Source of the DNA: Promethearchaeota archaeon
GTDB lineage: Archaea > Asgardarchaeota > Lokiarchaeia > Sigyniarchaeales > SOKP01
NCBI GenBank assembly: GCA_019058245.1
Contig: JAHPZJ010000023.1
Span: forward strand, 34,028 to 98,027
Length of the DNA: 64,000 nt
Direction: 5' to 3'
Part shown: positions 1 to 64,000 of the stretch, piece after piece
Layout of the letters: each line of letters opens with the position of its first letter
Position numbering within the stretch: position 1 is the first letter of the stretch
Made by a program: the position numbers and the translations under genes
The notes under the pieces: generated by a model
Database searches by the model: none
Told to the model about the DNA's origin: nothing
The model's input: only the letters and a program-made list of their open reading frames with translations

Positions 1-65
1 TTTTTGCATTGTTCTCTGTTTATCTCAACCTTAAAATAATTAAGGATTTCATGCACAATTGCCAT
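1..65 (-). CDS. 5' end of a probable ferredoxin-led glutamate synthase FMN-binding subunit (GltB2-like), truncated by the window edge
   Basis: Read by hand: ATG at 65 behind GGAGG (74-78), translating MAIVHEILNYFKVEINREQCK. It overlaps the stop of the GATase gene. The product is inferred from context and the ferredoxin-like start. Confidence 0.55.
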   Translation of the reverse strand, partial: MAIVHEILNYFKVEINREQCK

Positions 66-1260
66 TAACTAAACCTCCTTCATATTTTGATTTTAGTTTC
101 ATCAAAGATGGTTCGAGACCATTTCTGACTAATCCTTTCCCTAACATGGCAATAGTTGCTGTCCCGCTTTTGGGATGCCAAATTTCTTTCATTGAAAAAT
201 TATTATTTGAGGAAGTCAATCGTTTAAATGAGGCTTCTTCACTACTCATGTATATAGTATTTTCATCATCCGAAATTGCTGCAACTAGAGGTCTTAATTT
301 CTTTCTATCAGTTAATCCAATCATTGTAGGAACGGGGTTTGAATACCCAACAACAATGGAAAATGGTCCATTTAACATTGCACTCCTGTATGTTGCTCTT
401 ATTGATTTAAGAATTATTTGATCTTTCTTGTCTAACTTTTCAATCTCATCATATAATGGAGGTGCCAATGCCATAGTTGCAATGGATAATGGTAATTTGT
501 GTTTACGACATAATAAATCGAATAAGTATGCAATGACTTCTGTATCAGTGAAAAGAGTGCATTTATACCCATATGAACTTAAATATCTTTGATTCGTTCC
601 ATAAGAAGTTATTTCTCCATTATGTATAACTGAACAATTTAACAAATTAAAGGGATGAGCACCCCCCCACCATCCAGGAGTATTAGTAGGAAACCTAGAA
701 TGTGCTAACCACATATATGCATTATAACCTGAAATCATGTAAAAATCAGCAATCTCATGAGACCAGCCATTTCCTTTAAATACACCCATATCTTTACCAG
801 ATGACATAACAAATGCATTATTAATATTTGCATTGATTTCCATTACAATCTTTAATATTATTTCATCTGGTTCAAGATTATTGCTTTTTTTAGGATCGAA
901 AAAAGCTCTCCAGATAATTGGGGGATTATCAATATTAGTTGGTGTATTTGTTGGAATAGCTTCTGATGCGATAATTGTACCATTATTTCCTAAATAATGC
1001 AAAGTGTTTGTTTTTGCCGCAATAGTGTCGAAAAGGAAATGAAATGCGTAGTAATCCTTATATTTTGGATAGATACCGTAAGCCGCAAAACCCGCTCCTA
1101 ATCCATTTTCTCTTTCCTTTAGAATACTTATCATATCAATAACTTTATCACCTGAAACTCTACTACCATCAATATTAATAAAACCAGAGATTCCACATCC
1201 ATCAAATACCCTCTGATTTCTGTATTGTTCTGGTAATGATGTATAGTTTTCCCATCTCAT
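49..1260 (-). CDS. Glutamate synthase amidotransferase subunit (archaeal GltB1, class II GATase)
   Basis: Motifs CGISG, ERENGLGAG, HSRFPTNT, HNGEI and DRKKLRP. Start refined to ATG 1260 (MRWENY) behind GGAGGAG. Confidence 0.88.
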   Translation of the reverse strand: MRWENYTSLPEQYRNQRVFDGCGISGFINIDGSRVSGDKVIDMISILKERENGLGAGFAAYGIYPKYKDYYAFHFLFDTIAAKTNTLHYLGNNGTIIASEAIPTNTPTNIDNPPIIWRAFFDPKKSNNLEPDEIILKIVMEINANINNAFVMSSGKDMGVFKGNGWSHEIADFYMISGYNAYMWLAHSRFPTNTPGWWGGAHPFNLLNCSVIHNGEITSYGTNQRYLSSYGYKCTLFTDTEVIAYLFDLLCRKHKLPLSIATMALAPPLYDEIEKLDKKDQIILKSIRATYRSAMLNGPFSIVVGYSNPVPTMIGLTDRKKLRPLVAAISDDENTIYMSSEEASFKRLTSSNNNFSMKEIWHPKSGTATIAMLGKGLVRNGLEPSLMKLKSKYEGGLVNGNCA

Positions 1261-1264
1261 GTTA

Positions 1265-2605
1265 TTACTCCTCCAGTTTGGTATTTTCTCTTTCAATTAT
1301 ATTAAATAGTTCTTTTAAATCTCCAACATCAGGTTTAACGGTTGGCAATCCAACCCTTTTTCTAGCTGTTTTTGAAAGCATTCCTATGATTCCTTTGTCA
1401 TGGAATGTGTTAAATTCATTTTCATATCCTTTAGTAATAAACCCTCTTTCTTTTGCTAAATTTCTTAAAACTGTAAAAATTTTGATTAATCCGACATCAA
1501 ATGGACAAAGCTCAAAACATAAATAACAGTCGAGACACATCCAAATAGCAGGATCCGAAATTACTTCATTTAATTTTCCTTTAAGAATCTTACCTATAAT
1601 CATATTAGGACTAAATTCAGTCATCTTTGAAATGATGCAATCATTATCACATGCCCCACATGAGTAACATTTAATTAAAAAATTTAAATCAAAGAATTTT
1701 TCTATCTCTTTGTTCTTTTCCTGGATAAGATCAATCTTTTCAAAAAATGAATCTACTTGAGTTCTATGATGTTTCTTAATAATATCTTTGATGTCTAAAC
1801 CTAATGCAATACATAATAGTTCAGAATAATATAACACAGGGATGTCATATATAGCATCATTTTTTTTTAATTCCTGTTGCAGATGATCAAATTGCATATA
1901 ACATTGAGGACAACAGACAACAATGCAATCGATATCTTTTTCTTTTATACTGTCTAATTTCGCCTGAATAATTTCTAAAGATAAACTCGTATTTCCGGCT
2001 CTCTCAAGACTGCCTCCACAACAATCCATTTTAAGATCATAATCAATACTCTCAGCACCCAAATCTTCAATCAACTCATCAAAAATTTTTGGTTCTATAG
2101 GATCATCTGTCTGGACTTTATTGCTTGGTCTGAGGAAATGGCATCCATAATGCACCGCAACTCTTAATCCAGTCAAGGGGTATCTTAAATTATCTGCAAT
2201 TGTACTTCTTTTGAACTTATAAATAAATTCAACCAGATGAAATACTTCAGATTGACCCTCTGCTTTAATGTCAATCTTATCTAAGTAATTATTTATTTTC
2301 CTTTTGAAATGGGAATCTGTATTAAGTTCTATTTTTATTTTTTTTAATGTTGTAAAACAACCATTACAAGGTGTTAAAATTGCTTTATTTTCAACCTCGG
2401 CAAGTCCAAGATTGCGAGCAGCGGTAATAGAATATAACAACTTATCACTATTTTTAATCCCATTTGGATCTGGACAACAAGAAAATTTAGGGTTTTCAGC
2501 AAATGGTATTCCGAGATTATCTAACACTTTTCTTATTGAAACTTCAATAAAGGGAAATCTGTTTGCTATCACGCATCCCGGGAATAACATTATTTCTTGC
2601 TGAAT
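1265..2605 (-). CDS. Heterodisulfide reductase B-C fusion (two CCG domains plus C-terminal 2x[4Fe-4S])
   Basis: HdrB motifs FPGC, CCPDP, PCNGC, HYGCH, DCCGG and CCPQC. HdrC motifs CYSCGACDNDC and WMCLDCYLCFELCP. Start is ATG 2590 or ATT 2605. Confidence 0.88.
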   Translation of the reverse strand: MQQEIMLFPGCVIANRFPFIEVSIRKVLDNLGIPFAENPKFSCCPDPNGIKNSDKLLYSITAARNLGLAEVENKAILTPCNGCFTTLKKIKIELNTDSHFKRKINNYLDKIDIKAEGQSEVFHLVEFIYKFKRSTIADNLRYPLTGLRVAVHYGCHFLRPSNKVQTDDPIEPKIFDELIEDLGAESIDYDLKMDCCGGSLERAGNTSLSLEIIQAKLDSIKEKDIDCIVVCCPQCYMQFDHLQQELKKNDAIYDIPVLYYSELLCIALGLDIKDIIKKHHRTQVDSFFEKIDLIQEKNKEIEKFFDLNFLIKCYSCGACDNDCIISKMTEFSPNMIIGKILKGKLNEVISDPAIWMCLDCYLCFELCPFDVGLIKIFTVLRNLAKERGFITKGYENEFNTFHDKGIIGMLSKTARKRVGLPTVKPDVGDLKELFNIIERENTKLEE

Positions 2606-2792
2606 TTTTTTTAAACCTCTTGTATTATTTTAATTTTTTAGAAAAATATAGAGAAAAATTAAGTAAAAAAGCTAAAAATATAACTCAATATTTTTAAATT
2701 AGTATAGTACCATCTTTACTATCGGGTTCTTATACTTTTTATCAATCAATATCATAATTTTTTGCTTTTTTTTCAATTTCATTTTTTTATTT

Positions 2793-2810
2793 ATGGGAAA
2801 AAAATCCCTT
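2793..2810. promoter_or_regulatory. Palindromic operator GGGA-N6-TCCC upstream of the hdr-glt operon
   Basis: ATGGGA-AAAAAA-TCCCTT; the same core occurs at 3850 and 10071. Confidence 0.5.
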
Positions 2811-3301
2811 TTATTTTAATAATATAAAGATAATGTTATTTATAAACTTTAAGGTAAAAATTAAACAAAAAAGTAATGTTTCTAATTTTTATAATATTTT
2901 TTTTTAGATTAAATTTAAAAACCTGAAAATATTTAGGAATAATCCAAAAAAAATGAAAATCTTTTTTTTCCAAAATAACTCATATTAAAACTTATTGTTT
3001 TTTTTTGAACATTATTATAAAAGTTATATTAATATATATTATGAAATTTTAAATAATTAATTTTTTGTTGAAATTTGTATATAAAATAATAGATTTTGTT
3101 TTACAAAATAAAATTTTGTTTATGCTATATTATATCGTAAAGACATACCTGGTTATGGTTATAATATAAACATAAAAAATCCCCATAACAAAGATTTTAA
3201 CCTATTTTTTTGATATGCTTTTTTTCATTGCTGTAAATACAATAATATAATAGTTTGAATTTTATATTTGAGTATAATAAAGAGTACGAATAATCTTCAA
3301 T

Positions 3302-3502
3302 TTATTCAAGGATATAAATTGAAGAGTCAACTTTTTTAGAAATTTGATTATTATTACAGTTCATTTTAGAAGTACAATTCCATTTATATTCTTTCTGTTT
3401 CTCACTAAATATACTTCCAAAACAAATAGTATTATTTTCGCATTGATGGAAAATAAACTTACCATAGGAATACTCATTCCTACAACATGGACATTTTATC
3501 AA
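3302..3502 (-). CDS. Small Cys-rich Zn-ribbon-like protein, short paralog of 10119..10472
   Basis: KCPCC...HQCE...KWNC aligns with KCPVC...CQVCE...KWNC. TTG start behind GAGGT. Confidence 0.6.
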   Translation of the reverse strand: MIKCPCCRNEYSYGKFIFHQCENNTICFGSIFSEKQKEYKWNCTSKMNCNNNQISKKVDSSIYILE

Positions 3503-3550
3503 TTTTTAATTACCTCGTAAGATTTTTATCGTTTTTTCTATTTCATCAAT

Positions 3551-3772
3551 TTAATTTTCTTCAGAAACTTCATATAAACGTGGCTTCGTATTATTATATA
3601 TTTTTAATTTTTCTGGTGTGGTTTCTTGAATTCTCTTTATGATTTTTATCAAACCATTAGAACTATTATACCCCATTGCTGTCGACCATTCTGCTACCGA
3701 TGATCTTCCAAGTTCTCTCAATTTATCTAAGCATATTTGTTCGTATGTTTTAAACGTTTCCTGTGAAGTCAT
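3551..3772 (-). CDS. Small putative winged-helix DNA-binding protein
   Basis: 73 aa with a helix-turn-helix-like pattern (SVAEWSTAMGY...LIKIIKRI) and a wing-like end (KPRLYEV). Confidence 0.55.
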   Translation of the reverse strand: MTSQETFKTYEQICLDKLRELGRSSVAEWSTAMGYNSSNGLIKIIKRIQETTPEKLKIYNNTKPRLYEVSEEN

Positions 3773-3847
3773 ACTTAATATTTCAATTTATTATCTTAGT
3801 TTTTTAATTTTAAACTTACATTCTTTATAGAAATATATCTTATATTA

Positions 3848-3865
3848 ATGGGATGTCTCTCCCAT
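3848..3865. promoter_or_regulatory. Palindromic operator ATGGGA-N6-TCCCAT
   Basis: Perfect 6-bp arms about 75 nt upstream of the wHTH gene. Confidence 0.55.
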
Positions 3866-4222
3866 ATTTAAGTTTTTCTAAACAATATTATAATTTTTTA
3901 GATATTTTATAAAATATATTACAACAAAAACTTTAACCAATGAACGGATCATTAGGAGTCATGGTTTTTAGTAAACAAAGTTTAAATGACTAGAATTTAA
4001 TTAAAATATTTTATCAATTTTGTTGAACAAATTTTAAATTTTCAAATTGGAAATGATTGAATCTAAAGAAATATGATAAACAATAAAAAATCTACTTAAC
4101 TAAAGAAAGTAAAAAAATTATGAAATGAATAATAATTTAATAAAATAGAAATCTTAAATATTATATCCAAAATTTCATATTTCTAATCTAACAAATCAAC
4201 TAAAAATCCAATTAATTAAAAG

Positions 4223-6679
4223 ATGTTTGAAAAAAAAACCCTAATAATTATTATTTATACGATTATTAGTATATGTCTTTTAATATCATCAATGTACTTC
4301 CTATCTTGGTTATATAGTTTAAAAGATCCTACATGGATGATTTCCTGGGGGTATGGAAATAGAGATAATTGGGGTCATGATATTACCGTAGATGCAAATG
4401 ATAACCTATATGTTGTTGGTGATACAGAATCATATGGTGCTGGAGATGAAGATATTATAGTTCTTAAATTTGATGATAAGGGAAATATTTTATGGTCTAC
4501 AACATGGGGTGGTAATAAATTAGATAATGGTTATGCAATCATCTCAGATTCATTTGATAATTATTATATAACTGGAAGAACTCAGAGTTATGGACAAGGA
4601 AATGACGACATTATTCTATTAAAATACAATAAAGATGGTTTTTTGGTTTTTAATAAAACATGGGGAGGAACTAGAAGCGATATTGGGTATGATCTAATAA
4701 TTGATCAGAATGAAAACATATATATCACGGGAGAAACTTGGAAAGCGGGAAATCTTTATGGAGATATCGTATTAATAAAATTTAATAGCACTGGTTCAGA
4801 AGTATGGAATGTAACTTGGGGTGGAGAATATACACAAGAAAGCTATGGAATAGCTCAGGATTCAAATGAGGATATCTATATTGTAGGATATTCTACTGGT
4901 TATTCGGAATTGGGAACAACTGAATTGGTAGTTCTAAAGTATAGTTCATCTGGTAATCTTATTTGGAATTTAACTTGGTCTCCATATTTTGAAACATTTG
5001 GTAGAGATATCGTAATTGATTCAAATGATAATCTGTATATTGTTGGAAATATTCAACAATCAGGTAGTTTATCTCAAGAAGGGGTGGTATTAAAATTAAC
5101 CAAAATGCGAGATATTTTATGGAATAAAACATTCTCAGGAGGAGTTTATGATATTAAAATTACTTCTGATCAATCTATTTATTTACTAGGAGGAAAAAGT
5201 ATGGGTTTTACTAGACGTTCTATTATCTTATATCAGATTGATAATAATGGAAATCAAAAAAATCAATACACACACTATGTAGAATATGGATATTATGCCT
5301 ATGGCGAAAATATTATATTTGACTCCAAAAATAATTTCTATATTATTGGCTATTATCATACTTTAGATAATGGTAAGAATTCATTACTTTTTATTAAAAA
5401 TCCAGCACCTTCTCTTAATTTACCATTGATTATTTCAATTTCAATTGGGATATTAATATTTTTACAAATGCAATTTTCTTACTTTACATTTAGAAAGAAT
5501 ACAAGGATTTTTCTCACATTAGAGAAATTAGATGAATCCATAAGTGCCCCCCTCCCTCCTGAAATTAAGTCTATGACATCTTCGAAGGAAATCTCGTTAC
5601 TTGGAAAGAATTTGGAACATAGTTCCGACAATTTTCAAATTGTTTTCATAAGTGGCATAATACTCCCTATAATTTTTGGTATCATGACTTTTCTTATTAG
5701 TTCATGGAGTATCACAGATATATCTTTAGAGATCTACTTATTTTTTCCACTTTTAATGTTCATATTTATAATTATATCTTTGTATTTTCTAATAAGACCT
5801 TTGAGTATTAAAGAGAGATTTTTGGCAATTACCAACAGAGATGTATTTTATAAAAATTATAACAAACAAAATGTATTTGTTAAATCCCTAAGTATTAGTC
5901 AAATAAAAATAGTGATATTTAAAAAAAAACGATTTAAAAGGGATAAAGATTTGGGTTCAATTCTCTTTATTCCTAATGAAAAGGATAATGAAAGCTTAAA
6001 AATTTTAGTAGAAAAAGTTCCTCAATTTTCTTTAATTCAAAATAAAATCGAATCCATAATATATCATCATAATGATATAGAAGGAAGACTAAATGAATTA
6101 CAAACTAAGCTTAAAGTAATTATTCCACATGAATTGAGAATTTCCAAAGAACTGATAAGAGAATTAATAAGATTTAGCTCTATATATTTGATTGGTGTGA
6201 TTGTAGCAATTACATGTTATATCCTTTTTGGAATATTAACTTTAAATTTAATAGAGAATGAAATTGATTGGATTGATTTGATTATAGAGTTTTTTCTAAT
6301 CATAAGTATATTTTTATTTTTCTTTCTTATACAAATAATTATTAGAATTTTCTATAGTATAAAGTCGATTTTACACCAGAATCGAAAATTAATAATTAGA
6401 GGAAATAATATTGAATGTTGCTCTAGTAAATATTCACTTGTTCTTCCTTTTGATCCGGCATTCTCTATAAATTTTTCTTGGACAAAAAAGCTTTATTCAA
6501 GAAAAGCAAATTGGTTTAATGCAACTCATTTTGTTATAGTTTCCCCAAGTATAAAAAAGAAAATTAGATTTGGTCCAGTTGATAATTTTCCTGAGTATCT
6601 TGAATTTTTATATTGTTATCACTTAACTTGGAAGGCTAAAAATAATTTTCTAATACCAGAGACAGATATTCTAAAATAA
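4223..6679 (+). CDS. Membrane protein with SBBP-type beta-propeller repeats and a multi-TM C-terminal region
   Basis: N-terminal TM helix, about 6-7 repeats of WGG..D.G..I..D...N.YI.G, then several TM segments alternating with soluble beta domains. Confidence 0.8.
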   Translation: MFEKKTLIIIIYTIISICLLISSMYFLSWLYSLKDPTWMISWGYGNRDNWGHDITVDANDNLYVVGDTESYGAGDEDIIVLKFDDKGNILWSTTWGGNKLDNGYAIISDSFDNYYITGRTQSYGQGNDDIILLKYNKDGFLVFNKTWGGTRSDIGYDLIIDQNENIYITGETWKAGNLYGDIVLIKFNSTGSEVWNVTWGGEYTQESYGIAQDSNEDIYIVGYSTGYSELGTTELVVLKYSSSGNLIWNLTWSPYFETFGRDIVIDSNDNLYIVGNIQQSGSLSQEGVVLKLTKMRDILWNKTFSGGVYDIKITSDQSIYLLGGKSMGFTRRSIILYQIDNNGNQKNQYTHYVEYGYYAYGENIIFDSKNNFYIIGYYHTLDNGKNSLLFIKNPAPSLNLPLIISISIGILIFLQMQFSYFTFRKNTRIFLTLEKLDESISAPLPPEIKSMTSSKEISLLGKNLEHSSDNFQIVFISGIILPIIFGIMTFLISSWSITDISLEIYLFFPLLMFIFIIISLYFLIRPLSIKERFLAITNRDVFYKNYNKQNVFVKSLSISQIKIVIFKKKRFKRDKDLGSILFIPNEKDNESLKILVEKVPQFSLIQNKIESIIYHHNDIEGRLNELQTKLKVIIPHELRISKELIRELIRFSSIYLIGVIVAITCYILFGILTLNLIENEIDWIDLIIEFFLIISIFLFFFLIQIIIRIFYSIKSILHQNRKLIIRGNNIECCSSKYSLVLPFDPAFSINFSWTKKLYSRKANWFNATHFVIVSPSIKKKIRFGPVDNFPEYLEFLYCYHLTWKAKNNFLIPETDILK

Positions 6680-6754
6680 AAAGTGGTTGCTGGGTAATGC
6701 TATCGTTTGGGCTGATGGTTTTTTTTAGTCTACTTTTATCTAAGAAAACTAATA

Positions 6755-7252
6755 TTACTTTTTTTCCCTTTCTTTCCCAATCAAATCCACAAAAGAACTG
6801 GATTCTTTAATGGTGTTTAATACAAAATGAGTATTTGTACGCTCTACATTTGGAGATTTATGAATTTGCTTTATCATTTTACTTAATTCCTCTCGCGTTT
6901 TAAACTTTGCTAATATAAGAGCATCATAAGTTCCTGTGATATCGTAAACAGCAAAAACATTAGGATTGTTAGCAATTTCTTCTTCAACTTCGAACATTTT
7001 TCCTTTGGAAATGGTTACTTCAATAATTGCTACAACTTCATATCCTAATCGCTCAAAATTAATCTTGGCACCATAATCTACTATAATACCATTAGTCTCT
7101 AGATTTTCAAGGTGATTTTTAATAGTAACTGGGGATTTATTGCCTAAAGCTTTAGCAATTTGTCGAAGAGAGAATCGACCATCTGTACTTAGTTTTTTCA
7201 GGATCTCAATATCTAAGTCAGATAAATCATAAGTACTCATTCGTTCAGTCAT
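6755..7252 (-). CDS. Lrp/AsnC family transcriptional regulator
   Basis: LSDLDIEIL...DGR HTH and YDITGTYDA RAM motif. Start refined to ATG 7252, about 25 nt downstream of TTTTATATT. Confidence 0.92.
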   Translation of the reverse strand: MTERMSTYDLSDLDIEILKKLSTDGRFSLRQIAKALGNKSPVTIKNHLENLETNGIIVDYGAKINFERLGYEVVAIIEVTISKGKMFEVEEEIANNPNVFAVYDITGTYDALILAKFKTREELSKMIKQIHKSPNVERTNTHFVLNTIKESSSFVDLIGKEREKK

Positions 7253-7292
7253 ATTATTAGTAAGATAATTAATTAATATAAAATTATTCATT

Positions 7293-7329
7293 TGTCCATT
7301 AAATATAAGAAAAAAGACCCATATGATCA
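7293..7329. promoter_or_regulatory. TGTCCA / TGATCA boxes 31 bp apart, upstream of Lrp1
   Basis: TGTCCA at 7293 and TGATCA at 7324. The TATA-to-box context closely matches the Lrp2 upstream region (11393-11425). Confidence 0.5.
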
Positions 7330-7444
7330 TGTTATTGTCTTTATCTTACAAGTCCTTCAATAATGATTTTATTATAATGATTTAAATTTTCTAGATTCTT
7401 GATTTCTATTATCATTTAATTTGTTATATAAGAGAGTATTTTTT

Positions 7445-8147
7445 ATGAAAAATGTATCATATATTAGATTTAACGAGGCGGATATACTTCAAAAAGCAAG
7501 CAACGAAAAGTGGATTGGAAATGGAACTTCAGAAAAGCCTTTTATAATCGAATCTAGCACAGCGTATTACTATATCCCTCCATACTTAAAAATATCTCTC
7601 TATACATTGTAATAAAAAACTGCACATTCGATAAGATCTTTTTATCTAAATGTAAAAATTTCAGGTTTGAGGATGTTCTTTTAACTATTTAGAGTTATCT
7701 AAATGTTCGGAAATTGAAATTAATAATTGTTCCTTTGAAGACAGATTAAAACTTCATAAAATTGCTAATGTGTCTATTCAAGATTCTCTTATACCATCTC
7801 TTTTTCTTTTTGTATGTTATGAAAATCATTTTAATAAATGTACAATTACTGAAATCCGTAATAAATTTAGTAGAGCTAATAAATTTTAAAATAATTCTAC
7901 TCATGTTGATTTATATAATATTTTAAGTGATAATTTGATATCTATTCTTCTTAAAAATTTAGGATTTGTTGGGCTAGGAATCATTTTCTTACTAGGTCTA
8001 ATATTTTTATATTATACTTATTCCGATAGTTTTCCCCATATGAAGACTCTTTTTTTTAGACTTAGTATTATTTTTTTTGTAATCCCTATTATTAATTACC
8101 AAGCTTATAATAAAACGAAAAATTATCCAGATAATCAAATTAGTTAA
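7445..8147 (+). pseudogene. Degraded beta-helix-like repeat membrane protein (paralog of 8294..8938)
   Basis: Starts with GNGTSEKPFIIE and has xCxF repeats. Two frameshifts and a TAA at 7887 where the paralog has GAA. Confidence 0.75.
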
Positions 8148-8237
8148 AAAAGATTAGGATAATTTAAATATATAAATAATTAAACCTCTGTGGCTCTCAA
8201 ATTTAAATATTAATAAACTTATATAATACATGAAATC

Positions 8238-8321
8238 ATGAACCAAATGAATAATGAATTTGTCTTATACAAAGGGGCAAAGATCGAAGTGAAAAATGGA
8301 GTGGAAATGGAACTTCCGTAG
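8238..8321 (+). pseudogene. N-terminal relic of an LRR gene (paralog of 9025), fused out of frame to the next gene
   Basis: MNQMNNEFVLYKGAKIEVKNGV matches MNNSKVEFVLYKGNKIEVRNGV. Confidence 0.75.
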
Positions 8322-8938
8322 ATCCCTTTATCATTGAAACTACTCATTCATTCTCAGATGATTCTGTTATCAGAAACACATATTTACACATATTGGTAAG
8401 GAATTGTGAGTTTGGTTTATTATCTTTAAAAAAATGTAAAAATTTCAGATTTGAGAGTTGTACATTTGAGGTTTTAGGATTATCTAAATGCTCGGAAATG
8501 AATGTTAAGAACTGTTCTTTCAATCATTCAATAGAGATTCGATATGGTCAAAATATACATATTCAGAACTCTCATATACCATTTCTTATCTTTTCCATGA
8601 GTTATGGAAACTATTTTAAAAACTGTACAATTAACAAAATTTTTAATTACTTCAGTAGAGCAAATAAATTTGAAAACATTAATTCACCTGGTAATTTTAG
8701 TATTATTTTAAGAGAAAGTTTGAAAAAATATTATCTAAAATGCCTAGGACTTATTATAGTAGGAGTTATTTCTCTATTATCTGCCATTATAATTTTTTCT
8801 AATAATTATGCGGATTCAGTTGATTGGTTATTAGTAGGAGGTCTAAGCTTAATGACTATTATCACTTTTACAATAACTATCGCTCTTTACCTTGATTCTA
8901 GAAAAATGAATCATCTTTCAGATAATCAAGTTATTTAA
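8294..8938 (+). pseudogene. 5'-truncated beta-helix-like repeat protein with 2 C-terminal TM helices
   Basis: The frame is open from KWSGNGTSVDPFIIE but the native start is missing. The only available start is TTG 8393. Confidence 0.65.
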
Positions 8939-9024
8939 ATAAGATTAGTTATTTTTCAAAAAATATAAAGAATTAAATCTTCTTAACTCTTAAATATAAG
9001 TATGAAAAAAACTTTCACGAAATT

Positions 9025-9747
9025 ATGAATAATAGTAAAGTAGAGTTTGTTTTATACAAAGGAAATAAGATCGAAGTAAGAAATGGAGTATTAGAACTCC
9101 CATATGATATTGAATTTGAAACCTTCGATGAAATTGAAGGGCTTGAAAAAATGACCTCCTTGAAGAAATTGAAATGCAAATCATTTTACCTTAAAAAAAT
9201 AGATAACCTTGAACACCTCCAAAGTCTAGAGTCTTTAATTCTTAAAGAAAGCCCTTGGCTCACTAAAATTGAAAATCTTGGCACCCTTACTAATTTAAAA
9301 CTCCTCAATCTTACTGATAGTCATATTGCTGAAATCGAAAATTTAGAAAACCTTAGAAATTTGGAAGTCTTGATTCTAAGAAAATCATTTTTTAATAATA
9401 CCTACGAAAATTATATTACAGAAATTAAAGGCCTTGAAAATTTAATTAACTTAAAAAACCTCGACCTGTTTGGTAATAAAATCAAAATAATTAAAGGCCT
9501 CAATGCTCTAATCAATCTTAAAATTTTATGTCTTACCTGTAATCAAATTACGGAAATTAAAGGGCTCGAAAATTTAATCAATCTAGAACAATTATATCTT
9601 GAACATAATAAAATTACTAAAATAAAAGGACTTGAGAACTTTGGCAATTTAAAGGTATTAAGAATCCAAGATAACGGTCCTTTTGATGAAGACTCTATTA
9701 GTCGCTTAAAAGATATGAAAAATTCAGGGATTGACGTCTGGTATTGA
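9025..9747 (+). CDS. Leucine-rich repeat protein (SDS22-like)
   Basis: Repeated N.ITEIKGLENL.NL..L.L units. Confidence 0.92.
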   Translation: MNNSKVEFVLYKGNKIEVRNGVLELPYDIEFETFDEIEGLEKMTSLKKLKCKSFYLKKIDNLEHLQSLESLILKESPWLTKIENLGTLTNLKLLNLTDSHIAEIENLENLRNLEVLILRKSFFNNTYENYITEIKGLENLINLKNLDLFGNKIKIIKGLNALINLKILCLTCNQITEIKGLENLINLEQLYLEHNKITKIKGLENFGNLKVLRIQDNGPFDEDSISRLKDMKNSGIDVWY

Positions 9748-10069
9748 GAATATTTTTACTACTCAAGTTAGCGAATATCCGTTTTTAAAAGTATGAGTTA
9801 TTAATTGATCTTTTAATGTATCCTACTTCTGTTAAAAATTTTAGAATTTTTATATTAATTTATGCAGGTGTTCATTATGAAATAAATATATTGACCCATG
9901 TGATCATTTTATATCTCGACAAAAATCATAGGTTAAATCAATTGATCACTTTCTAAGTATAATATATATCAAGCACTAATATTTGTTTCCAATTATGTAA
10001 GCAAATAAGGTAAAAAATGTGAAGGTTTATATATATGTGATCACAATTATATTTATAGAACAAAAAATG

Positions 10070-10085
10070 AGGGAATTAATTCCCT
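10070..10085. promoter_or_regulatory. Perfect palindrome AGGGAATTAATTCCCT (GGGA-N6-TCCC)
   Basis: 16-bp perfect inverted repeat about 33 nt upstream of ATG 10119. Confidence 0.55.
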
Positions 10086-10118
10086 TTAAATAATAAAAAA
10101 TTTGAAAAATGGTTAAAA

Positions 10119-10472
10119 ATGTCATTAAAATGCCCTGTTTGTGGAACGGAATATTATCATGACCGAAAAATATGTCAAGTATGTGAAGATAAATCAATCT
10201 ATAGTGGTTTAATATGTACTGATGAAAATAAACCTCAAAAGTGGAATTGCGATATCTTCTTAGAATGTGATACATTAGCATTTGGAAGATATAAACCAAA
10301 TAATGCTTATGTTCAAATCGCCAGTGAACCGAAATTTTCAGACTTTAATACAAAAAATGCATACAACTGGAATTGTGTTTCAATAAATAAAATTGAAAGT
10401 ATAGAAGCACCATTAATAACATTTCCAACGATTCCTAAAAGAGATGTAAATACTTCACTGGTTTATGAATGA
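10119..10472 (+). CDS. Zn-ribbon protein of unknown function
   Basis: CPVC...CQVC with two WNC motifs. Confidence 0.75.
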   Translation: MSLKCPVCGTEYYHDRKICQVCEDKSIYSGLICTDENKPQKWNCDIFLECDTLAFGRYKPNNAYVQIASEPKFSDFNTKNAYNWNCVSINKIESIEAPLITFPTIPKRDVNTSLVYE

Positions 10473-10870
10473 AAACTTGAAGATTATGTTTCGTATAATC
10501 TTAACCAAATTTCAAATCAAATAATTTTATTAGAGTTTTTTGATAATTTTTTTCTGTATTGATTTTCTGTAAGAGGAGTACCACTATCAATTAATCCATT
10601 ATTTTTACAATATATTAATTTCGAATATATTTCAAAACGTGCTTTTAACACTACCTATTGTTTAAATCTTGTTTTTAACTATTTTTACTTGGATAGAAGC
10701 TTCTTTGAAAATGCTACTTCGCTAGAATTTCAATTGATTTATTTCTTTTTTTATTTCTCTTTTAATTTTCTTTTGTTGAAAGCTGAATAAATTTTTTTCA
10801 ATTAAAATACCATAAGAAGTTTTGAGAATCAATTTTAAAGTGGATTTTAAAATTTAAAATTTAATCTTAA

Positions 10871-11356
10871 TTATTTCTGCTCGGATAATAGTTCCTCTGA
10901 TTGTATCAATTGATTAAAATCAGTTCGTTCTTTAATTACATTGAGTACTAAATGAGTATTAGTTTTTACTATATATTCCAAACTGTTTAAATTTTTTACA
11001 AAAGTATTCAAATCTTTACGAGATTTAAATCTTGTTAAAAGTACTGCATCATATTCTCCAGTTATGTCATATACGCCAAAAATGTGTGGATCTTGGGATA
11101 TTCCGCGCTCTATCTCAATCATCTTACCTTTAGAGATGGTTAATTCGATTAGTGCAATTATATCAAATCCCAGTTTTTCATAATCAATATTTAAACTATA
11201 ATTTTTTATGATTTTAGCTTCTTCTAATTCATTAATATGTTTATTAATGGTGGTTGGAGATTTATTTAATCTGTCAGCGATGGGACGTAGCTTTAATCGT
11301 GAATCTTCATTTAAAATACCCAAAATTTCTAGGTCTAATTCCTCTGCTTTTTTCAT
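10871..11356 (-). CDS. Lrp/AsnC family transcriptional regulator, divergent from glnA1
   Basis: HTH plus YDITGEYDA; close paralog of the 6755 gene (shared ISKGKM). Confidence 0.93.
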   Translation of the reverse strand: MKKAEELDLEILGILNEDSRLKLRPIADRLNKSPTTINKHINELEEAKIIKNYSLNIDYEKLGFDIIALIELTISKGKMIEIERGISQDPHIFGVYDITGEYDAVLLTRFKSRKDLNTFVKNLNSLEYIVKTNTHLVLNVIKERTDFNQLIQSEELLSEQK

Positions 11357-11411
11357 TTTTTATCTACCTATTAATAATATTGTACGATCTTAAATATAAA
11401 TTATTTCATTT

Positions 11412-11590
11412 TGTCCAATGAATTTGGAGATATATTATAATATTTCCAATTTAATTATTTATTGTTATTAAAATTAGATCACTTGTCCAGAATTTATTTT
11501 AATATAATTGTATATGTCCAAAAATACTTAATATTATTGAACAGAGGCAAAGTTTTTATAATGATTATACAATATTTGATCATAATATAA
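11412..11590 (+). promoter_or_regulatory. glnA1 promoter with phased TGTCCA boxes and TATA
   Basis: TGTCCA at 11412, 11484 and 11515; TTTCCA 11443; TGAACA 11538; TTTATA 11555; TGATCA 11577. Confidence 0.75.
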
Positions 11591-11640
11591 CTTTTAAATA
11601 AAAATATAACTAGAAAAAAAAATATAATTTAAGAAATATT

Positions 11641-13143
11641 ATGACATCAACAAAAGTTAGTCTTCAAAGCGGTAAGATTAGTCCAGATTTAGAAACGATT
11701 AGTACCGCGAAAAAGATATTAGAACAAGAAAAGGTAAAATTTGTCCTATGTGCATTTACTGACGTTCGAGGAATATTTCAGAGTTTTACTACTCCTGTAC
11801 ACCATTTTTTGAAAGGAGATCAATATTTTGAAACTGGAATTGGGTTCGATGGTTCTAGCATAAGAGGCTTTAGAGAGCTTCATACAAGTGATATGATTTT
11901 TTATCCAGATCCTCAAGCACTATATGTCCTCCCATGGACAGAAGGAATTCAAAAAACAGCGGTTATAATAGGTAGTATAAGAGAGCCTTTTGGGAGTATA
12001 GAAGCGGCAGATTGTGATCCTCGAGGTTATGTTGGTCAGCGAGCAGTAGATAAAGCTGCTAGTATGGGATATACCCCATATTTTGGACCTGAAATTGAGT
12101 TTTTTGTGTTTAAATCGATTGATCCAAGTACCTTACACTATGATCTTTTTGTTAGTCCTAAAGGCGGTGCTGGCGACAGTTGGGGACCCCCTCGGGTTGA
12201 TCCAGTATCACCAGAAACGGATATTGGAGGGTACATCTTACGACCTAAGGAAGCATATTTTAGAAATCCCCCAGAAGATACAACTTATGCTTATCGTAAT
12301 GATCTCACATATGCTCTTGAAACAATGGGATATACCGTTGAGATGCATCACCATGAAGTTTCAACAAAAGGTCAAGTTGAACTTAATTACCGATATAGCG
12401 ATTTAATTGATACAGCGGACAAAGTCCAAATATACAAACTCGCAGCAAGAAACATTGCTGCTAAATACGGATGGATCGCAACATTTATGCCGAAACCTAT
12501 TTATTTAGATAACGCAAGTGGAATGCATGTCCATAATTCAATATTTAAGGACGGTGAGAACGCTTTTTGGGATCCTGATGATGATTATGCGGAAATAAGT
12601 CAAATATGTCGGTATTATATTGGAGGTCTTTTAGAACATGCTGAAGCTCTAACAGCAATCTGTTGTCCAACTGTTAATTCATATAAGCGATTAGTACCTG
12701 GTTTTGAAGCACCAATAAACATTATGTATAGTAGAAGAAATAGATCGGCATTAATCCGTATACCAATGTATCTAAAAGGTGAAAAATATAAAAATCGTCG
12801 AAGACTAGAATATCGAGGGGTGGATCCTTCAACAAACTCTTATTTTGCATTTGCTGCTATTCTTACTGCAGGATTGGATGGAATAAAGAAGAAAATCGAT
12901 CCTGGTGATCCAGTAGATAGAGATGTTTATGAAATGTCAGAATCAGAGAAAAAAGCCGCAGGGGTAAAACAATTACCAACTACTTTAAAAGATGCGCTAG
13001 ATGTATTAGAGAGTGATTCAATATCTAAAGAAATTTTAGGTTCACATCTCTATGATGCTTTTGTAGAATACAAAACAAATGAATGGAATCAGTACTGTCT
13101 TTATGTAACTCCATGGGAGATTATGAAGTATCTAGATTACTAA
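11641..13143 (+). CDS. glnA: Glutamine synthetase type I (long form with GSI-beta-like insertion)
   Basis: FDGSSI, GPEIEF, HHEV, FMPKP, SGMHVH, SYKRLVPGFEAP, NRSALIRIP. Confidence 0.95.
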   Translation: MTSTKVSLQSGKISPDLETISTAKKILEQEKVKFVLCAFTDVRGIFQSFTTPVHHFLKGDQYFETGIGFDGSSIRGFRELHTSDMIFYPDPQALYVLPWTEGIQKTAVIIGSIREPFGSIEAADCDPRGYVGQRAVDKAASMGYTPYFGPEIEFFVFKSIDPSTLHYDLFVSPKGGAGDSWGPPRVDPVSPETDIGGYILRPKEAYFRNPPEDTTYAYRNDLTYALETMGYTVEMHHHEVSTKGQVELNYRYSDLIDTADKVQIYKLAARNIAAKYGWIATFMPKPIYLDNASGMHVHNSIFKDGENAFWDPDDDYAEISQICRYYIGGLLEHAEALTAICCPTVNSYKRLVPGFEAPINIMYSRRNRSALIRIPMYLKGEKYKNRRRLEYRGVDPSTNSYFAFAAILTAGLDGIKKKIDPGDPVDRDVYEMSESEKKAAGVKQLPTTLKDALDVLESDSISKEILGSHLYDAFVEYKTNEWNQYCLYVTPWEIMKYLDY

Positions 13144-13145
13144 TT

Positions 13146-13157
13146 ATTTTTTTTTTT
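13146..13157 (+). terminator. Oligo-T archaeal terminator after glnA1
   Basis: T-run directly after the stop codon. Confidence 0.5.
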
Positions 13158-13430
13158 CAAAAATTTTAAGAAGAAAAATCTAAGAAATAATAAAAAAAAT
13201 TATTATAACCATAGATGTATTGGTTGTTATATTATTACAATTTTCAAAAAATAGTTTTGAGCAATAATACCATTATTAAATCAAATTTTAGAATAGTAAA
13301 TTATCGAAATATATCGTTATGAGTCTAATGTAGGAGATATATTAATCAAAAAGTGATTAATTAATTTTCCAACTCAGAAAATTTATCCAAGGATATAAAT
13401 AAATTAAAAAAAGAAAAATGTGAAAAGAAT

Positions 13431-14390
13431 ATGGTATATAGTAGAAGTTTTGAGAGAAGTATAATTAAACTTGGTAATTCTATGGCAATAACATTTCCTC
13501 AGGAATGGTTCCAAAACTCAGATTTACAGGAACATTCAAAAGTATTTGTTCTCCCCGTTGATGATGATACCTTAATTATTCAAAGAAATAATTATATAGA
13601 TTCTGACTCAATTTTGCACATAGATTTAAATAAATGGCCTTCAGATCTATCAGAGCAATTAATTTTAACTGCTTTCAAACTGAATGTAGATCAATTATAT
13701 GTGAAGTATGATCTCAAGAAAAACAAACAAGATTATTTAGTTATGATTAACAAGCTTCAAAGAAAAATAATAGGCTTTGATTATAGTGTATTAAATGATA
13801 ATAGTGGTATAATTATTCGATTTTTATTAGATTCTACAAAAACCACCTTACCTGAAATTTTGATTGAATTGTTTAATACTCTGAAAGAATTTATTATAGG
13901 GGTGCTTGATAAATCATTGGTAATTGATCAAGGTATTTATCAAGAAAAATTTGCGCGAAAATATCATCTAGGAATACGATTATTGCTTGCAACTCTTTTA
14001 AAATATCCTAAATTAGAAGGTGCTATTAATAGACCAATTATTCGTACACTTGGAGATAGAATTACATTGTTATATTCTAGAGAATTAATGAATCATGTTC
14101 TTGCAATAAAAAATCTACCAAAAGAAATGTTGGAAAAATATTCACAAATTCTAATTGATTTCTCTGATCTAATCTTGAGTATCATTGAAAAATATAATAA
14201 TAATATTAAGGAGGAGCTTTTAATATCTTTTCAAAAAAAAATAGATAAATTAAAAAAATCACTTGATACCATTGATCTTGACATAAAACAAGAGGAAAAT
14301 ATGATTAGAAATGTTATATCAAGATTCTTCAGTATTTGTACAGATTTAATAGAAATATCAATTACAAGAATATTAGAAGCGAAATTGTAA
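13431..14390 (+). CDS. AbrB-domain / PhoU-like archaeal regulator
   Basis: N-terminal RSIIKLGNSMAITFPQEW (AbrB-type) followed by helical bundles. Confidence 0.7.
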   Translation: MVYSRSFERSIIKLGNSMAITFPQEWFQNSDLQEHSKVFVLPVDDDTLIIQRNNYIDSDSILHIDLNKWPSDLSEQLILTAFKLNVDQLYVKYDLKKNKQDYLVMINKLQRKIIGFDYSVLNDNSGIIIRFLLDSTKTTLPEILIELFNTLKEFIIGVLDKSLVIDQGIYQEKFARKYHLGIRLLLATLLKYPKLEGAINRPIIRTLGDRITLLYSRELMNHVLAIKNLPKEMLEKYSQILIDFSDLILSIIEKYNNNIKEELLISFQKKIDKLKKSLDTIDLDIKQEENMIRNVISRFFSICTDLIEISITRILEAKL

Positions 14391-14396
14391 TAAAAA

Positions 14397-14984
14397 ATGA
14401 ATGAATTAGAAAATAGTCACAAAATAAAAAATAGGATAACTATTGCAATAGATGAAGATACAAAACTAATATTAAATAAGCTAAATAATCACTCGGAAAG
14501 TTCTCGATCTGAAACAATAAGAAAAGCAATTAAATTTTATCATAAATTTAAGAAAGTGTTTGATAAAAAAGAAAATGGAGTATCTGCTAAGGTGAACACT
14601 TACTTAGAATTACTCTCTCATGGAGAACACATTATTTTAGATGTAGATCATTATTTAAGTTTCTTAAAGTTCATAGAAAATTCACCTGAAAGAGAAAAAT
14701 TTGAGGACATAAATAAATCAATAGGAAGAGCTCATGCGGAAGAATTTTCTCAGGATCTTGATATTACAACTGTACAGAAAGTGGTGGAACGTCTTGAAGC
14801 ATGTAATTTCTTTAAAATTGTTAAAGATTCATCAAATAGATACACATTATTATTGGGTTCTGATATTCAAAAAAACTTCATTAAAACTTTTCTTGAAGAA
14901 GTGTTAAGAGGTATGGGTTTCAATGTTCAAGTAAAAGAAGGCTTCTCAAAACTTAAAATTAGTTTGGATAATATGTCTTATTAA
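14397..14984 (+). CDS. Ribbon-helix-helix (CopG-like) regulator with a C-terminal putative ligand-binding domain
   Basis: RITIAIDE...SRSETIRKAI; starts 6 nt after the previous gene. Confidence 0.75.
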   Translation: MNELENSHKIKNRITIAIDEDTKLILNKLNNHSESSRSETIRKAIKFYHKFKKVFDKKENGVSAKVNTYLELLSHGEHIILDVDHYLSFLKFIENSPEREKFEDINKSIGRAHAEEFSQDLDITTVQKVVERLEACNFFKIVKDSSNRYTLLLGSDIQKNFIKTFLEEVLRGMGFNVQVKEGFSKLKISLDNMSY

Positions 14985-15033
14985 AATAATTTTAAAAAAA
15001 AATTAAAAAAAAGACTAAAAAATTAATTTGTAT

Positions 15034-15375
15034 CTATAAAATATCTTCACCTTTCTCTTTTGTCCTGATTCTTATTGCATTTTCAATGGGAATTATAAAT
15101 ATTTTTCCATCGCCAGGTTTGCCTGTTTGAGCATTTTCTATAATGGTATTAATAATTTCATCGATATTTATTTTATCGCTAATAACTATCTCCAGTTTCA
15201 ATTTATCAATCCATTCGACACAATATTCCCCAGTTCTCCCCACAAACTTTATTCCCCTTTGACTGCCATGTCCTTTGACTTCATTTACGCTCATTCCTTT
15301 AATTCCTTTATCAAATAATCCAGATTTTACAGCTTCTAATTTTTCTGGTCGTATAAAACATTCAATTTTTTTCAT
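15034..15375 (-). CDS. glnK: PII nitrogen regulatory protein
   Basis: MKKIECFIRPEKL, TGKPGDGKIF and RIRT motifs; directly downstream of amtB. Confidence 0.95.
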   Translation of the reverse strand: MKKIECFIRPEKLEAVKSGLFDKGIKGMSVNEVKGHGSQRGIKFVGRTGEYCVEWIDKLKLEIVISDKINIDEIINTIIENAQTGKPGDGKIFIIPIENAIRIRTKEKGEDIL

Positions 15376-15393
15376 TTTTATTTTATACCTCCT

Positions 15394-16593
15394 TTATACT
15401 TTTTCTCCATGGATTGAAATATCTATTCCAACATACTCTTCTTCCTCAGATGCTCTTAAACCCATAAATTTATCAATCACTTTAGCTATTACCCAAGTTA
15501 CTACAAAAGTATATACAATTGTAACTATAACTCCTACTGTTTGAGTCCATACTTGTCCAGAGTTGCCTGTAATTAAACTTGTAGCCCCCACACTAGCAAA
15601 AATTCCAGTAGCAATTGCTCCCCAGATACCACCCCATCCATGAACAGCCCACGCATCTAAAGATTCATCAATTTTCGATTTTGAACGCCAAGTAAGTGCA
15701 CCATAACAGATTGCAGCAACAACAGCTCCAATTATCAATGCAGCCCATGGTTGAACATAGCCAGCAGCAGGAGTAATTGCAACTAGTCCCGCTAAACCAC
15801 CTGTTGCTAATCCAAGAACACTAAATTTTCCTGTTTTATAGTATTCTATAATCATCCAAATTAAACCAGAAGTACTCGCCGCTATGTGAGTATTAACCAT
15901 AGCTAATACCGCAGTACTGTTTGCAGCTAAAGCACTTCCACCATTAAATCCAAACCATCCAATCCAAAGTAGTCCCATTCCAAGTAATACATAAGGAATA
16001 TTTGAAGGCTCCATGGGTTCTTTCTGATATCCTTTCCTTGGACCAATAACCAAGGCGATTGCTAAAGACGCAAATCCTACATTTATATGAACGACCGTGC
16101 CTCCAGCGAAATCTAGGGCGCCTAGAGCTTTTAACCACCCGCCATCACCCCAAACCCAATGAGCTATAGGAGAATATACTATTACGAGCCAGATTGAAAT
16201 AAATATCATGAATGCCTTAAAATTTACTCTCTCTGCGAAAGGACTTGCTATAATCGCTACAGTAATTATTGCAAACATTAACTGAAACACCATATATAAT
16301 AGATGTGGTATTGCATCAGAATATACTGGATATGCATCCGTTCCTACTCCAAAAAGTCCAAGGAAATTAAAACCTCCAATAAATCCACCACCAATATCAG
16401 GAGCAAAAGCAAAACTATAACCAATTATAAACCATGCAACTGTTACAATTGATATTGAGACAAAACACATTGCCATCATATTTATAATATTCTTTTTACG
16501 TAATAGCCCCCCATAAAAGAATGCTAGACCCGGAGTCATAATAAAAACTAACCCAGTACATATTAAGACAAAAGCTATATCTGCACCCGCCAA
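15394..16593 (-). CDS. amtB: Ammonium transporter
   Basis: PGLAFFYGG, FQLMFA, DFAGGTVVH, WFGFNGGS and AVHG (twin His retained). TTG start. Confidence 0.96.
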   Translation of the reverse strand: MAGADIAFVLICTGLVFIMTPGLAFFYGGLLRKKNIINMMAMCFVSISIVTVAWFIIGYSFAFAPDIGGGFIGGFNFLGLFGVGTDAYPVYSDAIPHLLYMVFQLMFAIITVAIIASPFAERVNFKAFMIFISIWLVIVYSPIAHWVWGDGGWLKALGALDFAGGTVVHINVGFASLAIALVIGPRKGYQKEPMEPSNIPYVLLGMGLLWIGWFGFNGGSALAANSTAVLAMVNTHIAASTSGLIWMIIEYYKTGKFSVLGLATGGLAGLVAITPAAGYVQPWAALIIGAVVAAICYGALTWRSKSKIDESLDAWAVHGWGGIWGAIATGIFASVGATSLITGNSGQVWTQTVGVIVTIVYTFVVTWVIAKVIDKFMGLRASEEEEYVGIDISIHGEKV

Positions 16594-16877
16594 ATTTATC
16601 CACTTTTTTAATATTTTAATTTTATTAATATAATTACTTTTAATTTAGATAATATATATTAAATCTTAAATATAATGAAGAATATGAACTATAAAAGGTT
16701 AATTGAGAATTAAAATTATAGGTTAAGATCATTTAGTTAATTTTATTAACAATTATGCATTGTATAATAACAAATTCTTTCATTTTATGAAAAAGTATGA
16801 ATTACTCATAATAGTATAAATAAATAATAATCATTAATCAAATTATAAAGGAAAATTATCTAAATTCTTATAATATC

Positions 16878-18533
16878 ATGAGAAAATTAAAAATTTGTAT
16901 AGGGCAAATTAATCCAATTGTTGGAGATATTGAATATAATGCAGATAAAATCATTACAATTATTAGAAAAAATCAAGATGTTGATATTATTGTATTTCCG
17001 GAAATGGGTCTTGTGGGATATCCTCTGATGGATCACATTCATGATCCGTTAATTAAACATAAAAACTCAGATGCTATTAAAAGAATCAAAAATCTAAATT
17101 CTAAAGCTTCTGTTATTTTAGGAACATTTACAGAACCTAAAGAATTAAAAGGTAAGTTTCAGCCTTTTTACAACTCAGGTTTAGTTATTGAAGGTGAAGA
17201 ATTAAGTTATATTGAAAATAAAAGACTATTGCCAAATTATGATGTATTCGATGAGAGAAGATACTTTTCTTTCGATAACAAGTTTAAACCTGTGAAAATT
17301 AAAGGAGTGAAATGTGGGATCTTAATTTGTGAGGACATATGGGATGAACATTATGAGAAAAATGTTTCAGAGAATTTGGTGATGAATGGAGCAGAAATAT
17401 TGATAGTAATTAATGCTTCTCCATATCATATTAATAAATTTAAACAAAGGGTTGAACTTATTTCTGATAAAGCTAGAAATCTAGCAGTTCCTATCTTTTA
17501 TATTAATATGGTTGGGGGTCTTGACGAAATTATATATGATGGACAGAGTTTTGTAAGTAATAAGTATGGTCAGATAATTTTCAAAGCGAAAGCGTTTGAA
17601 GAAGATGACCCTATTGTAGAAATAGCAATTGATTCAGATAGTCCTATTGAAGAAATAAATTATGAAATAGATTGGAGAGAAGAAGTACTTGAAGCACTTA
17701 AATTAAATATAAGAGATTATTTTTCTAAAACGGGTTTTTTTAAAGGTATAGTTTTAGGATTAAGTGGGGGAATTGATTCAGCTTTTACTGCTTATACTTG
17801 TGCTAAGGCAATTGGATCGGATAAAGTAACGTGTATTATGATGCCAACCCGTTTTACTTCAGAACAGAGTATTAATTTAGCTCGTGATTTATGTGAAAAC
17901 TTAGATATAAAATATATCATTCATCCAATTGACGATATTTTTCTGAGCTATAATCAGGATTTTAAGAAAAATTTGGGAGATTTACCATTTGATATTGCAG
18001 ATGAGAATCTACAGGCTAGAATTCGTGCAACAATATTAATGTATTATTCCAATAAATTTAATTGGCTATTAGTTTCCACAGGCAATAAATCTGAGATAGC
18101 TGTTGGATATTGCACGCTTTATGGAGATACCTGTGGGGGAAAGAATATTCCAGGAGATCTTTTAAAAATACAAATCTATGATATTTGCAAATGGATTAAT
18201 CGAGAAAAAGAAGTAATCCCTAAAGGTATTATTGAAAGACCTCCAACTGCTGAATTGAGAGAAAATCAAAAAGATGAAGACTCATTACCACCTTATAACA
18301 TATTAGATCTTATTTTGAATGAGATTATTAAACATGGAATAGGCAATGAATTAAATCACTTGGAAAAAAAAGCAATTGATAAAGAAACCATAAATTATGT
18401 AAGAAAATTATACTTGAATTCAGAATTTAAACGTAGGCAATTAGTTCAATCAATAAAAGTGAGTGAAAGTGCCTTTGGTATAGGACGTCGATATCCAGTA
18501 TTAAAAAAAATAAATTTAGATAATGAAATTTGA
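16878..18533 (+). CDS. nadE: Glutamine-dependent NAD+ synthetase
   Basis: Nitrilase triad (FPE, NKRLLPNY, ICED) plus SGGIDS, ENLQARIR and TGNKSE. Confidence 0.95.
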   Translation: MRKLKICIGQINPIVGDIEYNADKIITIIRKNQDVDIIVFPEMGLVGYPLMDHIHDPLIKHKNSDAIKRIKNLNSKASVILGTFTEPKELKGKFQPFYNSGLVIEGEELSYIENKRLLPNYDVFDERRYFSFDNKFKPVKIKGVKCGILICEDIWDEHYEKNVSENLVMNGAEILIVINASPYHINKFKQRVELISDKARNLAVPIFYINMVGGLDEIIYDGQSFVSNKYGQIIFKAKAFEEDDPIVEIAIDSDSPIEEINYEIDWREEVLEALKLNIRDYFSKTGFFKGIVLGLSGGIDSAFTAYTCAKAIGSDKVTCIMMPTRFTSEQSINLARDLCENLDIKYIIHPIDDIFLSYNQDFKKNLGDLPFDIADENLQARIRATILMYYSNKFNWLLVSTGNKSEIAVGYCTLYGDTCGGKNIPGDLLKIQIYDICKWINREKEVIPKGIIERPPTAELRENQKDEDSLPPYNILDLILNEIIKHGIGNELNHLEKKAIDKETINYVRKLYLNSEFKRRQLVQSIKVSESAFGIGRRYPVLKKINLDNEI

Positions 18534-18612
18534 AGAATTTCAATATAATTTTTACATAAAATATTATCTTATTAATAAAATTGTATCATCTTCATCTTAA
18601 ATGGGATTCTTT

Positions 18613-18791
18613 TGTCCAGTGAATTTTATCAATTATCATAAATTTTTCATTATAATTTAGGTTCTATAGAAAATTTAATAATCTTGTCCAGAGAATATTC
18701 TAGGATTTGCTTTTCTGTCCATAATATATAGGTTTTACTGGTCAAATATAAACCTTTATATATTGTTTCACACTATTTGTTCATAATATAA
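18613..18791 (+). promoter_or_regulatory. glnA2 promoter with phased TGTCCA boxes and TATA
   Basis: TGTCCA at 18613, 18685 and 18716; TTTTCA 18644; TGGTCA 18739; TTTATA 18755; TGTTCA 18778. Confidence 0.75.
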
Positions 18792-18857
18792 TTTAAAAAA
18801 GAAAATATAATTTAGTATAATAAAATATATTTGAAGAAAAAAATAGAATGAAAAGAA

Positions 18858-20210
18858 ATGATTGAAAAAGATGATCCAGAACGCTGGAAAATTTGCGATA
18901 AAGTTATAGAGACGGTAAAAGAGCAGGATATCAAACTAGTTTACTTTCAATGGACCGATATTCATGGTATACTTAAATCATTTGAGATTAATGCAAAACG
19001 AATCGAAGATTTTCTCCAAGATGGAGAACATTTCGATGGAAGTTCAATTACTGGATATGGAGCTATAGAAGAATCCGATAAAACTGCTATACCAGATCCT
19101 AGTACTTTTGCAATTATGCCTTGGCGAAAGGAGAAAAAAGTCGCTAGATTCATCTGTGATATATACAAACCAGATGGAAATAGATATGAAGGTGATCCGC
19201 GTTATATCCTTCAAAAAGCAGTTAAAAAAGCTTCTGAATTTGGATATACTTATTATTGCGCTCCTGAACTTGAGTTTTTCGTAATCGATACAGATACTGA
19301 GAAGGCATTTAAACCTGGCGATTTGCGTGGATATTTTGATTATGATCCTTATGATATCAACGAACGAATGAGATATAGGATTAATGAATATTGTGATGCT
19401 ATGGGAATTGAAACTGAAGCAATACATCATGAAGTTGCCTATGGTCAACATGAAGTAGATTTTAAATATGATAAAGCAGTAACATCAGCGGACAATACGG
19501 TTACCCTTAAAACCATAATTAAAACTGTTGCAGCTGAAGATGGTATGATTGGAACCTTTATGCCAAAACCATTTGCAGGTATCAATGGTAGTGGTATGCA
19601 TGTTCACCAAAGTATGATGAAAGATGGAAAAAACGCTTTCTATGATGAGAAGGATAATAATTATATATCAATGACCATGAAGAAATTTATCGCAGGACAA
19701 TTAAAACATGCAAAAGCGATGTGTGCAGTGTTAAGTAGTTGGCCAAACTCTTATAAACGTCTAGTTCCTGGATATGAAGCTCCAGTATATATAGCTTGGG
19801 GTTTTAGGAATAGATCACCATTAATAAGGGTCCCCGATTTTAGTGGAAAGCCAAGTTCTGCTCGCTGTGAGATACGATGTCCAGATCCTGCAGGGAATCC
19901 CTATCTTCAATTTGCTGTTTTATTAGCGACAGGTTTGGAGGGAATAATATCTGATGATATTGAAGTTCCTGAAGCTACTGATAAAAATGTATATCATTTT
20001 TCATCCAAAGATCTTGAAAAAGCAGGAATTGATGCATTACCGGGAAGTTTAAGGCAGGCCATTATAGAATTTAGGAATTCAGAATTTATGAAAGAAATAT
20101 TTGGAGAAGAGCCTTGGAAAAACTTCTATTATGCTAAATTGGAGGAATTTGACGCCTATAGAATTAATGTAGGTCAATGGGAAAGAGATAGATATATTGT
20201 AAAATTGTAA
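18858..20210 (+). CDS. glnA: Glutamine synthetase type I (GSI-alpha-like)
   Basis: FDGSSI, APELEF, HHEVAYGQHE, NGSGMHVHQS, SYKRLVPGYEAP. Confidence 0.93.
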   Translation: MIEKDDPERWKICDKVIETVKEQDIKLVYFQWTDIHGILKSFEINAKRIEDFLQDGEHFDGSSITGYGAIEESDKTAIPDPSTFAIMPWRKEKKVARFICDIYKPDGNRYEGDPRYILQKAVKKASEFGYTYYCAPELEFFVIDTDTEKAFKPGDLRGYFDYDPYDINERMRYRINEYCDAMGIETEAIHHEVAYGQHEVDFKYDKAVTSADNTVTLKTIIKTVAAEDGMIGTFMPKPFAGINGSGMHVHQSMMKDGKNAFYDEKDNNYISMTMKKFIAGQLKHAKAMCAVLSSWPNSYKRLVPGYEAPVYIAWGFRNRSPLIRVPDFSGKPSSARCEIRCPDPAGNPYLQFAVLLATGLEGIISDDIEVPEATDKNVYHFSSKDLEKAGIDALPGSLRQAIIEFRNSEFMKEIFGEEPWKNFYYAKLEEFDAYRINVGQWERDRYIVKL

Positions 20211-20233
20211 TTTTTTTTTTATTTTTTTTTTTT
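20211..20233 (+). terminator. Oligo-T terminator after glnA2
   Basis: Long T-run after the stop codon. Confidence 0.5.
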
Positions 20234-20374
20234 AATGAGTTCAGATGATAAAAAATATTAAAATCAGCAAAAGCTTTTTTAGATTTATAATAGATTTTCT
20301 TGCTTTTAATAAGATAATAATTATCTTACAAGATAATGAACAATATTAGACTAAAAAAAAACGATGGACGTTAC

Positions 20375-20626
20375 TTAAAATAAATCTGGGTACATCTTTT
20401 CGATATTTTCCATAGTCTCAGAAAACAAATTGTATAAAACAATATTGTCATAAACAAGTATATTCTCATAAAAATAATCTAAAATTTCATTAGCAAGTTT
20501 CTTATCATTCTTAGGATCAATTTTAGGTTTTAAATTGAATAAAATTTCAAATTCTTCTCTCAACCATGTTAATTCATTTTTTAAGCTTTCCTCTAAAACT
20601 TGTAGATAATTTATACTAACTTCCAT
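20375..20626 (-). CDS. Small acidic helical hypothetical protein
   Basis: 83-aa ORF with a GAGGT RBS. Confidence 0.65.
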   Translation of the reverse strand: MEVSINYLQVLEESLKNELTWLREEFEILFNLKPKIDPKNDKKLANEILDYFYENILVYDNIVLYNLFSETMENIEKMYPDLF

Positions 20627-20977
20627 ATCAATACCTCAATCCCTTAATTTATTTTAATAAATCCTTTTTCTTTGTATTAAATGAAATAATATGGTTATTT
20701 ATAATTTTCATAGACCAATCTTTACATAAACTAAGATTTGAAAAAGCTTTTCTTTGGAATCTATTATTATTTTTTTTTTAATTCTTTTGAGTTATAACCA
20801 TACTATCTGAAGTATATTATGGTATCAAAAATAAAGTCTTAATCTATATATATAATGAGCATGGTTATTTCAGCCTTAATTTATGTTGTGTTGAAAATAT
20901 TATAAGTTTTTTAAAAATTGTTTATTATTTCTTGTAATCTCAAAATTTTAAGAAATTTTAAGAAGGTTGGAAATTAA

Positions 20978-21505
20978 ATGTCTGGAAAATGGATAGGAAT
21001 TTTTCCTATTATATGTGTTGTGTTACTGATCGTTTCATTGTTTTTACCAATAATGGGGCTAAGTATTTTTAGTTTTGGATTGATAGATCCTGCTATAACT
21101 GGAGATATCATGCCTTTTGGAGGAGGAATCTTAGATGAGCTTGAGCCATATGTTGCGACAGTTCCAAAAGCTGGTGACATACAAAATGCTTTTTTTTGGG
21201 TTGGGATAATTTTTGCTGTATTCTTCGCGCTTGATGCTTTATTCTTGTTTATTGGAGGAATTAGAGTAATGACTGGAAGCAAAGAACTCGAAAAAGCTAG
21301 AAAAAAGTGGTTAACGGGAGGATTATCAAGGATTATAAGTCAAGTTATCCTAATTGTAGTGCTGCTTTTTTTTGTTCCCGACTTAATATCAGATTATGCC
21401 CCTGGACTAGAAATAACTTTTTCAATAGGACTAGGGATGATAATGATAATCATTGTAGGCGGAATTTTAGTTTTCGCATGGATCTTAGCCAAAATCGCTG
21501 ATTAA
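20978..21505 (+). CDS. Four-TM membrane protein of unknown function
   Basis: Four hydrophobic segments; GAAGGT RBS-like sequence. Confidence 0.75.
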   Translation: MSGKWIGIFPIICVVLLIVSLFLPIMGLSIFSFGLIDPAITGDIMPFGGGILDELEPYVATVPKAGDIQNAFFWVGIIFAVFFALDALFLFIGGIRVMTGSKELEKARKKWLTGGLSRIISQVILIVVLLFFVPDLISDYAPGLEITFSIGLGMIMIIIVGGILVFAWILAKIAD

Positions 21506-21659
21506 ATAAAGATATAATTATAAATCATTTTTTTTAAGTAAAAATAATCAATCTAATTTTACAGCCTCGAATATTATTTATTAACTTATTTTTCTTATCA
21601 ACTTTCTCATTAAAGAGGAATTTTCTTTCTTTAGATAGATATCAAGTATATTTTCTCTT

Positions 21660-23492
21660 TCAGATTTGTTTTATTTCCTTCATTTTTTCTATATATTCTA
21701 AAGATTGGTGGCGGAAATATGTATTGTAAAGCTCAGCATACATTCCACCCTTAGCCATTAACTCTTCGTGATTTCCTTCTTCTATAATTTTCCCATGATC
21801 AAGTACAATTATTCTATTGACATGTCTTACGGTCCAAAGATGATGAGCAATTATAATTGATGTTCGTCCTTCTATTGTTTTTTGCAAGGCATCTTGTATT
21901 TTTGTTTCGGTGAAGGGATCAACTGAAGCAGTAGCTTCGTCTAAGATGAGAATCGCTGGGTTTTCTAATAGAACTCGGGCAAAAACCACTAATTGTCTTT
22001 GACCCATTGAAAGACGGCTACCCCTTTCACCAGTATCAGTTTCTAATCCTCTTGATAAATCCTCGATCCAATCAGAACCACTAGTTGCATTTAATGAATT
22101 AATAACATCTTCTTTTTTTGCATTTGAACAACAATATTTTATATTATTTTCAATTGAATCTGCAAAAAGAAATGGTGATTGAGGAATAATTCCAATTTGT
22201 CTACGATATTCTTTAAGGTCATAATTTCTGATGCTTATCCCATCTATTAAGATATCTCCGCCTTGGAATTCATAAAATCTTGCTAGAAGCTTAGCTAAGC
22301 TAGATTTTCCAGCACCAGTATGCCCAACAATGGCTATAGATTCTCCAGAATTAATTGATAAATTAAAATTATTAAAAACACCCTTATTATTTTCATACTG
22401 GAACAAAAGGTTCCTGATTTCTATATTACCTTTTAATCTTGATGGCTTAATACTATCGTTTTGAATGATCAATGGTAAAGTATCTATTAGTGCAAAAATT
22501 CGTTCGGATGCCGCCATTCCCGCTTGAAAAGTTGGCCAAAATGCAGCAATCGATAATAACGGAAAAAATAAATAATTCACACCTTGAAGAAATAAATTCA
22601 GGTCTCCAGCGCTTATTGTCCCTCCCAAGACATTTTTTCCACCAAAAAGAACTAATAAAGTTATTGTAATTCCTTGTATGATTCCTAAGGATGGGAAAAT
22701 GGCATTTAATATAAATGCCCTTCTTAAATTGACCTTATAAGAAGTATCATTTACTTTATTAAATTTTTCATACAATTTTTCTTCTTGACGAAATGTTTTT
22801 GCTATTTGAATGCCAGAAAAACTCTCTTTAACAAAATCATTAACAGATGCTAGAGCTCTTTGACCTAATAATGTCTTTTTTCTAGCTATTTTTCGAAATG
22901 ATAATGCTAGGATAAAAAAGATTGGAACTGCAATTATTACTGCTAATGTTAATAAAATATTTATAAAGAACATAATGATCAGTAAAAAAAAGACAATCAA
23001 TATTGATGAAATTAATTGAATAGATAAATCTACAGTAGTTCCAAAAGTCTCACTATCTGAATTTACTCGACTAACTATTTTACCTGTTGGATTTCTGTCA
23101 AAAAACGAAAGATCATGATTTAAAACGGCATCCGTGGCATTTTTTCTTAGATCTAAAACAACACCACCTATAACTCTAAAAGCATATCGTTGCTGAAAAT
23201 AATTAAAAACATAACTTAATAAATTAAAAATAAGAATTAGAATAATTACAGCGAATATACTGAAAATATTTCTATTTGTCTCTAAATTATTAATAATTAT
23301 ACTGGTTAAAACTGGAACAAAAGCAGAAGTAATAGATGCAACAGATATAAAAAAAATAACAATTGACATTGAACGTTTATATGGATGAAAATAAGATAAT
23401 ATCCGTTTTAATAAAAACCTATCAGAAAATTCTCTATCATATTCTTCAGCTTCTAAAGCCCACCCATACGCCAATAACTTATGCCTCCTCAC
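21660..23492 (-). CDS. ABC exporter half-transporter (TMD-NBD), heterodimer subunit
   Basis: GHTGAGKS, LSMGQRQ, ILDEAT. Confidence 0.93.
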   Translation of the reverse strand: MRRHKLLAYGWALEAEEYDREFSDRFLLKRILSYFHPYKRSMSIVIFFISVASITSAFVPVLTSIIINNLETNRNIFSIFAVIILILIFNLLSYVFNYFQQRYAFRVIGGVVLDLRKNATDAVLNHDLSFFDRNPTGKIVSRVNSDSETFGTTVDLSIQLISSILIVFFLLIIMFFINILLTLAVIIAVPIFFILALSFRKIARKKTLLGQRALASVNDFVKESFSGIQIAKTFRQEEKLYEKFNKVNDTSYKVNLRRAFILNAIFPSLGIIQGITITLLVLFGGKNVLGGTISAGDLNLFLQGVNYLFFPLLSIAAFWPTFQAGMAASERIFALIDTLPLIIQNDSIKPSRLKGNIEIRNLLFQYENNKGVFNNFNLSINSGESIAIVGHTGAGKSSLAKLLARFYEFQGGDILIDGISIRNYDLKEYRRQIGIIPQSPFLFADSIENNIKYCCSNAKKEDVINSLNATSGSDWIEDLSRGLETDTGERGSRLSMGQRQLVVFARVLLENPAILILDEATASVDPFTETKIQDALQKTIEGRTSIIIAHHLWTVRHVNRIIVLDHGKIIEEGNHEELMAKGGMYAELYNTYFRHQSLEYIEKMKEIKQI

Positions 23493-25317
23493 ATCTTTTA
23501 ATTAATGTATCAATTTCAACATCAAATTTTTTGATAAAAATTCGTTGATAATCTTCTGAAGTTTTTAATAATTCTTCATGAGTTCCTTTTGCTACAATCT
23601 CTCCTTTATTCAATACAATTATTAAATCAGCCCATCGAATTTGACTTAAACGATGTGTGATAAGAATTGTTGTCCGATTTTTGAGGATATTTCGAATAGC
23701 TCTCTGAATTTTATCCTCTGTATTAGAGTCAATTGCTGAAGTAGAATCATCCAATATTAAAATCTTGGGGTTTACAAGAAAAGCACGAGCAATAGCGATT
23801 CTTTGTCTTTCACCACCACTTAATTGAACACCTCTCTCTCCAACTTCTGAATAATATTGATTTGGTAAATTAGAGATAAATCCATGTGCTTGAGCTTCTT
23901 TTGCCACTTCAACTACTTGTTCTATTGAACCTGTATATCCAAATGATATATTTTCAAAGATAGTTGTAGAAAACAAAAATACATCTTGATCTACATATGA
24001 AATTTGATTTCTCAACGAATTTAAAGCATAATTACGAATATCAACATTATCAATCAAAATTCTGCCTTCATCGACATCATATAATCGTGAAATTAATTTT
24101 GTTAAAGTTGTTTTACCTGATCCAGTAGTTCCTACTAATGCTAATGTTTGACCAGGTTTAACTTCAAAACTAATATTTTTTAATACTTTTTTTTCACTCC
24201 CAGGATAGCTAAAAATTACATTTTCGAATTTAATATCACCTTTAATTTCATTTTTATAACCTCCAACATTTTCATCAATTTCTGTTTTCTTATTCATGAA
24301 TTCAAGTAATCTTTGAGCACTGGACACCGCTAGTCTAATTATTGCAAAAACAAAAATAGATATAAATGTAGGAAATCGTAATAATGCTAATAATCCTAAA
24401 TATGCTATTACTTGACCGATATTCATTAACCCTATTAAATTAAGGATTATAGCATGTATGAGCCCTCCAGTTATAGTTAAAGCTAAAATTAGCAGTGGGA
24501 GATATTTTGCTTCAACATCACCTTGTTCAACATATGCATCTCGATAATTATTAGCATTTTCATAATATTTTTTACTTTCTCCGCTTTCTTGGGCACTTGC
24601 TTTAACAACTTCAATTCCAGTTAAAGCTTCATTCAATGTTGAGTTCATCATTCCATAGAAACTACGCAATTTCCCAGTGATAGGGCCAATTTTTCTAGTA
24701 TATGATTTTAGAGCAAAGAAAAACAATAATGAGAAAATTAATGGAGCTAAAATTAATTGCGAAGGATAAAAAGCGAGAATATAGAAAAGAGGGACTATTA
24801 ATGAAGTAAAGGACTCAAAAATAAGGGAAATTGCTGGACTAATTAAGAAATTCATTGTTCGAACATCATCGGTTGCACGAGCCATTAATTCTCCAATTTT
24901 CTGTTGATCATGAAATGATTGACTTTTGCCCAGTAGATTAGAAAAGAATTCTTTTCTACAATCTCTCTCCAATCTCTGTGCTATTACTTCACGTAACATA
25001 TAATTAATTAAACGTAATATAGGAGTTCCTACACTTAATAATAATATAAAAGTAGTATAAAAAAGCAAACTTGATTGTTTACCAATTAGAAAATCTGTAA
25101 TAGCGTTCCCAATAACTACTAGGATAGCTGATGATAGATTAGCTGCTAAAATTGTTGTAAATAATACAATAATAAATAAAAGTTTATTAGAGCGATAAAA
25201 AATATGAGATAAAATCCATCTTCTCGACCCTATCTGTCGTGCTTTTTCAAAAGGATCGTTTCCTGGAGAAAATTCAACGTAATTTGTATTAATATTTTTA
25301 TTTGTAATGCTCCGCAT
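23479..25317 (-). CDS. ABC exporter half-transporter (TMD-NBD) with degenerate Walker B
   Basis: GTTGSGKT, LSGGERQR, ILDDSTS. Confidence 0.93.
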   Translation of the reverse strand: MRSITNKNINTNYVEFSPGNDPFEKARQIGSRRWILSHIFYRSNKLLFIIVLFTTILAANLSSAILVVIGNAITDFLIGKQSSLLFYTTFILLLSVGTPILRLINYMLREVIAQRLERDCRKEFFSNLLGKSQSFHDQQKIGELMARATDDVRTMNFLISPAISLIFESFTSLIVPLFYILAFYPSQLILAPLIFSLLFFFALKSYTRKIGPITGKLRSFYGMMNSTLNEALTGIEVVKASAQESGESKKYYENANNYRDAYVEQGDVEAKYLPLLILALTITGGLIHAIILNLIGLMNIGQVIAYLGLLALLRFPTFISIFVFAIIRLAVSSAQRLLEFMNKKTEIDENVGGYKNEIKGDIKFENVIFSYPGSEKKVLKNISFEVKPGQTLALVGTTGSGKTTLTKLISRLYDVDEGRILIDNVDIRNYALNSLRNQISYVDQDVFLFSTTIFENISFGYTGSIEQVVEVAKEAQAHGFISNLPNQYYSEVGERGVQLSGGERQRIAIARAFLVNPKILILDDSTSAIDSNTEDKIQRAIRNILKNRTTILITHRLSQIRWADLIIVLNKGEIVAKGTHEELLKTSEDYQRIFIKKFDVEIDTLIKRCEEA

Positions 25318-25457
25318 TTTCTGAATCTTCTTTGGTAAACATTTTAATTCACTTTATATTATTTACGAAATATTTAATTCTTAATAGGTTTTTTACATTT
25401 AAATTATAAATTTTTATAATTCTATATTATTAGAGTTAACTTTGGAGTAGGAAAACT

Positions 25458-25952
25458 TTGGAATTCTTGATTAGAAAAGCCTCTGTTGAAGATGCTGAGA
25501 AAATAGCCTCTATATGGTCAATTATTTGCTCGGAAAGAACGTATTCTGCTGTAAATAAACCTTTTACCCCTGAACAAGAGAAAGAATATATATCTAATCT
25601 TTCTGATCGTGAAGGTATCTTTGTGGCTGAATATAAAAGCCAAATTATAGGATTTCAGTCATTAGATATATGGATGGATTATATAGATTCATTTGACCAT
25701 GTTGGGACTATCGGGACTTTTATCCATCCTAATTGGCGTAAAAAACAAATAGGAAAAAAATTAGCTACCTTTATGTTTAATTTTGCCCGAAATAACAGCT
25801 ATGAAAAACTTGTTATATATGTTCGAGCTAGAAATAAAATTGCAATAGATTTCTATAAAGATCTAGGTTTTGTCGAAAAAGGTGTCCTTACAAAACAAGT
25901 AAAAATTGATAATGTTTATGAAGATGAAATATTTATGGAAAAGTTTCTTTAG
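25458..25952 (+). CDS. GNAT family N-acetyltransferase
   Basis: IHPNWRKKQIGKKL and N..AIDFYKDLGF. TTG start. Confidence 0.9.
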   Translation: MEFLIRKASVEDAEKIASIWSIICSERTYSAVNKPFTPEQEKEYISNLSDREGIFVAEYKSQIIGFQSLDIWMDYIDSFDHVGTIGTFIHPNWRKKQIGKKLATFMFNFARNNSYEKLVIYVRARNKIAIDFYKDLGFVEKGVLTKQVKIDNVYEDEIFMEKFL

Positions 25953-26071
25953 TTTTGCTGATACTTTTTGTACACAAAAAATATTGCTAATGTTAACCAG
26001 TTAATAATTCCGACAAATTTCTATGATTTATTAAGGATTAATTTAAATATAAAAACAATTATAAACTAGTT

Positions 26072-26212
26072 GTGTCCGATAAAGTAATTGCATATGATAT
26101 AAGGTTGGAAGAAGAACTAGAGAAAGCAAAGCTTAAAATCTGGTTATTAGAAGAGTTGCAACTAATTCCAAGAGAATATCATAAATTGATCCTAGAGAAT
26201 TTATCTAAATAA
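26072..26212 (+). CDS. Putative 46-aa helical microprotein (not in the ORF track)
   Basis: GTG...TAA reading MSDKVIAYDIRLEEELEKAKLKIWLLEELQLIPREYHKLILENLSK, with TTTAAATA about 25 nt upstream. Confidence 0.45.
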   Translation: MSDKVIAYDIRLEEELEKAKLKIWLLEELQLIPREYHKLILENLSK

Positions 26213-26251
26213 TTACAACGTTCACATACTTTCTAAATTTCTATAATATTC

Positions 26252-26536
26252 TTAATCTTCATAATTCCTCTTTGTACTAATTAAAGTCGTCGTTGTTTCT
26301 ATACATTGAGATAATTCTATGTCAGTTCTGCAAAATGTGACAATTTCATCTAAATCCTCTAGATTGCTAAATTTACATTCAATTAATAGATCCCAACCAC
26401 CATATAATGGCGTTACATAAGTGATCTGCCATTTTTCACTTTTTTTCTCAAAATTCAAATTTCTTAATTTTTCTGATACTTTCCACTGTGTTCCAATGAT
26501 TTTCAGTCGAATTAAAATGTAGCCACGATAATAGAT
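26252..26536 (-). CDS. Stand-alone Lrp/AsnC ligand-binding (RAM) domain protein, probable ATC start
   Basis: The frame extends to IYYRGYILIRL...LYGGWDLLIE...TTTTLI. An in-frame TAG sits just before the ATC, with AGGTG 8 nt upstream. Confidence 0.75.
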   Translation of the reverse strand: MYYRGYILIRLKIIGTQWKVSEKLRNLNFEKKSEKWQITYVTPLYGGWDLLIECKFSNLEDLDEIVTFCRTDIELSQCIETTTTLISTKRNYED

Positions 26537-26695
26537 CTATTTAACACCTAAATTATATCTTTAGATATAGCATAAATAATAAGTTGAATTATATATACAA
26601 TATTTTTCAAGATTTCTATTAATCTCAAAATTAAAGATTTATTACCTCACTTACTTGTTAAAATTATAAAAAGTGCATAATTACAGAAAACTCTT

Positions 26696-29600
26696 CTACC
26701 AGTAAATCTCTTTTAATGTTTTATGGTATTCATTAAGCGATTTAATTTCAAGTTCTTTTCTGCGAAATTTCTCTATAGCATCTACTAATGCTTCGGCAAG
26801 TTGTAAGTTAATAAATACAGGGATATTATAATCAACAGCCATTCTTCTAATTTTGTATTCATCTTCCATTATAGTCCTGAATTTTTCTTGAACAGTTGTA
26901 GGAAGGGGAATATTAATTACGAGATCAATAGCTCCGTTTTGCAGACATTCCATGATGTTTGGTTCCATACCATATTCATGTATCTTATAAAGTTTGACAG
27001 CATAGATGCCATTATTTTTTAACGCAATAGAAGTGTCTTCTGTTGCAAAAATTGTAAAACCTAAATCCTTTAATTTATGTGCTAATGGAATTACTTTCTT
27101 TTTGAGCTCTTCTCCGCCTACAGATATTAAGACATTACCTCCATTAATTGGGATATTCATCTCTGCAGCTTCCATTGATTTAATTAACGCATCAGAAAAA
27201 TCATCCCCAATGCATGCAATTTCACCTGTTGATGCCATCTCAACAGAAAGTATTGGATCGGCTTTATCTAATCTCATAAAGGAGAACATAGGAGATTTGA
27301 TTGCGACATAGTTTCCATATGGCATATTCATTAATCTATCTGGAATCTGCTTGCCCATAAACACTTCAGCAGCTAGACGCATTAGGTTGATACCACGAGT
27401 TTTTGAAACATAAGGCATACTACGACTTGATCGAAGGTTACACTCAATTACATAGACTGCTTCATTCTTTACAAGGTATTGGACATTGAAAGGACCCTTA
27501 ATTTTTAATGCTAATGCAATTTCTTTAGTGTTTTTCTCAATTGTTTTAATAACTTTATCAGAAATCGTCTGTGGAGGGATTGTCATTGTTGCATCGCCAC
27601 TATGCACCCCTGCATTCTCTATGTGCTCAACTATTGCACCTATAAAGACATTAGTTCCATCAGATACTCCATCAGCTTCCACTTCCCTTGCTCCGGTAAA
27701 GAATTTAGTGATTACGACAGGATATTCTTGAGAGACTGCTGCTGCGAGGTCAAGAGTATCTCTTAGAGTCTTTTCATCATATGAAACTCTCATTGCAGCA
27801 CCACTTAAAACATATGAAGGTCGTACTAATACGGGATATCCTACTTTTTTAGCGAATTTAAGAGCTTCCTCTTTATTCATCAACATGCTCCATTGAGGCT
27901 GACTAATCTTTAATTGATCTAATAGGTTACTGAATTTTGAACGGTCTTCTGCCATGTCAATTCTGCTACCATGTGTCCCTAATATGTTTAGATTTACCTT
28001 TCTGAAAAATTCAGAATATTTTGAAAACTTTGCAGCAAGATTTTGTGCAATTTGACCACCTACAGATACTATTACTCCATCGGGTTTTTCAAGTTCAACA
28101 ATATCTAATACTCTCTCTCCAGATAATTCTTCAAAATAAAGTTTATCGGAAGTGTCATAATCAGTAGAGACCGTTTCTGGATTGTAATTTACCATAATTG
28201 CTTGATCAATCCCTAACTTTTTTAAACCCCAAAGGCAATTCACTGAACCCCAATCAAATTCTACAGAAGCTCCAATACGATAAGTTCCAGAACCAAGAAC
28301 AATTAACTTTCTTAAATTTTGTTTACTTTCATGTTCAAAGTCAATATCATGTTCAGACGCTGCATAGGTCAAATAAAGATAATTAGTAATTGCAGGCCAT
28401 TCTGCAGCTAACGTATCTATTCTTTTTACATATGGTTGAATTTGATATTTTCTCTTTAAAATCTGTCTTATTGTAATTACATCTAATCCCATAATTTTAG
28501 CTATTTGCCCATCTGAGAATCCAAAACGCTTTGCTCGTTCAAACCAATAGATTTTATCATCATCACTGGTCTCTAAAAATTCGATATTTTCTAATTCTTT
28601 TTCAATACCAATAATATTTTTTATTTTATAGAGAAACCATTTATCTATTCGAGACAGTTGGTATATTTCATGAATAGAAATTCCTTTCTTTATTGCTTCT
28701 ACTATTCTAAATATCCTTAAATCTGTAGGATTATGCAATGCATATTTTAATTCATTAATATCTTCAATTAAATTTATCTCATTCCCCACTATTCCTTTCA
28801 TACCAATATCTAACATGCGGATACCTTTTTGAAGAACCTCCTCAAAAGTACGACCAATTGCCATTATTTCTCCAACACTTTTCATTTGTGAACCGATTTT
28901 TCGATCTACTCTTTGGAATTTTGTTAAGTCCCATCTAGGTATTTTTAAGACTAGATAATCCAAAGCAGGTTCAAAGCATGCTGTAGTAATCCCAGTAATT
29001 TTATTCTTTAGCTCTGGTAACGTGTATCCAATTGCTAGTTTTGCTGCAATATATGCCAATGGATATCCCGTAGCTTTTGAAGCCAACGCAGAAGAACGGG
29101 ATAAACGAGCATTTACTTCTATTGCTCTAAATTCTTTTGAAAATGGATCTAATCCATATTGGATATTGCATTCACCAATAATTCCAAGATTTCTTATAAC
29201 ACGGATAGAAGCCGAACGTAACATTTGGTATTCTTCATTTGTTAAGGTTTGGCTAGGAGCAACAACAATAGATTCGCCTGTGTGAATTCCTACAGGGTCA
29301 AAATTTTCCATATTACAATTAATAAAACAATTATCTTCAGTATCTCTTACTACTTCATATTCTATTTCCTTCCAACCCCATATACTTTCTTCTATTAATA
29401 TTTGGTTTATTCTTGATTGAGCAAGTCCTTTCCTAGCCATCTTTTCAAATTCCTTCATATTACTACATATCCCTGATCCTCTGCCACCCAATGTATAAGC
29501 CACTCGAATCATACATGGAAATCCAATCTCTTCTGCTGCTTTTATCGCATCACTATAAGAAGATACAGCTTTACTTTTACACACTTTAACTCCCGATTTA

Positions 29601-30010
29601 TCCATAGCTTGTATAAAAAGATCTCTATCTTCTGTTGCTTCAATGGCTTCTATTGGAGTACCTAAAACCTGCACATTATACTTCTTAAGAATTCCCAATT
29701 CGTTCAATTCAACACCAACATTTAAGGCAGTTTGTCCCCCAAAAGCTAATAAAATTCCATTAGGTTTCTCTTTTTTGATTACCTCCTCTACATAATTTAC
29801 ATTAATAGGTAATAAATAAACCCTATCCGATAATTCAGGATCAGTTTGAATAGTTGCGATATTAGGATTGATTAGGATAGTTTCTATACCTTCTTCCTTA
29901 AGAGCTTTAAGTACTTGAGAACCACTATAATCAAATTCACCTGCTTGACCGATCCTAATACCTCCACTTCCTAAAACAAGAGCTTTTTTGATATTCATAT
30001 TTAATGGCAT
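26696..30010 (-). CDS. carB: Carbamoyl-phosphate synthase large subunit
   Basis: GQAGEFDYSG, duplicated ATP-grasp domains and an MGS domain. Confidence 0.97.
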   Translation of the reverse strand: MPLNMNIKKALVLGSGGIRIGQAGEFDYSGSQVLKALKEEGIETILINPNIATIQTDPELSDRVYLLPINVNYVEEVIKKEKPNGILLAFGGQTALNVGVELNELGILKKYNVQVLGTPIEAIEATEDRDLFIQAMDKSGVKVCKSKAVSSYSDAIKAAEEIGFPCMIRVAYTLGGRGSGICSNMKEFEKMARKGLAQSRINQILIEESIWGWKEIEYEVVRDTEDNCFINCNMENFDPVGIHTGESIVVAPSQTLTNEEYQMLRSASIRVIRNLGIIGECNIQYGLDPFSKEFRAIEVNARLSRSSALASKATGYPLAYIAAKLAIGYTLPELKNKITGITTACFEPALDYLVLKIPRWDLTKFQRVDRKIGSQMKSVGEIMAIGRTFEEVLQKGIRMLDIGMKGIVGNEINLIEDINELKYALHNPTDLRIFRIVEAIKKGISIHEIYQLSRIDKWFLYKIKNIIGIEKELENIEFLETSDDDKIYWFERAKRFGFSDGQIAKIMGLDVITIRQILKRKYQIQPYVKRIDTLAAEWPAITNYLYLTYAASEHDIDFEHESKQNLRKLIVLGSGTYRIGASVEFDWGSVNCLWGLKKLGIDQAIMVNYNPETVSTDYDTSDKLYFEELSGERVLDIVELEKPDGVIVSVGGQIAQNLAAKFSKYSEFFRKVNLNILGTHGSRIDMAEDRSKFSNLLDQLKISQPQWSMLMNKEEALKFAKKVGYPVLVRPSYVLSGAAMRVSYDEKTLRDTLDLAAAVSQEYPVVITKFFTGAREVEADGVSDGTNVFIGAIVEHIENAGVHSGDATMTIPPQTISDKVIKTIEKNTKEIALALKIKGPFNVQYLVKNEAVYVIECNLRSSRSMPYVSKTRGINLMRLAAEVFMGKQIPDRLMNMPYGNYVAIKSPMFSFMRLDKADPILSVEMASTGEIACIGDDFSDALIKSMEAAEMNIPINGGNVLISVGGEELKKKVIPLAHKLKDLGFTIFATEDTSIALKNNGIYAVKLYKIHEYGMEPNIMECLQNGAIDLVINIPLPTTVQEKFRTIMEDEYKIRRMAVDYNIPVFINLQLAEALVDAIEKFRRKELEIKSLNEYHKTLKEIYW

Positions 30011-31149
30011 TAGGAGGTTAACCTCATGTTATCTATGAATTTATCAAATAAATAAAATGAATCTAAAGGACCGGGACATGCTTCTGGATGGAATTGAACT
30101 GCAAAAATGGGTTTTGTTTTATGTTCAATCCCCTCATTAGTCTTATCATCTATATTTCTAAGGATTTCACTAAATTCACCTTTTTCAAAGTCTTTTACGC
30201 AAAAGCCATGGTTCTGAGAAGTAATATAACATTTATTTGATTGAGGATTGATGACTGTTTTATTACCTCCCCTATGTCCATATTTGAGTTTATAAGAAGT
30301 TCCTCCAGCACCTAATGCCAGGACTTGATTTCCTAAGCATATGCCCATAGTAGGAATACTTTTTTCGATAAGTTTACTGGAAACTTCGATTGCTTCTTTA
30401 CATAATACTGGATCACCAGGACCATTTGAGATAAAAACTCCATCTGGATTGTAAGATATAATTTGCTCATATGTATAATTATGTGGTACTACTATTACTT
30501 CTAATCCTCTAGATACAAGATTTCGTAAAATATTCCGTTTATATCCTAAATCTAACAAAACTACTTTACCAATAGTACTAGGTGCCTTATAAATACGAAC
30601 CTCCTTAGTAGATACCTCACTTACAAGATTGCGGAGATTTGGATCAACGGCTTTTACCGTAATTTGCTTTAAATAATCAAGATCAGGATCCTCTCCTGAA
30701 TTATATACTGCTAAAGCTCCTATTTGAACACCTTCCTCTCGTAATAATGTAGTAACTGCTCGTGTATCAATCCATTCAATTCCAGGAATATCCTGTTCAG
30801 TCAAAAATTCATTAAGAGTCTTAACACTTTGATAATGACTGGGATATTTACAACATTCATTCACAACAAAACCAGAAACTTTAACAGAATCTGATTCAAA
30901 GTATTTAGTTATACCATACTCATCTTTCTCCCATCGAGGTACTCCATAATTTCCTACAAGGGGATGAGTCATTACAACTATTTGCCCCCAATAAGATGGA
31001 TCAGTTAGAGTTTCAAGGTACCCCGCACCAGTCATAGTATTAAATACAAATTCTCCTGTTACTATTTTTGTCGCCCCAAAACCAATTCCTTGAAAATATC
31101 GACCATCTTGAAGCATTAAAATTGCGGGTCTTTCTTTCTTGTAATGCAT
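30010..31149 (-). CDS. carA: Carbamoyl-phosphate synthase small subunit
   Basis: SNGPGDP, GICLG, QFHPE. Confidence 0.97.
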   Translation of the reverse strand: MHYKKERPAILMLQDGRYFQGIGFGATKIVTGEFVFNTMTGAGYLETLTDPSYWGQIVVMTHPLVGNYGVPRWEKDEYGITKYFESDSVKVSGFVVNECCKYPSHYQSVKTLNEFLTEQDIPGIEWIDTRAVTTLLREEGVQIGALAVYNSGEDPDLDYLKQITVKAVDPNLRNLVSEVSTKEVRIYKAPSTIGKVVLLDLGYKRNILRNLVSRGLEVIVVPHNYTYEQIISYNPDGVFISNGPGDPVLCKEAIEVSSKLIEKSIPTMGICLGNQVLALGAGGTSYKLKYGHRGGNKTVINPQSNKCYITSQNHGFCVKDFEKGEFSEILRNIDDKTNEGIEHKTKPIFAVQFHPEACPGPLDSFYLFDKFIDNMRLTS

Positions 31150-31244
31150 TTACTCTTTTATAACATTCTACTTTTAAATCCTTAAAATAAGAAAAACATT
31201 ACTGTTATTAAGGTTATTTATTAACTAGTTAAATAGGATTAACT

Positions 31245-32324
31245 TTAATCAATTCTACCTCGAGAACTAGAGGAATTTAGCATATTGTTATTGATATATC
31301 CTTTAGATTTGTAAAAATCTAAAAGAGTAGCTTTTATTGATTCAACAATTGATTCAAAATTTAATTCCTCGAAAGTTTTAAACCAAGAAAAGTCATGAGT
31401 ATTTAAATTTTCTGTGTTTTTAGTTTCATGCAGGAGTATTATATTATTATCTAATATAAATGAAGGATCTAATATATTTTCATTTTCATCTTCTAATATT
31501 TTAAGATTTTGAAGCATACATTCAAGTAAATCATCATAAAGTAGTAGTGGAATGTATTTTATCTGTTTTGGTTTCAATTCATTAAAATCCATATCGTAAT
31601 AATCTATATTGTATTTAAATCCTTTCTCAACTAGGTTATATACATCAATATCTATAAGTTCCGGATGATATTCAACCTTTTCAACTTTTTTCCCTTTTTC
31701 ACGATATCTTCCTATTTTCTCTATATACATTCTAACATTACCTACTTTACTTTTAGTTTCCACCATAATAGAATTTTGTTTAATTCTGTTTTCACATATT
31801 TCTTTAATAATATTACAATATTCTGTTGCGGCAGTAATAAGATCTTCATTATTAAGTTTTGCTTTCAACACTGTACTAATATATGCTTTTAAAAAGGCAG
31901 AGAAATCTTCTTCAATTTGCCCGATTTTCGCATAAAGGAATTTTGATGCCTCCCACCATTTATAGATTTTTTCTATCTTAAGATGATTTACAAATAGTTC
32001 AAAAGCACGAATTTCAGTAAAATATAGCAATTTTTCCATTCCATATTGAAGAAAAATAGAGGGATTGACTATTACTTCCAGATCATCCATTATCGGAAAT
32101 GAGATTTGTTCTCTAGGACGGATTAAAAGCGATTCTGCTCCCTTATATACCCGATCTACCCTCATAGGTAAGGGCATTATTGGATTTTTCCTTATTTTTT
32201 TTAAGAGTACTCGTGCATGATCCATATTATAAGATGCAAGGTCAGGAGGAAATATTTCTATATAAAAGAAAAATGGTGCAGCGTCTGATTTATAAATTTT
32301 AAATTTATGAATTGGATTTACCAT
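31245..32324 (-). CDS. Hypothetical protein
   Basis: 359-aa ORF with no motif I recognise. Confidence 0.75.
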   Translation of the reverse strand: MVNPIHKFKIYKSDAAPFFFYIEIFPPDLASYNMDHARVLLKKIRKNPIMPLPMRVDRVYKGAESLLIRPREQISFPIMDDLEVIVNPSIFLQYGMEKLLYFTEIRAFELFVNHLKIEKIYKWWEASKFLYAKIGQIEEDFSAFLKAYISTVLKAKLNNEDLITAATEYCNIIKEICENRIKQNSIMVETKSKVGNVRMYIEKIGRYREKGKKVEKVEYHPELIDIDVYNLVEKGFKYNIDYYDMDFNELKPKQIKYIPLLLYDDLLECMLQNLKILEDENENILDPSFILDNNIILLHETKNTENLNTHDFSWFKTFEELNFESIVESIKATLLDFYKSKGYINNNMLNSSSSRGRID

Positions 32325-32541
32325 AATAACTAATCGTTTAGTATAACAAATTTATTAAATCGATTCAAATTTATTCATCTTATATATTCTTTAATAATGT
32401 GTTAAATTATTTAAATTCGAATTATGTATTAAGATATTAGAATTTTTAAAAGATTTTTATTCAATAATTAGCGAGTTAAGATATTTTATTAAATAAAAAA
32501 TAAATTAAAGAAGTGAGATAATAAAAACTCCTTTTTTTTTA

Positions 32542-33594
32542 TTATTTAATACTTGTATGTGCTTTCTTCAAACGATTTTCTGCATCCTGAACAATTTCTT
32601 CGACAATATCTTTAGCATTCTTTAGACTATTTATTATTCCAATACTCTGGCCTAATAAAACCGCTCCAGAATTTACATCACCCTTGTATGCTGCTTCATA
32701 AGCTTTACCTTCCTCAATTATATCTTCTGCGGTAAATGCTGATTCCTCTGCCATTTTTTCCTCCTTACTTGTTACAAGTCCATGATGTAACGAATATTCA
32801 TTTTTCCAAAGCCTAATTGGTCCTAATGCTCCTGTTACCAATACAGTATCTTGAGCTCTTGCTGGGGGTACGACATTTTTATATGTTTCGTGAAATTCAC
32901 TTTCATTAGAGGCAATAAATCTGGATCCCATAGCGATAGCGCCTGCTCCTAAAGCTAGAGCAGCAGCAAGTCCATTACCAGTAGCAAATCCTCCGCACGC
33001 AATTATTGGAAAATCGGGATATTTCTTTAATACTTGTTGAAGTAAGACTAAGGTACTAACTTTCTCATAAGATTGATGACCTCCTCCTTCTCCACCAGTT
33101 ACTACCATTCCATCCACATTTGAGGTAACGCATTTATCTGCGAGCCATAATGCTGGAGCTACATGAAAGTGTTTTATATTTGAACCACTTTCTTTTAATT
33201 TTTGGTATTCTTTTGATTGAGGTAACGTTCTTGAGGATCCAGCACTTGTAATAGCATACACACATTGTTCTTTTACTTTTGGGGTTTCTCTTATGAACCT
33301 GGGAATATCTCTTACAAGTTCTATAGCTGCAATTTCTCTACGAGAAGTTCTAATATTAAAACCAAAAGGTTTATCTGTGTGTTCTACTACTTTAAGCATA
33401 TTTTCTTTCATTATATCCACAGGGGATTTTCTGGCCAAAACATCACTTATCAAAGCACTATGACTTAATACACCTAAACCTCCTGCTTCTGATACTGCAA
33501 TTGTTAGTTCAGTTGTATAAAATGGACCCATAGGTGCAGCAACAATAGGATGTTTAATTCCTAGCATTTTTGTTATATTTGTTTCTAAAACCAT
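32542..33594 (-). CDS. Nitronate monooxygenase / FabK-like FMN oxidoreductase (paralog 1)
   Basis: PIVAAPMG, GGEGGGH, MGSRF and GQSIG. Start taken at MVLETN. Confidence 0.88.
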   Translation of the reverse strand: MVLETNITKMLGIKHPIVAAPMGPFYTTELTIAVSEAGGLGVLSHSALISDVLARKSPVDIMKENMLKVVEHTDKPFGFNIRTSRREIAAIELVRDIPRFIRETPKVKEQCVYAITSAGSSRTLPQSKEYQKLKESGSNIKHFHVAPALWLADKCVTSNVDGMVVTGGEGGGHQSYEKVSTLVLLQQVLKKYPDFPIIACGGFATGNGLAAALALGAGAIAMGSRFIASNESEFHETYKNVVPPARAQDTVLVTGALGPIRLWKNEYSLHHGLVTSKEEKMAEESAFTAEDIIEEGKAYEAAYKGDVNSGAVLLGQSIGIINSLKNAKDIVEEIVQDAENRLKKAHTSIK

Positions 33595-33627
33595 TATAAT
33601 CACTATTTCTTTTTTTTATTTTTTTTT

Positions 33628-33701
33628 AATAGTTACTTTAGTTAAATTTAGTAGACAAAATAAAGTTAAAGAATTAGCATCCAAAATGATAGGAAGAATT
33701 T
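33628..33701. repeat. Conserved upstream element, copy 1
   Basis: 70 of 74 nt identical to 35155-35228. Confidence 0.9.
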
Positions 33702-33839
33702 TAATTATTGGGGATCTATTTATTTTTGAGAGGAAAAAAGCGAACAATTCTTTCATTTTCTATTAAATCTATCGCTTGTTCGAGACAAAAACATGCACAA
33801 ACTTCACAACCAATATAGAGATCTCTGTTGTGAGATTGC

Positions 33840-33954
33840 TAACATTTATAAACCTAATCCTGAAAATAGGAAAATCTATGATATTCTCTTTAAAGAATTT
33901 CTTAATATCTACAAAACTATGAAAAAGATTTACACGAGATTAAATAAGGAATGA
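33840..33954 (+). pseudogene. C-terminal relic resembling an FGGY sugar kinase
   Basis: YKPNPENRKIYDILFKEFLNIYKTMKKIYTRLNKE* resembles the FGGY C-terminal helix. Confidence 0.5.
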
Positions 33955-34030
33955 TCCCTTTTAATTAACTGAAATTACTTATTGAAAATAAAAAGAATTA
34001 CAAAAAAAAAAGACATAGTAAATAATTAAT

Positions 34031-35128
34031 TTATTTAATCTTACTTGCCGCGCTTTTCAACATTGATTCTGCATCAGATACTATATTATTAACTATATCT
34101 GATATACTTTCAATACTCTCAATAATACCAATACTTTGTCCTAGTAGTACTGCTCCAGAATTTATATCTCCTCTATAAGCAGCAAGATAGGCATTTGAAG
34201 TTTCAAGGGCCTGTTTCATATATTCTTCAGGAGGGAGTGATTTGAGTTGATTTTCAATTGCCATGAGTTCCTCCTTTGAATTTACTGCTGCATGATGGAG
34301 ACTATACTCATTCCTCCATAATCTAATTGGTCCTAACACTCCTGCAGTATATATTGTATCTTGAGCTTTTGAAGGAGGTACAACATTTTTATAATTTTCA
34401 TGGAATTCGCTTTCTTTGCTAGCAATAAAACGAGAACCCATAGCTATAGCTCCAGCACCCATTGATAATGCAGCAGCTAAACCCGCTCCAGTTGCAAATC
34501 CTCCGCATGCAATTACGGGAAAATCAGGATATTTCTGATGAATCTGCTGAAGTAAGACAAGAGTGCTTACTTTTTCAAATGATTGATGTCCTCCACCTTC
34601 TCCACCAGTTACGACTATACCATCCACTTGAGAAGCAACACATTTGTCTGCAAGCCATAACGCAGGGGCTACATGAAAATGTTTAATTCCAGATTTTTCT
34701 TTTAGTTCTTGCCAAGATTTACTTTGAGGTAATATTTTAGAAGATCCTGCACTTGTAAGAGCATATACACACTGTTCTCTCATTCTTTGATTCTCCATAA
34801 TAAATTTTGGGATTTCTCTACAGAGTGTTGGAGCCTGTATTTCATTTCTAGAGGTTCTTATATTAAGACCAAATGGTTTGTCCGTATGTTCAACAACATA
34901 CTCCAGATTTCTTTTCATTGGTCCAAGAGCATCAGTTGAGATTCGATCTTTTCTTGGTTCATTTCCAATATCTTGTCCTCGTGCAATAGTAGTGTGGGAT
35001 AATATACCCAAACCTCCTGCTTCAGAAATAGCTACACACATATCAGTTGTGTAGAAAGGGCCCATAGGAGCACCAACAATAGGATGTTTAATTCCTAACA
35101 TTTTGGTAATATTTGTTTCCAAAACCAT
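34031..35128 (-). CDS. Nitronate monooxygenase / FabK-like FMN oxidoreductase (paralog 2)
   Basis: Same motifs as paralog 1. Confidence 0.88.
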   Translation of the reverse strand: MVLETNITKMLGIKHPIVGAPMGPFYTTDMCVAISEAGGLGILSHTTIARGQDIGNEPRKDRISTDALGPMKRNLEYVVEHTDKPFGLNIRTSRNEIQAPTLCREIPKFIMENQRMREQCVYALTSAGSSKILPQSKSWQELKEKSGIKHFHVAPALWLADKCVASQVDGIVVTGGEGGGHQSFEKVSTLVLLQQIHQKYPDFPVIACGGFATGAGLAAALSMGAGAIAMGSRFIASKESEFHENYKNVVPPSKAQDTIYTAGVLGPIRLWRNEYSLHHAAVNSKEELMAIENQLKSLPPEEYMKQALETSNAYLAAYRGDINSGAVLLGQSIGIIESIESISDIVNNIVSDAESMLKSAASKIK

Positions 35129-35154
35129 TTTAAACACAATTTTTTTTTTTTTTT

Positions 35155-35228
35155 AATAGTTACTTTAGTTAAAGTTAGTAGACAAAATAAAGTTAAAGAA
35201 TTAGCATCAAAAATGATACGAAGGATTT
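35155..35228. repeat. Conserved upstream element, copy 2
   Basis: 70 of 74 nt identical to 33628-33701. Confidence 0.9.
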
Positions 35229-35366
35229 CCAAATATTTAAGTATGTCCTATTAATATTATCATAAAAATAGTAAACAGTGAATTTCTAAAATTAAAATAA
35301 AATGTAAAACAAATTTTGATTACTAATTAAATATTTAGATTTTAAATATTGTAGAGGTCCATTTAA

Positions 35367-36866
35367 ATGGAAGATAATTATATAGTAGAAACTAGTTATG
35401 GGAAAGTTCGTGGATATAGTAGAAGAGGAGTGATAAAATTCAAGGGGATCCCGTATGCCGCTCCTCCCATCGGTAATCTTCGTTTTAAGGCTCCCGCTCC
35501 AGTAGATTCTTGGAGTGATGTCCGTGATGCAACAAGATTTAGTCCTGTAGCTCCTCAACCACCCTCAACGCTTGAATCTCTTTTTGGTGAACCGATGCCT
35601 CAGAGTGAAGCAGAATGTTTAACAATAAACATATGGACGAATGATTTAAATGCTAAGGGACGTCCTGTTATGTTTTGGATACATGGAGGTGGATTTATTA
35701 CAGGAAGTGGTGCATCATTAGATGGAGCACGCTTAGTTCAAAGGGGAAATGTGGTTGTTGTAAGTATCAACTATCGATTAGGATATTTAGGTTTTCTTTA
35801 TATGCCTGATGTATCTGATGCAGATACTAATGTGGGATTACTTGATATGATTGCAGCTCTTAAATGGGTGAAAGAAAATATCTCTTTTTTTGGAGGTGAC
35901 CCAAATAATGTAACAATTTTCGGTGAATCAGCAGGTGGTATGGCGGTTTCCACACTACTTGCTATGCCTTCAGCTAAAAGATTGTTTCATAGAGCAATTT
36001 CACAATCTGGTGCTGCTCATAAGTTAGGATTCAATCCTAAGGTTGGAACAAAAGTTTATGAGGATTTACTTAAGGATTTAGATGTTAAAAAAGGAGATAT
36101 ACAAGTGTTGCGAAAAATTCCTATCGAGAAATTTCTCATACCTCAGGAACCTACCTTGAGAATTCAAGAAGATGTGTTGAGATTAGGACCTATTATTGAT
36201 AAAATGTCTTTACCAGAGCATCCACTTGAAGTTATAAGAAAAGGTTTTGCTAAGAATGTTGATTTACTCATAGGAACAAATTTAGATGAGAGTAAATTAT
36301 GGTTACTATTAACACCTCAAGTCAATAAACTAACAGAAGAGGAATTATTGCAATTTGTCAAGGGAAGAATGAATTTTTTAAAGAAAGACGAAATTACATC
36401 TAAAATGTTAATAGATATCTATAGGGAAGGAAGAAAAACACCAAGAAATATAATGGAGGCAATTTTGACAGATTATTCATTTCGAATACCTGCAATTCAA
36501 CTTGCTGAAGCACAATGTGAACATCAACCAAACACCTATATGTATTTATTTGCATGGAAACACCCTATGGATGGAGGAAAATATGGAGCAATGCATGCAC
36601 TTGAACTTCCATTTGTCTTTGGTCTTCTTGGAAATCAAGATGTTGGTTTTTTTCCGCGTAAATCTGAGGAAACACTGAGCCTTTCTGAAAAAATGATGGA
36701 TACTTGGATATCATTTGTTTATAATGGAAATCCAAATCATAAAAATATTCCTGAATTACCTCCTTATAATAAAGAAAAAAGATCAACTATTATATTTGAT
36801 AAAGATGTTAAAGTTGAAGAAGATCCTTATGGCAATGAAAGGATGGCGTGGGATAATATTTTATGA
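35367..36866 (+). CDS. Type-B carboxylesterase/lipase
   Basis: HGGGF oxyanion motif, GESAG nucleophile, GTNLDE and AMHALE. Confidence 0.93.
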   Translation: MEDNYIVETSYGKVRGYSRRGVIKFKGIPYAAPPIGNLRFKAPAPVDSWSDVRDATRFSPVAPQPPSTLESLFGEPMPQSEAECLTINIWTNDLNAKGRPVMFWIHGGGFITGSGASLDGARLVQRGNVVVVSINYRLGYLGFLYMPDVSDADTNVGLLDMIAALKWVKENISFFGGDPNNVTIFGESAGGMAVSTLLAMPSAKRLFHRAISQSGAAHKLGFNPKVGTKVYEDLLKDLDVKKGDIQVLRKIPIEKFLIPQEPTLRIQEDVLRLGPIIDKMSLPEHPLEVIRKGFAKNVDLLIGTNLDESKLWLLLTPQVNKLTEEELLQFVKGRMNFLKKDEITSKMLIDIYREGRKTPRNIMEAILTDYSFRIPAIQLAEAQCEHQPNTYMYLFAWKHPMDGGKYGAMHALELPFVFGLLGNQDVGFFPRKSEETLSLSEKMMDTWISFVYNGNPNHKNIPELPPYNKEKRSTIIFDKDVKVEEDPYGNERMAWDNIL

Positions 36867-36962
36867 ATATTCTGAATCTTTCAACTCAATTATCTATTTT
36901 TTTTTATTTTTATTATCTACAATTTTTAAGTTTGTAAAAATTTTAATTAGATTTAACACTCT

Positions 36963-37241
36963 TAATTGCCTAAACATTTAGTACTATCAACTATAACAAT
37001 TTCATCTGATTCTCATTTACTAATGACATTGGCAGGACATATTAGCATACATACAGGATTTTCACAATGAAAATATGGATTGATTAAATAACTTACAAAA
37101 GCATCATAAAATTTTTTTTTCTCATTATAAAGATTTCGCATCCAATTTTCTGATACTGCTGGTATATCATGCTAATCTTTACTGGTGATTGCATACGCAA
37201 AACAACAACGATACCATCTACTTATTTTCTTGATTTTCCAT
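36963..37241 (-). pseudogene. Degraded DmsB-like 4Fe-4S dicluster gene
   Basis: KD*HDIPA..ENWMR / FHCENPVCMLICPANVISK*ESDEIVIVDSTKCLG aligns to the 45181 protein, with stops and frameshifts. Confidence 0.75.
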
Positions 37242-37298
37242 TAAATCATCTTATTATGATTTTTTGTAATCTTAAAAATAAGTTTTTATAGTGATTAT

Positions 37299-38090
37299 TT
37301 AATCAAATTTTGAGAAATCAGGTTTTCTTTTAGAAAAAAAAGCAGAAAATGCTTCTTGCGCTTCTGGTGAAACTAATCTTCTTCTAAATTCTATAGCTTC
37401 TTCTTGCTTTAAATTTTCCAGAATACTTTTATGATATTTATTTATTAATTCTTTTGTTGATCTCAATGCTTTTGGTGGCTTTTCTGCTAATGATTTAGCA
37501 ATATTGGTTACTTTCTCAATCAGTTCCTCTTTTGGGAAGATCTTATTTACCATTCCTATTTTAACTGCCTCTTCAGCAGTAAAGAAATCACCTAAAAAAA
37601 ATAACTCAGCAGCACGAAATTTTCCTACCAATTCTGGAAGAATGAATGTTGATCCAAATTCAGGTACTAAACCTAGGCTCGTAAAGGGAAACTGAAACTT
37701 TGCATCTTCTGATGCATAAATTAAATCACAATTCAATGGCATTGTACTTCCAATACCTACTGCGTAGCCATGTATAGCTACAATTATTGGCTTTTTAGCC
37801 CCCAATAACCACTTTGTAAGAGCCGCTGCGGGTCTTTCTTCAGTTTTAGATTCTGTTATATACTCTACATCTTGAAAATCCTTTAGATCATTTCCTGCAC
37901 AAAAAGAATCTCCATTACCATACATTAGTGTTACCATAACATTTTTATCCGTTTCTGCGGCTTTAAATGCATCGCCTAAACCTCTATACATTGCCCTTGT
38001 CAATGCATTCTTTTTACTAGGTCTGTTTAAAATTATATGAAAAACTTTATCTTCTGTTTTGGTTAAAATATGTTCTGCTAAAATAATCAC
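37299..38090 (-). CDS. Crotonase-family enoyl-CoA hydratase/isomerase (ECI-like)
   Basis: LNRPSKKNAL, FCAGNDL and LGLVPEFG. The start codon is uncertain. Confidence 0.9.
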   Translation of the reverse strand: MIILAEHILTKTEDKVFHIILNRPSKKNALTRAMYRGLGDAFKAAETDKNVMVTLMYGNGDSFCAGNDLKDFQDVEYITESKTEERPAAALTKWLLGAKKPIIVAIHGYAVGIGSTMPLNCDLIYASEDAKFQFPFTSLGLVPEFGSTFILPELVGKFRAAELFFLGDFFTAEEAVKIGMVNKIFPKEELIEKVTNIAKSLAEKPPKALRSTKELINKYHKSILENLKQEEAIEFRRRLVSPEAQEAFSAFFSKRKPDFSKFD

Positions 38091-38097
38091 CTTAAAT

Positions 38098-39042
38098 CTA
38101 TAAATTAAATAAATCTTCTTTAGTTGCTGCTCCTTCTCTTTTCGATGGTAAATCTACCATTAATTCTGATTCAACACGTTCAGCTAATTGTTGGGGTGTA
38201 AACGGTTTCCAATTATTTGAAATTTTCTTTACAGCCCGCCAGCCACGATATACCCATACCTTATCTCCAATTGCTCTAAATACTTCTCCATTAATATTAC
38301 TGGCTGCATCAGATGCTAAATAAGCAACTAATGGAGCAAAGTTTGAAGGATGAAAAACATCAAACCCATCATTAGTTTTTGCACTCATATATCCAGTCAT
38401 TTTAGGTGTTAAATCAGTAGTCATACGAGTTCTGGCACTTGGTACAACACAATTTACAGTTGCATATTTCGCAAGCTCTCGAGATACAATAATAGTAAAA
38501 GTTGCAATACCTGATTTGGCAGCACCATAATTTGATTGACCTGGGTTACCATATAAGCCAGAATCGGATGCTGTATTTATAATTCTACCGAAATTTTTTA
38601 AAGTTGGGTTTTCCTTTCCTAATGATCTGAAATAAACTGCCGCATGTTTAGTAAGATTAAATGTTCCTTTTAAATGAACTGCAATTACGGCGTCAAATTC
38701 TTCTTCTGTCATGTTGAAAATCATTCTATCCCTTAATATACCAGCATTATTCACAACAATGTCTAATTTCCCAAATTCAGATATTGCTTGATCTAACATA
38801 CCTTTTGCTTTATTATAATCTACAACAGAGTCATAGTTTGCTATTGCTTTAACTCCAAGGTTTTTACATTCTTCAACTACACTATCCGCAATTTTAAATT
38901 CCTTTGTTAAATGATCGGAGCCTCCACCAATATCATTAATTACTAAATCACAACCCTCTTTTGCCATTGCAAGTGCTTCTTCACGACCTATGCCTCGTCC
39001 AGCCCCTGTAATTAACGCAACTTTTCCATCTAACATTCCCAT
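38098..39042 (-). CDS. SDR oxidoreductase, MFE-2-type 3-hydroxyacyl-CoA dehydrogenase-like
   Basis: TGAGRGIG, NNAGILRD, GNPGQSNYGAAK. Confidence 0.9.
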   Translation of the reverse strand: MGMLDGKVALITGAGRGIGREEALAMAKEGCDLVINDIGGGSDHLTKEFKIADSVVEECKNLGVKAIANYDSVVDYNKAKGMLDQAISEFGKLDIVVNNAGILRDRMIFNMTEEEFDAVIAVHLKGTFNLTKHAAVYFRSLGKENPTLKNFGRIINTASDSGLYGNPGQSNYGAAKSGIATFTIIVSRELAKYATVNCVVPSARTRMTTDLTPKMTGYMSAKTNDGFDVFHPSNFAPLVAYLASDAASNINGEVFRAIGDKVWVYRGWRAVKKISNNWKPFTPQQLAERVESELMVDLPSKREGAATKEDLFNL

Positions 39043-39116
39043 TATTATTTCATCCTCTTATAATCTAATAAATATATAATGAATATTTAAATCTAAATTT
39101 CCTTATTTATTAGATT

Positions 39117-39839
39117 TTATTGAATTTTTTTATCATGTAAAATATCTTCTAAATTTTCTAAAACAAAATTTCGAAAATCACGAGGAGAAAAATTAGCTTC
39201 TCTAAAATCCATATTTTCACTCACAGAATCCCCTTGAGAATTGATCTCTTTAAAAATCTCTCTCATATTCCGTTCTACTATAGCAGTACCTAAGATTATA
39301 CTATAGATAAAGAAAGTCAACTTTGCAGCATCAGATTCTTTTATAGTTCCTTCTTCAATTGCATTACTTACTAATCTTGTTGTACCTCGCAAGTATCTAA
39401 ATTCCTTATATTCCCTTTCAATTGGTCCAGTCTTGTCAGAAGGAGGAAGCGTCCTAAGATGCATCATGGAAAAAGCACCAAAATCACTTTCAGCAAAATC
39501 TAAAAAGTGTTTAAAGAATTTCATTAGAAGATCAAAAGAGGAACCCTTGTGATTTTCAACTATATCTAAATTTTCTTCTCGATATTGCTTAAAAAATTTA
39601 TTTCTGATAGCTATATATAACTCACGTGCACTACCAACATAATTATATAAATTATTTTGATTCATTCCTAGAGATCTGCCCAAAGCTCGCATACTGAAAC
39701 CATTTCTACCCCTTTTTATAACTAGTTCTTTTCCTGCTTCTAAAATTTTTTCATATTGAGCGGCTTTCTTTTCAGGTGAGCGATTTCTAGTTTTTTTTTT
39801 AAGGGGAGTTTTAGGCTTTTTAATTCTATCATTAGGCAT
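39117..39839 (-). CDS. TetR/AcrR family regulator
   Basis: ILEAG...GFSMRALGRSLGM...LYNY. Confidence 0.88.
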   Translation of the reverse strand: MPNDRIKKPKTPLKKKTRNRSPEKKAAQYEKILEAGKELVIKRGRNGFSMRALGRSLGMNQNNLYNYVGSARELYIAIRNKFFKQYREENLDIVENHKGSSFDLLMKFFKHFLDFAESDFGAFSMMHLRTLPPSDKTGPIEREYKEFRYLRGTTRLVSNAIEEGTIKESDAAKLTFFIYSIILGTAIVERNMREIFKEINSQGDSVSENMDFREANFSPRDFRNFVLENLEDILHDKKIQ

Positions 39840-40154
39840 TTTATCATATTACCTTTATTTTCTAATTTGGATAAAATAGATGGAAAAATTGATTTTGAAT
39901 ATATTTCATACTAAATTAAGTTGCTCTAACTTAAATATAATATGTATATTAAAAAAAAATTTTTATACTTGTTAAATAAAAATTAATAAAAAAATATCAA
40001 TATTATGTTTTATGTGGTAAAAGTACTCATCATATTTTTATTCATTTGTTTATGATAAAATTTTTGATCATGTAGTTAACTTCCGACACATAATTCATTA
40101 TTTAATTCTTCTGGTTACTCTAGTTATTCTATTTCTAATCCAATACTCTTTTTT

Positions 40155-41186
40155 TTATTTGATCATAGAATAGCTATTTTTAATTGCTGATTCTGCCTCT
40201 TTCATTATTCTTTCGATAATTTCAGTCACATCATCAATACTATTTATGATACCAATTGATTGACCTAGTAGTACAGCCCCAGTTTCTGTATCTCCGTTAT
40301 ATACTCTGTCATAAGCCCCTGAATCTAAAGCTTTTACCTCGGGAGGTATGGACTGCTCATAAGCTATCATTTCCTCTTTAGAGCCGGGTGCTGGGTGTGC
40401 TAAAGCGTATTTATTTTTGTATAAACGGATAGGACCAAATGATCCGGTGTAGAGTGCTGTATCTTGAGGTTTTCCTGGTGGAATTAAAGCCTTATACTTT
40501 TCATGAAATTCACTTTGTTTTGAAGCAATAAATCTAGATCCCATAGCGATAGCTCCTGCTCCTAAAGATAATGCTGCTGCTAATGCCTCTCCTGTTGCAA
40601 ATCCTCCACATGCTATCTTGGGCAAATCTGGAAAGGTTTTATTAATCTGTTGTAGTAATACTAATGTTGAAACCTTTTCATAGGATTGATGACCTCCTCC
40701 TTCTCCACCAGTTACTACTATTCCATCCACTCCAGCTTCCATACATTTCTGTGCTAACCATACAGCGGGTGCTACATGAAAGTGTTTAACATTGGAATTT
40801 TTTCTTAATTCCTGGAATGATTTAGAAGCGGGAAGAAACTTTGATGATCCTGCCGAGGTTAACCAATACAAACATTGATCTCTCATTTTTGGATTGTTCA
40901 TAACTATTTTTGGTAATTCTGTTGCCATTTCTTGAACTCCTGGATTATTACGAGAAGTAAGAATGTTAAGCCCAAATGGTTTATCTGTATGTTCAATCAT
41001 AAATTCCAAGCTTTTTTTATGTTCCTCAACGGGATCTGTTCCCACTATATTCACATTTGACAAAACCCCCAAGCCACCAATTTCACTTACTGCAAGTGCT
41101 AAATCTCGAGTAAAAAATGGTCCCATTGGGGCACTGAATATTGGATATTTAATCCCAAACATTTTTGTTATATTTGTTTCTATCAT
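40155..41186 (-). CDS. Nitronate monooxygenase / FabK-like FMN oxidoreductase (paralog 3)
   Basis: Same motifs as paralogs 1 and 2. Confidence 0.88.
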   Translation of the reverse strand: MIETNITKMFGIKYPIFSAPMGPFFTRDLALAVSEIGGLGVLSNVNIVGTDPVEEHKKSLEFMIEHTDKPFGLNILTSRNNPGVQEMATELPKIVMNNPKMRDQCLYWLTSAGSSKFLPASKSFQELRKNSNVKHFHVAPAVWLAQKCMEAGVDGIVVTGGEGGGHQSYEKVSTLVLLQQINKTFPDLPKIACGGFATGEALAAALSLGAGAIAMGSRFIASKQSEFHEKYKALIPPGKPQDTALYTGSFGPIRLYKNKYALAHPAPGSKEEMIAYEQSIPPEVKALDSGAYDRVYNGDTETGAVLLGQSIGIINSIDDVTEIIERIMKEAESAIKNSYSMIK

Positions 41187-41252
41187 TTTATTTCTCCTTT
41201 TAAATTAATGAATATTTTTAAGAATATTTTTTAAAAAAAATTTTAGTATAGA

Positions 41253-42428
41253 TTATACCATATCTACAAACTTTCCAGATTTAAGTAATTCACATGGTTT
41301 TAGATAAGATTTACCTAAATTTTCGGCAGTTTCTTCTAAAAGACTAGCAAATCGTTCATAGTTCTTAGTCGCAGATTCCATTGGCCCTGGAAAATTCATA
41401 CCTGCTAAGATTGCTTCATCGATAACTTTCCAACTTGAAACAACTCCTTCTTCCAATATTCTACAACCTTCATTAGCTGCAATTGCGGTAAAAATATCGG
41501 GATTAACAATTCCTGCTTTTTTAGAGAGATCAGGTTGAGGTCTCCCTTTTGTCCAATCATAAAATCCTTGTCCTGTTTTTTTACCTAGTGTTCCTTTTTC
41601 TACTTGCATTTTTGTTACTTTTCCCGGACCGAAATCGGATGAAAGTTTTTCTGCATAATAAAGCCCACCATGATATGCAATATCACGTCCTGTAAAATCT
41701 GCTAATGTTAATGCAGTCATTGGAGCATTTGGGTTAGATAAATCAGCATCTACTTCTTCCCAAGGAATGCCTTTCTCATACGCCATATCAAGAATGTAAT
41801 TAGTATAGATACCTCGAGGTGCAAGTACACGATTAACAATAAAGCCAGGGCGATCTTTTAACACCTTAGCAACATATCTTTTTCCTCTCAAAACTGGCAG
41901 AGTTTCTGCAACTTTTACCCCTATTTCCATAGATTCATCAGAACTCTTATCTCCTTTAATTATTTCTACGAGACGCATCAAGGGAGCGGGATTAAAGAAA
42001 TGCATACCTATTACATTTTCAGGTTTGTTACATTTTTCAGCAATCTCAGTAATACTCATCGTGGAAGTGTTTGAAGCAAAAATACAATGATCAGGAGAGT
42101 TTTCAATAACATCCTTACAAAGCTTTTGTTTTAAATTTAATATTTCTGCAACTGCTTCAATTACTAAATCTGCATTCTTAGAAGCTTCAATAATATTATC
42201 AGATGTTTTTAATTTTGCTATAAAATCTGCCGCGCTAGAACCTGCAGGTAAAATTCCTTTTTCTTCTAGTTTTTGGAATCCTGTTTTTATGTAATTTGTG
42301 CCTTTTTCAATGATTTCACTATTTACATCAACCGCTGTGACATTGTATCCTGCCATTAAGTAAACTTGGGCAATCCCTTTTCCCATATCGCCAAAACCTA
42401 GCTGAACTATATTCTTAACATTTGTCAT
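41253..42428 (-). CDS. 3-hydroxyacyl-CoA dehydrogenase (long form, two C-terminal domains)
   Basis: GFGDMGKGIA, ASNTST, GMHFFNP, PGFIVNR. Confidence 0.93.
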   Translation of the reverse strand: MTNVKNIVQLGFGDMGKGIAQVYLMAGYNVTAVDVNSEIIEKGTNYIKTGFQKLEEKGILPAGSSAADFIAKLKTSDNIIEASKNADLVIEAVAEILNLKQKLCKDVIENSPDHCIFASNTSTMSITEIAEKCNKPENVIGMHFFNPAPLMRLVEIIKGDKSSDESMEIGVKVAETLPVLRGKRYVAKVLKDRPGFIVNRVLAPRGIYTNYILDMAYEKGIPWEEVDADLSNPNAPMTALTLADFTGRDIAYHGGLYYAEKLSSDFGPGKVTKMQVEKGTLGKKTGQGFYDWTKGRPQPDLSKKAGIVNPDIFTAIAANEGCRILEEGVVSSWKVIDEAILAGMNFPGPMESATKNYERFASLLEETAENLGKSYLKPCELLKSGKFVDMV

Positions 42429-42907
42429 TTATATCAACTCTAATTTGTTATGTAAATTTAAGTTATAACTATACACAATAAATTAAAAAATCTTGGAAAA
42501 GAATTTTGAAAAGGCAAAAAAGAAGTATCAAATAATATAAGATTAAATTAAAGATCTACTAATCCATATAACAACTAATTTTAAAATCGATATTATTTAT
42601 ACAAAATATTCTCATAAAATTCTTCTTTGGAAACAAGATGTTCTGAATTTGTTGTTGATTATTGAGAGAAGTTTTATAATTTTACGGGAATAAATTGCTA
42701 AATGAGATATGAGAGAATGATGAGAAGAAAATTATGATACAAATAATAAGTAATTTTTATTAATTTTAATCTTCTCTTATTTCTCTCTAATGAATAAGTA
42801 AAATAGCGATCAAACTTTCATTAACTCATTACATAAAATGTATTTAAACATCATGCATTTTTATAGTTAAGGTTCAGTTAATAATAAAAAGGAAGGTTGA
42901 ATTTAAG

Positions 42908-45184
42908 ATAGAAGCAAAAAAAGATGACATTAAAATAGTTAAAACCGGTTGTTGTCATGATTGTGGAGGGCGTTGTGTTCTACGTGTTCATATAAGAGAT
43001 GGAAAGATCATTCGATTAGAAACCGATAATAAAGAACAACCACAATTAAGAGCATGTTTAAGAGGAAGAGCCTATAGACAGAGAATATATTCTGATGAGA
43101 GACTTAGGCACCCTTTACGTCGTGTTGGTAATCGTGGTGAAGGAATATTCGAAAAAATATCGTGGGATGAAGCATTAGATGAAATAACTTCTAAAATTAA
43201 AGAAATTAAAAAAAAGTATGGAAATTCTGCCATATTACTTGTTCCTGGAAGTGGAAATCAAGGGATGCTCCATGGAATTACTCCTCATGCATTAATGCTT
43301 AATCAAATTGGAGGATATACTAGAATGTGGGGTGCTGCCTCCTATGAAGGTGCTCTCTTTGCTTCTATGGCAACATATGGCACATTGATGACTGGAAATG
43401 CTAGAGAAGATCTACTTAATTCCAAATTTATAATAATGTGGGGTTGGAATCCAGCAAATACTATTTGGGATCCTGGTACGAGTTTATGGTTGGCTAGAGC
43501 TCGAGAAAAGGGAATAAAAATATTAGCAATTGATCCAATATTCACAGATTCTGCCGCGACTCTAGCACACCAATGGATTCCTATTCGTCCAGGTACCGAT
43601 ACTGCTATGCTATTAGCTATGGCATATGTGATTATTACTGAAAATTTGCACGATAAATCTTTTATTGAAAAGTATACAGTGGGCTTTGAACAATTTAAAG
43701 AATATATAATTGGCAATGAAGATGAAAATCCAAAAACTCCTGAATGGGCGGAAAAAATTACATCTGTACCCACAGAAACAATTATTAATCTTGCCCGAGA
43801 GTATGCTACTACAAAACCTGCTACTCTGATTGCTGGTTGGGGTCCTGCTAGAACAATGTTTGGTGAACAATACTCTAGAGCTGCTAACATATTATGTACA
43901 ATAACAGGCAATATTGGAATTAATGGTGGTTACGCATCTGGTTTTATGCGTGCCTATTATAGTCGAGAGAGAATTATTACAGGTGGAAGAAAAAAAACAG
44001 GTCCAATCAATTTAGAAGACAAAAAACCTAAAAAACCTAGGGTCCAAGATAATCTTGTTGATTTAAATGCTCCTCCTCGTAAAGATAGTCTTTATAAATT
44101 AAGAGGTGGAACTAATCCAGCAAATACTCGGATTCATTCTAATGATTATTATAATGCAATGCTAAATGGTCGAAAGGGAGGGTATCCCGCTGATATTAAA
44201 ATGGCATATATAGTAGCAACGAATCGTTTAAACCAGTATGCAAATGTCAATAAAGGTATTAAAGCTCTAAAATCTCTAGATTTTATCGTAGTATATGAAC
44301 AATTCATGACTCCTACAGCACAATTAGCAGATATTGTTTTACCAGTTAATACATTTATGGAACGCAATGATATTGCAGTTCCATGGTTAGGATCGCCTTA
44401 TTATATCTATTTAAACAAAGCAATTGATTCCTTATATGAATCAAAATCAGATTTAGAAATATGTAAAGAATTATCGAAAAAATTGGGAATAAAAAACAAT
44501 CTATTAGATTTATCAGAAGATGAACTTCTAAGAATGTTTACAGCTCCTCGAAAAGATATAAAAAATTACAATAAGATGAAGAGAGATGGATATTTTAAAG
44601 TTAAGGTAGAAGAACCTTTTGTTGCCTTTAAAGAGCAAATTAAGGATCTTGAGAATAATCCCTTTCCTACATTATCGGGAAAAATTGAAATTTTTTGTGA
44701 ACATATTGCTGAGAAGAATAATCCATTAATGCCTCCAATTCCAAAATATCTAACCCATGAAGAACATTATGATTCCCCTAAAGCGAAGAAATTTCCATTA
44801 CAACTTCTTACTCCTCATAATAAAAGAAGGACCCATTCTACTTTAAGTAATATTCCATGGTTAGAAGAGGTAGAAACTCATGCGGTTTGGATAAATTCTG
44901 TTGATGCTCTGAAACGCAACATAAATAATGGAGATATAGTAGATGTATTTAACGATAGAGGTAGGATTAGAATTCCTGCTAAGGTTACAGAACGTATTAT
45001 ACCTGGAACTGTTTGTATCTATCAAGGAGCATGGTATAATCCAGATAAAAGTGGTGTGGATCTTGGTGGCTGTGCAAATGTTTTAACAAATGATAGTTAT
45101 TCTCCTGGTGGTGCATTTCCTCTAAATAGTTCGTTAGTTGAAATTGAGTTAACTCCTAAAAATAAAATAGAGGTATTTAAATGA
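42908..45184 (+). CDS. DMSO-reductase-family molybdopterin oxidoreductase catalytic subunit (DmsA-like), no Tat signal, probable ATA start
   Basis: The frame is open 119 codons upstream of ATG 43265 and holds CCHDCGGRC...ACLRG...RLRHPL...ISWDEA. There is no in-frame ATG/GTG/TTG after TAA 42845. Confidence 0.88.
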   Translation: MEAKKDDIKIVKTGCCHDCGGRCVLRVHIRDGKIIRLETDNKEQPQLRACLRGRAYRQRIYSDERLRHPLRRVGNRGEGIFEKISWDEALDEITSKIKEIKKKYGNSAILLVPGSGNQGMLHGITPHALMLNQIGGYTRMWGAASYEGALFASMATYGTLMTGNAREDLLNSKFIIMWGWNPANTIWDPGTSLWLARAREKGIKILAIDPIFTDSAATLAHQWIPIRPGTDTAMLLAMAYVIITENLHDKSFIEKYTVGFEQFKEYIIGNEDENPKTPEWAEKITSVPTETIINLAREYATTKPATLIAGWGPARTMFGEQYSRAANILCTITGNIGINGGYASGFMRAYYSRERIITGGRKKTGPINLEDKKPKKPRVQDNLVDLNAPPRKDSLYKLRGGTNPANTRIHSNDYYNAMLNGRKGGYPADIKMAYIVATNRLNQYANVNKGIKALKSLDFIVVYEQFMTPTAQLADIVLPVNTFMERNDIAVPWLGSPYYIYLNKAIDSLYESKSDLEICKELSKKLGIKNNLLDLSEDELLRMFTAPRKDIKNYNKMKRDGYFKVKVEEPFVAFKEQIKDLENNPFPTLSGKIEIFCEHIAEKNNPLMPPIPKYLTHEEHYDSPKAKKFPLQLLTPHNKRRTHSTLSNIPWLEEVETHAVWINSVDALKRNINNGDIVDVFNDRGRIRIPAKVTERIIPGTVCIYQGAWYNPDKSGVDLGGCANVLTNDSYSPGGAFPLNSSLVEIELTPKNKIEVFK

Positions 45185-45750
45185 AACAAATGGGTTTTTA
45201 TTTTGACCAAACGAGATGTATTGGTTGTTATACATGTGTATTAGCTTGCAAGGATTGGAATGATCTTCCTGTTGGTGTTAATTGGAGAAAAGTCAAAGTT
45301 ATTGAGGATGGAATATTTCCTGAGTTGTTTTTAGCTTATTTATCAATTGCTTGTAATCATTGTGTTAATCCACCGTGTATAAAAGCATGTCCTGTGGAAG
45401 CTATCACTAAAAGAGAATCAGATGGAATTGTTATTGTTAATTCTAAGAAATGTGTAGGAAAGAAAGAGTGTGATGCAATATGTTTAAAAGTCTGCCCTTG
45501 GGATATTCCAGAATTTCGTGATGATGATAATTCAAAAATGGAAAAATGTAATTTTTGTTTTGACCGTCTAGAACAAGGAAAACAAACTATTTGTGTGGAA
45601 GCATGCCCCATGTATGCTCTTGATGTAGCACCATTAGAGGAATTGCAAAAAAAAAATGGTGATATTCATGAAGCAGAAGGTTTTAATTATTATGAGAAGG
45701 TCAGACCATCTATAATATTCAAGCCAAAATTTAAAAAGCAGAAATATTAG
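45181..45750 (+). CDS. DmsB-like 4Fe-4S dicluster subunit
   Basis: CIGCYTCVLAC, CNHCVNPPCIKACP, KCNFC and CVEACP; overlaps the upstream stop. Confidence 0.92.
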   Translation: MKQMGFYFDQTRCIGCYTCVLACKDWNDLPVGVNWRKVKVIEDGIFPELFLAYLSIACNHCVNPPCIKACPVEAITKRESDGIVIVNSKKCVGKKECDAICLKVCPWDIPEFRDDDNSKMEKCNFCFDRLEQGKQTICVEACPMYALDVAPLEELQKKNGDIHEAEGFNYYEKVRPSIIFKPKFKKQKY

Positions 45751-45851
45751 AATTTTAAGTGATAGTATGAAAGATATTGATAAGTTAAAGTATTATTTCA
45801 TATCAGAGATCTGTGTTATTTTTCATGATAGATTGAGTATTTTGCAAAAAG

Positions 45852-47084
45852 TTATTTCTTCAAGGATTTAAGAAATTCTTTATCTTTATTTACATAATAA
45901 AACCAAGCATTTTTTGACATAAGAGAAATATCATTTGCACCTAAATTCTTCATAAGTTCAATACGTAATCTTCGAGCATCCCCATTTTTAGGTTCTGTTT
46001 GAATAAGAATATCTAGTATTTGAAGTGCTAGTTGAGTTTGATTTTGAGTAAATAATTCATTCACTCTTTTCAATATTTTTTGAGGATTCCCAATCAGATC
46101 ATAAATCTCATTTAAAACCTCTTTTTCCGGTCTTGGTAAAAGATGTGCAGGATTATCATCAAAATAACCATGATACCATCTATATACATTATAGACGAAA
46201 AATTCAACCCGAGAATACACTTGACTAAGATATGGATTATTTTCAAGATGTTTTGGAATTTTCACAGTATGGATCATTTCTGTGATATGCATTCCTTGGT
46301 TAATAAAATCTACAACCTGATTATGTAGATTATGAATAACTTCAATATTTGCATCTAAAGCTTCAATAGCCTCTTCTTCTTTTAGCATTACACCTCCACC
46401 ATTGCAAAAGATATATTTTGGTTTTATCGCGCGTATTTTTTCCAAAGTTTTAACCCAATCCAAGGCGAAACGAGTTGATTTCCAAGGATTTCCTATATTT
46501 GGAAAAAGTCTGCCAATTATCAAATCACCTATAAACGCAGCATTAATTTCAGGAACATATACCCATAGGGCATCATCAGTTTCAGCACGAGTCGTATGTA
46601 GTTCAAAGGTTTTATCTCCAAGTTTAATGGTTAAATCTCCCAAAAAGGTTTTAGTTGGATAAACAAAATTTATTGAATCTAAGGTTTCTGGTACATTAAA
46701 TTGTATAGCATTAATGTGAGCACGATGCTGTGCTAACATTTTGTATTTATCAAATCTATCTGGAAGATATCTACTAGCAATTATCTCTGGATTATCATCA
46801 AGAAATACAGATGCTCCTCCTACATGATCTATATGACCATGTGTATAGATAATGTATTTAATCTTACTTTTAATCCTTTCTTTCACTTGTTTAGCAAGAT
46901 GTCTTCTATTTAAAGTATCAATTAGTATAATCCCCTTAGTAGTATCAATCCATCCACAACTAGAAATGACTACTCTAGCTGTATGAACATCTGGCAAAGG
47001 ATTACTAAATTTAACATTTATATTGCTAAAAACCTGTTTGGGTTGTAGATCTTTATCTTTTGTTTTATCGCTATTTTTTACCAT
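45852..47084 (-). CDS. Alkyl/aryl sulfatase-like metallo-beta-lactamase
   Basis: THGHIDH, ETDD and the GYFDDNPAHL dimerisation motif. Confidence 0.85.
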   Translation of the reverse strand: MVKNSDKTKDKDLQPKQVFSNINVKFSNPLPDVHTARVVISSCGWIDTTKGIILIDTLNRRHLAKQVKERIKSKIKYIIYTHGHIDHVGGASVFLDDNPEIIASRYLPDRFDKYKMLAQHRAHINAIQFNVPETLDSINFVYPTKTFLGDLTIKLGDKTFELHTTRAETDDALWVYVPEINAAFIGDLIIGRLFPNIGNPWKSTRFALDWVKTLEKIRAIKPKYIFCNGGGVMLKEEEAIEALDANIEVIHNLHNQVVDFINQGMHITEMIHTVKIPKHLENNPYLSQVYSRVEFFVYNVYRWYHGYFDDNPAHLLPRPEKEVLNEIYDLIGNPQKILKRVNELFTQNQTQLALQILDILIQTEPKNGDARRLRIELMKNLGANDISLMSKNAWFYYVNKDKEFLKSLKK

Positions 47085-47278
47085 ATTAAATTCTCCATTA
47101 TAATATTATGAAATTTATCTATTTACTACCTATTGAATTAGAAACATCTTTGAGCTAATAAATTTTATTTTGAAAAAAAGTAATTACATTAAAAATATTC
47201 AAATATTAATTATTCCATTTCTAATCAATATAATAATTGAAAATTAAGGATTAAAAAAAAAGAAAAAAGGTATGTAAT

Positions 47279-48106
47279 ATGGTTGATGACAAAAAATTTG
47301 AGCATGTTAAGTTAGAAAAAGTAAAAGAAGGAAATTATGCAGTATTATCAATAACAAGGCCTGAAAGATTAAATGCTCTCCAAACTAAGACGTTAAGAGA
47401 AATTTCAGAGGCATTAGAGATGGTCGAAGTTGATCGAGAAGTCCGATGTGTAGTATTACGTGGAACTAAAGAATTTACTAAAAAGCCTGCTTTCTCTGCT
47501 GGTGCTGATCTGTCAGATAGATCTAGTAGTGATCTTGATCCTGAAAATTTACGACATCAAAGTCATGCAATGTACAGAAGACATAAGTATTATGACTTAA
47601 TCGAGGAATTTCATAAACCAATTATAGCTGCTATTGATGGGTTTGCTTTAGGTGGAGGGTTTGAATTAGTATTAGTTTGTGATATAGCTATAGCTTCTAA
47701 ACGCTCATTATTTGGTTTTCCTGAAATACAACGTGGTATTTTTCCAGGTAACGGGGGTACTCAACGATTGATTGAAAATCTTGGTAAAATGAGAGTAAAA
47801 AGATTGATGTTTTTTGGTGACCATTATACTGCTGAAGAAATGTACAATTGGGGTGTTATTTCTTATGTGGTAGATGATGACAAATTCGAAGATTTTGTTC
47901 ATGAAAAAGCATCCTTCCTAGGAAATGCTGCCACAAACAGTCTGTTTGTAATTAAAAAATGCATTAATTACGGAACTCAAGTTCCATTAAATGTAGGTTT
48001 ACAATTTGAACTACTTAGTTATGCTATAAATTCAAGAAGTAAGGATGTTAATGAAGGAGTTACTGCATTTTTAGAGAAAAGAAAACCAGTATTTAAAGGA
48101 GAATAA
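47279..48106 (+). CDS. Enoyl-CoA hydratase (crotonase)
   Basis: FSAGADL, GGGFEL and FPE; both catalytic Glu present. Confidence 0.92.
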   Translation: MVDDKKFEHVKLEKVKEGNYAVLSITRPERLNALQTKTLREISEALEMVEVDREVRCVVLRGTKEFTKKPAFSAGADLSDRSSSDLDPENLRHQSHAMYRRHKYYDLIEEFHKPIIAAIDGFALGGGFELVLVCDIAIASKRSLFGFPEIQRGIFPGNGGTQRLIENLGKMRVKRLMFFGDHYTAEEMYNWGVISYVVDDDKFEDFVHEKASFLGNAATNSLFVIKKCINYGTQVPLNVGLQFELLSYAINSRSKDVNEGVTAFLEKRKPVFKGE

Positions 48107-48222
48107 AGTAGAACTATTTTTTTTATTTTTTTTTTGATTTCTTGATATTTTTAAGTCAATAACTTTTAAAATGAACGAATTTTTTCTAATCAAAAATATC
48201 ATAAAATTACAAGGAAAAAAAA

Positions 48223-49518
48223 ATGAATTTTAAAGAAGTATGGTTAGTGGATTATTGTAGAACAGCATTTTCACGTTCCAGACCACAACAACCTGAAAGA
48301 GATGTATTTGGGGAAATTCGAGGGGACGAGTTATTGTCTAGACTCCTAAGGAATTTTTTTGATGAACGATTAGCTAATAAAGGAATAACGAAAAATGACG
48401 TTGAAGAATTTTCGTTAGGGATTGCTGCTGGTGTATTGGAGAATTGGAGTTATGGTGCCAAAATTCCTCTTTTTCTAAATGGATTCCCACCTAAAATATC
48501 ATCATTCTTTATAGATAAACAATGTGGCTCTGCTGGAGCTGGAATGCATGTATTAACTATGGAAATAATGACCGGTCATACAAAAGTTGGTTTAGCAACC
48601 GGTTATGAACATATGACGAGAGTAAGAGGAAAAGGTGTTGATCCAGGAAGAGAAAGATTTAATGATAAAAACAGTCCTTTTTACAATCCTGAAGTTGATA
48701 TAGAAAATGCAATGAATATGTTACAAACAGCACAGAGATTATATGAAGAAGAAGTACCTACATTTACTAAAGAGGATATAGATAGGTTCGGGGTAAGATC
48801 ACATAATTTAACTGTTCAAAGTACAGAAGCAAAATGGTTTACAAGTGGAGTGAATGGTGGGGAAATAGTACCTATTGAAGGACACGTTGAAGGAAATGTT
48901 GAAGAACCAATGATGGTGGATAGAGATATGGCAGCTAGAAAGTCTGAATTGGAAGTCGTTGGAAAATTACGCAGGCTATCTACTCCGTTTTATTTAGAAA
49001 AAAATGGAGGAAAGGAAGGTTATATTAAAAGAGAAGGCACAGAAGAGGGAGTTATTACTGCTGGAAATTCTTCACCTCTCAATGCTGGTGCTACTACATG
49101 CTTATTGATGGAAGCAGAGGAGGCAAAGAAAAGAGGACTTGAACCATTAGCTAGAATTGTATCAATTGGTTGGGCAGGAGTCGATCCACGAGTTATGGGA
49201 CGAGGTCCAGTTCCAGCTACACGTCATGCGCTAGAATATGCAAATATGACTGCTGAAGATATCGATTTCTGGGAGATCAACGAAGCATTTACTATAGTCG
49301 CTTTAAACTGCATGAATAAGTTTAATCTTCCAGAAGAGAAAGTTAATATTATGGGAGGATCAACTGCAATTGGTCATCCATTAGGATCAACAATGATTCG
49401 TCTTTGTGGGACTTTAGCTAGAATTTTAATTGATAAAAAGGCAAAATACGGAGTAGCTAATGCATGTTGCGGTGGTGGACAAGGAGTTGCAACAATTATA
49501 GAAAACCTTAAAGCATAA
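48223..49518 (+). CDS. Acetyl-CoA C-acyltransferase (thiolase)
   Basis: KQCGS, NEAF, GHPLG, CCGGGQG. Confidence 0.93.
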   Translation: MNFKEVWLVDYCRTAFSRSRPQQPERDVFGEIRGDELLSRLLRNFFDERLANKGITKNDVEEFSLGIAAGVLENWSYGAKIPLFLNGFPPKISSFFIDKQCGSAGAGMHVLTMEIMTGHTKVGLATGYEHMTRVRGKGVDPGRERFNDKNSPFYNPEVDIENAMNMLQTAQRLYEEEVPTFTKEDIDRFGVRSHNLTVQSTEAKWFTSGVNGGEIVPIEGHVEGNVEEPMMVDRDMAARKSELEVVGKLRRLSTPFYLEKNGGKEGYIKREGTEEGVITAGNSSPLNAGATTCLLMEAEEAKKRGLEPLARIVSIGWAGVDPRVMGRGPVPATRHALEYANMTAEDIDFWEINEAFTIVALNCMNKFNLPEEKVNIMGGSTAIGHPLGSTMIRLCGTLARILIDKKAKYGVANACCGGGQGVATIIENLKA

Positions 49519-49551
49519 ATACAGGCAAGAATTAATTATTAGAGATTATAA

Positions 49552-50391
49552 ATGAAAGAATTAGACTTAAGTATAATTGGGAAAAAATCAGAGGAAATTA
49601 TATTTAAGTATTCCTGGAAAGATGTTGTCCTATATGCATTAGGGATTGGTACCAAGATTGACGAATTACAATTTTTATACGAAGGCTATTCAAATGGATT
49701 GAAAGTAATTCCAAGTTTTGCCTGTATAGCGGCTGCAAGAGGACTTCAGTTACGTAGACTTGGTAAAATTGAATTCTCACATTTTGTTCACGGTGAACAA
49801 TCAATTAAACTGTATAAACCCTTTACTCCTTCAGGTGAAATAATCATTCAAGGAGAAATTAGTAATATTTATGATAAAGGTAAAGCTGCTGTTATTCATG
49901 CTTTAGTTTCTGGATATAACTCTAATAAAGAACATATTTTTGATACTGAAGCTGTGTTTTTTTACATTGGTGCGGGGGGATTTGGAGGTGATCCTGGTCC
50001 AAAAGTAGAACCTATAAATCCGCCTAAGGGGGTGAACCCTGATTTTAGTATTTCTTATGATACTGATGAAACTCAAGCTGCCTTATATAGATTAAACGGG
50101 GATTTTAATCCCTTACATATAGATCCAGAATTCGCTGGTAGAAGTGGTAGATTTAGAGGTCCAATTCTTCATGGTTTATGTACTTATGGTATAGCAACTC
50201 GCGCAATAATTTATGGTGCCTGTGATGGAAAGGTTGAGCGCTTAAAGGAATTTAAAGCACGGTTTACTCGTGAAGTTTATCCTGGAGAAAGATTAACGAT
50301 AGAAGGTTGGAAAGATAACGGTCGATATATTATCCAAGTAAGAAAAGATGAAACTGTCGTACTAAGTAATGCTTATGCCATAGTTGAGTAG
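49552..50391 (+). CDS. Double hot-dog (R)-enoyl-CoA hydratase 2 (MaoC family)
   Basis: YALG, HGEQ and YRLNGDFNPLHIDP...ILHGLC. Confidence 0.92.
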   Translation: MKELDLSIIGKKSEEIIFKYSWKDVVLYALGIGTKIDELQFLYEGYSNGLKVIPSFACIAAARGLQLRRLGKIEFSHFVHGEQSIKLYKPFTPSGEIIIQGEISNIYDKGKAAVIHALVSGYNSNKEHIFDTEAVFFYIGAGGFGGDPGPKVEPINPPKGVNPDFSISYDTDETQAALYRLNGDFNPLHIDPEFAGRSGRFRGPILHGLCTYGIATRAIIYGACDGKVERLKEFKARFTREVYPGERLTIEGWKDNGRYIIQVRKDETVVLSNAYAIVE

Positions 50392-50649
50392 TTCTTTAAA
50401 AACAACAAGTTTTTTTTTTAATTTATTTCCTATTGTAAAATAAGTTTTATTGATAAAATAAGAAAATTATTATAATTTTAAGGTTTGGAATCCTTCTTTA
50501 GCAATCAAAATTCTGTTTTCTAATACATTTGAATATTTTTTTTATAACAATATAAAATATGCCGTCACCAAATAGTATGTTTTTAAATATTATGATTTAA
50601 TTAATATAATTTAATTTGAAAACAATGTTTTTTAAAAAGAGTTATTTTA

Positions 50650-52551
50650 ATGATTGCAAAATATGAAAATGTGGACTTGGTTGAAGAGGAAGTTAAAATT
50701 CTTAATGGTATGGAAAGGATTTTCGGAGTATCGATACCTCATATTGATAAGATAGCTTGGGATGATTATAGAATTGATGAACAAACACATCATGTAGAAA
50801 CTTTTAAACAACATCAATTTGGATTTATTGCACAAGATAATCATGTAATCGAATTAGGTTTAAGCTTCAACAGTACAAATGAAAGAAAAATTCAGATACC
50901 TGAATTTATGCCAAAATTATCAGAATTTAAAATGCTTAAAGCTTTGGATATAAATGGATGGGAAAAAGTCTTTGCAGATTATATTAATGAATTAAATAGA
51001 AGACAGGAAGATTTTTGGAAGTCTACGCGTGCAATGTATCGCTCAATAGAGGAAAGACGAGCGGCAGAGACTAAAGCACGGCAAGCCTTAAATCAACCGA
51101 TTATCGGATTAAACTTTAGAGATGTTTCCCTTCAGCTAAATTTATTACCCGAAATTGAATATCTTGATGTATCACAATGTATGTTAGAATATGTAGAATT
51201 TATAAAACCATTGATTAACCTAAAGTATTTAGATGTATCTTATAATAAAATCACTAAATTTAGCACAGGATCAGAAGAAATTGATAAACTTGAAACTTTA
51301 ATAATAAATAATAATCCGCTGGAGGTTTTTCCTGAAGAATTAACAAAAGTACAAACTCTAAAAAAGTTAAATTTATCCGAAACTAACATTAAGGAAATTC
51401 CTGAATTTCTTGATGAATTGAAATATCTTGAGGAACTTGAGCTTCCTTTACAAATCGTCGGATTTCCTCAATCTATAATTCATTTAAAAAATCTTAGACT
51501 TTTAGTAACAAATTTATTTCCCGAACATTTCAAAAAATTAACAAATTTGAGAACTTTAATTATCAGTTCATCTAAAAATGAAAGAATATCAGATGCTTTA
51601 ACAGAATTAACATCTTTGAAAGAACTGGTTATTAATAATTGCCGTTCATTAAAGCAATTACCAGAGAATATTGGAAATTTTCAAAATTTAGAATCTTTAA
51701 TAATAACAGGAAATTTATCATTAGAATCCTTACCAGAATCACTTTTTAATCTATCAAATCTTCGGACACTTAATTTATATAATAATAATCTTAAATCATT
51801 TCCAGATAAATTAGAAAAACTGCCCTCATTAGAAATATTAACATTATCTAATAACCAGTTGCATTATTTACCATATTCTGTATTTAAATTGACTAATTTA
51901 ATTGATTTTACCATTGAAAACAATCCGCTTGAATTAAATGATAAATTAATTTCAGCTAAAACTCTTCCTGAGATAAAAGAATATGGAAAAAAGAAAATGG
52001 CGATAAATGTTTTTATCAGCCATGCTGTCGCTGATTATGAGCCTTGTCGTTTAAATGAATTAAGTCTATTTTTAGAAAATCAATTAGAAGTTAATATCGC
52101 GTATATTTGTGAACGTGATTTAAGTGGAAATATTGATGGATTTATGGATAAGAATATTCCTGATTCACAAATAGTACTTTTTATTGCAACATCAAATTCT
52201 GTTAATTCCGTCGATTGTCAATATGAATTGAAATTGTCTAGAGAATATAATGTGCAAGTAATTCCTATAAAAGAAAAAGAACTTGATTGGGAAGATCTTT
52301 CTAAAATTGGTTTAAATCGTGAATTAGGAATTGAATGTGACTTTAGGAATGAAGAACAATTTACTAAATTTTGTGAAGACCTTTATACATATATAAAGAA
52401 ATTAAAGCGTCAAATTGATCTCCATGATAAAGAACAAGGTAAGATTGACCGATTAACAATGGGCCTAAAAGTAGCTGAAAGAAAAATTGAAATGTTAGAA
52501 AAAAGTTTAGAAGATCTTAAAAATCAAATGAAGACACTAGGAGGAAAATAA
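50650..52551 (+). CDS. LRR-TIR-coiled-coil protein
   Basis: About 12 LRRs, then a TIR domain (VFISH...IVLFIAT..S..SVDCQYE...VIPI) and a heptad-rich C-terminus. Confidence 0.85.
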   Translation: MIAKYENVDLVEEEVKILNGMERIFGVSIPHIDKIAWDDYRIDEQTHHVETFKQHQFGFIAQDNHVIELGLSFNSTNERKIQIPEFMPKLSEFKMLKALDINGWEKVFADYINELNRRQEDFWKSTRAMYRSIEERRAAETKARQALNQPIIGLNFRDVSLQLNLLPEIEYLDVSQCMLEYVEFIKPLINLKYLDVSYNKITKFSTGSEEIDKLETLIINNNPLEVFPEELTKVQTLKKLNLSETNIKEIPEFLDELKYLEELELPLQIVGFPQSIIHLKNLRLLVTNLFPEHFKKLTNLRTLIISSSKNERISDALTELTSLKELVINNCRSLKQLPENIGNFQNLESLIITGNLSLESLPESLFNLSNLRTLNLYNNNLKSFPDKLEKLPSLEILTLSNNQLHYLPYSVFKLTNLIDFTIENNPLELNDKLISAKTLPEIKEYGKKKMAINVFISHAVADYEPCRLNELSLFLENQLEVNIAYICERDLSGNIDGFMDKNIPDSQIVLFIATSNSVNSVDCQYELKLSREYNVQVIPIKEKELDWEDLSKIGLNRELGIECDFRNEEQFTKFCEDLYTYIKKLKRQIDLHDKEQGKIDRLTMGLKVAERKIEMLEKSLEDLKNQMKTLGGK

Positions 52552-52851
52552 TATTCATATCTAATTTTTTATTTTAATCTGCTATCGTTTAACAATAGAA
52601 TACCAAATAAGAATTGATATATTAACCAAGTATGAAAATATAAAAAGTTCGTACTAAGCAAAGTTTTTACTATAATCGAGTGGTTTCTTAAAAAATCATC
52701 TTTTTTTATTTTTTTTACAGTAATACAAATCTTATTGAAAAAATAAAAAAAGTCCTAAAATTTATGTAAAAATATTTTTAATTGGAATAGTAAATAAATT
52801 ATTCGTGATAAAAATATACTATAAATTTCTAAAGTTTCAAATTGATCAAAA

Positions 52852-53694
52852 ATGACAAGTTTAGATTTAGACATAATAGGTAAAGAAACAGAAGAGAGAG
52901 TTCGTAAATATACTTGGAAAGATGTAATTTTATATAATTTAGGGATTGGTGCTCAACCCGATGAATTAAAATTTGTTTATGAAAGATATCCTGGAGGTGT
53001 ACAGGTTTTTCCTAGTTATGCTTGCATTGTTGGAGGAGGTGGATTTCCAAGATTTAGTAAAAAAGGAATCGATGGTGCCCGTTTTATTCATGGAGAACAG
53101 ATGATCAAACTCTATAAACCTTTTCCCTCAGAAGGAGAGATTAAGGTCAAAGGAGTATGCGAAAACATGTTTGATAAAGGAAAAGCCGCAGTTATTCATA
53201 CAAGAATTTCTGGAAGAACTATAGAGGGTGAACAGATTTTTGATACAAAATATGTTCACTTCTATATTGGAGAAGGTGGATGGGGTGGAGATCGTGGTCC
53301 AAAGGCGGAAACTCTAGATCCTCCTGAAGGCAAAGATCCTAATTTTAGTATAACTTATAAAACTAATATAAATCAAGCAGCATTATATAGATTAAGTGGT
53401 GATTATAACCCTTTACATATAGATCCTACTTTTGCAAAAAGAAGTGGAAAATTTGACCGACCAATTCTACATGGATTATGCACATATGGTCATGCGACTC
53501 GTGCTATAGTATATGGTTTATGTGAAGGTGATGTTTCTCGATTTAGAGAATTTAATGCAAGATTTACGAGTGAGGTTTATCCTGGAGAAGCCCTAACTAC
53601 TGAAGGTTGGAAAGAAAACGGACGCTATATAATTCAAGTACGATCTGAGCGAGGGACTGTAGTTCTGGGAAATGCTTATGCTATTATAGATTAA
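52852..53694 (+). CDS. Double hot-dog (R)-enoyl-CoA hydratase 2, paralog
   Basis: YRLSGDYNPLHIDP...ILHGLC. Confidence 0.92.
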   Translation: MTSLDLDIIGKETEERVRKYTWKDVILYNLGIGAQPDELKFVYERYPGGVQVFPSYACIVGGGGFPRFSKKGIDGARFIHGEQMIKLYKPFPSEGEIKVKGVCENMFDKGKAAVIHTRISGRTIEGEQIFDTKYVHFYIGEGGWGGDRGPKAETLDPPEGKDPNFSITYKTNINQAALYRLSGDYNPLHIDPTFAKRSGKFDRPILHGLCTYGHATRAIVYGLCEGDVSRFREFNARFTSEVYPGEALTTEGWKENGRYIIQVRSERGTVVLGNAYAIID

Positions 53695-53835
53695 TTTAGA
53701 TAATAATCACTCTCTAAATTTCTTTTTTTTATAAAATATAATTTGGAAAATTTTGAAAACCTGAAAATATTTATTCAATTACTATAATGCAACATTAAAT
53801 TCTTTATATTTTAAATAAAAAAGTGAAAATGAAAT

Positions 53836-55167
53836 ATGAAAGATGCAAAAGAAGTATATTTAGTAGACCATGTAAGAACTCCTTTTTCTCAAGCTAATCC
53901 TCTAAATCCAGATGATGACGTTTTTAGTAAGAAATGGGGTACCGAACTTGCGGCTCATGTTTTAGTGGATATGTTTGATAAAAGATTACCAAATAATGGC
54001 AGTACACTCAAACGTGAGAATGTCAGTGAGTTTTTAGTTGGCTGTTCTTTATTACAACATGAACACGGTACATATGGGGGTAGAATTCCTATATTTATGG
54101 CAAAATTTCCTTTCCATGTACCTGCAACGGTATTTGATAAACAAGACGCTTCTGGTATGACAACTTTACATGTTGGATTTGCAAATATTTCATTGGGTTA
54201 TTCTGATGTTGTAGTTTCTGTGGGTTTTGAACAATTTACTCGAGTATCATTACACACTTATAATGGAAAAGTAAAAGTATTTGGGATCCCTCCTGATAAT
54301 TTGATGCTTGATCCAGAGAATAAATGGTATAATGATGATTTATATGAGTGGAAAACTAGTCGGTCATTATTTCAGGCAGCACAGAAACTTGCTGAGGAAG
54401 AAGCAGATCTTTTTACTAAAGATGATTTGGATATATTTAGTGCACGAAGTCATAAGCTAGCAGAGAAAGCTCAGGAAAACGGATATTTCAATCAAGAGAT
54501 TATGAGTATTAAAGGTCACATAGTAGGAGATCCTAATAATGAAATTGAGATTGAAAAAGATCAATCGATTAAAAAAGCAGTTACTTTAGACAACATTGTT
54601 AATACGCCCGTTATAAGTACTCCTGGATGGTCAGGTGGTTATGAAAATCCTGTATTCACAAAAGATGAATATCTCACAAAATTCGGTACAGATAAAGGTA
54701 TTATAACTGCGGGCAATAGCGCTCCATTGGGTGATGGAGCTTCACTTTGTTTGTTAACATCTATAGAAGCACTAAAAGAATACAATTTAAAACCCATGTC
54801 AAAAGTCGTTTCGATTGGTTTTGCAGGGGTAGATCCAACTGTACGTGGACGAGGAGTGGTACCGGCAGCTCAAATGGCTTTAAAGCATGCAAATTTAAAA
54901 GTGGATGATATAGATTATTGGGAAATTAACGAGTCATTTAGTATCGTCGCTCTTAATGCTGCAAATAAATTAGGGATTGATTGGGAAAATAAGATGAATA
55001 TTCATGGAGGAGCGATAGCAATCGGCAATCCAGCATCCGCTACAGGACTGAGAATCACGGCAACATTAACCAGAATTCTTAAGGAGAAAAATGCAAAATA
55101 TGGACTAGCTGCAATATCGTGTGGTGGTGGTCAGGGAACGGCTGTGGTAATTGAAAATTTAGATTAA
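53836..55167 (+). CDS. Thiolase-like protein with substituted catalytic residues
   Basis: KQDAS in place of xxCGS and GNPAS in place of GHP; SCGGGQG retained. Confidence 0.88.
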   Translation: MKDAKEVYLVDHVRTPFSQANPLNPDDDVFSKKWGTELAAHVLVDMFDKRLPNNGSTLKRENVSEFLVGCSLLQHEHGTYGGRIPIFMAKFPFHVPATVFDKQDASGMTTLHVGFANISLGYSDVVVSVGFEQFTRVSLHTYNGKVKVFGIPPDNLMLDPENKWYNDDLYEWKTSRSLFQAAQKLAEEEADLFTKDDLDIFSARSHKLAEKAQENGYFNQEIMSIKGHIVGDPNNEIEIEKDQSIKKAVTLDNIVNTPVISTPGWSGGYENPVFTKDEYLTKFGTDKGIITAGNSAPLGDGASLCLLTSIEALKEYNLKPMSKVVSIGFAGVDPTVRGRGVVPAAQMALKHANLKVDDIDYWEINESFSIVALNAANKLGIDWENKMNIHGGAIAIGNPASATGLRITATLTRILKEKNAKYGLAAISCGGGQGTAVVIENLD

Positions 55168-55213
55168 TTAAACAAAATATAAATTTAAAATAATAAAAAG
55201 AGGTTTAAAAAGA

Positions 55214-56518
55214 ATGAAATTAAGAGAAGTATATATTACAGATTATATTAGAACACCGTTTTCAAGATCTCGACCAAGAGAGCCACCAAGAGATGTTTTT
55301 GGAAATTTACGTCCAGATGAATTAACAGCATTAACATTAACAGAAATGTTTGATAATCGATTAAAAGGTAAAGTCAAACCTGAAGATGTAGAGGAGTTTT
55401 ATATTGGAGCTACTCATTTTAATCATGAATACGTAACCTTTGGAGGACGATATCCCATATTTTTAGCGAAATTTCCAGTAAAAGTATCATCTATCGCATT
55501 AGATAGAGCATGTGGTTCAGGAATGACAGCTGCTTCTATAGCATATGATAATATTGCTTTAGGTTATTCTGATGTTGCTATAGCCTCTGGGAAAAATAAT
55601 GCTACTATGTCAAGATCAAAAGCTCCTACGGTAAGAGAACCATCTCCAGCCTTGTTGAAAGGACATGAGTTTTTTGTTGATGATGTTGTTGACTTCCGTT
55701 GCGCGTATTCAATGTTAGAAACTGCACAAAAACTCCATGAAATGAATGTTGATGTTTTTTCAAAAGAGGATAATGATAGATTTGCAGTTCGTAGCCATCA
55801 ATTAGCCGCAAAAGCTTTAGAAGAAGGATTCTTCAAGAGTGAAATAGTACCAATAATGGGACATGTAGAAGGTGATATAGATACTCCATTATTAATCGAA
55901 CATGATACATCAATTAGAAAAAATGCCACATACGAGGGTACAAAAGATTTAAGGGGATTGACAACTCCTGGTTGGGCTGGTGGATACTATAGACCACTCC
56001 TGACAAAAGAAGAATATATTGAAAAATTTGATACAGACCAAGGTTTGGTTACTGCGGGAAATTCATGTCCTATAAATGCAGGAGCCGCAACCTTGTTATT
56101 GATGTCTGAAGATGCTATGAAGAAATATGATCTAGATCCATTAGCTCGTATTGTTTCTATTGGATTTGGAGCCGTAGATCCTACAGTTATGGGGAGAGGT
56201 CCAGTTCCTGCATCATGGATGGCATTAAAACATGCAGGATTTACCACTGATGACATTGCTTATTTTGAAATTAATGAAGCCTTTGCTATTGTTGCTCTTA
56301 ATTGGATACATGAGATGGGATTAGATGACAGACTTGATGATATAAATGTTAAAGGGGGTAGTATTGCCATAGGACATCCAATTGCAGCAACAGGCCCCAG
56401 GATTGTTGGTACTTTAGCAAGAATCTTAAAAGAAAAGAAAGCTCAATATGGTCTTGCTACGATGTGTTGTGGTGGTGGTCAGGGAACCGCAATGATTATT
56501 GAAAATAAAAATATCTAA
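55214..56518 (+). CDS. Acetyl-CoA C-acyltransferase (thiolase)
   Basis: RACGS, NEAF, GHPIA, CCGGGQG. Confidence 0.93.
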   Translation: MKLREVYITDYIRTPFSRSRPREPPRDVFGNLRPDELTALTLTEMFDNRLKGKVKPEDVEEFYIGATHFNHEYVTFGGRYPIFLAKFPVKVSSIALDRACGSGMTAASIAYDNIALGYSDVAIASGKNNATMSRSKAPTVREPSPALLKGHEFFVDDVVDFRCAYSMLETAQKLHEMNVDVFSKEDNDRFAVRSHQLAAKALEEGFFKSEIVPIMGHVEGDIDTPLLIEHDTSIRKNATYEGTKDLRGLTTPGWAGGYYRPLLTKEEYIEKFDTDQGLVTAGNSCPINAGAATLLLMSEDAMKKYDLDPLARIVSIGFGAVDPTVMGRGPVPASWMALKHAGFTTDDIAYFEINEAFAIVALNWIHEMGLDDRLDDINVKGGSIAIGHPIAATGPRIVGTLARILKEKKAQYGLATMCCGGGQGTAMIIENKNI

Positions 56519-56529
56519 TTATTAGTTTT

Positions 56530-57669
56530 TTATTTTTTTTCTGGAAACATTCTTACCATTCTTGGTCCTTCGACAAGAGATATTGCATTTTCAGGACAGA
56601 AATATGCGCAAACACCACATCCAACACAATATTCTTCATTCCGCTCAGCTATGTTATCATCATTTAATTCAATAGCTTGATTATGACACTTTTCAACACA
56701 TGTACCACAACCTATGCATAAATCAGGATCTATTTCTGCTAAGTAATTAGTAGCGTTAACTGTGGGAAATATCATGCCCTGTCTTGAATTTAAACAACAA
56801 CAACTGCAACAATTACAAACTGCTACCTCCTCTTTGCTAGTATCACCGTGTAAATGATACGCTTTATGAACTAATCCCGCTTCCTCACATTGTTTTAATA
56901 TTTTTAAAGCTTCTTCCTTTGATACTAATTTTGAAAATCCATGATTTGAAGTATGTCTTGCGGATTTACCTAAAGTAAAACAACTTGGTATGAGAGCTAT
57001 TTGTTTACATGGATTGCCTATAAACTCAGCATGTTGTCTACAAAAACAATGTCCTACAGCAATATCATCATATTTTTCAATTAATTCCTCAATTTTTTGG
57101 GTTGGTAATATCTGTTCTTCAGGTACTTCCAATTCTTCATTTACAATGATATTCAGTTCCTCACCTGTCTCTCGATTCTCCCGAATTGGAACTGTTCTGT
57201 CTATTGGAGGTATAGCTTTTAGTGCTGACTTAAATCTTTCTCGGTTTGATTGAACAAGCGTATTATTCTCTTCATGAAATTTTTCAAACAGTTTTGCTAG
57301 CTGATCATTCTCCTCTGTTTTATCAAGTTTTTTCATAAAGTTATATTCAAACTGTCTAGCAATTGGTAACAATCGATAAACCATTACACCATTACGATTT
57401 GGTTGATTAAATATCACCCCTCTCTTTGCTAGATTGTCTACTTTTTTTAATATTTCTTCCTCAGATAATCCGCTACTTTTTAGTAATTGTTCCATTGTCT
57501 GTGAAATACTATTCTCAAAAGCCATCACAAGATCTAAGTCTTGTTCTTTAATATTAAACTTTAATATGTCAATTACAGTGTTTGAAATTGGATATTGTAA
57601 GTTTCCTGCCTTATTTAATATATTAGCAGCTTTTTGATATTGTTCATCACTCTCAGTCATAATATTCAT
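56530..57669 (-). CDS. Fe-S protein with a wHTH-like N-terminus, Cys-rich core and 2x[4Fe-4S] C-terminus
   Basis: CFCR, CNCCSCCC, CIGCGTCVEKC, CVGCGVCAYFCP. Confidence 0.85.
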   Translation of the reverse strand: MNIMTESDEQYQKAANILNKAGNLQYPISNTVIDILKFNIKEQDLDLVMAFENSISQTMEQLLKSSGLSEEEILKKVDNLAKRGVIFNQPNRNGVMVYRLLPIARQFEYNFMKKLDKTEENDQLAKLFEKFHEENNTLVQSNRERFKSALKAIPPIDRTVPIRENRETGEELNIIVNEELEVPEEQILPTQKIEELIEKYDDIAVGHCFCRQHAEFIGNPCKQIALIPSCFTLGKSARHTSNHGFSKLVSKEEALKILKQCEEAGLVHKAYHLHGDTSKEEVAVCNCCSCCCLNSRQGMIFPTVNATNYLAEIDPDLCIGCGTCVEKCHNQAIELNDDNIAERNEEYCVGCGVCAYFCPENAISLVEGPRMVRMFPEKK

Positions 57670-57942
57670 CCCAATTTAATTAAATTGTTTTTGGTTTTTT
57701 TTTTCTATTAGTTATTATAAATTAATTTTTTCCAATATTTTCTAAAATAATTTGAATATATATAAATATTAAGGAAAAAAGAAATAGATTGCTATTACTC
57801 ATTGAAATTCTAAAATCTTTTTTCTTTAACATAAATTTAAATTTATCATCTAGGTTATTTATATATCTGATTTATCTAATGAAGCGATTTTTATTAGATA
57901 TCATAAATTTTACATATTCTTTAATTTATCTGTGATTAAAAT

Positions 57943-60795
57943 ATGGAAGTCTTTTTAAAAAGAGCTGAACGTTCTTTTAAGGAAAAGTTAGGTGAAGAAA
58001 AAACAATTACTATTTTAAATAATATAAAAAAGGTCACCAACGAGATACCTGCTAAATTTAGAAGAGTTATTGGTTCAGAAATCCCAAAATTTTTATTCAA
58101 TTACTCACAAGAGATTGAAAATATATCACCAGCTATTACTGAGGGTGTTTTGAATCATATTTTTATATTTGCTAAGTCACTAAAAGATCTTGCAAATAAG
58201 GAGAGAAACCAAGTAAATCAGATGCTAATAAAAAGAAGTAATAATTCTATGAGAAACCTTTCTGATTTATTAAATAACTTTGTTGAAAAAGCCAAAAATG
58301 GAGCGATAATAGAAAATCTCGAATCTTTTGAAGACATTTTGACATATATGGTGGGTGGTGTAGTGGAAGTTACCCAATTGAGTGATGTTGAATTATTTAT
58401 TAAACGTGCTGAAAGAAATTTTTCAGACAAATTAGGAAATGATAAGTCTCAAGAATACTCTATCGAAATTATGAATGCATTCGAAGAAATAGATGAAGTT
58501 CATCGAGATTATATGAGTTCTGAAATATCAAAACATTTGTTTACAATTTCTCAACATCTTGATAACTTAAATAATAAAACTTTAGATAATATATTAACAA
58601 ATGTTTTAAAATTTTCAACTTCAATTACAAATTTAGAAGGAAAGAATAGAGATCAAATTAATCAAGAAATACGAAAAAGAAGTGAGAATAAATTAGGATC
58701 TTTATTAGATTTATTTAAAACTTGTATTGAAGCAGCTAAAGAAAATAATATTCTAGATCCTGAAATAAATTTCGAAGATATATTAACTCATTTTTTTGGA
58801 GAAGAGGAGGATCGAGTTCAATTTACAGATGTAGAAGCATTTTTAAAAAGAGCAGAAAAAAAATATACTCTCATTCTTGGAGAAGATATGATTCACATGT
58901 TAATGGAGGAGTTATTGGATGCAATTAATCAAATACCAGAACAGCATAGAGAGTATCTTGGTTCGGATTTAGCTAAATATATATTCAAATTTTCAGAAAC
59001 TGCTTCTTATCATGAGCCTGAAAAAGTAGAATTAGTATTCAATGGAGCAATCATGTTTGCTAATTCTTTAATAGATGTCGGTGACTTAAATAAAGCAGAA
59101 ATGAATCAATTTATTATAAATAGATCCAACCATAAAGTTCGTGGGTTATTTGATTTATATTTAGAATTTCTGAAGAAAATTGAAATCCGTATGCCTTTTT
59201 CTTTAGAACCCAATTTTGATGAAATACTTGATCATACCTTAGGAAAATATAGTGGACCTAAAGTATTGGAAAAAGGAGGATTAATTCATGATTTGTTATC
59301 TGATCTTCATGAAGAAATTCCATTAGCAATTAAGCACTCAAATTGGGCTAAAGCATTAATTGAAATAATCCCTCGCTATTTAGATATACTCCCAAAAACC
59401 GAAGGAGATCGCATATTAGATTTATTATGGGAAAATAAATTGCCTGAGGAACAAATTGTCGAGAAATATAGATCCAAAATTTTAGAAATGCCAAGAGAAA
59501 AAGAAAAAACGTTCATGTTCAGATTAATGAATATGTTGACAAATCAAATTTTGGTTGATGAGCAGAATGATAAAATAATAGCAGGAGCTTTAGCTCTTAG
59601 AATCCTAGGTGGTATATTTGTAGAGATTTTTGGAGGTCGAAATGCTCAAATAAGATCAATACGGCTTAATCAATTATTAAAAGATAGAAAAGTTTCGAAT
59701 CTTGAGAATAAAAAGAAAATAGATGAACATATCAATACAATACTAGATGAAGATTTAAAAGCGATTCAAAAGAGAACTATGACAATTAATACTATTATCC
59801 CTATTTTAAGCAAGAAAAGATATTTCATTAAGACCTATGATATTGTTACAAAAGATTTTCCTGAGTTTATTGATAAAATGATAACTGTTAGAGAAGAAGA
59901 TCGATTAAAAGATATTGGTGAGGAGTATAAAAAAGCGAGTGTTTCAGGTGATTTAATCCCATTAGTAAATAATTTTTTAATGGAACTTGATTTAGCAGTA
60001 AGATTTTATAAAAGATATTTTGAAGAGATGTATTCAATAGCGACAGATGCTCAAAAAAACATGCTGACAATTAGAAATTTCTTCAAGTCATTATTGGAAC
60101 TAAGTGACAACATGAATGCAATTGAATTTTTTGAGAGACCTATTGCAAATACAGAGCATACAATTTATATATCATTATTAAAGTATTTGTATGATTGTTT
60201 ACCAGATGTTCTTAGTATAACTAGAACTATTCTCGACGAACAGGAATACCAAAAGAAAATAATGAAATTGGATACTTATTTGAGTAATTGGAAATTAGAG
60301 CAATTAAATTTAGAGATTAAAGAAACTGAAGATAAAATAAAAGAATATGAACTGATAGGAGATTTTGATACGTCTGATAAAATTAGGAATTTAACAAAAT
60401 TTCTTAATAGAGATAAAAATGAATTAAAATTCTATGATATTATGTTTAAGCTTCTTAAAGATTCTGAAAAAGCTAATGAGATCCTCGAGGATAGACTAAT
60501 TTTCTCTAAAAATTTATTGAAATTTTCTAATATATTGAAAAATATTCATCCAAATCTCCCAGCAGCATTATCAGATTATCTAAATAATATAAATGAATTC
60601 AATCAAGAAATAGATAAAATTGTGGAAGAATTAAAAAAGAAGAGTGCTTCAGGTATTTTATCTCCTTTTGAGTTTAGAGAACGAAGCGATGATGCAGAAA
60701 TAGCTAAGAAAGAGCTTTCCTCTCTCTGTATGAATGATGACTTCTTGATCCACACTAAAAACATGGTAGAAGTTTCAGAAAAGACTATATTGTAA
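57943..60795 (+). CDS. Large all-helical hypothetical protein with three ~148-aa N-terminal repeats
   Basis: E.F(L/I)KRAE...LG...(I/L).K..F..S...N..I..RS...F..IL appears three times. Confidence 0.8.
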   Translation: MEVFLKRAERSFKEKLGEEKTITILNNIKKVTNEIPAKFRRVIGSEIPKFLFNYSQEIENISPAITEGVLNHIFIFAKSLKDLANKERNQVNQMLIKRSNNSMRNLSDLLNNFVEKAKNGAIIENLESFEDILTYMVGGVVEVTQLSDVELFIKRAERNFSDKLGNDKSQEYSIEIMNAFEEIDEVHRDYMSSEISKHLFTISQHLDNLNNKTLDNILTNVLKFSTSITNLEGKNRDQINQEIRKRSENKLGSLLDLFKTCIEAAKENNILDPEINFEDILTHFFGEEEDRVQFTDVEAFLKRAEKKYTLILGEDMIHMLMEELLDAINQIPEQHREYLGSDLAKYIFKFSETASYHEPEKVELVFNGAIMFANSLIDVGDLNKAEMNQFIINRSNHKVRGLFDLYLEFLKKIEIRMPFSLEPNFDEILDHTLGKYSGPKVLEKGGLIHDLLSDLHEEIPLAIKHSNWAKALIEIIPRYLDILPKTEGDRILDLLWENKLPEEQIVEKYRSKILEMPREKEKTFMFRLMNMLTNQILVDEQNDKIIAGALALRILGGIFVEIFGGRNAQIRSIRLNQLLKDRKVSNLENKKKIDEHINTILDEDLKAIQKRTMTINTIIPILSKKRYFIKTYDIVTKDFPEFIDKMITVREEDRLKDIGEEYKKASVSGDLIPLVNNFLMELDLAVRFYKRYFEEMYSIATDAQKNMLTIRNFFKSLLELSDNMNAIEFFERPIANTEHTIYISLLKYLYDCLPDVLSITRTILDEQEYQKKIMKLDTYLSNWKLEQLNLEIKETEDKIKEYELIGDFDTSDKIRNLTKFLNRDKNELKFYDIMFKLLKDSEKANEILEDRLIFSKNLLKFSNILKNIHPNLPAALSDYLNNINEFNQEIDKIVEELKKKSASGILSPFEFRERSDDAEIAKKELSSLCMNDDFLIHTKNMVEVSEKTIL

Positions 60796-60917
60796 ATAAA
60801 AGAAGTCTTATCAAAAAAAAAAAGATTGAAGCAAGATCTTAACTTATATTAAAGATATTTTTAATAATTAATCAAATTTTTATCAATTAACAAAATATAA
60901 TAAATGAGGATAAAAAT

Positions 60918-62363
60918 ATGCCATTAAAAACTCCAGAAGAGTATTTAGAAAGCATAAAAAGACCTGTTAATTTATATATGTTTGGGAAAAAAGTTGAGGA
61001 ATTCTGGAATCATCCAATTGTTAGACCTTCGATTAATTCAGTAATGAAAATTTATGAATTAGCCCAAATCGAAGAATACAAAGATTTAATGACAGTAAAA
61101 TCACATCTAACAGGAGAAATAATAAATCGGTTTACACATATCCATCAATCTGTTGATGATTTAATTAAAAAAGTTAAGATGCAAAGATTATTAGGTCAAC
61201 ATACAGCATGCTGTTTTCAAAGGTGCGTAGGCTTTGATACAGCTAATGCATTATATAGTGTAACTTATGAATTGGATAAAAAATTTAAAACAAATTATCA
61301 CGAGAGATTTAAAAAATATTGGATTGAAGTTCAAACACAGGATTTAATGGTAGATGGAGCAATGACCGATACTAAAGGAGATCGAAGTAAAAGACCAAAA
61401 GATCAACCAGATCCTGATGCATTTCTACATATCGTTGATGAAAACGATGATGGTATCGTCGTTAGAGGTGCTAAAGTTCATCAAACGGGATTTCTTAATT
61501 CTCATAGAGCTATTGTTATGCCTACTCTCAGATTAAGAGAAGGAGAAGAAGATTATGCAGTAAGCTTTGGAGTAGATACTAATGAAAAGGGAATTACTAT
61601 GATATATGGCAGGCAATCTTGTGATACTCGAAAAATGGAGGAAGGGAAATTAGATATTGGAAATTTTAAATATGGTGGCCAAGAAATTTTCGTAGTTTTT
61701 GAAGACGTTTTCATTCCTAAAGAACATATTTTCATGAAAGGTGAAATTGAATTTTCAGGAGAATTAGTTAACCGGTTTGCGGGATTTCATCGTCAATCCT
61801 ATGGAGGATGTAAAGTAGGGGTAGGAGATGCTTTAATTGGTGCAACAGCTTTAATCAGCGAATACAATGGTACTGAAAATGCCTCTCATGTGAAGGATAA
61901 GCTTGTGGAAATGATTCATTTAAATGAAACGCTATATAGTTGTGGTATTGCGTGTAGTTCCTTAGGGTTCCAAAGAGAAGCAGGAAATTACGAAATGGAT
62001 ATGCTATTAGCTAATGTGTGTAAACAAAATGTAACACGCTTTCCTTATGAAATAGGAAGATTAGCAGAAGATCTCGCAGGAGGAATAATCTGTACAATGC
62101 CCTCTGAAGCAGATATGAATTCTGAAGAAGTGGGAAATTTAATTGAAAAATATTTAAGTACGTGTGAAAATATTTGTGCTGAAGATAGATATAAAGTTCT
62201 GCGTTTTATAGAGAACTTAACTATGGGTGTAGCTTCTGTAAGTTATAGAACAGAATCTATGCATGGAGCAGGGTCTCCCCAAGCACAGAGAATTATGATT
62301 ACTCGACAAGCAGATCTCGAAGAAAAGAAAAAGATTGCAAAAAGGATTCTTGAGATTGAATAA
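60918..62363 (+). CDS. abfD: 4-hydroxybutyryl-CoA dehydratase
   Basis: Fe-S ligands in CFQRC and HRQSYGGC, plus ESMHGAGSPQAQ. Confidence 0.9.
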   Translation: MPLKTPEEYLESIKRPVNLYMFGKKVEEFWNHPIVRPSINSVMKIYELAQIEEYKDLMTVKSHLTGEIINRFTHIHQSVDDLIKKVKMQRLLGQHTACCFQRCVGFDTANALYSVTYELDKKFKTNYHERFKKYWIEVQTQDLMVDGAMTDTKGDRSKRPKDQPDPDAFLHIVDENDDGIVVRGAKVHQTGFLNSHRAIVMPTLRLREGEEDYAVSFGVDTNEKGITMIYGRQSCDTRKMEEGKLDIGNFKYGGQEIFVVFEDVFIPKEHIFMKGEIEFSGELVNRFAGFHRQSYGGCKVGVGDALIGATALISEYNGTENASHVKDKLVEMIHLNETLYSCGIACSSLGFQREAGNYEMDMLLANVCKQNVTRFPYEIGRLAEDLAGGIICTMPSEADMNSEEVGNLIEKYLSTCENICAEDRYKVLRFIENLTMGVASVSYRTESMHGAGSPQAQRIMITRQADLEEKKKIAKRILEIE

Positions 62364-62425
62364 TAATCCATATAATCTCATTAAAAATATCTAATCTATA
62401 AATGAGAAATTAATGAAATTTTTTT

Positions 62426-64000
62426 TTATCTTTTCTTATTTTTAATACATGCCCTAATAAATTCCAAATATAATGGAGATGGATTATAAGGTCGACTTTT
62501 AAATTCGGGGTGAAATTGGGTACCCACCATCCAATGATCTTTTCTATTTAATTCTATACTATTTATTATAATCCCAGTTTCATCTGTGCTTGATACTCGT
62601 AAACCTTTTTCTTTAGCTTCAGCTGTTATAAATCTTTCTTGAATATGAAATCTGTGGCGATACCTTTCAAATATTTGCTCTTGTTTATAAGCATCGTACA
62701 ATCTAGTATTTTTTTCAATAATTATTTTTTGTGCTCCTAATCTCATTGTACCTCCTTTTTCAGTCACCTCTTTCTGACTTTCTAAAATATCAACAACAGG
62801 ATAAGGCGTGTCAGGATCGAGTTCTGTAGAATTTGCATCTTTTAAACCGAGATACTTTCTACAAAAGGCTATAAAAAATAATTGAGCTCCAAAGCAAATC
62901 CCAAGAAATGGGACTTTATTTTCCATAGCATACTCTGCTGATTTAATCATTCCTTCTACTGCTCTTTTACCAAATCCCGGTGTAAGCAAAATTCCATTGC
63001 AATCTTTTATTTCTTCAGCAATATTTGTGTCTTTATCAATACTAATCATTTTTAATTCTGTTTTATAACCTAAATGAGCGGCCGCATCTTCTAAAGCCAC
63101 ATTTATTGATATATAAGAGTCTGAAATGTTAAAATATTTACCTGGCATAGCAATCTTTATAGTATCCTTGGCGTTTTTAAATAATTCCACCATTTTTACC
63201 CATTCAGAATAATTTGTTACCTCACTATACGCAACCAATTTTGCTTTTAAGTCTATAAGTTCACATATAAGATCTCCTAATCCTTGTTCCTCAAACAATA
63301 ATGGTAATTCATATACAATCTCTAAATCTGGATTTGAGATAACAGCATTTTCAGGAACATTAGAAAACAATGAAATTTTTCTTTTTATGTCATTATCTAA
63401 TGGTTTTTCGCTTCTTCCAATTAATATATCAGGTTGTAATCCTACACTTTGAAGCATTTTAACAGAATGTTGAGTTGGTTTTGATTTTTGCTGCCCTACC
63501 GCTTTTGAATAAGGAATAAGAGTGACATGTACAAATGCTGTACGTTTTGGGTATTCTAATTTTAATTGACGAAAGGCTTCTAAAAATATACTTGATTCTA
63601 AATCACCTACTGTACCACCACATTCAATTAATAATACATCCAAATCTTCTTTTTCCGCAATTTGCATTAATCTTTCCTTTATTATATCCGTAACATGTGG
63701 AATTATTTGAACTGTTTTCCCTAAAAATCTTCCTTTTCTTTCACTTAGTATTGTAGATAGATATATTTGACCTGAAGTGATGTTATGAGAGGGATGCATT
63801 TCAATACCTAAAATCCTTGAATAAGTTCCAAAATCTTGATCAATTTCTGAAATTCTATATGATCGTTCATCAGAATCAAGAACAGGTCTGAAATCCCATA
63901 CATCCTCAGTAATAAAACATTCTCCATGCTCGATTGGATTTAAGGTTCCGGGATCTATATTCAAATATGGATCAATTTTTACTACTGATACTTTAAATCC
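62426..64000 (-). CDS. pyrG: CTP synthase (5' end outside the window)
   Basis: KIDPYLNIDPGT, GGTVGD, KSKPTQHSV, GICFG, QFHPE. Confidence 0.96.
   Translation of the reverse strand, partial: GFKVSVVKIDPYLNIDPGTLNPIEHGECFITEDVWDFRPVLDSDERSYRISEIDQDFGTYSRILGIEMHPSHNITSGQIYLSTILSERKGRFLGKTVQIIPHVTDIIKERLMQIAEKEDLDVLLIECGGTVGDLESSIFLEAFRQLKLEYPKRTAFVHVTLIPYSKAVGQQKSKPTQHSVKMLQSVGLQPDILIGRSEKPLDNDIKRKISLFSNVPENAVISNPDLEIVYELPLLFEEQGLGDLICELIDLKAKLVAYSEVTNYSEWVKMVELFKNAKDTIKIAMPGKYFNISDSYISINVALEDAAAHLGYKTELKMISIDKDTNIAEEIKDCNGILLTPGFGKRAVEGMIKSAEYAMENKVPFLGICFGAQLFFIAFCRKYLGLKDANSTELDPDTPYPVVDILESQKEVTEKGGTMRLGAQKIIIEKNTRLYDAYKQEQIFERYRHRFHIQERFITAEAKEKGLRVSSTDETGIIINSIELNRKDHWMVGTQFHPEFKSRPYNPSPLYLEFIRACIKNKKR

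Follow-up and report, generated by a model that had tools for sequence, protein, structure and literature searches.

An HdrB-HdrC fusion gene conserved beside split glutamate synthase genes in Asgard archaea and other prokaryotes: a candidate thiol-oxidizing electron-input subunit

The window analyzed here is a 64,000-nucleotide stretch (positions 34,028 to 98,027) of contig JAHPZJ010000023.1 from a Promethearchaeota archaeon of the Lokiarchaeia, whose genome has a GC content of 29% and is 76% complete. The minus strand carries at 1265..2605 an open reading frame without internal stops that fuses an HdrB-like domain to an HdrC-like domain (hdrBC, here also the fusion). Its product has 446 amino acids if translated from ATT at 2605, or 441 from ATG at 2590. 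The ATT is preceded by a Shine-Dalgarno-like GAGGT (2613..2620, minus strand), an arrangement shared by related loci. It is kept at the matching position in all 17 Lokiarchaeia loci checked, several of which have an in-frame stop two codons ahead of it. ATT 2605 is thus probably the genuine start codon, with ATG 2590 as the alternative.

Pfam recognizes two CCG domains (residues ~5-291) and a Fer4_8 domain in the fusion, whose HdrC-like 2x[4Fe-4S] part spans residues ~312-434. The family models for the separate subunits match below their cut-offs, TIGR03288 with 264.8 bits over residues 5-291 (cut-off 345) and TIGR03290 with 78.4 bits over residues 312-434 (cut-off 160). Alignment to HdrB chains in the PDB and conservation among 196 fusion sequences place the non-cubane cluster-binding HdrB-like domain at 1730..2605 (minus strand), with the predicted ligands C11, C43, C44, C80, C83, C155, C195, C196, C232, and C235 and a substrate-site glycine, G82. 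The HdrC-like domain (1265..1700, minus strand) contains two CxxCxxCxxxC motifs, C313-C323 and C357-C367, the first of which is acidic and includes a conserved D322. An AlphaFold2 model of the fusion has a pLDDT of 91.6, and its HdrB part matches the HdrB of 8RVY and 5ODC with a TM of 0.93 by target. A frameshift or assembly artefact as the origin of the fusion is ruled out, since it is intact in ~196 sequences.

As the original prediction had noted, the fusion ends 4 nt (1264-1261) before the gene for a class II (Ntn) glutamine amidotransferase, its TAA lying at 1267-1265 and the gltB1 ATG at 1260. This gltB1 (49..1260, minus strand; 403 aa; Pfam GATase_2) encodes a DGCGI motif carrying the catalytic cysteine, and a GGAGGAG ahead of it sits within the final codons of hdrBC. 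It overlaps by 17 nt, again as predicted, a ferredoxin-led gene, gltB2 (506 aa, minus strand), whose 5' end occupies 1..65 and which runs off the window to contig position 32572 (C23:32572). The GltB2 product combines an N-terminal 2x[4Fe-4S] ferredoxin with an FMN synthase domain and a [3Fe-4S] motif (PF01645, 424.8 bits). Reading on beyond the window, we found that gltB2 is followed, with a 14-nt overlap, by gltB3 on the same strand (C23:32585-31734; 283 aa; GXGXG; PF01493, 105.9 bits), and that the operon contains neither hdrA nor gltD. The lack of a canonical GltD is in line with the original prediction; an FrhB/FdhB-like subunit is likewise absent among the annotated operon genes. By the catalytic cysteine, domains, and motifs, GltB1-GltB2-GltB3 is an archaeal-type split glutamate synthase of predicted activity. 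A GGAG-type ribosome-binding motif occurs at each junction, and hdrBC and the glt genes are predicted to be translationally coupled, with co-transcription read from the gene spacing. A sigma-70 promoter scan, a model unsuited to archaea, returned matches at chance level.

Some 6-9 kb past gltB3, on the far side of two genes of the opposite strand, are nfnA, a GltD-like nfnB, and gdh. We considered nfnB as the missing GltD and rejected it, as it is outside the operon, is paired with nfnA and gdh, and is seldom nearby in relatives. In the window, nitrogen-assimilation genes outside the operon span 11641..20210: glnA (11641-13143, plus strand), a PII gene (15034-15375, minus), amt (15394-16593, minus), nadE (16878-18533, plus), and a second glnA (18858-20210, plus). 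Frequent neighbors of fusion-glt loci in general are glnA, amt, PII, and an NtrC-type regulator. Judged by gene content, the context of the locus is assimilatory.

The adjacency on which the original prediction rested is conserved. A first set of 29 loci, some of them duplicates, has gltB1 directly after the fusion in every case, with unrelated flanks. The fusion is present in 25 of 301 Asgard genomes and adjoins gltB1 in 24; the remaining genome has both genes at contig ends. Among Lokiarchaeia, 58 of 161 genomes carry gltB2, with hdrBC directly before gltB1 in 41, split by the assembly in 1, and uninformative in 7; another 5 have a ferredoxin plus NirB-like module, and 4 have no module. Outside the Asgard archaea, glt genes lie beside the fusion in 74 of 80 metagenome loci. 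Five of the other six end at most 77 nt from the fusion, and one (L182) is cut upstream and has no glt gene downstream. Although these samples are related rather than independent, identities among them fall as low as 32-38%, and several gene orders are represented, across which hdrBC stays attached to the glt genes. Named non-Asgard hosts are Methanoperedens, Thermacetogeniaceae, Nitrospinae, Acidulodesulfobacterium, Bacillota, and Planctomycetota. Unfused hdrB-hdrC pairs, likewise in B-C order, also precede glt genes. The pairing of the fusion with glutamate synthase is therefore real and conserved; a literature search, with most subscription papers outside its reach, found no paper describing it.

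Phylogenies separate both partners from their relatives. In a quick tree search, all fusions and the split HdrB linked to glt genes form one HdrB clade (SH-aLRT 93), with the split forms nested among the fusions. The clade excludes the seven canonical HdrB paralogs tested from the source genome, five of which belong to hdrC-hdrB-hdrA operons, but also holds a few members without glt linkage, such as one (P0180) that adjoins a prismane-family gene. The GltB2 partners of HdrBC form a single clade with support of 100/100. A first tree had nested NirB-type enzymes inside the HdrBC-type GltB2, a placement dropped when more sequences resolved the HdrBC type as one clade. We also scored the electron module of 40 bacterial loci selected because their GltB2 proteins are similar: 5 have HdrBC, 26 a ferredoxin plus NirB-like oxidoreductase, 3 a GltD-like protein, and 6 none, and no locus has two modules together. 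The mutual exclusion, the clades, and the presence of other donors in the equivalent role indicate that the fusion occupies the electron-input slot of the glutamate synthase in place of the usual donors.

The residues needed for thiol chemistry appear to be intact. Across the 196 fusion sequences in which conservation was counted, all 18 cluster cysteines are kept in at least 195 (C11 in all 160 that cover its position), and G82 is kept in 194. In EMO, a relative that only relays electrons, one cysteine is lost and a histidine blocks the thiol site, according to a preprint (bioRxiv 10.64898/2026.08.18.745454). From the numbering in that paper, we equate G82 with the position of the blocking histidine, before the last CxxC cysteine, so the fusion is predicted to keep an open thiol-binding site with Gly instead of His. 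This bears on the alternative that the fusion, like the non-cubane domains of EMO and EtfD, is a subunit relaying electrons only, from ETF, ferredoxin, or another flavoprotein encoded elsewhere, with no thiol chemistry. Non-catalytic non-cubane domains are known, as the same preprint describes (bioRxiv 10.64898/2026.08.18.745454), another type of Lokiarchaeia glutamate synthase is linked to etfAB, and the substrate loops of the fusion (CCP[ED] and CCGGSL) are unlike those of methanogen HdrB (CCPAPG and CCGAGGG). A pure relay is disfavored because the fusion, unlike EMO, retains all ten cysteines of HdrB and the glycine of the open site, and because Lpd and a lipoyl domain are inserted in some operons; we consider such a role unlikely.

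Motifs of the two proteins are suggestive of a direct contact. The best discriminator within GltB2 is Arg25, in the first ferredoxin motif, which is present in 104 of 104 HdrBC-linked and 0 of 35 NirB-linked sequences, the latter having Val, Thr, or Ala instead. The charge of this motif is +3 or +4 in 98 of the 104 HdrBC-linked sequences, and the pattern of charge and Arg25 arose once on the tree, so these counts are not independent. On the side of the fusion, the first HdrC motif carries a net negative charge in 184 of 196 sequences, with Asp322 kept in 186, and canonical HdrC is neutral here in 11 of 12. The acidic HdrC and basic GltB2 motifs fit direct electron transfer, a suggestive match with a single origin on the tree. 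We regard physical docking of the fusion with glutamate synthase as quite likely.

The glutamate synthase also occurs without the fusion. In four Lokiarchaeia genomes (G033, G122, G229, and G261), gltB1-3 are kept and the fusion was not found anywhere; G122 still has a broken 3' remnant of it. GltB2 in these genomes is under purifying selection, perhaps slightly relaxed (dN/dS ~0.06-0.14, against 0.03-0.06), indicating that the HdrBC subunit is not obligatory. The operon is retained in only 6 of 42 genomes of their genus, and the fusion-less cases may reflect ferredoxin as a second donor or early stages of loss. Such genomes, together with the 6 of 40 bacterial loci that have no module, speak for a ferredoxin-dependent glutamate synthase with which HdrBC is merely co-regulated, for example to keep thiol/disulfide balance under nitrogen limitation, and passes no electrons directly to GltB2. 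This explanation is made improbable by the strict exclusion of other electron modules, by the translational coupling, by the attachment of the gene through several gene orders, and by Arg25, which is altered in two of the four Lokiarchaeia lineages that lost HdrBC.

We therefore favor a reading in which the fusion is probably a dedicated fourth subunit of the split glutamate synthase, a thiol-oxidizing electron input that would work much as in Tfr. Thiol oxidation is likewise the probable chemistry of its HdrB domain, where a pair of thiols would be joined into a disulfide at the two non-cubane clusters. Methanogen HdrB works in the opposite direction, and TfrB in this one. The two HdrC cubanes would then hand the electrons to the GltB2 ferredoxin domain, from which they would continue to the [3Fe-4S] cluster and FMN of GltB2. 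The FMN would then reduce the imine made from 2-oxoglutarate and glutamine-derived ammonia.

If the chemistry is thiol oxidation, the leading candidate for the donor in the Lokiarchaeon is a dihydrolipoyl protein that Lpd would return to the reduced state with NADH, a choice whose chances we put somewhat below even. Lpd is inserted in the operon at five bacterial loci, four of which also include a free lipoyl domain; these loci are few and mostly from related bacteria, with none among the Asgard loci. A six-gene operon of Thermacetogeniaceae, for instance, has the order gltB3-lpd-lipoyl-hdrBC-gltB1-gltB2. Elsewhere, the source genome encodes three Lpd homologs, two GcvH-type proteins, and LipS1-LplA-LipS2. 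Lpd and GcvH are near-universal in Lokiarchaeia, so that finding them together with the fusion carries no information; two genomes that have the fusion, 92% and 98% complete, yielded no Lpd. For these reasons, a lipoyl route is a good proposal for the bacteria with insertions and only a plausible one here. CoM/CoB is a plausible donor in Methanoperedens. ComA, looked for as a route to CoM, was not found in the source genome at its 76% completeness, and CoM-S-S-CoB, the "heterodisulfide" proper, is doubtful as a substrate in the Lokiarchaeon. We take the lipoamide potential to be about -290 mV. With this and an assumed potential for the acceptor, glutamate synthesis from CoM/CoB or lipoamide thiols is computed to be downhill by ~16-46 kJ/mol. 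For CoM/CoB, the computation uses -138 or -281 mV (PMC12054007).

The original prediction had proposed a heterodisulfide- or thiol-linked module, possibly coupled to HdrA bifurcation, as the electron supply of a GltD-less glutamate synthase. The thiol/disulfide part gains support from synteny, module exclusion, ligands, and co-varying residues, but direct coupling to HdrA finds none. Such coupling would mean that the fusion binds an HdrA or HdrA-MvhD encoded elsewhere and that glutamate synthase is fed by flavin-based bifurcation. There are indeed many hdrA and mvhD genes in the source genome, and an hdrCBA operon adjoins five Methanoperedens-type loci. Those five are the only ones of 128 loci with hdrA nearby, always with its own hdrC-hdrB, and the hdrA genes of the source genome are also accompanied by their own hdrCB, leaving direct bifurcation coupling unsupported. 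Moreover, the HdrC motif expected by analogy at the partner interface is unlike its counterpart in canonical HdrC, and thiol-driven glutamate synthesis is downhill, making bifurcation unneeded. We give direct HdrA coupling a slim chance; an indirect link to HdrA via a shared thiol pool is possible. A complex running in reverse, with glutamate oxidized and HdrBC reducing a disulfide as the electron sink, would suit both the usual role of HdrB in disulfide reduction and the description of Lokiarchaea as amino-acid fermenters, but it is highly improbable given the retained amidotransferase cysteine, a reaction strongly downhill towards glutamate, assimilatory neighbors, and a separate gdh-nfnAB cluster for catabolism.

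The thiol-oxidizing subunit thus remains our preferred reading. Its fullest form is a widespread thiol-dependent four-subunit glutamate synthase in which HdrBC oxidizes protein-bound dihydrolipoamide (CoM/CoB in Methanoperedens) and delivers the electrons to GltB2, a scheme that we offer only tentatively. If the scheme is correct, GOGAT would gain a donor of a new class, and lipoyl proteins would be suggested as the thiol that Asgard Hdr enzymes act on. An enzyme fed by thiols would widen the range of donors for a core step of nitrogen assimilation in anaerobes that include Asgard archaea and Methanoperedens. It would also provide a small HdrA-free system for the standing question of which thiols are used by non-methanogen HdrBC homologs. 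Because the operon comprises four to six genes and glutamate serves as a simple read-out, this question is testable.

Compared with known glutamate synthases, the predicted enzyme shares catalytic domains and FMN/[3Fe-4S] motifs with NAD(P)H-GOGAT (GltB-GltD) and ferredoxin-GOGAT, which have a single-chain GltB and use GltD or free ferredoxin as the donor. Closer is the type with a DmsB-like ferredoxin and a NirB-like FAD oxidoreductase (Monoglobus WP_320690860-863), which has homologous GltB1/2/3 (~40-55% identity) and also keeps its module within the operon. That type differs in its NAD(P)H-type flavoprotein input and in a GltB2 without Arg25, and it was never seen together with HdrBC. Putative F420-dependent enzymes of methanogens, FGltS(I)/(II), have been proposed from gene context (PMC3448663, PMC3087415). 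They too join a split glutamate synthase to an extra operon-encoded electron-input subunit, which is FrhB/FdhB-like there and HdrBC here.

Among Hdr proteins, the fusion shares with HdrB/HdrC of methanogen HdrABC (PDB 5ODC, 7BKB, 8RVU, and 9SFI) the fold (TM 0.92-0.93 by target; 35-39% identity) and the ten non-cubane and eight cubane cysteines. It differs in its fused B-then-C order, an operon without hdrA, a separate clade, its substrate loops, the acidic first HdrC motif, and the glutamate synthase linkage. In sHdr-LbpA sulfur oxidation, Hdr-like subunits also work with lipoate-binding proteins and LipS1/LipS2-type assembly. That system is dissimilatory and has an HdrA subunit as well as sulfur transferases, both of which are absent from the fusion-glt operon.

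The cubane domain of HdrD and TfrB is N-terminal to the CCG domains, an order reversed in the fusion; the HdrD-type proteins of the source genome likewise have the Fe-S domain first, bearing out the opposite order that had been pointed out at the start. Scoring 64.7 against a TfrB cut-off of 385, and given the differences above, the fusion is best classified as belonging to neither HdrABC nor HdrD/TfrB. In function, the best analog is nevertheless TfrAB, the thiol:fumarate reductase of methanogens, in which electrons from thiols oxidized at a non-cubane domain reach a flavin site where a biosynthetic product is made. TfrB is named in the preprint as a case with thiols as the electron donor (bioRxiv 10.64898/2026.08.18.745454). 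In the system proposed here, the acceptor would instead be the FMN of GltB2, and the thiol in the Lokiarchaeon would probably be one other than CoM/CoB.

The hdrBC gene, which encodes the HdrB-HdrC fusion, probably begins with an ATT codon (window 2603-2605, minus strand) that is conserved across 17 Lokiarchaeia loci. Gene callers place the start too far in for many genomes, yielding a shortened protein whose first cysteine ligand is missed.

One genome (G379; L211 and L212) has two copies of the hdrBC-containing glutamate synthase operon, and another (G080) carries one HdrBC-type operon and one NirB-type operon, with a ferredoxin and NirB-like oxidoreductase module in place of HdrBC (L090 and L091). 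In G122, a broken 3' remnant of hdrBC (L084:7164-7500) precedes an intact gltB1-3, and the loss of hdrBC from this genome is thus a recent deletion. Three other genomes (G021, G030, and G015) harbor loci (L081, L082, and L083, respectively) that we assigned, from a by-eye reading of N-terminal motifs, to a second Lokiarchaeia type of glutamate synthase, comprising a GltB1-GltB3 fusion of ~811 aa and an extended GltB2 of ~820 aa, with adjoining etfB/etfA-like genes.

The operon lies within a nitrogen island, with an Lrp-type regulator, two glnA genes, PII, amt, and nadE on one flank (window 6755-20210) and nfnA-nfnB-gdh on the other (G000:C23:22302-25951). A gene for a 549-aa GltB2-like FMN protein lies 370 nt after gltB3 on the minus strand (G000:C23:29713-31362, corresponding to L001:9689-11335); it is close to the operon in many loci at variable positions, and at L177 a gene of this type is placed within the operon. 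Upstream of hdrBC are two small ORFs of 66 and 73 aa (window 3302-3772, minus strand), look-alikes of which sit upstream of gltB1 in G261 and G229. An NCBIfam search with the 73-aa ORF returned zero matches.

Hdr-related genes also occur elsewhere. At L112:4911-7953, a prismane-family (CODH/HCP) gene is in one operon with a stand-alone HdrB that belongs to the clade of the glt-linked fusions; no glt genes were seen at this locus. A membrane-bound group 4 hydrogenase-like operon contains an HdrB gene (L107:4875-12884). Three MvhD copies in G000 (C13:38121, C17:90686, and C28:244065) each carry two in-frame TGA codons, which probably encode selenocysteine.

A stand-alone hdrC is located 5 kb from the lipoate assembly cluster LipS2-LplA-LipS1 on contig C14 of G000 (L109:4976-7821). 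Five Lokiarchaeia genomes possess a canonical hdrC-hdrB-hdrA operon with Lpd 0.7-11 kb upstream (L303, L304, L305, L306, and G000:C6:129551-147694), a placement of Lpd that hints at lipoyl proteins as substrates of Lokiarchaeal Hdr enzymes.

Follow-up and report, generated by a model that had tools for sequence, protein, structure and literature searches.

The window, by which we mean the whole stretch of 64,000 nucleotides analysed here, comes from a 3.09-Mb, 76%-complete genome of a Promethearchaeota archaeon, and close relatives of the window's Lrp are found in Promethearchaeota (Lokiarchaeia) genomes. It harbours a nitrogen cluster made up of GOGAT-type genes, lrp2, a Zn-ribbon-like ORF, lrp1, glnA1, a ribbon-helix-helix (RHH) regulator, amtB-glnK, nadE, glnA2 and carAB. 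The genes that matter most for what follows are these:

6755–7252, minus strand: lrp2, the genus-native Lrp; true start most likely at 7252, probably leaderless
10119–10472, plus strand: small Zn-ribbon-like ORF, found in many relatives between lrp and glnA
10871–11356, minus strand: lrp1, Lrp/AsnC regulator (wHTH + RAM; PF13412/PF01037), back-to-back with glnA1
11641–13143, plus strand: glnA1, type I glutamine synthetase, 500 aa (TIGR00653)
14397–14984, plus strand: RHH regulator, which travels with glnA1/amtB-glnK
18858–20210, plus strand: glnA2, type I glutamine synthetase, 450 aa, of the type common in the genus

Both Lrp paralogues consist of an N-terminal winged HTH and a C-terminal RAM domain (PF13412/PF13404 + PF01037), and the best PDB matches of lrp1 are 8q90 and FL11. 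The top NCBIfam model for the two proteins is that of haloarchaeal Lrp, NF041396, at 108 bits for lrp1 and 116 bits for lrp2, below the 190-bit cut-off. In quick trees, lrp1 falls outside the genus-native group to which lrp2 belongs, so that the two are not a recent pair, and lrp1 and GlnA2 both branch apart from genus-native groups. GlnA1 and GlnA2 share about 35% identity. The distribution of glnA1 is patchy, at 4/54 genus genomes and 18/151 class genomes. A family search with the Zn-ribbon-like ORF gave no confident family. Behind glnA1, a 319-aa ORF (13431–14390) looks AbrB-like by eye at its N-terminus, gave no Pfam or NCBIfam match and occurs only in the closest relatives examined. The few genus genomes with the RHH gene also have amtB-glnK (all within 14397–16593 in the window); the RHH protein is a candidate ammonium-uptake regulator. 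At 1265–2590, the first gene of the glutamate-synthase-type operon is a fusion of a CCG domain with a 4Fe-4S domain (HdrB/HdrC-like); this pair also stands behind an Lrp homologue in two Thermoplasmata loci (L127 and L132) and in L134.

The two glnA genes, both on the plus strand, are preceded by boxes in the same arrangement, as had been described from the sequence alone. Counted from 11412 and 18613, TGTCCA stands at 0, +72 and +103, TTTCCA or TTTTCA at +31, an inverted TGAACA or TGGTCA at +126, and TTTATA at +143 or +142. For the last box, the hexamer TGWTCA is indeed at +165; the 18-mer that had been given for that place, TATTTGWTCATAATATAA, begins at +161. The alignment of both regions, which the sequence-only reading had named as a check, is gapless from about −43 to +200 (about 245 bp), with 111/183 identical positions against 62 expected; in shifted registers the count is at most 72. 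A scan of the 3.09-Mb genome found the phased array nowhere else, except for a 3-of-5 match at a Zn-ribbon paralogue on contig C7; since the pattern was taken from the two promoters themselves, the scan speaks to absence elsewhere and not to significance.

The hexamers are halves of a 14-bp palindrome, TG(A/G)ACA-WW-TGT(T/C)CA, with TGATCA variants; in this reading, TGTCCA-type boxes supply right halves and the inverted box at +126 supplies a left one. An unbiased gapped-palindrome search by enumeration was run on 25 non-Asgard regions flanked by an Lrp homologue on one side and glnA or amt on the other, from Micrarchaeota, Woesearchaeota, Desulfurococcales, Geothermarchaeum and others. It ranked GAACA-N2-TGTTC first (z 11.8; null maximum 6.1), and in one Micrarchaeota genome the sole match with at most one mismatch sits in the lrp-glnA/amt locus. 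Placed on the glnA1 and glnA2 promoters, the palindrome gives six site centres at −1, 30, 71, 102, 133 and 164, that is, spacings of 31/41/31/31/31 bp, and only with a 2-bp spacer do the last two gaps both come to 31 bp. Scored with the non-Asgard matrix, all six centres are within the top 10 of 240 positions. Most sites in the window have one good half only, and the best full-site score is 4.2 bits; seven held-out DPANN loci likewise gave a weak full-palindrome match, with 2–4 mismatches, and in several of these the match consists of a left half joined to the TATA box of lrp. The candidate sites and the elements around them are as follows:

11394–11401, minus strand: predicted lrp1 TATA box, placed from the sequence and from the same position beside site 1 in 21 ancestral-type promoters and in haloarchaea; the lrp1 start is predicted at about 11370
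11404–11417: site 1, overlapping the lrp1 BRE, with TGTCCA at 11412 as its right half
11435–11448: site 2, right half TTTCCA, weak
11476–11489: site 3, AGATCA-CT-TGTCCA, the best full site of the glnA1 promoter
11507–11520: site 4, right half TGTCCA
11538–11551: site 5, with TGAACA as left half and a right half that falls on the glnA1 BRE
11553–11560, plus strand: predicted glnA1 TATA box TTTTTATA, conserved 8/8 in genomes G024 and G070
11569–11582: site 6, lying over the predicted start site (about 11582), with TGATCA at 11577 as its right half
18570–18813, plus strand: glnA2 promoter, with 14-bp sites at 18605, 18636, 18677, 18708, 18739 and 18770, a TATA box at about 18753–18760 and a predicted start site at about 18783
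18570–18604: relic lrp-side leader of the glnA2 promoter

Several sites two or three helical turns apart, with an AT-rich centre, are the criterion for an FFRP operator (PMC2995911), and the sites described here follow this pattern, with one 41-bp gap of four turns. Characterised archaeal Lrp sites are odd 13-mers of the form abcdeWWWedcba (PMC2715240). That form was not recovered, the top palindrome having a 2-bp spacer. This even symmetry, unlike that of the canonical 13-bp sites, is the most interesting deviation from archaeal Lrp sites and somewhat lowers our confidence in Lrp as the reader. Two other descriptions of the boxes were rejected: a single inverted repeat of +103 and +126 with 17-bp spacing, because the 14-bp model covers all six boxes with regular spacing, and a TCCA-N7-TGGA site at box 0, which is present only in glnA1 orthologues. 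Further downstream, both glnA leaders (11586–11612 and 18787–18813) contain a direct repeat, AATATAA(C/T), that is conserved in glnA1 orthologues of other genera and is a possible site of the linked RHH protein.

The common geometry had been taken as selected and not as the product of recent duplication, on the grounds that the spacers were mostly diverged. This is no more than half right: 66/127 spacer positions are identical (52%), against 36% expected (p=1.6e-4). Spacer identity to ancestral-type promoters of the same geometry but separate history is 32%. Moreover, 45 bp on the lrp side are 31/45 identical, though no lrp lies upstream of glnA2. The spacer identity, its lower baseline and the kept leader together indicate that the two promoters are copies; the reading against duplication is not supported, the promoter of glnA2 being homologous to that of glnA1 and retaining the lrp-side leader. 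With regard to direction, the 3' element TGATCATAATATAA at site 6 recurs in glnA1 orthologues of other genera, where it and a divergent lrp accompany glnA1 in 7/11 loci. Since both travel with glnA1, it was glnA2 that received a copy of the lrp1-glnA1 promoter, and the converse, a promoter that arrived with glnA2, was dropped on the same ground, lrp1-like genes and the 3' element being companions of glnA1 outside the genus.

The claim that the boxes are under selection was borne out by the glnA2 promoters of genomes G000 and G070, the latter not used in defining the boxes. Boxes are 35/36 identical, against 73% for the spacers and 77% for four-fold sites (p=7e-4), and the TATA box is 7/8 identical. 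In G024, the stretch from +72 to the TATA box is deleted, with three boxes and the TATA box gone, and in G025 the last box alone is kept. Conservation of boxes and spacing in orthologous glnA2 promoters therefore holds for G070 and is mostly lost in G024 and G025; the arrangement is not universal. In G025, a truncated nadE start is fused to this last box, with another nadE downstream of glnA2 (locus L040), and glnA1 stands directly behind the Zn-ribbon ORF, without lrp1. The array losses, the retention of a leader that serves no purpose at glnA2, and the presence of a co-oriented nadE just upstream would suit a situation in which only the glnA1 array is functional, its copy being a decaying relic of the duplication and glnA2 being read through from nadE. 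Such decay does not account for boxes and TATA box being kept between G000 and G070 while the spacers diverged about neutrally, and we regard it as unlikely.

Two further homologous pieces in the window had been missed, an ancestral-type copy (9869–10043) and the left part of such a promoter at lrp2:

9861–10043, plus strand: ancestral-type promoter before the Zn-ribbon ORF, with TGTTCA at 9869, TGATCA at 9901, 9943 and 10038, CGACAAAA at 9917 and a TATA box at 10026
7276–7329: lrp2 TATA box (7276) and sites 1–2 (TGTCCA at 7293, TGATCA at 7324), the left part of the ancestral promoter

An insertion of LRR and membrane genes (7330–9860), with sites 1–2 on both of its sides, separates lrp2 from the Zn-ribbon ORF; in G024 these two genes adjoin directly, back-to-back. 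In 21 ancestral-type Lokiarchaeia promoters the centres lie at −1, 30, 72, 103, 135 and 167, and some of these promoters carry complete sites, such as TGAACA-AT-TGTCCA. Full sites, such as TGATCA-CT-TGATCA and TGGACA-AT-TGTCCT, also occur in glnA1 promoters of other genera, L272 and L275 being among the loci with complete ones, and the spacing in L270 is 30/41/31/31. Phasing in this set amounts to 22 links against 9.9 expected (0/5000), a count for which the half-site set and the allowed gaps were partly chosen after the data were seen and in which two loci are kin. In haloarchaeal loci from metagenomes, an exact YRTCCA lies beside the lrp BRE in 33/53 (TATCCA 19, TGTCCA 7, CGTCCA 7), its distance to the TATA box of lrp being roughly that seen in Lokiarchaeia, and hexamers at most one mismatch from TGTCCA number 81, against 37 in shuffles.

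Between sites 2 and 3 of the ancestral-type promoters (L003–L030; 9917–9925 in the window) there is a near-invariant element, CGACAAAAA, which occurs also in lineages without Lrp boxes and is possibly the site of a second factor. It is absent from the glnA1 and glnA2 promoters. Locus L020 carries a full palindrome, TTTTGTCG-AG-CGACAAAA.

The nitrogen regulon that had been proposed is a local one, comprising glnA1, glnA2, lrp1, lrp2 and the Zn-ribbon genes; no array was found at amtB-glnK. Elsewhere in the window, at 3941–4037, two or three Lrp-like sites (3941, 3972 and 4024; spacing 31 and 52) lie upstream of a TATA box, at the head of a minus-strand unit of wHTH, Zn-ribbon, HdrBC-like and glutamate synthase genes. 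Site 4024 has the top score among the promoters scanned. The sites are kept in G024 and G070, though these sequences are 82–90% identical; they may extend the regulon to the GOGAT genes.

The reader of the array is most likely the neighbouring Lrp, as had been suggested for a 31-bp-phased array, and the comparative evidence consists of synteny, the haloarchaeal YRTCCA, covariation and the lack of NrpR. The lrp gene is divergent from glnA in 27/30 of the best Lokiarchaeia loci and in 60/77 haloarchaeal loci from metagenomes; the divergent arrangement is also present at 26 non-Asgard loci, of which one pairs lrp with amt. Among Lokiarchaeia Lrps, those with (L/F)R at residues 23–24 have at least two array links in 22/25 cases and all 12 with other residues there have 0–1, counts in which kin are not independent and which represent about 5–6 lineages. 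The recognition helices of lrp1 and lrp2 are nearly the same, which suggests that Lrp1 and Lrp2 could cross-bind the sites.

The exclusion of NrpR and GlnR control in the sequence-only reading agrees with the searches. The NrpR box is GGAA-N6-TTCC and the GlnR/TnrA box TGTNA-N7-TNACA, and neither is present in the glnA1 or glnA2 promoter. A profile search found NrpR (PF01995) in 0/54 genus genomes, with control families detected, and no MerR_1 protein of the GlnR/TnrA type was found in this 76%-complete genome. Three intergenic regions (2795, 3850 and 10071), none of them a glnA promoter, contain an NrpR-like GGGA-N6-TCCC on the downstream side of a TATA box.

Alternatively, an unlinked regulator might read the boxes, or some of them might be basal elements (BRE, initiator), with Lrp binding loosely by DNA shape. 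Sites 1, 5 and 6 do overlap BRE or start-site positions, the sites depart from the canonical 13-bp form, and recognition helices differ among distant archaea that have the motif in common. Against this, sites 2–4 are phased and far from basal elements, and the array is restricted to lrp/glnA-type promoters and lost where the adjacent Lrp has changed, which makes this alternative quite improbable. MetJ is the analogue for RHH proteins that bind tandem 8-bp units, and the RHH protein (14397–14984), whose gene is no more than about 1.5 kb away from glnA1 in 8/11 loci of other genera, could in this manner read the boxes as WTGATCAW units, explaining the even symmetry and the TGATCA-NN-TGATCA of L272; this is very unlikely, given that the arrays follow the Lrp helix-turn-helix and that many RHH-less genomes have arrays, an orthologue being present in only 6/54 genus genomes and 0/5 non-Asgard genomes.

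Lrp control of glnA, which had been put forward as a scheme distinct from NrpR or GlnR control, is not new and has already been published for Halobacterium (PMC2894021) and Sulfolobus (PMC3584215). In Halobacterium, Lrp adjoins and activates glnA, with modest effects of −1.5 in the deletion and +2.1 on overexpression, and an Lrp effect on glnA transcription has been shown only in H. salinarum (PMC2894021). The arrangement in the window resembles that of haloarchaeal Lrp (Halobacterium salinarum OE3923F/Trh4, PMC2894021; Haloferax mediterranei HFX_RS01210, PMC8229911) in that lrp is adjacent and opposite to glnA, and the two share an S-x-x-T-x-x-(N/K)-H helix, an L-R pair and YRTCCA next to the lrp BRE. 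They differ in sequence (about 31% identity, below the NF041396 cut-off) and in the ligand loop, and the groups are not sister in a quick tree with a poorly supported backbone. The haloarchaeal lrp-glnA region is also shorter, with two or three recognisable sites against six here.

Sa-Lrp/Grp of Sulfolobus is a glutamine-responsive protein that binds the glnA and gltB promoters and forms a Gln-induced octamer (PMC3584215, PMC2504300). Its backbone-binding Asp and two Thr are present in lrp1 as D103, T132 and T134 (D102, T132 and T134 in Grp), so the residues that bind the amino-acid backbone are intact. In contrast, the ligand loop of lrp1 reads SKGK (SKGKM), unlike those of Grp and haloarchaeal Lrp, and has no equivalent of Grp Tyr77, the contact of the Gln side chain. 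Sa-Lrp/Grp has neither glnA linkage nor a defined operator, and is global and architectural where the window Lrp would be local. The operators of FL11 (Pyrococcus) and Ss-LrpB (PMC2995911, PMC2715240) are likewise multiple degenerate palindromes with an AT-rich centre and whole-turn spacing at the regulator's own promoter; theirs are odd 13/15-mers with a 3-bp centre, whereas here there are six even 14-mers, one 41-bp gap and another target. With the NrpR and GlnR/TnrA regulons, the proposed scheme has in common that glnA is under nitrogen-status control, but neither box nor regulator of those systems was found.

Our proposal is that the lrp1-glnA1 module entered the lineage as a unit and that its promoter was then duplicated before glnA2, which would place both synthetases under one control, the boxes being kept by selection. 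Dimers of Lrp1 and/or Lrp2 would bind cooperatively to the six degenerate 14-bp sites, which at 31/41/31/31/31 bp would all lie on one helical face. Sites 1–2 cover the lrp BRE and would provide autoregulation. Sites 3–6, four sites at 31 bp, would receive the four dimers of one octamer, covering the glnA BRE and start site. An amino-acid signal would drive octamer assembly and DNA wrapping; glutamine is our first guess and by our judgement somewhat the better candidate, with glutamate or another ligand making up the remainder. By analogy with FL11, LrpA and Ss-LrpB (PMC2995911), the octamer most likely represses glnA in nitrogen plenty, and in nitrogen scarcity glnA may be activated by a dimer that sits on site 5, next to the TATA box. 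Halobacterium Lrp activates glnA, so the repression step may be wrong. We hold the explanation as a whole (a copied lrp-glnA promoter, six Lrp-dimer sites, octamer repression in response to an amino acid and duplication before glnA2) to be probable.

In haloarchaea, genetic work has paired Lrp with glnA since 2010; what is added here is a concrete candidate site. Literature searches for an operator in haloarchaeal glnA promoters found no defined site, and searches for Lrp/glnA nitrogen control in Asgard archaea gave nothing relevant. More speculatively, there may be one ancient archaeal nitrogen switch, a glnA-linked Lrp subfamily in Asgard, DPANN, Thermoproteota and haloarchaea, with an even 14-bp operator that breaks the 13-bp rule and possibly an acidic ligand bound via the conserved SKGK loop, into which Lokiarchaeia wired a second glutamine synthetase by promoter duplication; we consider this possible but doubtful. 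The logic of a local Lrp, phased sites and an amino-acid gene is of a familiar kind. Taken together, our results yield a concrete model for how nitrogen genes may be controlled in Asgard archaea, in a genus without detected NrpR, and the promoter duplication is a clear case of the recruitment of a gene into a regulon. They also offer a candidate operator at base level for the Lrp-glnA pairing, common to Lokiarchaeia and haloarchaea and directly testable in Haloferax or Halobacterium.

Follow-up and report, generated by a model that had tools for sequence, protein, structure and literature searches.

How is translation started in a gene whose conserved N-terminal domain lies upstream of every canonical start codon in its frame? 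This question is raised by a molybdoenzyme gene in the genome of an uncultured, Loki-type Promethearchaeota archaeon, of which a window of 64,000 nucleotides (the whole stretch of DNA analysed, to which all coordinates without a contig name refer) was studied here. An earlier note on this DNA had stated that the Fe-S motif CCHDCGGRC precedes the first in-frame ATG (43265), that no ATG, GTG or TTG occurs in frame between this ATG and the preceding TAA (42845), that GGAAGGT is found about 10 nt ahead of ATA 42908, and that the rest of the gene and its partner are intact. All of this was confirmed: the motif begins at 42950, GGAAGGT occupies 42891–42897, the frame is open to 45184 with three Pfam domains, and the DmsB-like partner is intact. 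In our reading, to which we assign a probability of roughly three in four, the locus holds a functional cytoplasmic DmsA-like gene that lost its ancestral ATG. Translation would now begin at a near-cognate codon (most likely ATA 42908) placed by GGAAGGTTGA. The features of the locus are collected in Table 1.

Table 1. Position of features at the dmsA-like locus within the window.
Feature	Position	Strand	Basis or remark
Conserved non-coding block, TCTTCTCT..TTCTCTCT..GAATA[A/G]nTAAAATAG[C/T]GATCAAAC	42770..42826	+	22-ortholog upstream alignment
BRE/TATA-like element ACATAAAATGTATTTAAAC (orthologs CATAAAAAGTATTTAAAC)	42831..42849	+	near-invariant in 20 of 22 aligned orthologs
In-frame TAA, upstream limit of the open frame	42845..42847	+	sequence
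Shine-Dalgarno-like GGAAGGTTGA	42891..42900	+	duplex with the 16S 3' tail of a congener
AAG at the aligned site of the ancestral ATG (-57 from the CC motif)	42893..42895	+	ortholog comparison
ATA, most likely start codon	42908..42910	+	SD, conservation, coding onset, genome statistics
dmsA-like molybdopterin oxidoreductase, proposed CDS, 758 codons and stop	42908..45184	+	Pfam PF04879, PF00384, PF01568
Out-of-frame ATG mini-ORF (MTLK, then stop)	42924..42938	+	absent from the earlier note
CCHDCGGRC, N-terminal 4Fe-4S (FS0) Cys motif	42950..42976	+	Pfam, sequence
First canonical in-frame start, ATG; public gene-call start (639 aa), would delete the Fe-S domain	43265..43267	+	
dmsB-like four-cluster ferredoxin partner, ATG start	45181..45750	+	overlaps the dmsA-like stop by 4 nt

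A dmsA-like gene without a canonical start codon

Counted from ATA 42908, the Molybdop_Fe4S4 domain covers residues 9–62 and is followed by the Molybdopterin and Molydop_binding domains. All three score above the gathering score, which places the protein in the DMSO reductase superfamily, and TMAO and DMSO reductases are its nearest solved structures. It resembles the DmsA/YnfE-type S-/N-oxide reductases (with DmsB) in the FS0 Cys motif, the Molybdopterin and Molydop_binding domains and the adjacent gene for a DmsB-like four-cluster ferredoxin. On the other hand, there is no twin-arginine signal peptide (no RR motif in any ortholog, and at most 19 residues ahead of the FS0 motif), no adjoining DmsC-like anchor gene, and the NCBIfam scores are below cut-off, i.e., 666.6 bits against 777.7 for TIGR02166, which leaves the protein outside the DmsA/YnfE subfamily as this model delimits it, and 178 bits against 214 for the partner with TIGR02951. 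We therefore regard the protein as a cytoplasmic relative. A paralog with 53% identity on contig C13 (L021:1350-1650) has kept its ATG start and has a degenerate FS0 motif (SSSAFDCGGRC) with two of the Cys replaced.

The molybdoenzyme frame is open from 42848 to 45184 (778 codons), and the stretch between TAA 42845 and ATG 43265 holds the Fe-S motif together with 105 further conserved codons. The 139 start-less codons make up the tenth longest such stretch in the genome, in which 56 of the 2386 stop-to-stop ORFs of at least 150 codons have a start-less stretch of at least 60 codons; about one such ORF is expected by our estimate from base composition if all starts were canonical. The length of the start-less stretch in the dmsA-like gene is far beyond chance.

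Near-identical sequences have 639, 749 and 775 aa according to gene finders and public records, which mis-place the gene start. The product on record for this contig is an exact match to the 639 aa that follow from ATG 43265. Cluster mates (at least 90% identity) are annotated with 775 aa (MFIVK..., from an ATA or ATT right past the TATA box) or 749 aa (MVKTGCC...), the NCBI pipeline start for two orthologs is the equivalent of ATA 42935 (749 aa), and one identical sequence is annotated both as 775 and as 749 aa. The 758-aa model proposed here is used by none of the public annotations found. The near-identical NCBI proteins are labelled as coming from Promethearchaeota MAGs and, in one case, from Odinarchaeota.

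The genome itself (G000) is an AT-rich Asgard MAG in 31 contigs, which is 76% complete and encodes TBP. It contains eight ORF pairs (e.g., C4:22301-22831 and C10:105950-106747) where a long ORF continues a high-scoring ORF in another frame, i.e., frameshifted genes or assembly indels. An 808-codon ORF on the minus strand of C13 (190857-193283) adjoins an in-frame TGA, upstream of which another 465 codons show good coding potential, and may be a selenocysteine or read-through gene or else a nonsense pseudogene.

Recurrent loss of the ATG under purifying selection

The earlier note had suggested comparing the start codons of orthologs, and these turn out not to be uniformly ATG. Searching the genus twice yielded 31 distinct orthologs. 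A canonical start is present in 19 of them, as ATG (17) or TTG (one) at -57 from the CC motif or as ATG at -51 (one), and is absent from the frame in the other 12. In these 12 the -57 codon is AAG (this genome, G052 and G024), ACG (two), ATA (two), AGT (two), GGT, AAT or AAA. The nearest ATG-bearing ortholog reads TGG ATG GTT GAA where this genome reads AGG AAG GTT GAA, and the T-to-A change that removed the old ATG in the clade of this genome gave rise to AAGGT, the SD core. In a maximum-likelihood tree the canonical start was lost at least five times, with four well-supported sister pairs or clades and at least one more case: L052 and L010 (each sister to an ATG form), L011 with L042, and L009 with L047 are start-less, and one to three further lineages are made up by L008, by L003 with L006, and by the clade of this genome. 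Loss of the ATG is seen only in the clade where GTGA or TTGA is followed, after 6–7 nt, by ATA or ATC at -42. An element of this type is found 6–7 nt upstream of -42 in most of the clade, ATG-bearing forms included, and it is missing from the outgroup clade of nine, in which the ATG was never lost.

Whole-gene dN/dS is 0.12 for L001 vs. L002 and 0.11 for L003 vs. L006, both of which are pairs of start-less genes, and ranges from 0.08 to 0.12 across the comparisons of the dmsA-like gene. In start-less pairs it is 0.09–0.23 for the N-terminal 119 codons, i.e., those upstream of the first ATG. CCHDCGGRC is identical in 31 of 31 collected orthologs; as these were collected by a codon pattern for CCHDCGG, the identity was independently observed for the last two residues only. 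The low dN/dS in the start-less N-terminal part indicates that this part is translated and in effect excludes gene decay and assembly error. These comparisons demonstrate that an intact dmsA-like gene under purifying selection is without a canonical start, and that the loss of the start has recurred in its orthologs.

Genes often begin to decay by losing their start codon, and as public gene calling gives the 639-aa product, it could be argued that the gene is decaying or that just a truncated protein without the Fe-S domain is made from ATG 43265. This is very improbable: all 778 codons are open, the ORFs of the 12 start-less orthologs, which represent at least five separate losses, are equally intact, the dN/dS of 0.09–0.23 applies to exactly the part upstream of 43265, and the FS0 cysteines are kept in every collected ortholog. 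That a sequencing or assembly error hides an ATG, a possibility brought up in the earlier note, has some basis in the incompleteness of the MAG and in its frameshift-like ORF pairs. It is however practically negligible, since the independently assembled G052 and G024 share with this genome both the AAG at 42893 and the ATA at 42908, and nine further species are without the ATG through different substitutions.

Candidate start codons and the upstream region

As G000 is without an assembled 16S, the 16S 3' tail GGATCACCTCC was taken from the congener G023. The duplex of GGAAGGTTGA with this tail has an energy of -6.6 kcal/mol and ends 6 nt ahead of ATA 42908. Among the in-frame near-cognate codons, no other has a 6-nt spacing from an SD of -6 kcal/mol or better. 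Values of this size are not rare by chance, -6 kcal/mol being reached by 11.6% of internal in-frame ATA codons. The best of the other in-frame near-cognates, ATA 42881 and 42884, reach -4.8 kcal/mol at a site that is not conserved, and ATT 42929 and ATA 42935 just -1.6 kcal/mol. By a model of codon usage, coding is estimated to set in at 42896. The codon at -42, i.e., ATA 42908 in this genome, is ATA in 10 and ATC in two of the 12 start-less orthologs. The SD at -42 is good in L001, L002, L031, L003, and L006, and weak or oddly spaced in the start-less L008, L009, L010, L047, L042, and L052; one mechanism may therefore not fit all, and the model is best supported for the clade of this genome together with L003 and L006.

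It is probable that the SD-less ATG became dispensable as an SD-led ATA was available five codons further on, and that the ATG was then lost repeatedly. In this genome the change from ATG to AAG at 42893 would have removed the ancestral start, and a near-cognate codon, most probably ATA 42908, would be positioned by the SD-like GGAAGGTTGA at 6–7 nt, with the initiator tRNA presumably still supplying Met. In the genus as such, SD-directed initiation would tolerate AUA, AUU, and AUC and, more rarely, ACG, CUG, and GUU. Some kind of near-cognate initiation at the dmsA-like gene is highly probable, and ATA 42908 specifically is favoured as the start codon with more reserve. The proposal in the earlier note of AUA initiation at 42908 behind GGAAGGT thus finds support in the orthologs, the SD and the start statistics of the genome, from which we infer the exact codon.

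A near-cognate start at another in-frame codon, i.e., ATT 42929, ATA 42935 (the 749-aa model) or ATT 42857 (the 775-aa model), is unlikely by comparison. Near-identical orthologs do begin with MVKTGCC or MFIVK in public records, nearly all orthologs have an Ile codon at -18, and initiation without an SD exists, most ATG genes of this genome being without a strong one; furthermore ATT 42929 and ATA 42935 sit just ahead of the first beta-strand and would both give plausible N-termini. However, these two codons are without an SD, whereas the non-canonical starts of this genome sit behind one, ATT 42857 is just 9 nt past the conserved TATA box and hence probably untranscribed, and the coding potential sets in around 42896. 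Another possibility is that translation begins at the out-of-frame ATG 42924, which reaches a stop after four codons, and shifts by -1 on A-AAA-TAG into the main frame. The ATG is followed by TTA AAA TAG, where a P-site slip of tRNA-Lys is permitted, and the same arrangement is found in L002, L031, L008, and L010. But either the ATG or the AAAA slip site is absent from the start-less L003, L009, L047, L011, L042, and L052 (6 of 12), no SD precedes 42924, and this ATG arises trivially from Asn/Asp-Glu/Asp codons and is present in ATG-bearing orthologs too, so that frameshifting, with elements missing in half of the start-less orthologs, was rejected and deserves hardly any weight.

Two further explanations were discarded. 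AAG 42893 has no SD and was rejected as a start codon; AAG is found just once at the SD-defined position in the genome, with an ATG directly after it. Reassignment of AUA to Met was rejected as ATA, ATC and ATT replace one another at conserved Ile positions.

Directly upstream of the BRE/TATA-like element lies a conserved block of about 55 nt, composed of a pyrimidine-rich part and GAATAGATAAAATAGTGATCAAAC (also written TCTTCTCT..TTCTCTCT..GAATAnnTAAAATAGnGATCAAAC). It is kept in most of the 22 upstream regions (about 20 species) despite saturated synonymous sites (between-clade dS about 1), and is a candidate regulator binding site, i.e., an operator or activator site. In archaea the distance from the TATA box to the transcription start is usually about 25 nt, and with this spacing transcription would start near 42865–42871. 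An Rfam scan of the window and of 42400–43100 gave no riboswitch or leader family (e.g., the Moco riboswitch) near gathering score.

Start codon use in the genome and in known systems

The cleanest test of the start codon habit of the genome was provided by ORFs that open with the TGA of GGTGA, and where the codon six bases past the motif was scored (n = 54). This codon was ATA in 11 cases, ATG in 10, ATT and TTG in seven each, ATC in four, GTG in three, and ACG and CTG in two each, i.e., ATA is the commonest codon 6 nt past GGTGA genome-wide. ATH was found in 22 of 54 cases at this position vs. 4 of 57 two codons downstream (Fisher p = 3e-5). A control sample of 800 kb, from a complete genome of equal GC that belongs to a different family within the order, had ATG in 20, TTG in three and ATH in three of 44 cases at spacings of 5–7, and the corresponding ATH count in the present genome is 46 of 173 (p = 0.004). 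For another genus of the same family (G093, 800 kb) ATH amounted to 5 of 34 at the start vs. 4 of 32 at control spacings in what is a small sample. Codons ATA, ATT, and ATC about 6 nt past an SD are common starts in this genome, and ATA 42908 fits this habit.

In nine other genes with ATA, ATC, ACG, CTG or GTT at the position 6 nt past GGTGA, a Pfam match begins 2–33 residues behind this codon and the next canonical start is 42–125 codons downstream. For eight of the nine the match begins within 2–16 residues and at profile position 1–4, and for the ninth, a 4Fe-4S protein, from residue 33. Their families are ApbA, aldo-keto reductase, cytidylyltransferase, RagA-like and Ras-like GTPases, ThiF, two 4Fe-4S proteins (one an ETF fusion) and an XPD-type helicase. 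The cytidylyltransferase gene (L090:1-486; G000 C13:108303-108848, minus strand) has its domain from residue 6 past a GTT that lies 6 nt behind GGTGA, and as no ATH or canonical codon is nearby, GTT is a possible start. The RagA/Gtr1-like and Ras-like GTPases (L091, G000 C13:27249-28088; L092, C15:76236-76874) are among the genes with ACG or ATA starts, and standard gene calls would cut the P-loops off these Asgard "eukaryotic signature" proteins. About 20 of the 56 long start-less ORFs are ordinary genes with P-loop, Rossmann, GGTFD or helicase N-terminal motifs in the start-less part, and some are frameshifts, shadow ORFs or TGA read-through. Start-less genes that were picked regardless of SD had stronger SD sites than controls (p = 6e-4).

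A search for SUI1 (aIF1) in this 76% complete genome was negative, but aIF1 is encoded by 47 of 52 congeneric genomes, and its loss was rejected as a cause of relaxed starts. In five congeners (G024, G005, G052, G015, and G008; loci L098, L099, L100, L101, and L102, each 1-701) the zinc-ribbon N-terminus of aIF1 (ICPICSFPKELCIC) is itself upstream of the first canonical start (codon 23–54), and the ORF opens with GGTTGTGATAA GAG AGT ATT, where ATT is likely to be the start codon. A search for a variant initiator tRNA (ARAGORN with and without introns; Rfam tRNA in the complete congener G006) gave no CAU, UAU or GAU candidates of interest, with too few tRNAs recovered. It is tempting to speculate, although we do so tentatively, that SD-directed initiation in the genus has become largely independent of AUG, GUG or UUG, so that AUA, AUU, and AUC are routine and AUG has repeatedly been lost harmlessly.

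Full-text literature searches gave no report of widespread non-canonical starts in Asgard archaea. What is new here is that, within a single gene family, the ATG was lost repeatedly on a resolved phylogeny while selection persisted, and that a genome of a different family of the order gave a negative control. By extension of the dmsA-like case, dozens of other starts are probably mis-placed in these genomes, with functional Fe-S, P-loop and Rossmann N-termini cut off. The dmsA-like gene is also a natural experiment as sister species differ just by ATG vs. ATA, ACG, AAG etc., and the leaders of sister orthologs are ready-made constructs for the study of SD-dependent near-cognate initiation.

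Near-cognate starts are known from other systems. NCBI table 11 lists ATA, ATT, ATC, and CTG as initiators, and infC and pcnB of E. coli start at AUU; the AUU start of bacterial infC is paralleled by the apparent ATT start of aIF1 in the congeners. The likeness to SD-led near-cognate starts in bacteria consists of a codon one mismatch from AUG, a normal SD distance and a normal, conserved product. The differences are that the present case is from an archaeon, with aIF1/aIF2-type initiation, that near-cognates are here not confined to a handful of regulatory genes, with ATH used by about 40% of the cleanest strong-SD class, and that the AUG of the dmsA-like gene was replaced repeatedly in evolution. 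This archaeon is a close relative of eukaryotes, in which eIF1 polices AUA, AUU, and AUC, and frequent AUA, AUU, and AUC starts in an Asgard lineage bear on the evolution of start codon fidelity towards eukaryotes. Eukaryotic near-cognate initiation (eIF1/eIF5) involves the same codons (AUA, AUU, AUC, ACG, and CUG), and aIF1 is the eIF1 homolog here. In eukaryotes, however, it is a low-level alternative that depends on scanning, whereas here it is SD pairing at a fixed spacing that would select the codon, and the use of near-cognate starts looks constitutive.
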